In this document: positions 1-18,000 of the stretch, in pieces
Layout: each line of letters opens with the position of its first letter
Numbering within the stretch: position 1 is the stretch's first letter
Assembly: GCA_046485285.1 (NCBI GenBank)
Contig: JAWOHE010000046.1
Span: 1 to 18,000, forward strand
From: a bacterium
Lineage (GTDB): Bacteria > Hydrothermota > Tepidihabitantia > Tepidihabitantales > Tepidihabitantaceae
Direction: 5' to 3'
Length of the DNA: 18,000 nucleotides
Translations under genes and position numbers: made by a program
Notes under the pieces: model-generated
Seen by the model: the letters and a program-made list of their open reading frames with translations, nothing else
Told to the model about the DNA's origin: nothing
Database searches by the model: none

Positions 1-671
1 AACAGCCCCACCGCCCACCAGTGTGACGGCGTCGTCTTGTCGAAGAAGATGTCGGTGTTGACGTACCGGCCCCGGTCGTAGCCCACGAACCGCCCCCGGC
101 CCGCCCCGAGATGCAGCCGGGCAAACGACGCCAAGGGCACGCTCCCGACCGCGAACGCCGAGAAGTTCTCGAACGTGCGGTCCTTCTTGCCCAGGTTGTC
201 GTGCCGGTACTTCCAGTCCGGCCACGCGTCGTCGAGCCCGTTGCCGATCGGCGAGACGTACCTGTTCAGCCCGATGTCGTGGACCCCGAGCGCGAACGCG
301 GCCCCGTCCGGCTCACCGAACAACTGCCAGGTCGCGCCCAGCACCCAGTCCGTCAGCGTGTACGCCGTCAGCCCGAGCTCCAGCCGGTCCACCGGCGCGT
401 AGCGCAGAGCGCCGCCCAGCTCAAGCCCGGTGTTCCGGCTCGTCGCCGGGTCCATCAGCGGCCCGGTCAGCCCGACCGACGCCGCAATCATCCCGCCCGG
501 CAGCACCCCGGTCGTCGGTACGTTGACCAGGAGCCCGGTCCGGTCGAACTGGGCCCACGCCGGCGTCATCAGCGCGACGAGCGCGAGCGCCAGCACGAGG
601 ACGCGAAGAGAACCGCGTCCCGGTGCCCTGCTGCTGAGTCCGTCTCCGCCTGCCTTCACGTCTGTCTCCAT
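1..671 (-). CDS. YjbH-domain-like secreted/outer-membrane beta-barrel protein, paralogue 1 (3' end outside window)
   Basis: Not in the ORF track because it runs off the left edge. Manual translation from ATG 671, preceded by AGGAGG: METDVKAGGDGLSSRAPGRGSLRVLVLALALVALMTPAWA|QFDRTGLLVNVPTTGVLPGG...LELGLTAYTLTDWVLGA...YVSPIGNGLDDAWPDWKY...ENFSAFAVG...GRGRFVGYDRGRYVNTDIFFD. It is colinear with the 1408-2376 protein. The signal peptide and the 'GLLVNVPTxxVLPxG' start resemble YjbH-domain proteins. Confidence 0.8.
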   Translation of the reverse strand, partial: METDVKAGGDGLSSRAPGRGSLRVLVLALALVALMTPAWAQFDRTGLLVNVPTTGVLPGGMIAASVGLTGPLMDPATSRNTGLELGGALRYAPVDRLELGLTAYTLTDWVLGATWQLFGEPDGAAFALGVHDIGLNRYVSPIGNGLDDAWPDWKYRHDNLGKKDRTFENFSAFAVGSVPLASFARLHLGAGRGRFVGYDRGRYVNTDIFFDKTTPSHWWAVGL

Positions 672-829
672 CTCCGCCTCCTGTGCAATCTGCGGTCTCT
701 GTCCTGTCTTCACTCTCCGAACTGTTCTGTCAACTCCCCTGTCCTCGCACCGGCCCGCTCCCTGCCCCAATCCGCCAACATCTTCTCCCTATCTGCCGCT
801 TTGTCAAGCCCATAGCGACGATAGCCGAC

Positions 830-881
830 GTTCAAAGTTCAAGGTTCCTGGTTCAGAGCTCATCGTTCAGCGCTCATCGTT
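830..881 (+). repeat. Degenerate 7-bp tandem repeat array, left copy of an inverted pair
   Basis: gttcaaa gttcaag gttcctg gttcaga gctcatc gttcagc gctcatc gtt; 830-850 is the exact reverse complement of 1209-1229. Confidence 0.85.
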
Positions 882-1119
882 GCTCCTCCGCCTTTGCCCG
901 TCACCCATGGAAGCCCGTGTCAACCCGCGACGTGCCTCCTGGTCTGCTCAGATCATGCCCCGCCTCGGACCACTGGCAGTCGCCAAGTCGCGCACCGTCT
1001 CTTTCGACGCCGGCCGCTCGGCACCCCTATCCCCACCAGCATCCCCGGAGCGGTCCCCCCTGCCGTCAAAGCTCAGCAGGTGTGTGACTTACGTTTGGGT
1101 GCCCGAAAACAGGGCCTGC

Positions 1120-1162
1120 CCCTTCGAGTACCTCAGGACAAGCTCTGAGCGAAGTCGGAGGG
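1120..1162. repeat. REP-like imperfect palindrome
   Basis: cccttcga-gtac-ctcag-gacaagct-ctgag-cgaag-tcggaggg: outer arms 1120-1127/1155-1162 (one G.T pair) and inner arms 1132-1136/1145-1149. Confidence 0.6.
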
Positions 1163-1281
1163 GTCGAGATGACAGGCGGGGGCGGAGGGAGAGCGCTGAA
1201 CCACGAATCAGGAACCTTGAACTTTGAACTACGGCCCGCACGGGCCGGAGAGGGGTTTCTCCACGTTGGTCGAGATGACAG
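1162..1281 (+). repeat. 14-bp direct repeat GGTCGAGATGACAG (1162-1175 and 1268-1281), REP-like remnants
   Basis: Two exact copies, each followed by a G-rich tail (gcgggggcggag / cggggaggag). Confidence 0.7.
1189..1230 (-). repeat. Degenerate 7-bp tandem repeat array, right (inverted) copy
   Basis: The minus strand reads gttcaaa gttcaag gttcctg attcgtg gttcagc gctctc. Confidence 0.85.
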
Positions 1282-1407
1282 CGGGGAGGAGTTGGATATC
1301 TCCGCCTCGGGCGGGCTCCCGCACAGCATGAGAGGTGGAGTGACAGAGACTCTCTGTATCCGGGCACCCGGCCCGCGCCCGGCGGGGCGCCCTCGGACTT
1401 CCGGGTT

Positions 1408-2376
1408 TCAGCGCGGCAGGAGGTTGTTGAACTGGTACCCGAAGGCGAGCGCGACCCGGCCGAACCGGTCCTTCGTCAGGGTGGGCGTAAATCCCTCGAG
1501 CTTCGTCACCGCGACCGAAATGTTGAACTGCCCGGCATCGACCCGGAGCCCGGCGTTCACGTCCCGACCGTCGGCCTCGACGCCGGCGCGCGCGTACGGC
1601 CCGAGCAGCAGTTCGATGCCACCGAACAGGCTGACCGCCCACCAGTGCGTCTCGTCAAGGAAGATGTCCGTGTTCAGGAACCGGCCCCGGTCGTAGCCGA
1701 CGTACCGGCCCCGGCCAAGCCCGAGGTGCACCCGGGCGAACGTCCCCAGCGGAAGCGTCCCGACCACGAAGGCGGAGAAGTTCTCGGGCTGCCGCACGGT
1801 CGGCCACGGCCGGTACTCGCCGTACTTCCAGTCCGGCCAGGCGTCGTCCGGCCCGTTGCCGATCGGCGAGACATAGGCGTGAATGCCGACGTCGTGGATG
1901 CCGACGGCCAGCGAAGGGCCCGTCGCAATCCCGGCCGCCTCTTCGACGCCCTCAATCGCGAGCGTGTCACGCAGTTGGAGCGTCCCGGTGCGTCGGCGCA
2001 TCCCGCCGAGCACCTGGTAGCTCGCGCCCAGCACCCAGTCCTGCGGGGTGTACGCGGTCAGCGCGAGCTCGAGCCGGCCGAGCGGCGAGAAGCGCACCGC
2101 CCCGCCGCCTTCCCGGTCAGGGTTCCTCGGGGTGGTGAACAGCGGCTGGGTCAGGAGGGCGGTGACCGCAAGCGAGCCCCGGGGCAGGACGTCTGCGGTC
2201 GGGACATTGACGAGCAGCGCGGTGCGGTCGAACTGCGCCGAGGCCGTGGTGAACAGGGCGAGGAAGAGGAAGATGAACACCGGGCCACCAGGATGATTCC
2301 CGGGCCTTCGCGCCCTGGTGCTGAAGCCCTCTCTGCCCGCGCCTCTGCTCCTGCGGTCTGCAATCGCTCCGTCCAT
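1408..2376 (-). CDS. YjbH-domain-like secreted/outer-membrane beta-barrel protein, paralogue 2
   Basis: 322-aa ORF with RBS AGGAGGT upstream of ATG 2376. Hydrophobic signal VFIFLFLALFTTASA|QFDRTALLVNVPTADVLPRG, alternating amphipathic strands and a terminal ALAFGYQF strand. Extensive identity blocks with the 1-671 protein. Confidence 0.8.
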   Translation of the reverse strand: MDGAIADRRSRGAGREGFSTRARRPGNHPGGPVFIFLFLALFTTASAQFDRTALLVNVPTADVLPRGSLAVTALLTQPLFTTPRNPDREGGGAVRFSPLGRLELALTAYTPQDWVLGASYQVLGGMRRRTGTLQLRDTLAIEGVEEAAGIATGPSLAVGIHDVGIHAYVSPIGNGPDDAWPDWKYGEYRPWPTVRQPENFSAFVVGTLPLGTFARVHLGLGRGRYVGYDRGRFLNTDIFLDETHWWAVSLFGGIELLLGPYARAGVEADGRDVNAGLRVDAGQFNISVAVTKLEGFTPTLTKDRFGRVALAFGYQFNNLLPR

Positions 2377-2478
2377 TTCACCTCCTGCAGTCTGCCAATC
2401 GCCCCGCTTCCCGCGAATGCGCCTCGGTCCTCTCTCGGTCCTCTCGCACTGTTTCTTCGCGCCTGCGCTCCCGAGTGG

Positions 2479-2506
2479 AGTGTAGCCACTACCGGCCCGG
2501 CGTCAA
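2479..2506 (-). promoter_or_regulatory. Sigma70-type promoter for the leftward gene(s)
   Basis: Minus strand TTGACG (2506-2501), 16 nt, TACACT (2484-2479); about 100 nt upstream of ATG 2376. Confidence 0.6.
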
Positions 2507-2531
2507 GCGCCGCCGCGCGCCCGGCCGCGGT

Positions 2532-2560
2532 TTGACAGTCTGCCCCGCTTCTCCTACCAT
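2532..2560 (+). promoter_or_regulatory. Sigma70-type promoter of the polysaccharide operon (likely leaderless or very short leader)
   Basis: TTGACA (2532-2537), 17 nt, TACCAT (2555-2560), 9 nt before the galE ATG; no Shine-Dalgarno sequence. Confidence 0.75.
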
Positions 2561-2569
2561 CCCCGGTGA

Positions 2570-3628
2570 ATGGAAAAGGTCCTGGTCACGGGCGGCTGCG
2601 GCTACATCGGCAGTCACACGCTCATCGAACTGCTCGCCGCCGGCTTTGAGCCTGTCTCGATCGACGACAACTCGCGCTCGAGCGCGGCGGTCCTTGATGG
2701 CGTCGAGCGCGTCACCGGCCGGCGCGTCAGGAACCGCCGGGTTGACCTGCGCGACCCGGGTCAGACCGACGCCTGCTTTGCCGAACATCGCGACGCGGTC
2801 GCGGTCATCCACTTCGCCGCCTACAAGAGCGCGCCCGAGTCCGTCGCCCTGCCCCTGCGCTACTACGACAACAACATCACTTCCCTGCTCAACGCGCTCG
2901 CCGGCACGGAACGGTATCGGCTTCCCTGTTTCATCTTCTCCTCTTCCTGCGCGGTCTACGGCCAGCCGGACCGGCTCCCGGTGACCGAGGATGCGCCGCT
3001 CGCCGAACCCGGGAACCCGTACGCCCGGACCAAGCAGGTCGGCGAGCACATCATCCGCGACCTCGCGCCGCGGAGCAGGACCGGTTTCGCGGCGCTGCGC
3101 TACTTCAACGCGGTCGGGGCGCACCCGTCCGGCGAGGTCGGCGAGGTGCCCTGGGGCGAGCCGGACAACATCGTTCCCCGGCTCACCCGGGCCGCCATCG
3201 ACCGACTACCGGAGTTCGTCGTTCACGGCGATGACTACGACACCCGCGACGGCACCTGCGTCCGGGACTACGTCCACGTGTCCGACATCTCCCGCGCCCA
3301 CGTCCTGGCAATCGCATACCTGAGGAATCTGACACACGGCGGGCAGGCAACAGCGAACCCGGGCGTCTTCAATCTCGGTTCCGGGACCGGCACGACGGTG
3401 CTCGAAGCCGTCCGGGCTGTCGAACGGGCGAGCGGACGGAAACTGCGCTGCCGCACCGGCCCGCGCCGGCCGGGTGACATCGCGGCAATCTACGCCAGCA
3501 GCGAGCGGGCGGCCGCTGAGCTTGGCTGGCGGCCGCGGTTCGACATCGACGAGATAGCGCGTACCGCCTGGCAGTGGGAACAGCGCCAGACCGGCGCCGC
3601 CGTCCGCCCGGGTGAAGCCGGTGCTTAG
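2570..3628 (+). CDS. galE: UDP-glucose 4-epimerase
   Basis: VLVTGGCGYIGSHT Rossmann motif, IHFAAYK, FSSSCAVYG, catalytic YARTK, LRYFNAVGAHPSG, DGTCVRDYVHV, RRPGD. Confidence 0.95.
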   Translation: MEKVLVTGGCGYIGSHTLIELLAAGFEPVSIDDNSRSSAAVLDGVERVTGRRVRNRRVDLRDPGQTDACFAEHRDAVAVIHFAAYKSAPESVALPLRYYDNNITSLLNALAGTERYRLPCFIFSSSCAVYGQPDRLPVTEDAPLAEPGNPYARTKQVGEHIIRDLAPRSRTGFAALRYFNAVGAHPSGEVGEVPWGEPDNIVPRLTRAAIDRLPEFVVHGDDYDTRDGTCVRDYVHVSDISRAHVLAIAYLRNLTHGGQATANPGVFNLGSGTGTTVLEAVRAVERASGRKLRCRTGPRRPGDIAAIYASSERAAAELGWRPRFDIDEIARTAWQWEQRQTGAAVRPGEAGA

Positions 3629-4613
3629 CGGAAGACTCGGGCACGCGACGGAGTACTGGAAGACCGAGGGGCCGGGATTCGCCGCGCGGGTTGCGGCATT
3701 CAAGCTCATCGAGCCGCTGTACCCGGTGCTCCCGCCGCTGGCCTGGAAGACCCTGATGATGTGGGCCCGCCTCGGCTACTGGCCGAACATCCGCAATCCG
3801 CGGACATTCAACGAGAAGATGGCCCACCGACAGCTCTTCGCCCCGCATCCGCTGGCCCCGTTGGTTGCCGACAAGTGGCGCGTGCGGCAGTACGTCGCCA
3901 AGCGGGGACTTGCCGACATCCTCAACGAGGTCTACCTCACGACCGACGACCCGGCGAAGATACCATTCGATGACCTGCCGGACCGGTTCGTCATCAAGGC
4001 GAACCACGGCTGTGGGATGAACATCATCGTGCCCGACAAGTCCCGCCTCGACCGGCCCGCCGTCATCAGCCGGTGCCGGGAATGGCTGGCCACGAAGTAC
4101 GGCCGGGCATCCCGCAACAACGAAACGCACTATGACGCCATCCCGCCGTTGCTGGTCGTCGAGAGGTTCATCGAGGACGGCGAGCACGACGTCCCGGTCG
4201 ACTACAAATTCTACTGCTTCCACGGGACCGTGCACATGGTCCAGGTGGACCAGAGCCGGTCCAGCGTCCACCACTCGAACCTCTACGACCGCGCGTGGCG
4301 GGACACCGGCATCCGGGGCCTTGTCCCGCGGTCGACGGTCGCCACCCCGGAACCCCCGCGGCTTGCCGAGATGGTCCGTATCGCCGAGCGGCTCGGGGAC
4401 GGTCTCGACTTCTGCCGCGTCGACCTGTTCGCCCCGGACCCCCGGACGATCCTGTTCGGGGAAATCACCCTGCACCCGGCCGGCGGCCTCGTCGTCTACT
4501 CGCCGAAGAAGGCGGACTTCGAGCTCGGGAAGCTCTGGGTAACCCGTCGGCCCGGCGCCGACAACCTGGCCGCCCCGCCGCCGGGCGGCGGCAGGATGCG
4601 CTCGCTCGCATGA
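3612..4613 (+). CDS. TupA-like ATP-grasp amidoligase
   Basis: PRTFNEK, ADKWRVRQYV, LPDRFVIKANHGCG, DYKFYCFHG, FCRVDLF, FGEITLHPAGG. The GTG start overlaps the galE end; the exact start is uncertain. Confidence 0.9.
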   Translation: MKPVLSGRLGHATEYWKTEGPGFAARVAAFKLIEPLYPVLPPLAWKTLMMWARLGYWPNIRNPRTFNEKMAHRQLFAPHPLAPLVADKWRVRQYVAKRGLADILNEVYLTTDDPAKIPFDDLPDRFVIKANHGCGMNIIVPDKSRLDRPAVISRCREWLATKYGRASRNNETHYDAIPPLLVVERFIEDGEHDVPVDYKFYCFHGTVHMVQVDQSRSSVHHSNLYDRAWRDTGIRGLVPRSTVATPEPPRLAEMVRIAERLGDGLDFCRVDLFAPDPRTILFGEITLHPAGGLVVYSPKKADFELGKLWVTRRPGADNLAAPPPGGGRMRSLA

Positions 4614-5458
4614 AGAACAGCGGCTCTACCGAGTACACGATAGCGCCACCGAAGGGCTTCCTGTCCATCAACCTGCGCGAGCTCTGGCGCTTCCGCGAGC
4701 TCTTCCTCGTCATGGCCTGGCGTGACATCTCGGTCCGGTACAAGCAGACCGTGCTCGGCATTCTCTGGGCCATCCTCCAGCCGGTCGTGACGATGGTCAT
4801 CTTCACCTTCCTCTTCAACCGGGTCGCCCGGATCGACAGCGGCGACGCCACGCCCTACCCGGTGTTCGTCTATGTCGGTCTGCTGCTCTGGCACTACTAC
4901 TCGAACGTCCTGACCCAGGCCAGCAACTCGCTCGTGTCCCACTCCGGCATGATCCAGAAAATCTACTTCCCGAGGCTCATCCTGCCGGCAACCGCGGCGA
5001 CGACCGGGTTCGTTGACCTCGCCATCTCCTCCCTCGTCCTCGCCGCCCTGATGGCGTGGTTCCGCTTCCAGCCATCGCTCCTCGGCCTGCTCGTGCTCCC
5101 CGCCCTGCTGGCCTGCATCGTCCTGTCCGCCCTCGGCGTCGGCTTCTTCTTCGCCGCGATCAACGTCAAGTACCGCGACGTCCGCCACGCCCTGCCGTTC
5201 GTGGTCCAGACGCTGATGTACGTGACGCCGGTCATCTACCCGGTCAAGCTGCTCGACGGCCACCCTGTCATCCGGACGCTGATGCTCTGGCTCAACCCGG
5301 TTTCCGGCGTCATCACCAACGCCCGGGCCGCCCTGCTCGGCCAGGGGCAGTTTAACTGGGGCATCCTCGCGATTTCGTTCCTGACGAGCTGCGTGTACTT
5401 CGTGGTCGGGCTGTATTACTTCCGCAACACCGAGCGTTACTTCGCGGACATCGTCTGA
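4610..5458 (+). CDS. wzm: Polysaccharide ABC transporter permease (ABC-2, Wzm/RfbA type)
   Basis: True start is ATG 4610 (ATGA overlap with the previous stop), not 4295. ELWRFRELFLVMAWRDISVRYKQTVLGILWAILQP, KIYFPRL, YRDVRH, MYVTPVIYP, LNPVSG, ERYFADIV. Confidence 0.93.
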   Translation: MKNSGSTEYTIAPPKGFLSINLRELWRFRELFLVMAWRDISVRYKQTVLGILWAILQPVVTMVIFTFLFNRVARIDSGDATPYPVFVYVGLLLWHYYSNVLTQASNSLVSHSGMIQKIYFPRLILPATAATTGFVDLAISSLVLAALMAWFRFQPSLLGLLVLPALLACIVLSALGVGFFFAAINVKYRDVRHALPFVVQTLMYVTPVIYPVKLLDGHPVIRTLMLWLNPVSGVITNARAALLGQGQFNWGILAISFLTSCVYFVVGLYYFRNTERYFADIV

Positions 5459-5497
5459 GATGAACAACACCCGGCGCGCCCCGCGCTGCTGATTGCC

Positions 5498-6739
5498 ATG
5501 CCCGTGCCAATCATCGAGATTGCCGGGGTCGGCAAGAAGTACCGCATCCGCGGCCAGCGCGTGCGCTACCTCTCCCTCCGCGACGAGATCGCCCGGCGCG
5601 CGGCCTCGGTCTTCCGTCCCCGGTCTTCGGCCCCCGGCCGCAAGGAAGACTTCTGGGCGCTTCGTGACATCTCCTTCTCCGTCAATCAGGGCGAGGCCGT
5701 CGGCATCATCGGCCGCAACGGCGCGGGCAAGAGCACGCTGCTCAAGGTCCTGTCCCAGATAACCCCGCCGACCGAGGGCCGGGTCACGATGCGCGGCCGC
5801 GTCGCCAGCCTCCTTGAGGTCGGCACCGGCTTCCACCCCGAACTGACCGGCCGGGAGAACGTCTTCCTCAACGGCGCGATTCTCGGGATGACCCGGGCCG
5901 AGGTGAAGCGCAAGTTCGACGAGATCGTTGCCTTCTCGGAGGTCGAGAAGTTCCTCGACACGCCGGTCAAGCGTTACTCCAGCGGGATGTACGTCCGGCT
6001 GGCGTTCGCGGTCGCGGCGCACCTCGAGCCCGAGATACTCGTCGTCGACGAGGTCCTCGCGGTCGGCGACGCGGCGTTTCAGAAGAAATGCCTCGGCAAG
6101 ATGGGCGAGGTGACAAGGGGCGGCCGGACGGTGCTGTTCGTCAGCCACAACCTGGGCTCGGTTCAGACGCTGTGCAGTCGCGGCGTGCTGCTGCACAATG
6201 GGGCCATCGCGCTACTCGGCGGAATCGAGCAGACAGTAGCGAGCTATCTTGCGGGCATGGAGGTCAAGTCGTCGCAGGAGTTGGCGGGTCGCACAGATCG
6301 GAAAGGCACGGGTCGAGCCAGGCTGGTGGGCCTGGACATCGAGGCAGGTATCTCAAACCCAGCTGCGTTGTCAACCGGCGGCGCCGCCAGGTTAGCATTT
6401 CGAGTGAGTAACGTGCTGCCGGGCATGTCGCTGTACTTCACGATCTACAATCTCCGCGGGCACCAGGTAGCCAACTTCCGCAGTGCAAGTCCCGGTCCGG
6501 ATGATGTGCTAGACCCAAAACTGGGCACCGCAATCGTCTGCGATATCGATGAACTGACTCTCGTGCCCGGACGGTACCGGATCAACGCGGCGCTGCTTGC
6601 CGGAGGCGAGACGCTGGATCATGTTGAGGCGGCCGCCGTGTTCGACGTTGCGGCAGGCGTCCTCCGGGGGCGTGCCGTCAACGGACCCCTCGGGCATGGC
6701 GACGTCTGTCTCCCTCATCGTTGGAGCCTGCCGTGCTGA
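5498..6739 (+). CDS. wzt: Polysaccharide ABC transporter ATP-binding protein with C-terminal Wzt_C (carbohydrate-binding) domain
   Basis: FWALRDISF, Walker A GRNGAGKST, LEVGTGFHPELTGREN, signature YSSGMYVRLAF, Walker B ILVVDEVLAVGD, FVSH; ~150-aa beta-rich C-terminal extension (LVPGRYRI). Confidence 0.95.
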   Translation: MPVPIIEIAGVGKKYRIRGQRVRYLSLRDEIARRAASVFRPRSSAPGRKEDFWALRDISFSVNQGEAVGIIGRNGAGKSTLLKVLSQITPPTEGRVTMRGRVASLLEVGTGFHPELTGRENVFLNGAILGMTRAEVKRKFDEIVAFSEVEKFLDTPVKRYSSGMYVRLAFAVAAHLEPEILVVDEVLAVGDAAFQKKCLGKMGEVTRGGRTVLFVSHNLGSVQTLCSRGVLLHNGAIALLGGIEQTVASYLAGMEVKSSQELAGRTDRKGTGRARLVGLDIEAGISNPAALSTGGAARLAFRVSNVLPGMSLYFTIYNLRGHQVANFRSASPGPDDVLDPKLGTAIVCDIDELTLVPGRYRINAALLAGGETLDHVEAAAVFDVAAGVLRGRAVNGPLGHGDVCLPHRWSLPC

Positions 6740-9447
6740 ATGCCCTCGGCGACGACAAACGCCTCAGGGGTAGGCAACTTATCCCACCAGCCGCAAGGCC
6801 CAGGAACGTTACGGAGATTGTCGTTACTGCCGGTATGTGCTCGGGCTGCGGAGTTTGCGCTGGTGTTTGTCCAGCTGGCTGCCTGGAGATGCGGATGGTT
6901 AGCGGCAAGTACCGTCCCAGCCTGGTCGGGAGGTGCTCTGCCTCCTGTGGAGCCTGCCTAAGCGCCTGCCCCTTCTGCGACCACGAGTTGCTGCGAGACG
7001 GTCTGGCCAAGAACCTGTTTGGCCAACTGCAACACGCTGGCCATGACGGAGCGGTCGGATACTACCTGAAGGCCTACATTGGTCACTCTTCGGTTGCCGA
7101 CCAGCGCGCGCGCGGCGCGTCGGGCGGAATGGCGACTTGGCTTCTTGAACGCCTGCTGGAATCGGGTCAGGTGGACCGGGTCATCACGGTGGGAGCAGTG
7201 CAGGAACGGGGCCAGCCCCTGTTCCGGTATGAGGAGCACGCGGATGCGGAACAGGTACGTGCGGCAGCAGGCTCCAAGTACTACCCGGTCGAGGTGTCAA
7301 GAACCCTTCGGGACATCTGGCAGGATTCGGCGGACCATCGATTCGCAATTGTGGGGCTGCCCTGTGTTGTGCAGGGCGTGCGTCGCGCCATGACGAGGCA
7401 CCCGCGACTAGCGAGGCGCGTGCGCTACCTGCTGGGGCTTGTCTGCAACCACTGTCCGGCAAGCTACTACACCGAGTTGCTGTGCGGTCTGGCAGGCGTG
7501 GCGAACTCGGGTGTCCGCACGGTGGCCTACCGGCAGAAAGGGGTCGAGAGCGCTATTGACTACCGGTTTCAGGCCATGACGAACGACGGCCGCTGGTCGC
7601 GTTCGGTCGGCTTCCAGGGCTGGCCAAGCCGCTTCTGGAACAAGCAGTTCTTTGCCTACAACGCGTGCAGCTACTGCGACGACCTCTTCGCGGAGACGGC
7701 CGACGCGGCTTTCATGGATGCGTGGCTGAAGGAATCCCTGCCCGAGACACGAGGTACTTCCATCGTCGTTGTCCGCAACGCGGAATTGCAGAAGGTTCTG
7801 GACAGCGGGTGTCGTGACGGCCTTTGCGAACTGCGGACGTGCCCGGTCGAGACCGTCCTTGCCAGCCAGAAGAACCAGGTGAAGCGCAAGAAGCAGAGCA
7901 TTCGCCATCGCGTGTTTCTTAGGACTCGTTCGGGAGGGTGGCTGCCGAGGATGCAGGTCGAGGCTTCGCGGGAAGTCAGCAAAGCTGATTTGCGCTCGGC
8001 CCGGGAGGAGGCGCTCGTTGTTCGCTACAGCAGCAGGCTCTGGCCCCTGTTCCGGCGAATGCCCGCACGGCTCCTGCCAGCATTTTACCGGGTCGTCTGT
8101 CTGGTGTCCGGCGCTGGGACGGGTATGCTGCGTGGCACACCGAGGTCCATAGTGGGGAGGGTTCTGAAGGCGCTAGGTCTGTACCCCGCTGCGGCTAGGC
8201 TGAAGAACCATTTCCTCGTGAAGTCCGCGTTCGCGAAGGCCCGTTTGGCGCGCAAGGGCCGACCGGCGAGACCGTCCGGCCTGACTGGCGAGTCCGTGCT
8301 GTTCCTGCCTCCGTCTTCGCCCGGAAGCCTCGGGGACGAGGCCATCGAGACGGCGTTTGTGGCCGAGCTGAGGGCCAGAGGTGTAGGGGAAGTCGCTGCA
8401 ATATCCTACACAGCCAAGGACGATTGGGGACATCTGGGCCTGACTCCAAGTCACCTCACTTGGCATGATTACTCCCGTGCTCCTGGCACACTCAAGCGGT
8501 ACGACCGTTTCTACGTCCTGGGCACAGACGTAATGGACGGTACATACTCAGAGGAACGCACGCTGGCCCGCTTACGCTGGGCGTCTTTGGCGGCGACTGC
8601 GGGTCTGCAGACCGCCATCGTCAATTTCAGCTTCAAGGAAGGGCCGAACGAGACGGTCGTGCGGGCGTTTCAACGCCTGCCATCCGGAGCGCGGCTAGTC
8701 GCACGCGACCCGACAAGCCGGGCTCGGCTGCAACAGTACTTGGGGCGTCCTGTTGGACTCTCTGCCGACGTAGCCTTCTTGCTCAAGGAGGACGCTGCTG
8801 CCCGGGTCGTCGCCAATGCCAGGTCCTTCGTGTGTCTACAAAGGAAGGAGAGCAGAATCCTTGTCGGGGTCAATGTCAACCCTCAAGTGCTCGGAAGAAA
8901 CCCAGACGATCCTGCAGTCAAGCGATTGGCCAATGTCTACGCAGACACCATCATCAGGCTGTTCAGGCTTGACGCGGGAAGGTACGGCTTTGTCTTCTTG
9001 CCACACGATTTCCGAGGCACGCCCAGTGATCTGTCTTTGTCTGACGACGTACTCAGTTTGCTGCCTGATGGCGTGAAACAGCATTGTCTGTTGCCGGGCA
9101 CACCATACAGAGCCGCCGAAGTCAAGGCGATTTGTGGCGGATTGGATGTAATCCTGAGTGGGAGGATGCATGTGACGATCCTGGGCCTGAGTCAGGCAGT
9201 GCCGGTTGTCAGCGTCACGTATCAAGGCAAGTTCGAAGGTCTGTACGAGCATTTCGAGTTAGCTGGTCTTACAGCGTCACCTGCTGAAGCTCTACAGCCG
9301 GGGAGTCTGTTCACGCTGGTCAAGCAGGCAATTGACAGAAGAGAAATGCTGGGACGGCAGATAGAAGAGAAGTTGCCTCTAATCAGAAGTCTGGCTGAAA
9401 ACAACTTGGCTGCCACCAGGCTCTCTGAACCGGGCGATGGTTGTTAG
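6721..9447 (+). CDS. Fusion: 2x[4Fe-4S] ferredoxin + coenzyme F420 hydrogenase/dehydrogenase beta-subunit (FrhB/FdhB)-like domain + polysaccharide pyruvyltransferase (WcaK-like) domain
   Basis: N-half: CSGCGVCAGVCP, CSASCGACLSACP, GASGGMAT, GSKY, VGLPC, GLVC, CSYCDD, ADAAFMDAW. C-half (from ~8290): GSLGDEAI, GTDVMDGTY, ARDPTS, SADVAFLL, FLPHD, SGRMHVTILGLSQAVPVVSVTYQGKF. Single open frame; the start could be TTG 6721 or GTG 6733. Confidence 0.88.
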   Translation: MEPAVLNALGDDKRLRGRQLIPPAARPRNVTEIVVTAGMCSGCGVCAGVCPAGCLEMRMVSGKYRPSLVGRCSASCGACLSACPFCDHELLRDGLAKNLFGQLQHAGHDGAVGYYLKAYIGHSSVADQRARGASGGMATWLLERLLESGQVDRVITVGAVQERGQPLFRYEEHADAEQVRAAAGSKYYPVEVSRTLRDIWQDSADHRFAIVGLPCVVQGVRRAMTRHPRLARRVRYLLGLVCNHCPASYYTELLCGLAGVANSGVRTVAYRQKGVESAIDYRFQAMTNDGRWSRSVGFQGWPSRFWNKQFFAYNACSYCDDLFAETADAAFMDAWLKESLPETRGTSIVVVRNAELQKVLDSGCRDGLCELRTCPVETVLASQKNQVKRKKQSIRHRVFLRTRSGGWLPRMQVEASREVSKADLRSAREEALVVRYSSRLWPLFRRMPARLLPAFYRVVCLVSGAGTGMLRGTPRSIVGRVLKALGLYPAAARLKNHFLVKSAFAKARLARKGRPARPSGLTGESVLFLPPSSPGSLGDEAIETAFVAELRARGVGEVAAISYTAKDDWGHLGLTPSHLTWHDYSRAPGTLKRYDRFYVLGTDVMDGTYSEERTLARLRWASLAATAGLQTAIVNFSFKEGPNETVVRAFQRLPSGARLVARDPTSRARLQQYLGRPVGLSADVAFLLKEDAAARVVANARSFVCLQRKESRILVGVNVNPQVLGRNPDDPAVKRLANVYADTIIRLFRLDAGRYGFVFLPHDFRGTPSDLSLSDDVLSLLPDGVKQHCLLPGTPYRAAEVKAICGGLDVILSGRMHVTILGLSQAVPVVSVTYQGKFEGLYEHFELAGLTASPAEALQPGSLFTLVKQAIDRREMLGRQIEEKLPLIRSLAENNLAATRLSEPGDGC

Positions 9448-9552
9448 CGCCAAAGAACCTGGCCCGGCCCCGGAGACCCCTGGCCGGGGGCGCTTCCGTA
9501 GCCCTCCTGTTAGCGGTCGCCGGGCAACCCAGCCGACCACCTCGACACGCGT

Positions 9553-10623
9553 ATGAATGCACCGCCGCTCTCCGTGGCCTTCTTTCCGGATGGCCGGGGG
9601 TGGCGTGAGAATCCTTATCTGGATCTCCTTGAAGCTGGCCTGCGGGATGTCGGGGTAGAGGTCTGCCCGGCACGGGTTAACAGCCCGCTTGTGGGCTGGC
9701 TGAAGGAGAATCGCCGCCGGGTTGACGTCCTGCACTTCCACTGGCTACACCACATCTACAACCGAAGGACCTATCGTGATTCGTTGCTGCAGGTGCTCAG
9801 ATTCGCGGCGCAGTTGGCCTATGCTCGCCGGCTCGGCTATAGAGTCGTTTGGACGGTGCACAACCTGTACCCTCACGAGCGGCCCTGGCCGCACCTCGAC
9901 CGCTGGGTGCGACGGCTGATGGTGCGATACTCCCAGGCCATCCTTGTCCACTGCGATGCCGCCCGGGAAATGGTTCAGCACGAGTTCCGGCCGCGTTCGC
10001 GAATCCACGTGGCTCCCCTGGGGAGCTACATCGGGGCGTATCGCCGGCGAGTCGCCAGAACCGCGGCCCGCCGGTGGCTCGGAGTCCCCGAAGGCAGTAT
10101 CGTCCTGCTACACCAAGGTGGCCTGCGTCCGTATAAGGGGTTGGAACAGCTCGTCCGCACCTTGGACGACATTCCGGACCCGAGGCTGGTGCTGGTGATT
10201 GCCGGGAAGGCGCACGGCGTCTACAAACTGGCGGCGACTCTCGCTGAGCGGCTCGTGCGGGATCGCCGGCTGATACTCAGGGAAGGCTGGATTCCGGACG
10301 ACGAACTGCCCGGCTACTTCGCGGCGGCCGACGCGGTCGTCTGCCCGTTCGAGGCGGTCCTGACCTCGAGCTCGGTGATGCTCGCGCTGTCACTCGGCCG
10401 CCCGGTCGTCGCGCCGGCGCTCGGTTGTCTCCCGGAACTCGTTCCCCCGGACGCCGGGATCCTCTACGACCCGAACGACCCCGCGGGCCTGCGCGACGCG
10501 CTCCTGCGCTGCGCGGCCGCGGACCTCGCGGTGATGGGCGAGCGGGCGTACCGTGTCGCGCAGACGCACACCTGGGCCGCCGCGGCCCGGGTAGTGCTCA
10601 AGGCATACACGGGGCAGGGATGA
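9553..10623 (+). CDS. Glycosyltransferase family 4 (GT-B)
   Basis: ENPYLDLL, DVLHFHW, VVWTVHNLYPHE, GGLRPYKGLEQL, YFAAADAVVCPF, LTSSSVMLALSLGRPVVAPALGCLPEL, TWAAAAR. Confidence 0.92.
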   Translation: MNAPPLSVAFFPDGRGWRENPYLDLLEAGLRDVGVEVCPARVNSPLVGWLKENRRRVDVLHFHWLHHIYNRRTYRDSLLQVLRFAAQLAYARRLGYRVVWTVHNLYPHERPWPHLDRWVRRLMVRYSQAILVHCDAAREMVQHEFRPRSRIHVAPLGSYIGAYRRRVARTAARRWLGVPEGSIVLLHQGGLRPYKGLEQLVRTLDDIPDPRLVLVIAGKAHGVYKLAATLAERLVRDRRLILREGWIPDDELPGYFAAADAVVCPFEAVLTSSSVMLALSLGRPVVAPALGCLPELVPPDAGILYDPNDPAGLRDALLRCAAADLAVMGERAYRVAQTHTWAAAARVVLKAYTGQG

Positions 10624-10851
10624 TTGCGGGCATCGTCGTCACGCACAATCCCGTCGTCGCCTGCGACCCCCTTGGTGCCTACCGCCATTCCCGTCCTCAC
10701 TCGCGTGAGCGCGGCCGGTCGTGCCCTCATCGCGCGGGATTGCACCTGGGAATCAGCGGCCCGAAAGCTGGAGAGCATGCTCCAAGACGCCATCCAGGTG
10801 TTTGACAACCGGGAAGGAACCCGAGAACATTATCAGAGTGCAACCTCTTAG
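10620..10851 (+). pseudogene. Remnant of an internally deleted glycosyltransferase (probably GT4)
   Basis: ATG 10620 overlaps the previous TGA (ATGA) and reads MIAGIVVTHNP. A different frame ends ...SAAGRALIARDCTWESAARKLESMLQDAI..., a typical GT4 C-terminal helix, with its stop at 10851. Confidence 0.55.
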
Positions 10852-10917
10852 CCCCGACAGACAGACGGTTCACAAGGTGGGACTAATCCTCGGGCAAGCA
10901 CCAGGAGGAAAAAGGGG

Positions 10918-11931
10918 ATGACTGAGGACACACCCGCGGTCTCGGTCGTCATCCCGCTCTACAACAAGGAACGCCACGTCGCGCGGGCGGTCCGGTCGGT
11001 GCTCGGTCAGACCTTCGGCGACTTCGAGCTCATCATCGTCAACGACGGCTCGACCGACGGCAGCGCCGAAAAGGTCCGCGCCTTCGACGACCCGCGCATC
11101 CGCCTGCTCGCCCGCGAGCACGTCAACAGCGCTGGCGGCCACGCGGCGAGGAACCTCGGCATCGCCGAGGCGCGCGCCGACCTCGTCGCCTTTCTCGACG
11201 CTGACGACGAGTGGCTGCCGGATTATCTGCAGACTGTTGTTTCACTTGTTGGCAAATTCCCCGATGCCGCAGCTTGGTCAACTACCTACTATCGAATCTC
11301 CCCGGACGGAATCCTGGATGAGTGGCAGCCAAAGCTCTCGATTCTGGAAGGCGACCGCAGTGCCGGAATCGTCGACATCTTCCCCCATAACTCAAGACCA
11401 TTCTGTACCGATTCCATAGTTATTTGGAAGGATGCCCTCGTCTCCATCGGGGGATTCCCGGAGGGCGTGGCGAACGGCGGAGACGTCGATACGTGGTACA
11501 GGTTGGCATTTCGCCATCGCATAGCGTGTCACGCGAAGCCTAAGGTCAAGTATTACAGGAATGCGGTTAACCGTATCGATGAAAGAGACTGCGTTTGGGT
11601 GGGGGTTCGGCCATACTTCAATAGCCTTCGGGAATTCATGCGTGAAAAGGGAGGCCAAGGCGAAGTGCTGGAGGGCGTAGTCGATTCCATCATGAGGCAA
11701 CACTATTCCTGTTTCAAGTCGAATTTGGACGCGGGTAACCGCACCGCTGCACTGCGAGTAGCCTGTGACTTCGTGCGTATGAAGGGGTTCGCCTCTCAGG
11801 GTCTTGCCATGATGCTCGCCAGTCTTCCGCCATCTTGGCTTACCCGTCCACTACTGCAGTTGAGGAGATTCATCAAGTACCGCAGCTGGGGACGGCCGGA
11901 GACTGGCAGGATTCGCAGAATCTACCCTTGA
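10918..11931 (+). CDS. Glycosyltransferase family 2 (GT-A)
   Basis: VSVVIPLYNKE, IIVNDGSTDGS, AARNLGI, AFLDADDEW, IGGFPEG, GGDVDTWYRL; purine-rich RBS upstream. Confidence 0.93.
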   Translation: MTEDTPAVSVVIPLYNKERHVARAVRSVLGQTFGDFELIIVNDGSTDGSAEKVRAFDDPRIRLLAREHVNSAGGHAARNLGIAEARADLVAFLDADDEWLPDYLQTVVSLVGKFPDAAAWSTTYYRISPDGILDEWQPKLSILEGDRSAGIVDIFPHNSRPFCTDSIVIWKDALVSIGGFPEGVANGGDVDTWYRLAFRHRIACHAKPKVKYYRNAVNRIDERDCVWVGVRPYFNSLREFMREKGGQGEVLEGVVDSIMRQHYSCFKSNLDAGNRTAALRVACDFVRMKGFASQGLAMMLASLPPSWLTRPLLQLRRFIKYRSWGRPETGRIRRIYP

Positions 11932-11932
11932 A

Positions 11933-12968
11933 ATGGCTGCGGCAACCTGCCCAATATCCGTCGTCATCCCGCTCTATAACAAGGTCAACCACATCCAGCG
12001 GGCCCTGGACTCGGTCCTGGCGCAGGCGTTCCGTGACTTCGACGTCATCGTCGTCAACGACGGCTCTACCGACGGGTCGGAGAGGATTGTCGGGAGTTGC
12101 ACCGACCCTCGGGTCCGCCTTGTCCATCAGCCGAACGCCGGGGTCAGCGCCGCCCGCAACCGGGGCATAGCCGAGTCCCGCGCCGACCTCGTCGCCTTCC
12201 TCGACGCCGACGACGAATGGCTGCCCGCGCCTTCGGCGCGGGGCAGAGGAGAAATTCCTTCTGGATTCCGGGACGGACTCCCGGCGCGCAGCGCCGGGGT
12301 TCCTCGCCGCCATCATCGGCCTCCGCCGGGAGTTCCCGGACTGCGGGGCCTACGCCACCGCGCGCTCTGTCGTCGAGCCGGAGGGCCGGCGCTGGGCCCC
12401 CATCTTCACCGGCATCCCGGCGCCGCCCTGGGAAGGAATCATCCCCAACTACTTCCATTCCGCCGACGAGTTCCCCGTCTGCTCGTCGGCGGTGGCCGTG
12501 CCCCGGGCCGTCCTCGACGCCGTCGGCGGGTTCCCGGTCGGTGTTGCCTACGGCGAGGACACCGATACCTGGTGCCGGATTGCCCTGCGCTACCCGATTG
12601 CCTTCAACAGCCGGCCGCTCGCGGTCTATCACAAGGACGCCGACGAGCGGGCCTGCGACCGCGTGCGGCCGCTGGAGCACCCGATCATCAGGACGCTCGA
12701 GGCCGCGATCGCTGCCGGCGCCCTGCCCCCGGGCGTGCCGGTCGAGGACCTGGTCGAGTACAGGAACAGGTGGCGCATCCACGCCGCGGTAGCCTGCCTC
12801 CGCGCCGGGCTTCGCCCGGAAGCCAGGACCCACCTCCGCGCCGCGGCCTCGACCCGGCGCTATCGCGCCGAGTGGCGGCACCTGCGTCTCCGTTCCCGGG
12901 TCCCGGCACCGCTGTGGAACTGGGCCCGGCAGGTCAGGCTGTCCATCGTGAGGAACGCCCGTGCTTGA
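11933..12968 (+). pseudogene. Glycosyltransferase family 2 interrupted and frameshifted by a 70-bp insertion
   Basis: The N-terminal frame gives ISVVIPLYNK...AFLDADDEWLP. The GT2 sequence resumes in the +1 frame as PGFLAAIIGLRREFPDCGAYAT...VCSSAVAVPRAVLDAVGGFPVGVAYGEDTDTWCRIALRYPIAF, with its stop at 12968. Removing 12226-12295 restores DDEWLPGFL. Confidence 0.88.
12226..12295. mobile_element. 70-bp double-hairpin intragenic insertion (REP/MITE-like)
   Basis: Hairpins cccgcgcc-ttc-ggcgcggg (12224-12242) and cccggcgc-gca-gcgccggg (12280-12298); GCC is repeated at both junctions (12223-12225, 12293-12295). Confidence 0.75.
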
Positions 12969-12978
12969 GCAGTTCGGG

Positions 12979-13007
12979 TTGTGCGGCCGGCTGAATTCGG
13001 CTACGCT
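12979..13007 (+). promoter_or_regulatory. Possible internal promoter for the asnB-like gene
   Basis: TTGTGC (12979-12984), 17 nt, TACGCT (13002-13007), 10 nt before ATG 13018; no SD. Overlaps the hairpin ggctac-gct-gtagcc. Confidence 0.4.
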
Positions 13008-13017
13008 GTAGCCCGAT

Positions 13018-14787
13018 ATGAAGCCGGAGCAGATTGCCATTGCTCTCTCGCTCGACCGGGGCTTCAGCTGGCGCCATCACGTCCGGGACGGCGCGGAAGC
13101 CTGGGCCAAGGGGTATGCCTTCCACGCCGGCCGCTACTGCGACTCCGCCGGCCTCGCCGCACTGCTCGGCGAGGCCGCCCGGCAGCGGCCCGCGGCGGAC
13201 CTCGCCGGGGTCGTCCGGGAGCTCAACGGCTGTTTCGCGGTCGTCGTGCGCGACGGCGATACGGTCTTCGCCGCCGTTGACCGCCTGCGCAGCATCCCGC
13301 TCTTCTACACCGCCGAATTCGGGGACACAACCGACTTATCCCCAACTCGGATTGTGTTTCCGAATTCCGGTTCGGCGCGTAGCGCCGGAGGCCGGTTCAG
13401 CCTCGCCGACGACGCTTTCCGGTTGCGGGAGCAGGCCGGCGACACCGGCCTTGACCCGGTTTCCGAGGCCGAGTTCCTGAGGTACGGCTACGTCCTCGGC
13501 CGGGAGACGCTGTCGCCGTCGGTCAAGCAGTTACAGCCCGGTGAGTACCTTGTCGCGCATCCCGGAGGAATCGAACCCGGGTTCTACTACCTTCACACCC
13601 ATGGCAACTACCTTGACCTGCCCGAATCACGGCACTTCGACGAGCTGGACGCGATGTTCGAGGGCGTCTTCCGCCGGCTCCTCGACTCGGTCCGAGGCCG
13701 GACCATCGTCGTACCGCTGAGCGGCGGCTACGACTCGAGGTACATCGCCGTGATGCTGAGGAGCCTGGGCTGTGAGAAGGTCATCTGCTACACTTACGGC
13801 CGGGCCGACAGCTACGAGGTGGCGATGTCCCGCAGGGTGGCGGAGAAGCTGGGCTATCCGTGGCACTACGTCGAGTACGACCGGGACGCGTGGCAGGAGT
13901 ACCTCCGGTCCGAGGAGGCGGCCGAGTATGGCGCGTTCGCCGGGAACCTCGCGTCGCTTCCGTGCCTGCAGGAGAGCATAGCCGTCCGGGCGCTCCGGCG
14001 CGGCTCGACGGTCCCGGACGACGCGGTGTTCGTCCCCGGCTACTGCGGCGCGACCGGGTTCCCGGTCCCGGCCGGCGGGCCTGCCCACGCCCAGTCAGGC
14101 GGGCGGCTCACTCCGGAGCTCGTCCGGTACATCTTCGACGAGAACTTCCGGCTCGCCAACCCCATCCCGAAGACCGCCGCCCGGCGCGTCAGCGAGCATC
14201 GGGCCGAGACGCTGCGCGACTACTCCTCAGGCGACGGGATCGATGGTGTCATCAGCGCCAACGAGGCCTGGTTCACCGCCCACCGGCTCACGAGGTTCAT
14301 CGTCAACGCCGTGCGGTTCTACGAGTTCAATGGCTACGAGTGGCGCCTGCCGCTGTGGGACAGCGAGCTGACCGAGCACTGGTACCGCGTGCCGGAGAGC
14401 CTCAGGGCCGACCGGCGGCTCTACGAGGACTACCTCTTTCGCCGCGTGTTCCCGCCGCGCGGCCTGGACTGGCGGAAGCCCGTGAAGCGCCGCGGCCGGC
14501 CCGCCGGTCTCGCCCGGCGCGTCCTGAAAACCATCTTGCCGGCGCGGGCGCTCCGGGCCGTCCGGCGCGGCCGGCCCGCCGACGATGTCAACGCCTTCAC
14601 CGAGGCCTCCCGCCTGTTGCGTGACGACCTCGGCCCGGGGCGCGTCATCCCCGAGGTGACGGACGTGAGCGTCGCCTACGCGGTGTGGTTCATCCAGGCC
14701 CTGAAAGACGCGCAGTCCGCCGGGGAAGTCGCTCCGCGCCGACTCGGCCCGCGCCGGAGCATCCGGCCGCCAGGGGGTGGAGAATGA
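13018..14787 (+). CDS. Asparagine synthetase-related (AsnB-like) amide ligase
   Basis: LNGCFAVV, AAVDRLRSIPLFY, GYVLGRETL..SVKQLQPGEYL, PP-loop VPLSGGYDSR, CYTYG, EWRLPLWD. No N-terminal catalytic Cys. Confidence 0.88.
   Translation: MKPEQIAIALSLDRGFSWRHHVRDGAEAWAKGYAFHAGRYCDSAGLAALLGEAARQRPAADLAGVVRELNGCFAVVVRDGDTVFAAVDRLRSIPLFYTAEFGDTTDLSPTRIVFPNSGSARSAGGRFSLADDAFRLREQAGDTGLDPVSEAEFLRYGYVLGRETLSPSVKQLQPGEYLVAHPGGIEPGFYYLHTHGNYLDLPESRHFDELDAMFEGVFRRLLDSVRGRTIVVPLSGGYDSRYIAVMLRSLGCEKVICYTYGRADSYEVAMSRRVAEKLGYPWHYVEYDRDAWQEYLRSEEAAEYGAFAGNLASLPCLQESIAVRALRRGSTVPDDAVFVPGYCGATGFPVPAGGPAHAQSGGRLTPELVRYIFDENFRLANPIPKTAARRVSEHRAETLRDYSSGDGIDGVISANEAWFTAHRLTRFIVNAVRFYEFNGYEWRLPLWDSELTEHWYRVPESLRADRRLYEDYLFRRVFPPRGLDWRKPVKRRGRPAGLARRVLKTILPARALRAVRRGRPADDVNAFTEASRLLRDDLGPGRVIPEVTDVSVAYAVWFIQALKDAQSAGEVAPRRLGPRRSIRPPGGGE
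13315..13386. mobile_element. 72-bp palindromic in-frame intragenic insertion
   Basis: gaattcggggacacaa-ccga...tcgg-attgtgtttccgaattc long imperfect palindrome (13315-13367) followed by the hairpin cggcgc-gta-gcgccg. CGCCG is repeated at 13311-13315 and 13383-13387; the element is AT-richer than the host gene. Confidence 0.75.
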
Positions 14788-15365
14788 CCGTGCTCAAGAA
14801 AATCGGCAAGTCAGTCCTGCGTCCGCTGGTCCCCCGGTCCTGGCGCCTGCAGGCCCGGCTGATGGGCTGGCGCAAGTGGCTCACCTACTTTCTCTTCCAG
14901 CGCATCCTGCGCGCCAACTCCTCCGTGCCCTGGCCGGTCCACTGGGCCTCCTCGGTATCCTCGCCCAGGTGGGGCCGGCTCGATTTCAAGACCGACCGCC
15001 GCTTTCCCGGCTACATGCCCGGCCAGTACATCCAGGCGATGAATGGGATAGTCCTCGGCAACAACGTGCTGATGGGCCCCGGTGTCAAGCTGATATCCGC
15101 CAGCCACAACCTCTGCGACTACGACGTCCACGACCCCGCTGACCCCATCGTCATCGGCGACAACTGCTGGCTCGCGGCGGATGTGATCGTCCTGCCCGGG
15201 GTCCGGCTCGGCAACCACGTCGTGGTCGCGGCCGGGTCGGTGGTGACGAAGAGCTTCGCCGAGAATGACATCCTGATTGCCGGCGTGCCGGCCCGTGTCA
15301 TCAGGAAGCTGGGGCCTTACGTCGGGAAGTCGCGGCCCGCGCCGGCATCCGGGGAGCCCGAGTAG
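14784..15365 (+). CDS. Hexapeptide-repeat (LbH) sugar O-acetyl/acyltransferase
   Basis: Start ATG 14784 by ATGA overlap; GIVLGNNVLMGPGVKLISASH, PIVIGDNCWLAADVIVLPGVRLGNHVVVAAGSVVTKSF, AGVPARVIR. Confidence 0.92.
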   Translation: MTVLKKIGKSVLRPLVPRSWRLQARLMGWRKWLTYFLFQRILRANSSVPWPVHWASSVSSPRWGRLDFKTDRRFPGYMPGQYIQAMNGIVLGNNVLMGPGVKLISASHNLCDYDVHDPADPIVIGDNCWLAADVIVLPGVRLGNHVVVAAGSVVTKSFAENDILIAGVPARVIRKLGPYVGKSRPAPASGEPE

Positions 15366-15378
15366 CCGGGAGAGCCGC

Positions 15379-16797
15379 TTGAAGATACTGATGGTCTGCA
15401 CGCCCTTCCCGCCCTACAACAACATCGGCGGCGTCCGAACCGGCAAGATGGCCAAGTATCTGCACCGGGCCGGGCACGACCTGCGCGTGATTACCCTGCG
15501 GAACCAGCCCAAGCCTGTCGCCCTGCACCTTGAAATACCGCTCGAGTGCGTCACCTACGCCCCGTGGTTCAGTCTCGACGCCGCTTTCAGGCCGACGGCC
15601 GGGCGCGGACTCGGCGGGCTGGCGCGCGGCCTGACCCGGGGGCTCCGGCCGCTCGAGGACGCCGTCGCCAGCTATGCCGCGAATCCGATTGACCGCCCGG
15701 GGCCGACCACGGGCAGTCCCGGGCCCTCGGCTGGCTCTCACGCCCGGCCGGCCGCGGCGGGCGGGCCGCGAAAGCGGCGCGGGCTGCGGCGTCACCTCGG
15801 CGCGCTCGCCTCGTTCCCCGATCCGCTGGTCGGCTGGTACCCGTTCGCCTGCCGCGCCGCCCTTCGCATCTCGGGCGACTGGCGGCCGGACGTCATCTAC
15901 GCTAGCTCTCCCGGCCCGACGGGCCTGCTGGTCGCGCACGCCGTCGCGGCCCGCCTGGGCGTGCCCTGGGTCGCCGAGTTCCGCGACCTCTGGATGGACC
16001 ATCCCGCCCAGGATTGGCCCGGCTGGCGACAGCGCCTCGGCGAACGGCTCGAACGGACCACGCTGAGCACTGCCGAGGCCCTCGTCGCCGTTTCCGAACC
16101 CGCGGCGGACCTGCTCCGGCGCAAGTTCGGCAGAGACACATTCGTCGTCACCAACGGCTTCGACCCGGCCGACTTCCCGGCCCGGCCGGTGGTGCCGTTC
16201 CGTGACGGCTCGCTCCGAATCGTCCACACCGGCGAGCTCTTTGCCGGCGGGCGGACCCCTGCCCTGCTCTTTGCCGCCCTGTGCGGCCGGGAGGACCTTA
16301 CCCGGAGGATACGGGTCGCGTTCTACGGGTCGCCCGAGACCCTCGCCCTCGCCGGCAGCCTCGCCCGGGCTCACGGGGTGGCGGCCGTGGTCGAGCTCAT
16401 CCCCTCGATTCCGTACCGTGAGTCCCTGCGGGTCCAGTCCGAGGCCGACGTCCTGCTCCTGCCGCTGTGGGATGACCCGAAGGTGCGGGGCTGGCATTCG
16501 GGCAAGTTCTTCGAGTACATCGGCGCCCGCCGTCCCATCCTTGCCACCGGCCCGGCCACGGACGTGGACGCAGAGGTGATCCGGGCGCGGCGGCTGGGCG
16601 TCGTGCTGGACGACCCGGCGCAGGTCGCCCGGCTCCTCGAGGAGTGGGTCCGCGTCAAGGCGCGCGAAGGCTTCCTGCCGTCACCGCCGGCCGAGGCCGC
16701 GGCCGGGTTCACCCGGGAAGAGCTGGCCGGTAAGCTGGAGAGCGTCCTGCTCGCGGTGGCAGGCCCGCCTGCCGGGGCGCGGTCAGGCCGGTCTTGA
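15379..16797 (+). CDS. Glycosyltransferase family 4 (GT-B)
   Basis: Probable TTG start at 15379 after GGGAGAG; KILMVCTPFPPYNNIGGVRTGKMAKYL, PDVIYASSPG, PWVAEFRDLW, VTNGFD, IVHTGEL, ADVLLL, SGKFFEYIGARRPIL, FTREELAGKL. Confidence 0.92.
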   Translation: MKILMVCTPFPPYNNIGGVRTGKMAKYLHRAGHDLRVITLRNQPKPVALHLEIPLECVTYAPWFSLDAAFRPTAGRGLGGLARGLTRGLRPLEDAVASYAANPIDRPGPTTGSPGPSAGSHARPAAAGGPRKRRGLRRHLGALASFPDPLVGWYPFACRAALRISGDWRPDVIYASSPGPTGLLVAHAVAARLGVPWVAEFRDLWMDHPAQDWPGWRQRLGERLERTTLSTAEALVAVSEPAADLLRRKFGRDTFVVTNGFDPADFPARPVVPFRDGSLRIVHTGELFAGGRTPALLFAALCGREDLTRRIRVAFYGSPETLALAGSLARAHGVAAVVELIPSIPYRESLRVQSEADVLLLPLWDDPKVRGWHSGKFFEYIGARRPILATGPATDVDAEVIRARRLGVVLDDPAQVARLLEEWVRVKAREGFLPSPPAEAAAGFTREELAGKLESVLLAVAGPPAGARSGRS

Positions 16798-16821
16798 CCG
16801 CCGGCCTCCGGCGGCGATACT
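16794..16821 (+). promoter_or_regulatory. Possible internal promoter with a palindromic spacer
   Basis: TTGACC (16794-16799), 16 nt, GATACT (16816-16821), 8 nt before ATG 16830; the hairpin ccgccgg-cct-ccggcgg lies at 16798-16814. Confidence 0.45.
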
Positions 16822-16829
16822 CCGTGTCA

Positions 16830-18000
16830 ATGACTGCACCCGCCGCCCGGCCCGGCAGACGCCGGCTGCTGTACCTGACCTATGCCGGCAACCCGGTGGA
16901 CGGGGCCACGTCCGGCATCGAAACCGGCCAGGTGCGGGAACTGCTCAAGGAGCTGGCGTCTGACTTCGAAATCGAGTGGCTGGCCCTCGTCCACGAGTCC
17001 GTGCCCGACCCCGGGGCCTTGGGCGCCTACCGGGAATCGCTGGCCGCGAAGGCCGTCGGCTTCGAGCTCGTCGTCCTCCCGGCCGGCCGGGTCCGCCGCT
17101 ACGTTTCTGCCTGGCGGCTCGTGCGCCGGAAGCTCCGCGCATTCGGCCCGGAGGTAGTCCACGCCCGGCGACTCGTCGCCGCCGCGCTCGCCCTGCTGAA
17201 CAGGCAACGCCGACAGCGGGTCATCTTCGACGCGCGGGGCATCGCCTCTGCCGAGGCGCTCGGCGCGCCCGGCCGGCACATCCACCGCCGCGTCCTCGCG
17301 GCCGCCGGCATGTGGATGCTGGAGGTGGTTGCCGCCGGTTTCAGCGCCGCGACCGTCACGGTATCATTGGAGATGCGACGGCACTTCGCGCGGCTGACAC
17401 GCAGGCCGGTCGTGACGATACCGAACAGCGCGGCCTCCTACTTCCGCTTCGACCCCGCGCTGCGCGCCGCCGTGCGCAGGGAGCTGGGCTACGGCAACGG
17501 CCAGGCTGTCCTGGCCTACGCCGGCGGGCTGGCGAGCTGGTGGCAGTCGCCTGAGGGAATCGCCCGTTCCTTCCGCGCCTTCCGTTCCACGGTCCCGGAT
17601 GCCCGCCTGCTGGTGCTGACCCCGCATTCTCCCACGCTCGTGCACCGCCACCAGTCTGACGATGAACGTCAGGCAACAGCCTTCCGCCACGTCCCTCACG
17701 AACAGGTACCCGGCTGTTTCTGCGCGTCGGACGTTGGGCTGCTGGTTCTGAACACCGCGTCGAAGGCCAACTGCCAGGCATCGGCGGTCAAGTTCGCCGA
17801 GTACCTTGCCTGCGGCCTGCCGGTCTTCACGCTGAGCGCCGTCACCCAGGCCGCGGGGGTCATCCGGCAGAGCGGCGCAGGTGCAATCGGCGAGCAGCCG
17901 GAGGACATCGCCGGGTGCGCGCAACGACTGCTGAGCCCGGACACCCGGGCCGCCGCGCTCAAGACCGGCGATGGACTCGGTATCGCCCGCGCAGCCGCCC
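16830..18000 (+). CDS. Glycosyltransferase family 4 (GT-B), 3' end outside window
   Basis: Not in the ORF track. Manual translation from ATG 16830: MTAPAARPGRRRLLYLTYAG...PEVVHARR...VIFDARG...TVSLEMRRHF...IPNSA...VRRELGY...LAYAGGLASWWQ...VPHEQVPGCFCASDVGLL...SAVKFAEYLACGLPV; open to 18000. Confidence 0.9.
   Translation, partial: MTAPAARPGRRRLLYLTYAGNPVDGATSGIETGQVRELLKELASDFEIEWLALVHESVPDPGALGAYRESLAAKAVGFELVVLPAGRVRRYVSAWRLVRRKLRAFGPEVVHARRLVAAALALLNRQRRQRVIFDARGIASAEALGAPGRHIHRRVLAAAGMWMLEVVAAGFSAATVTVSLEMRRHFARLTRRPVVTIPNSAASYFRFDPALRAAVRRELGYGNGQAVLAYAGGLASWWQSPEGIARSFRAFRSTVPDARLLVLTPHSPTLVHRHQSDDERQATAFRHVPHEQVPGCFCASDVGLLVLNTASKANCQASAVKFAEYLACGLPVFTLSAVTQAAGVIRQSGAGAIGEQPEDIAGCAQRLLSPDTRAAALKTGDGLGIARAAA

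What the first reader, a model, noticed from the sequence alone, without database searches (positions are those of the whole stretch)
12221..12303. 70-bp double-hairpin insert frameshifts an otherwise intact GT2: inactivation, excisable switch or recoding signal
Seen: precise removal of 70 bp restores DADDEWLPGFL and an intact gene with no other lesions. Each junction lies within an 8-bp GC stem with a 3-nt loop: GAA on the minus strand at the left, GCA on the plus strand at the right. The stems extend by pairing insert bases with flanking gene bases (ctgccc/ggg-g-cag; ggac-t-ccc/gggg-ttc). Pro codons flank the gap (CCC 12224, CCG 12294), and both frames are stop-free across it. Known: GNA triloops form very stable ssDNA hairpins, and translational bypassing uses matched codons plus a hairpin. 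Inference: the simplest reading is a recent inactivating insertion. Alternatives are reversible excision (phase variation of glycan structure), RNA-level removal, or a ribosomal hop or +1 shift.
Basis: partly seen in the sequence, partly recalled or inferred. Interest (0 to 1): 0.8.

Follow-up and report, generated by a model that had tools for sequence, protein, structure and literature searches.

The report
Repeat element copy breaks glycosyltransferase gene
The 70-base insert is one copy of a small hairpin-rich repeat that is scattered through this bacterium's genome and usually sits harmlessly in frame inside genes, but this shortened copy shifts the reading frame and most likely switches the sugar-transferase gene off.

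Summary
Taking out 70 nt gives an intact 322-codon GT2 whose two halves abut exactly, as in the neighbouring paralogue and in intact homologues.

The insert is not unique. It is one of 36 copies of a dispersed GC-rich element in this 2.34-Mb WOR-3 genome. The full form is about 96-99 nt, with three hairpins.

Ten copies lie deep inside genes and nine keep the frame. These are Ddl, GcvPA, MutM, an aminotransferase, an M23 peptidase, a CCA/poly(A) polymerase, a molybdopterin oxidoreductase, a propeller protein and a TPR protein. Same-genus orthologues lack these inserts. In a Ddl model the insert is a disordered loop. This resembles Rickettsia palindromic elements.

The GT2 copy is the one frame-breaker. 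It has a 73-nt-type core but lacks the 5' hairpin module. I read it as insertional inactivation, perhaps in two steps.

No evidence supports bypassing, programmed frameshifting or RNA removal. Reversible excision and an assembly error could not be tested, because no reads or close strains were found.

This is a new member of a known kind. The scan has noted similar elements in other phyla.

The parts
11933..12226 (+). GT2 gene, N-terminal 98 codons up to the DADDEWLP motif. As assembled, this frame runs on out of frame to 12994 (353-aa ORF).
   Evidence: ORF list. Pfam PF00535 matches residues 9-96 to profile positions 1-91 of 168, E 1.3e-28 (protein 1). 63% identical to paralogue residues 1-100.
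12225..12294 (+). 70-nt insert: the core of the dispersed three-hairpin element (73-nt-type core, without the 5' hairpin module). The borders are ambiguous by a few bases: any 70-nt block starting at 12223-12228 restores the same protein. The family model matches 12225-12297.
   Evidence: Deletion scan. nhmmer model match at 12225-12297, E 2.1e-18. Alignment with other copies. Nearest copy is C53:23733-23805 at 89%.
12224..12242 (.). Element hairpin 1: 8-bp GC stem with loop TTC (GAA on the minus strand).
   Evidence: (I9). The stem is conserved in the family; the loop is TTC in 13 and TGC in 6 of 26 aligned copies.
12243..12279 (+). Less GC-rich spacer of the element. It holds an SD-like AGGAG and the conserved block GGATTCCGG(G/A)ACGGACT.
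   Evidence: Family alignment and its invariant columns. Motif counts in the genome.
12280..12298 (.). Element hairpin 2: 8-bp GC stem with loop GCA. Its last bases (CCGGG) may come from the target site.
   Evidence: The loop varies (GCA 6, GGA 5, GTA 4, others 11 of 26). S-CCGG is present at the orthologous empty sites of other copies.
12294..12968 (+). GT2 gene, C-terminal 224 codons plus stop, in the +1 frame relative to the N-terminal part. No further lesion was seen.
   Evidence: Translation. Aligns to paralogue residues 101-290. 65% identity over 96% of its length to the intact 327-aa GT2 P0003. Alignment.
10918..11931 (+). Intact paralogous GT2 immediately upstream. It serves as the reference for the uninterrupted gene.
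   Evidence: (protein 3).

Best explanation
The insert is a copy of a non-autonomous, hairpin-rich dispersed repeat, a MITE/REP-like palindromic element that is largely specific to this WOR-3 species.

The full element has two parts: a 5' hairpin module (CCCGGCGGCC-loop-GGCCGCCGGG-AAG) and a 72- or 73-nt core. The core holds hairpin 1, a less GC-rich spacer and hairpin 2. Where the element lands inside genes it survives only if it keeps the frame, and it is then read through as an extra loop of about 28-38 residues.

The GT2 copy has a 73-nt-type core but no 5' module. The net insert is therefore 70 nt and the frame shifts by +1 right after the DXD-type motif. As assembled, the gene encodes 98 correct residues followed by an out-of-frame tail, so it is inactivated. 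This should be tolerable because the gene is an accessory glycan gene with a paralogue next door.

Shown: family membership, the frame break, and the in-frame habit of the other intragenic copies.

Inferred: loss of function, and the history. I slightly favour two steps: first an in-frame full-length insertion, then loss of the 5' hairpin by slippage between short CCG repeats. A one-step insertion of a 5'-truncated copy is the alternative.

The mobilising enzyme is unknown.
For: Family membership. There are 36 nhmmer hits at E <= 1e-3 after three rounds (30, 34, 36). Thirty-one BLAST matches have E < 1e-7. The window copy is the top hit.

The 5' module. It directly precedes the core in most copies and is absent in the window copy.

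In-frame habit. Ten copies lie deep inside genes. Nine are in frame, with net gains relative to same-genus orthologues that lack the insert:
- Ddl +31 codons, GcvPA +29, MutM +38
- aminotransferase +30, M23 peptidase +30, CCA/poly(A) polymerase +31, propeller protein +28, molybdopterin oxidoreductase net +9
- one antisense copy in a TPR protein
P(>=9 of 10 | 1/3) = 3.6e-4.

No fixed peptide. All three sense frames of the element are used among the copies.

Ddl. Of the 119 other best Ddl homologues listed (120 listed, counting this genome's own protein), most are 323-345 aa against 359 aa here. In the AlphaFold2 model (mean pLDDT 83.2) the only long low-confidence stretch is residues 182-211, which is the insert.

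For a two-step history. The GT2 C-terminal part is in frame with the same element reading (PRLRRG..FL.DSGTDSRR.AP) that the in-frame 73-nt-core copies in Ddl and M23 use. The other 73-nt-core copies I aligned carry the 5' module. The copy is only 89% identical to its nearest sibling, yet the gene has no other lesion.

MITE insertional inactivation and in-frame RPE fusions are described in PMC10969869 (passages read).
Against: - No reads, strains or transcripts could be examined, so loss of function is inferred from the consensus sequence alone.
- The gene is otherwise intact and 9 of 10 intragenic copies are in frame. That would also fit a true in-frame copy that was mis-assembled.
- In a 69% GC genome long open frames are common, so 'no further stop' is weak evidence of a recent event.
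- The classification of the remaining 26 copies as intergenic or at gene ends rests on my reading of ORFs and Pfam hits. It was not checked one by one.
- No transposase with matching ends was found, and there is no variable target-site duplication. Mobility is inferred from distribution only.
Confidence: 0.75

Rival explanations
1. Consensus or assembly artefact, or a minority allele. In the real dominant genome the copy is full length or otherwise a multiple of 3, and GT2 is functional with an extra loop like the nine other genes.
For: - Nine of 10 intragenic copies are in frame.
- The gene has no other lesion.
- The element frame leading into the C-terminal part is the one used in the in-frame Ddl and M23 copies.
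- The genome is a 102-contig draft, 88% complete.
- Another oddity in this genome could also be a consensus error: a 77-nt tandem duplication splits the Y1 transposase gene.
Against: - The core of the window copy has the same 73-nt length as other copies of its type, so no small indel lies inside it.
- About 25 nt, a whole hairpin module, would have to be missing with a clean joint.
- At least 20 other copies were assembled with that module. From my own knowledge, a 21-nt hairpin is shorter than usual assembly k-mers.
Confidence: 0.1
2. Reversible switch. The element excises precisely as hairpin-bearing single-stranded DNA, cut by a tyrosine (HUH/Y1) transposase as in IS200/IS605 or REP/RAYT systems. 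GT2 then flips between off and on.
For: - Exact removal restores the gene.
- Both ends are hairpins whose loops tend to GNA on opposite strands: 19 of 26 and 17 of 26 copies.
- The genome has one Y1 transposase gene with a sub-threshold match to the RAYT model NF047646 (58.5 bits against a cut-off of 80).
- Its flanking inverted repeats share an ATTCCGGG(G)AC motif with the element spacer.
- REPINs are described as mobilised by single-copy RAYTs (abstracts seen in the listing; passages of PMC3733652).
Against: - The Y1 gene is split by a 77-nt tandem duplication.
- It is flanked by a different repeat family. No copy of this element lies on its contig.
- The element carries neither the GTAG nor the CGTC end tag (compared with PMC3733652).
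- The nine in-frame copies are fixed in essential genes, so selection for frame rather than excision explains their survival.
- No insert-free allele was found, but none could have been found.
Confidence: 0.05
3. Translational recoding. Ribosomes regain the C-terminal frame either by a +1 slip on the G-GGG run at 12296-12299 in front of a rare GTT codon, or by hopping from CCC (12224) to CCG (12294).
For: - Both frames are open across the insert.
- In the incoming frame, GGG GTT at the 3' junction allows a perfect +1 re-pairing onto GGG and then reads TTC, the correct frame (sequence).
- GTT is rare: 5.1 per 1000 codons against 53 for GTC.
- The insert is rich in rare codons in that frame: AGA 1.45, TCT 1.2 and CCT 2.9 per 1000.
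- A hairpin starts at the would-be take-off codon.
Against: - The G run and the hairpins are generic features of the repeat, present at most copies.
- No stop codon follows the take-off codon, and the two Pro codons differ.
- The SD-like AGGAG lies about 45 nt from the G run.
- No second example or orthologue exists in which to test conservation: no GT2 orthologue was found in the 4 same-genus genomes.
- The frame bias of the other copies shows that the element is normally read through.
Confidence: 0.03

Closest known systems
Rickettsia palindromic elements (RPEs; Ogata et al. 2000, as summarised in PMC10969869, passages read)
   Same: A dispersed palindromic repeat of about 100 nt. Many copies lie inside unrelated housekeeping genes, in frame and co-linear with the host protein. 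Orthologues lack the insert. The insert falls between secondary-structure elements in the one protein modelled (Ddl).
   Different: - No sequence relationship was seen or expected: this element is GC-rich, in a 69% GC WOR-3 genome.
- It is shorter (72-99 nt against about 150).
- It lacks the CGTC end tag that PMC3733652 reports for RPEs.
- All three frames are used, so there is no conserved peptide.
- The copy under study breaks the frame.
REP/REPIN elements with RAYT transposases, and TIR families with 'TIRYT' transposases (PMC3733652 passages; REPIN abstracts in the listing)
   Same: Short GC hairpins with stems more conserved than loops. The two end hairpins are in mutually inverted orientation. 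The genome has a single-copy Y1 transposase. REPs inside genes have been reported (abstract of PMC3733652).
   Different: - The Y1 gene here is flanked by another repeat and looks disrupted.
- There is no GTAG tag.
- Ten of 36 copies are deep inside genes, whereas REPs are mainly extragenic.
MITE-mediated insertional gene inactivation (general; PMC10969869)
   Same: A small non-coding repeat inside an otherwise intact accessory gene, shifting the frame.
   Different: - Only short terminal inverted repeats (CCCGG...CCGGG).
- No variable target-site duplication.
- No parent IS with the same ends was found.
Phage T4 gene 60 translational bypassing (recalled, no call)
   Same: A non-coding gap of tens of nucleotides inside a gene, with a hairpin at the 5' edge and Pro codons on both sides.
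   Different: - The take-off and landing codons are not identical.
- There is no stop after take-off.
- The gap is 70 nt, not 50.
- The gap is a copy of a genomic repeat that is translated elsewhere.

Membership tests
The dispersed three-hairpin repeat of this genome | Sequence match over the whole 72/73-nt core | tested here: met
   nhmmer match to model positions 1-73, E 2.1e-18. 77-89% identity to the 30 other copies that match at E < 1e-7.
The dispersed three-hairpin repeat of this genome | 5' hairpin module CCCGGCGGCC-loop-GGCCGCCGGG-AAG directly before the core | tested here: not met
   The window has gene sequence (..GAATGGCTGC) in its place. The copy is a shortened member. At least six other copies also lack the module, by eye.
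RPE-like coding palindromic elements | Repeat copies inside ORFs that keep the frame and are absent from orthologues | tested here: met
   This holds for the family: 9 of 10 deep intragenic copies. It does not hold for the GT2 copy itself, which is out of frame.
RPE-like coding palindromic elements | The insert is actually translated and compatible with the fold | tested here: inconclusive
   The AlphaFold2 model of Ddl places the insert (residues 182-211) as a low-confidence loop between helix 166-179 and strand 215-219. There are no protein data.
RPE-like coding palindromic elements | Homology to Rickettsia RPE families, or a CGTC end tag | tested here: not met
   The family consensus has no CGTC or GTAG at either end. 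No Rfam family reaches its threshold in 11800-12700 (best 20.1 bits against 50). It is an analogue, not a relative.
Classical MITE | Terminal inverted repeats plus a target-site duplication | tested here: inconclusive
   The ends read CCCGG...CCGGG in most full copies, and no variable duplication is seen. S-CCGG lies at the orthologous empty site for 6 of 8 insertions. The background for one sequence is 0.12 within +-6 nt. With 2-3 orthologues per site the chance level is higher.
Classical MITE | A parent IS with the same ends | tested here: not met
   No element copy lies next to the 3 rve genes or the Y1 gene. DDE_Tnp_1 and TnpB were not found, and the only IS110 hit is weak. The genome is 88% complete.
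REPIN/RAYT system | A single-copy RAYT flanked by the same REP | tested here: not met
   One Y1 gene on C44 scores 58.5 bits against NF047646, below its cut-off of 80. It is flanked by a different 26-nt inverted repeat and another repeat family.
Gene-60-type translational bypass | Identical take-off and landing codons, and a stop directly after take-off | tested here: not met
   The codons are CCC and CCG. The codon after take-off is GCG.
Gene-60-type translational bypass | A hairpin at the take-off site | tested here: met
   The hairpin at 12224-12242. It is the element's own hairpin.
prfB-type +1 programmed frameshift | A slippery codon before a stop or hungry codon, with an SD-like stimulator a few nt upstream | tested here: not met
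   GGG GTT allows a +1 slip and GTT is rare. There is no stop, and AGGAG (12248-12252) lies about 45 nt upstream.
Glycosyltransferase family 2 | PF00535 domain with a DXD-type motif, and co-linear N- and C-terminal parts | tested here: met
   (protein 1). The gene is split by the frame shift.

The most novel reading that the evidence does not exclude
The frame break is not a dead end. In one version the element is cut out precisely as hairpin DNA by a tyrosine/HUH enzyme. In the other, a fraction of ribosomes slip +1 on the G-GGG run at the 3' junction before the rare GTT codon. Either way this glycan gene would be expressed conditionally or at a low level, and the repeat family would act as a built-in switch for surface-sugar genes.
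Probability: 0.07. Interest if true: 0.7.

Novelty: new member of a known kind. Interest (0 to 1): 0.35.

Why it matters
For this gene, the result turns an apparent recoding signal into an ordinary explanation: a copy of a genomic repeat broke an accessory glycosyltransferase.

For the genome, it shows that a GC-rich, free-living candidate-phylum bacterium (WOR-3) carries 'coding palindromes'. They sit in frame inside enzymes such as D-Ala-D-Ala ligase, MutM and the glycine-cleavage P protein. This habit is best known from Rickettsia.

That matters for annotation. These inserts look like frameshifts, odd loops or split genes. As assembled, the GT2 would be called a 353-aa protein with a false C-terminus.

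It also matters for how mobile DNA adds loops to proteins.

My two searches found no paper that describes such elements in WOR-3. This scan has already noted analogous families in other phyla.

Tried and rejected
- Sequencing runs holding 11850-12750: none was listed, and no RNA holder was listed.
- Metagenome contigs with the exact 23-mer at the left joint: 85 loci matched and 80 were fetched. The best is only 72-76% identical to the gene over its N-terminal part, and none of the 80 holds the element. There is no population information.
- Exact 25-mer of the element spacer in genome contigs: 0 matches. The window's own genome may be left out of that scan.
- DNA search of the four same-genus genomes with the whole gene: nothing.
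- Wrong-frame searches. (protein 2), 34 and 35 used window:12296-12967, which is the wrong reading frame for the C-terminal part. Their results are void and were repeated with 12294-12965. Pfam was not re-run on the correct C-terminal frame; I rely on the precomputed domains of its homologues.
- Rfam: 4 weak hits, all far below threshold.
- Covariation: 0 of 20 predicted pairs show a double change. The copies are too alike, so this tests nothing about the structure.
- Conserved GNA triloops: only a tendency, 19 of 26 and 17 of 26. The copies are related by descent, so this is not a statistic.
- Strict sense orientation of intragenic copies: rejected after the TPR gene proved to hold an antisense in-frame copy.
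- The 5' hairpin module as an independent repeat: rejected. Of 78 loci matching its pattern with up to 2 mismatches, the 20 good ones adjoin a core, and the rest look like unrelated GC-rich sequence.
- GT2 orthologues: none in the 4 same-genus genomes. Homologues exist in 3 of the 40 relatives.

Full report
**1. The observation**

The window holds a glycan-synthesis cluster:
- a GT1/GT4 gene at 9553-10623
- an intact GT2 at 10918-11931
- a second GT2 starting at 11933
- an asparagine-synthase-like gene at 13018-14787

The second GT2 reads correctly for 98 codons (Pfam PF00535, E 1.3e-28). It then runs out of frame. The rest of the protein lies in the +1 frame from 12294 to 12968.

Deleting any 70-nt block that starts at 12223-12228 gives one open frame of 322 codons.
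- The N-terminal part aligns to residues 1-100 of the neighbouring paralogue.
- The C-terminal part aligns to residues 101-290.
- Five of the intact homologues of about 320 aa found, aligned with the paralogue, read straight through the joint.

The two 8-bp hairpins are real. The region folds better than shuffles, with z about -2.7 as DNA and -2.6 as RNA.

**2. What the insert is**

A search of the window's own genome (2.34 Mb, 102 contigs, 69% GC, 88% complete) with the insert found 31 further matches below E 1e-7. Three rounds of nhmmer gave 36 copies.

The alignment shows a 72- or 73-nt core:
- hairpin 1: CCGCGCC-loop-GGCGCGG
- a spacer with AGAAGGAG or CAGAGGAG and the invariant block GGATTCCGGAACGGACT
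- hairpin 2: CCCGGCGC-loop-GCGCCGGG

Most copies carry a further 5' module directly before the core: CCCGGCGGCC-loop-GGCCGCCGGG-AAG. This module is not an independent repeat. Of 78 loci that fit its pattern, the 20 good ones adjoin a core.

Stems are nearly invariant and loops vary. No pair shows a double change (0 of 20), so covariation says nothing either way.

The family is close to species-specific:
- Of 40 relatives, only one sister species matched at E <= 0.001.
- With that species' copy as query there were 5 matches in that genome, 1 in a second sister species and 0 in the two others.
- An exact 25-mer scan of species-representative genomes found nothing.

**3. The family's habit inside genes**

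I used frame-specific GC content, ORFs and Pfam. By these, ten copies lie deep inside genes and the other 26 lie between genes or at gene ends. That second classification is my reading and was not verified copy by copy.

For eight sense-oriented intragenic copies, same-genus orthologues align on both sides, are contiguous, and lack the insert:

| Host gene | Net gain (codons) |
|---|---|
| Ddl | +31 |
| GcvPA | +29 |
| MutM | +38 |
| class I/II aminotransferase | +30 |
| M23 peptidase | +30 |
| PolyA_pol/CCA enzyme | +31 |
| propeller-like protein | +28 |
| molybdopterin oxidoreductase | net +9 |

In the oxidoreductase a 24-codon core-only copy replaces about 15 residues.

A ninth copy lies in frame but antisense in the variable N-terminal region of a TPR protein.

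So nine of ten intragenic copies keep the frame, which has P = 3.6e-4 if frame were random. The tenth is the GT2 copy.

The copies use all three sense frames. No particular peptide is conserved, so the insert behaves as a tolerated passenger.

Of the 119 other best Ddl homologues listed, most are 323-345 aa against 359 aa here. An AlphaFold2 model of this Ddl, built on 40 sequences (mean pLDDT 83.2, pTM 0.84), has a single long low-confidence segment at residues 182-211. That is the insert, and it lies between a helix and a strand.

This is the pattern described for Rickettsia palindromic elements (PMC10969869, passages read). Di Nocera et al. report REPs inside genes in several species (PMC3733652, abstract and passages).

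**4. Why the GT2 copy breaks the frame**

There are two core types.
- The 72-nt type can be in frame on its own, as in the oxidoreductase, or together with the module.
- The 73-nt type, which has an extra base in GG(G/A)(G/C)CAGA(G/T)GAG, is in frame in Ddl and M23 only together with the 5' module.

The GT2 copy has the 73-nt type. Its nearest relative is the M23 copy at 89%. It has no module, so the net insert is 70 nt.

The GT2 C-terminal part is in frame with the same element reading that Ddl and M23 use. The left joint also allows a deletion between two CCG triplets that would remove just the module. This last point is an inference from the family consensus.

The copy differs from every sibling by at least 11%, and the gene is otherwise intact. 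Together these make a two-step history somewhat more attractive than a single truncated insertion: first a tolerated in-frame full-length insertion, then loss of the 5' hairpin. Other core-only copies exist, so the one-step route is also possible. The data cannot decide, and 'recent' is not established.

**5. Target and mobility**

No variable target-site duplication is visible. The ends read CCCGG...CCGGG.

At the orthologous empty sites, a motif S-CCGG lies at the joint in 6 of 8 cases: Ddl, MutM, the aminotransferase, M23, the propeller protein and the oxidoreductase. The background for one sequence is 0.12 within +-6 nt. I accepted a hit in any of 2-3 orthologues per site, so the real chance level is higher and the result is suggestive only.

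The inferred empty GT2 site also carries this motif (CTGCC[C/G]GGGTTC), but that site is not an independent case.

Transposase genes found in the genome:
- Three rve-type genes.
- One Y1/HUH gene. It matches the RAYT model below its cut-off (58.5 bits against 80) and is split by a 77-nt tandem duplication. It is flanked by a 26-nt inverted repeat of a different repeat family.

DDE_Tnp_1 and TnpB were not found, and the only IS110 hit is weak.

The mobilising enzyme is therefore unknown. The shared ATTCCGGG(G)AC motif between the Y1 gene's inverted repeats and the element spacer is a lead, not evidence.

**6.

RNA-level removal and ribosome hopping would make the reading frame irrelevant. The strong in-frame bias of the family argues that the element is read through.

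Gene-60-type features are not met. The codons are CCC and CCG, and no stop follows the take-off codon.

A +1 slip on G-GGG before the rare GTT codon is formally possible. GTT occurs 5.1 times per 1000 codons, and the slip would land exactly in the right frame. But the G run is a generic end of the repeat, and nothing else supports this reading.

Precise excision cannot be excluded. It has no positive support beyond the hairpin architecture and a broken Y1 gene.

An assembly or consensus error is a real rival at about 10%. It would make all ten intragenic copies in frame. Against it, at least 20 other copies were assembled with their 5' module.

**7. Verdict**

The insert is a shortened copy of a species-specific, RPE-like palindromic repeat. 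As assembled, it inactivates an accessory GT2. The finding as posed is ordinary.

The family behind it is a new member of a known kind and is moderately interesting. This scan has noted analogous coding palindromes in other phyla.

No paper was found in two searches: 'WOR-3' with 'MITE', 0 papers, and the RPE search, whose 6 papers concern other organisms. The library does not cover subscription journals, so this is not proof of absence.

Noticed in passing
G000:C44:28764-29506 (L066 1462-2204): This is the only Y1/HUH transposase gene found. It matches the RAYT model below cut-off (NF047646, 58.5 bits against 80). An exact 77-nt tandem duplication (L066 about 1790-1866 and 1867-1943) shifts its frame. 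It is flanked by 26-nt inverted repeats that begin TAATTCCGGGGAC, which resembles the 'TIRYT' arrangement of PMC3733652.
   Followed up: partly
G000, e.g. C42:6845 and 7595, C61:35332 and 36667, C68:18348; also C85:266-495, C19:18639-18699, C26:4837-5065 and many contig ends: Two further repeat families border the Y1 gene. One is GGGGATTCCGGGGACAT(A)ATACTTAACTCCC. The other is a GTAACCCCGGGAGTTAC-type repeat with hits on more than 20 contigs, often at contig ends.
   Followed up: partly
G000:C53:23104-24591 (minus strand): One M23 peptidase gene carries two copies of the element. One lies mid-gene and in frame (+30 codons). The other supplies the last residues and runs into the stop codon.
   Followed up: partly
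G000:C75:19596-19883 and C75:15913-15984: The copy at C75:19653 lies in a duplicated fragment of the CCA/poly(A)-polymerase gene. The fragment is 56% identical at protein level over residues 281-376 and holds 2 TGA. The core is 98.6% identical. This copy therefore arose by segmental duplication, not by transposition.
   Followed up: partly
G000:C62:5380-5560, C95:5650-5830, C101:37700-37870: Three intergenic copies sit inside a larger outer inverted repeat (..CCAAGGCACAAAGAAC [element] ..GTGTCTTGGTGTT..). They may be a longer composite form, or an insertion into another palindrome.
   Followed up: no
G000:C96:7359-7433, C90:16172-16241, C95:5703-5775, C48:8372-8443, C11:17262-17335: A longer variant of the element has an extra 3' hairpin (..GCGTGCTGCGCC(G/A)G CAGTTCC..GCCGGGG). 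This variant gives the +38-codon insert in MutM.
   Followed up: no
window 11933-12994 and 12492-12968: As assembled, the broken GT2 yields a 353-aa ORF with a false C-terminus that runs past the true stop. A 156-aa protein from the true C-terminal frame is already in the protein database (P0002). Both are likely mis-annotations.
   Followed up: yes
window 11929-11935: The broken GT2 starts one base after the stop codon of the intact paralogue. The two tandem GT2 genes are 63% identical over their first 100 residues, so they look like an old duplication within one operon.
   Followed up: partly

Follow-up and report, generated by a model that had tools for sequence, protein, structure and literature searches.

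Two neighbouring genes of an uncultured bacterium each carry a short palindromic segment, and the two segments end in nearly the same letters. This raises the question of whether they are copies of one mobile repeat that enters genes, and of what could have moved them. The window analyzed was the whole stretch of 18,000 nucleotides that forms positions 1 to 18,000 of contig JAWOHE010000046.1, forward strand (assembly GCA_046485285.1). The source genome is a short-read type MAG of 2.34 Mb in 102 contigs with a completeness of 88% and a GC content of 69%, and belongs to a free-living, high-GC lineage labelled WOR-3. An earlier note on the window had proposed a family of gene-invading elements of about 70 bp, mobilized in trans. 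The features of the two genes are listed in Table 1.

Table 1. Features of the two genes and their inserts in the window.
Feature	Position	Strand	Description
GT2 glycosyltransferase gene, 5' part	11933..12226	+	98 codons, ending ...LDADDEWLP
Insert 1	12227..12296	+	70-nt short-form family copy without 5' hairpin H1; GT2 frame +1
Insert 1 hairpin H2	12224..12242	+	CCCGCGCC-TTC-GGCGCGGG; DNA fold; kept in family alignment
Insert 1 central variable hairpin	12244..12263	+	AGAGGAG...CCTTCT; G-T wobble on + strand; DNA fold
Insert 1 core	12264..12279	+	GGATTCCGGGACGGAC(TCC); almost invariant columns across family alignment
Insert 1 terminal hairpin H3	12280..12298	+	CCGGCGCG-CAG-CGCCGGGG; module common to insert 2
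GT2 gene, 3' part	12297..12968	+	223 codons and stop; +1 frame relative to 5' part
Asparagine-synthase-related (AsnB-like) gene	13018..14787	+	589 aa, open through insert 2; Pfam Asn_synthase
Insert 2	13315..13386	+	72 nt, in frame; encodes residues 100-123 (EFGDTTDLSPTRIVFPNSGSARSA)
Insert 2 long hairpin	13315..13367	+	Two inverted copies of (G)AATTCGGGGACACAA; arms 13315-13334 and 13347-13367; 12-nt loop
Insert 2 terminal hairpin	13371..13389	+	TTCGGCGCG-TAG-CGCCGGA; same module as family H3

The right ends of the inserts were compared over 12282-12297 (CGGCGCGCAGCGCCGG) and 13373-13388 (CGGCGCGTAGCGCCGG) and matched at 15 of 16 positions. A shorter comparison, TTCTGGATTCCGG with TTCCGAATTCCGG, gave 11 of 13, and the letters are those first described. 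Both left parts are palindromic, as had also been noticed, and folding with DNA parameters gave -29.2 kcal/mol for insert 1 (80-nt stretch) and -26.0 kcal/mol for insert 2 (92-nt stretch). The shared motif is more frequent than expected for GC-rich DNA. Four matches with at most one mismatch were present in the window compared to 0.18 expected, a count reached in 0 of 200 shuffles. The exact 14-mer occurred 11 times in the whole genome, nine times in the repeat family described below, once in insert 2 and once at an unrelated site on contig C84. The hairpin CCGGCGC-NNN-GCGCCGG, with its 7-bp stem, had 28 occurrences, of which 27 fall within the family, compared to 0-9 occurrences for each of nine control stems of equal composition. 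A search of Rfam over 11800-13800 at E <= 10 gave nothing near a gathering score, the best match being asponA with 20.9 bits against 113.

Insert 1 is located in a GT2 glycosyltransferase gene. The 5' part of the gene matched Pfam Glycos_transf_2 (E = 3.6e-29, profile positions 1-93) and aligned with the N-terminus of 321-aa homologues. The protein reads as far as 12226 and is resumed from 12297 with GFLAAIIGL... in the +1 frame. As the full-length homologues have 321 aa, the sum of 98 and 223, and run through the junction LP|GF without a gap, the insert is exactly 70 nt long and shifts the frame. The length given in the earlier note was therefore accurate, while the frameshift had gone unmentioned. 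The boundary is ambiguous by 1-3 nt, and the 70 nt could mask a 1-nt assembly error given the short-read type of the MAG and its 102 contigs. An empty site was present in a metagenome homologue, which reads TGG CTG CCC GAT TTC at this position. The only entry for the gene in the protein database for the window is a 156-aa fragment call (P0123). Judged from the reading frames, the GT2 gene has most likely been inactivated by this 70-nt copy.

Searches with family models recovered insert 1 with an nhmmer E value of 5.8e-18 and a CM score of 95.1 bits. The family comprises 37 nhmmer hits (E < 0.1) or 39 CM hits (E <= 0.001) in the MAG. The proposed gene-invading family thus exists and includes insert 1, but insert 2 does not qualify as another copy, aligning at its right end only (nhmmer E = 0.7). 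Copies are 75-110 nt long with three to four hairpins, and most have a further 5' hairpin that brings them to about 100-110 nt. The 5' end is comprised of H1 (CCCGGCGGCC..GGCCGCCGGG), AAGCC and H2 (GCGCC-TTC-GGCGC). A variable central hairpin, GGATTCCGGAACGGACTCC and H3 (CGGCGCG-NNN-CGCGCCGGG) follow towards the 3' end. Subfamily variants of the central hairpin read GAGAGG-TT-CCTCTC. The H3 loop had been described as a conserved GYA, but GCA, GTA, GGA, GAA, GAC, GTT and GTG are all present. It had also been suggested that target bases complete this hairpin. The 3' GGG was found in 25-28 of 31 copies regardless of the flank, however, and may be part of the element rather than of the target.

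Among the 32 best copies the median pairwise identity was 0.78 and the median nearest-neighbour identity was 0.89. Compensatory changes were seen in 0 of 20 hairpin pairs within the genome, a result that is uninformative either way because the copies are too alike. Copies are clustered, with 15 neighbour pairs less than 10 kb apart compared to 4.2 on average and never more than 11 across 2000 simulations. The repeat is depleted of stop codons, with 176 of 222 frames open against 140.6 ± 6.8 in random genomic segments. Insert 1 is probably a recent short-form copy of this lineage-specific, non-autonomous multi-hairpin repeat.

Ten of the 37 copies lie inside open frames that show coding signal before and after the copy, and the GT2 copy brings the intragenic number to at least 11. 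Pfam families were assigned to nine of the ten host ORFs, with the copy positioned within or between domains. Conserved genes, including those for GcvP, Fpg, Ddl and the CCA enzyme, hold eight copies in sense orientation and in frame, and at least eight of the nine sense intragenic copies keep the frame. In all eight sense in-frame cases the segment was missing from same-genus orthologues; together with the GT2 and AsnB-like homologues these bear out the empty sites that had been anticipated. An antisense copy in a TPR gene falls at a poorly conserved N-terminus in the orthologue comparison, and another, in a Fer4 gene, lies 121 nt ahead of the stop at a gene junction. Diversification of glycan enzymes, the role first suggested for the inserts, is unsupported because the GT2 gene is broken and most targets across the genome are housekeeping genes. 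The GT2 frameshift had raised the reading of an intron, a bypass or another form of removal from RNA. This was set aside, as the in-frame bias of the sense copies is predicted by selection on translated insertions and not by removal.

The reconstructed empty sites fit GCC^GG, in agreement with the target first proposed. Nothing was lost at the clean insertions in GT2, Ddl and Fpg. No target-site duplication was seen at clean sites, where at most 1-4 nt are ambiguous and are also element-end bases; the element ends are inseparable from the GC-rich target bases. At two of five codon-aligned sites the element took the place of native sequence, with a loss of 12 nt from GcvP and of about 48 nt from the Mo-oxidoreductase, which is not predicted by simple transposition. 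Short forms without H1 were also inserted, in GT2 and the Mo-oxidoreductase.

These sites bear on whether the repeat is a classical MITE, that is, a deletion derivative of a DDE-type IS with short TIRs (CCCGGCG...CGCCGGG) whose transposase gene is missing from the 88%-complete MAG. The clustering of copies suits a MITE, IS copies often remain unassembled in MAGs, and the same 7 nt, inverted, stand at the start and at the close of the end hairpins. Those 7 nt are all that the two end hairpins have in common, however. The lack of a target-site duplication beyond the ambiguous bases, and the insertion of short forms that have no left 'TIR' once H1 is gone, make a MITE improbable.

A structural repeat of REP/BIME type was also considered. 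Such a repeat would serve as a terminator or mRNA stabilizer and would spread by recombination, gene conversion or repair-templated patching rather than by active transposition, with intragenic copies as break-repair accidents. Loss-free insertion at GT2, Ddl and Fpg speaks against it, as do the intragenic share of about 30%, the occurrence of both orientations between genes, and an expansion in one genome with none in three of the four same-genus genomes. The mosaic build from hairpin units and the native sequence replaced at two sites would be accounted for, as would the 26 of 37 copies that are not clearly intragenic. Taken together, this origin appears rather improbable.

Insert 2 is located in the AsnB-like gene, for which 459 homologues were found. 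Comparisons were made with homologues of ~60-66% identity from protein and metagenome collections. The residues encoded by the insert were missing from 16 of 16 aligned homologues, which agrees with the 72 nt first given, and the segment was also missing at the DNA level in one metagenome homologue. The same loop carries a short insert of its own, different from insert 2, in homologue P0008. No AsnB-like orthologue was found among 40 relatives with the query used. The AlphaFold model had a mean pLDDT of 80.8 and a pTM of 0.84. The peptide of insert 2, the only inserted peptide modelled, is predicted as a loop with pLDDT < 50 at residues 103-123, flanked by two confident beta-strands (96-100 and 126-130). 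By DNA fold and motif alignment the long hairpin is a REPIN-like doublet. The terminal hairpin showed 17/17 identity with the family copy at C59:12768-12784. At the xseB gene a second, partial insert-2-type arm and an H3-like hairpin were found directly behind a family copy.

Alternatively, insert 2 could have no relation to the family. The terminal GC hairpin and the ATTCCGG stretch would then be chance matches in 69%-GC DNA, and the segment would be a loop of the AsnB-like protein specific to this lineage. This is in keeping with the nhmmer E value, the exact 14-mer found once by chance on C84 and the different insert of P0008, and also with the scarcity of matches. There is only a short partial match in the genome, and BLAST against the 40 relatives gave one short match alone (G014:C61, E = 4.3e-4). 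Against this, insert 2 ends exactly on a 16-17-nt identity with the family terminus 1.1 kb from a family copy, for which chance is very unlikely. The second partial arm with its H3-like hairpin at xseB and the TTC-GGGGAC-RYAA motif, common to the arms of insert 2 and to the RAYT flanks described below, also argue for a relationship. We give the unrelated origin a slim chance. Insert 2 is probably a mosaic related to the family, in which an inverted REPIN-like doublet is joined to the terminal hairpin H3.

No transposase family was detected in the 14 other window ORFs scanned, consistent with the first impression that the window has no mobilizing gene. One Y1_Tnp gene was found elsewhere in the source genome, and its best NCBIfam match was 'REP-associated tyrosine transposase'. 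The RAYT-like protein scored 58.5 bits against NF047646, below the cut-off of 80, and 17.7 bits against IS200. In this genome a 74-nt tandem duplication interrupts the gene. It lies between 26-nt inverted repeats, and the same inverted pair surrounds the RAYT-like gene in two relatives. Six related copies of the core of these repeats, TTC(C)GGGGACRYAA, are present in the genome, the left arm of insert 2 among them; the similarity between the arms and the inverted repeats spans only ~17 nt. The earlier note had suggested looking for a RAYT gene flanked by the terminal hairpin. A RAYT-like gene is present, but its flanks carry the left-palindrome motif of insert 2 and not that hairpin. An arrangement like that of REPIN-RAYT systems was seen for the GGGGAC motif of the insert 2 arms and not for the abundant family. 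At six Y1 loci searched no convincing family copy was found alongside, the best score being 12.3 bits (E = 0.011, L136), and no autonomous partner of the family was found. Of 41 genomes, 15 had Y1 genes, among them all three same-genus genomes that are free of family copies, and across the 41 genomes Y1_Tnp presence and family abundance were uncorrelated.

CM matches to the family were absent in 34 of 40 relatives. Diverged copies were found in one same-genus genome (eight) and in one genome of another genus (seven), and of 14 copies inspected in relatives, five were likewise flagged as in frame inside ORFs. The exact 26-nt family core gave no matches in 185,579 species genomes or in JGI metagenome contigs, two collections that possibly do not include the source genome. 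A different multi-hairpin repeat of ~190 nt in a Vicinamibacteria (Acidobacteriota) MAG ends in the same 24-nt module. A literature search in general terms, which did not name WOR-3, found no description of such elements in WOR-3. Splicing of repeats into genes by the assembler, which the 102 contigs of the MAG might suggest, is extremely unlikely. At least eight copies are in frame and stop-free in conserved genes, each with its own variants, and diverged copies behave alike in the independent assemblies of relatives.

The most convincing explanation, which we hold to be probable, is an RPE-like spread of the multi-hairpin repeat to about 40 places in this genome, with insert 2 as a mosaic. 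The RAYT-like HUH enzyme would act in trans and move the repeat in the form of single-stranded hairpin DNA, which would enter GCC^GG sites and leave no target duplication. Copies would hop locally. With few stop codons in any frame of the repeat, copies in coding DNA whose length is divisible by three would persist as extra peptide loops. A bolder version is doubtful. The RAYT-like HUH enzyme would mobilize mosaic single-stranded DNA cassettes, each a variable palindromic cargo with a conserved GNA-loop hairpin, into GCC^GG and would seed peptide loops across the proteome, with the terminal hairpin shared across phyla. Routine entry into coding DNA would follow from the cassettes being almost stop-free. 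If true, this would be a REPIN-type system turned intragenic, and the Vicinamibacteria module would make the terminal hairpin a cross-phylum recognition module.

To our knowledge, the entry of palindromic repeats into genes in frame has mainly been regarded as a Rickettsia curiosity, its mechanism unknown since 2000. RPE-like behavior is now seen in an unrelated, free-living, high-GC lineage. The WOR-3 case is tractable, as it offers verified empty sites, long and short forms and a fresh frame-breaking copy, and the sequence link to a conserved RAYT-like gene provides a concrete enzyme to test. There are also consequences for annotation. The repeats split gene calls, as in GT2, and add loops of 24-38 residues to housekeeping enzymes of uncultured bacteria.

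Several known systems resemble the family in part. The BIMEs of enterobacteria are extragenic mosaics that combine palindromic units with linker motifs in varying ways. The WOR-3 family is likewise a mosaic of several palindromic units, the unit sequences being unrelated. PATEs, which derive from IS200/IS605, share with the WOR-3 family a subterminal hairpin at either end, the lack of a clear TIR or TSD, and insertion adjoining a short specific target. A further parallel is a short word, YGCC, that stands both at the target and at the 3' end of the element. As a difference, no IS200/IS605 copy with the ends of the family was found. The orientation counts of the copies are at most suggestive of IS200/IS605-type mobilization.

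RPEs are about 150 bp long and form ten families, and R. conorii has 44 RPE insertions, nearly half of them in ORFs, according to the review PMC10969869. RPEs and the WOR-3 family are both short (about 100-150 bp), many-copy palindromic repeats with a large in-frame share in unrelated metabolic and housekeeping genes. Both are without an assigned transposase. The host of RPEs is an AT-rich obligate intracellular alphaproteobacterium, in contrast to the free-living, 69%-GC uncultured lineage studied here, and at this GC content sequence homology of the family to RPEs is implausible. The WOR-3 element also differs in its GC-rich REP-like hairpins, its long and short forms and its motif link to a RAYT-like gene.

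In common with REPs and REPINs (PMC3337134, PMC3116915 and PMC5581495), the hairpin repeats are GC-rich, insert 2 consists of two inverted units around a spacer, and a single-copy RAYT-like gene lies between inverted motif copies that are kept in relatives. REPs are extragenic by definition, whereas about 30% of the WOR-3 family is intragenic and in frame. Unlike in REP-RAYT systems, the abundant family does not flank the RAYT-like gene, and the RAYT-like protein falls under the NCBIfam cut-off for RAYTs. The terminal GTAG or CGTC tag of REPs was not seen by eye. Genes occasionally contain ERIC or other small enterobacterial mobile sequences of MITE-like type that carry open frames (Delihas 2007, cited in PMC10969869). 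Where intragenic ERIC copies are occasional, intragenic copies make up a major, orthologue-verified fraction of the WOR-3 family.

The window that carries the two inserts of the earlier note is an ABC-transporter-type polysaccharide cluster. It is contig C71 of a 2.34 Mb metagenome-assembled genome (69% GC, 102 contigs). Both insert sequences were confirmed as written. Insert 1 interrupts a GT2 glycosyltransferase gene. GT2 homologues are 321 aa long, equal to 98 + 223, and run without a gap through ...DADDEWLPGFLA..., so the gene carries a clean, frame-breaking insertion of 70 nt. In the protein collection GT2 is represented solely by a 156-aa fragment call (P0123). A metagenome contig with adjacent GT2 and AsnB-like (asparagine-synthase-related) genes of ~60% identity had both sites empty, reading TGG CTG CCC GAT TTC and TTC TAT GGT GCG CGC GGC GGC, respectively. 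Insert 1 belongs to a genome-wide family of gene-invading repeats, so that the core idea of the earlier note is right for this insert; it had 0.89 identity to its nearest relative. Separately, the GT4-type ORF of the window may contain another insertion, or the ORF may have been called too long.

Features and their locations (window positions unless a contig is named)
Feature	Location	Description
GT2 gene, 5' part	11933-12226	ends ...LDADDEWLP; Glycos_transf_2 profile positions 1-93
Insert 1	12227-12296	70 nt
GT2 gene, 3' part	from 12297, +1 frame	reads GFLAAIIGL...
Asparagine-synthase-related gene	13018-14787	
Insert 2	13315-13386	72 nt; residues 100-123
GT4-type glycosyltransferase ORF	15277-16797	240 residues span 152 profile positions of Glyco_trans_4_4
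Duplication splitting RAYT-like gene	G000:C44, L022 1791-1938	74-nt tandem duplication, perfect to 99%, frame-shifting
M23 peptidase gene	G000:C53:23101-24642 (L029)	two family copies
Cluster of family copies	G000:C61:10105-20848	five copies in 11 kb; three nearly identical
CTGTAGGAGCGACATCCCTGTCGCG pair	G000:C61:36760-36900	two occurrences ~110 nt apart, by contig end, adjoining a single GGGGAC motif
Weak family match, other genus	G015:C11, L039 ~1501-1631	inside a P-type ATPase-like ORF, reading frame kept

A genome search for the shared motif, proposed in the earlier note, found the exact 14-mer CGGCGCGYAGCGCC 11 times, nine of them 3'-terminal in copies of a single repeat. A profile made from the copies bearing the 14-mer recovered 37 copies (E < 0.1) and a covariance model 39 (E <= 0.001). 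The complete unit is ~100-110 nt and consists of hairpin H1, AAGCC, hairpin H2, a variable central hairpin, the nearly invariant GGATTCCGGAACGGACTCC and the terminal hairpin H3, the 3-nt loop of which varies. Copies without H1 include insert 1 and those in the molybdopterin oxidoreductase gene and xseB. Of 28 H3 occurrences genome-wide, 27 fell inside the family; control stems of equal composition occurred 0-9 times. Among the 32 best copies median identity was 0.78 pairwise and 0.89 to the nearest neighbour. Open frames numbered 176/222 in the copies compared with 140.6 ± 6.8 in random genomic segments (200 trials, maximum 160); this scarcity of stop codons is a property of the family consensus, as the copies share ancestry. 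Neighbouring copies were clustered, with 15 pairs less than 10 kb apart (simulated mean 4.2, maximum 11, 2000 simulations). The five-copy cluster on contig C61 points to hopping over short distances or to a hotspot in that region.

Codon-usage mapping and a search for frames spanning each copy placed 10 of the 37 copies in an open frame with coding signal on both sides (8 sense, 2 antisense). Counting the GT2 copy, which breaks the frame, brings the intragenic total to at least 11 of 37. Nine of the 10 host ORFs had Pfam families: GcvP subunit, molybdopterin oxidoreductase, Ddl, TPR protein, CCA/poly(A) polymerase-type enzyme, M23 peptidase, Fpg/MutM, ferredoxin-domain protein and aminotransferase. 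The suggestion that the elements diversify glycan enzymes was judged wrong on these hosts, GcvP, Ddl and Fpg/MutM included, and on the broken GT2 frame. Orthologues of the eight sense cases were sought in four same-genus genomes and one of another genus. All eight aligned on both flanks and lacked the segment, so these sites are empty as at GT2 and AsnB-like, as the earlier note had anticipated. Codon alignment gave clean insertions of 114 nt in Fpg and 93 nt in Ddl (at GAC CAG^CCG GTG) and ~29 additional residues in the aminotransferase. In GcvP 99 nt stood in place of 12 nt, and in the Mo-oxidoreductase 75 nt substituted a variable stretch of ~48 nt. The longest putative reading frame of xseB has its first 45 codons occupied by a further family copy followed by a partial arm of insert-2 type. 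In the M23 peptidase gene the internal copy was missing from orthologues; at the second, 3'-end copy orthologue matches end or meet stop codons, so this copy may have lengthened the open frame.

Family matches were absent from 34 of 40 relatives, including three of the four same-genus genomes. Eight diverged copies were found in one same-genus genome, seven in one genome of another genus and one each in four genomes. The three-hairpin layout was retained in these copies while the stems were altered, and 5 of 14 examined were flagged as in frame inside ORFs, one in a P-type ATPase. At L039 the ORF reads ...LTGESLPVEK...[insert]...GTSVASGTA..., and the inserted peptide ends DSRRFAPG, resembling peptides of the window's genome. 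The exact 26-nt family core had no match in other species genomes or JGI metagenome contigs. Related repeats were found in named records labelled WOR-3.

Insert 2 was absent from 16/16 aligned homologues, the closest 63-66% identical, and was nearly unique in searches. Membership of the repeat family was ruled out (nhmmer E = 0.7, right end only). The right end proposed to be common to both inserts was upheld in part: the last 16-17 nt of insert 2 are identical to the termini of family copies. The 53 nt on its left side form a long hairpin, whose arms bear the motif (G)AATTC-GGGGAC-RYAA. As these arms share the motif flanking the Y1 transposase gene and the end matches family ends, insert 2 is built like a REPIN, two REPs in inverted orientation, to which the terminal hairpin of the family is joined. 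In an AlphaFold model of the protein (mean pLDDT 80.8, pTM 0.84) pLDDT fell below 50 for residues 103-123, which lie between two confidently modelled strands (96-100 and 126-130), as would be expected of a tolerated loop insertion. In the homologue P0008 this loop holds a different short insert, REEGGARSE (alignment A1, columns ~182-190), so insertions are tolerated here repeatedly.

The core GGGGACRYAA occurred eight times in the genome, six with a TTC prefix: two flanking the Y1_Tnp gene, two single, one in the xseB fragment and one in insert 2. Around this only Y1_Tnp gene the motif forms 26-nt inverted repeats. The best NCBIfam match of the gene was 'REP-associated tyrosine transposase', with a score under the cut-off. 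The 74-nt duplication that splits it is either an inactivation or an assembly artefact. The same inverted motif flanks two counterparts, one intact and from another genus, the other in a same-genus genome; the exact motif was not found flanking two other Y1 loci, one of which ends early at a contig end. A RAYT-like gene flanked by a motif, which the earlier note had suggested looking for, was recovered for the motif of the insert-2 arms; no family copy adjoins it. The CTGTAGGAGCGACATCCCTGTCGCG pair may belong to another repeat family or to the edge of a CRISPR-like array. No transposase families were found among the 14 other window ORFs scanned.

Insertion with selection for frame-compatible copies is well supported; the mobilising agent is not well supported. 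HUH-type, single-strand, hairpin-guided mobilisation would be consistent with hairpins at both element ends, with the lack of visible target duplication, and with one short word shared by target and 3' end (GCC^GG at GT2, AsnB and Ddl). The motif's connection to the RAYT-like gene and an apparent sense-strand excess (9 vs 2 intragenic; 9 vs 5 between co-directional genes) would point the same way. However, no family copy adjoins a Y1 gene at the six Y1 loci searched, Y1 genes occur in genomes without the family, the Y1 gene of this genome is broken, and at two sites native sequence was replaced by the element.

A different multi-hairpin repeat of ~190 nt in a MAG labelled Vicinamibacteria (OY729431.1, L083-L117, alignment A3) terminates in the same 24-nt module, GGATTCCCGGCGCG-NAG-CGCCGGG. 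More than 25 matches were found, and part of them form tandem arrays that repeat every ~248 nt (L106). Sharing of the module is partly by construction, as the module itself was the search query, which does not account for the module's terminal position in a high-copy repeat of another phylum. Rickettsia palindromic elements (PMC10969869) are closest to the family in behaviour, and REP, BIME and REPIN elements are closest in build. The family lies outside both by sequence or definition, and is not REP by definition because REPs are extragenic.
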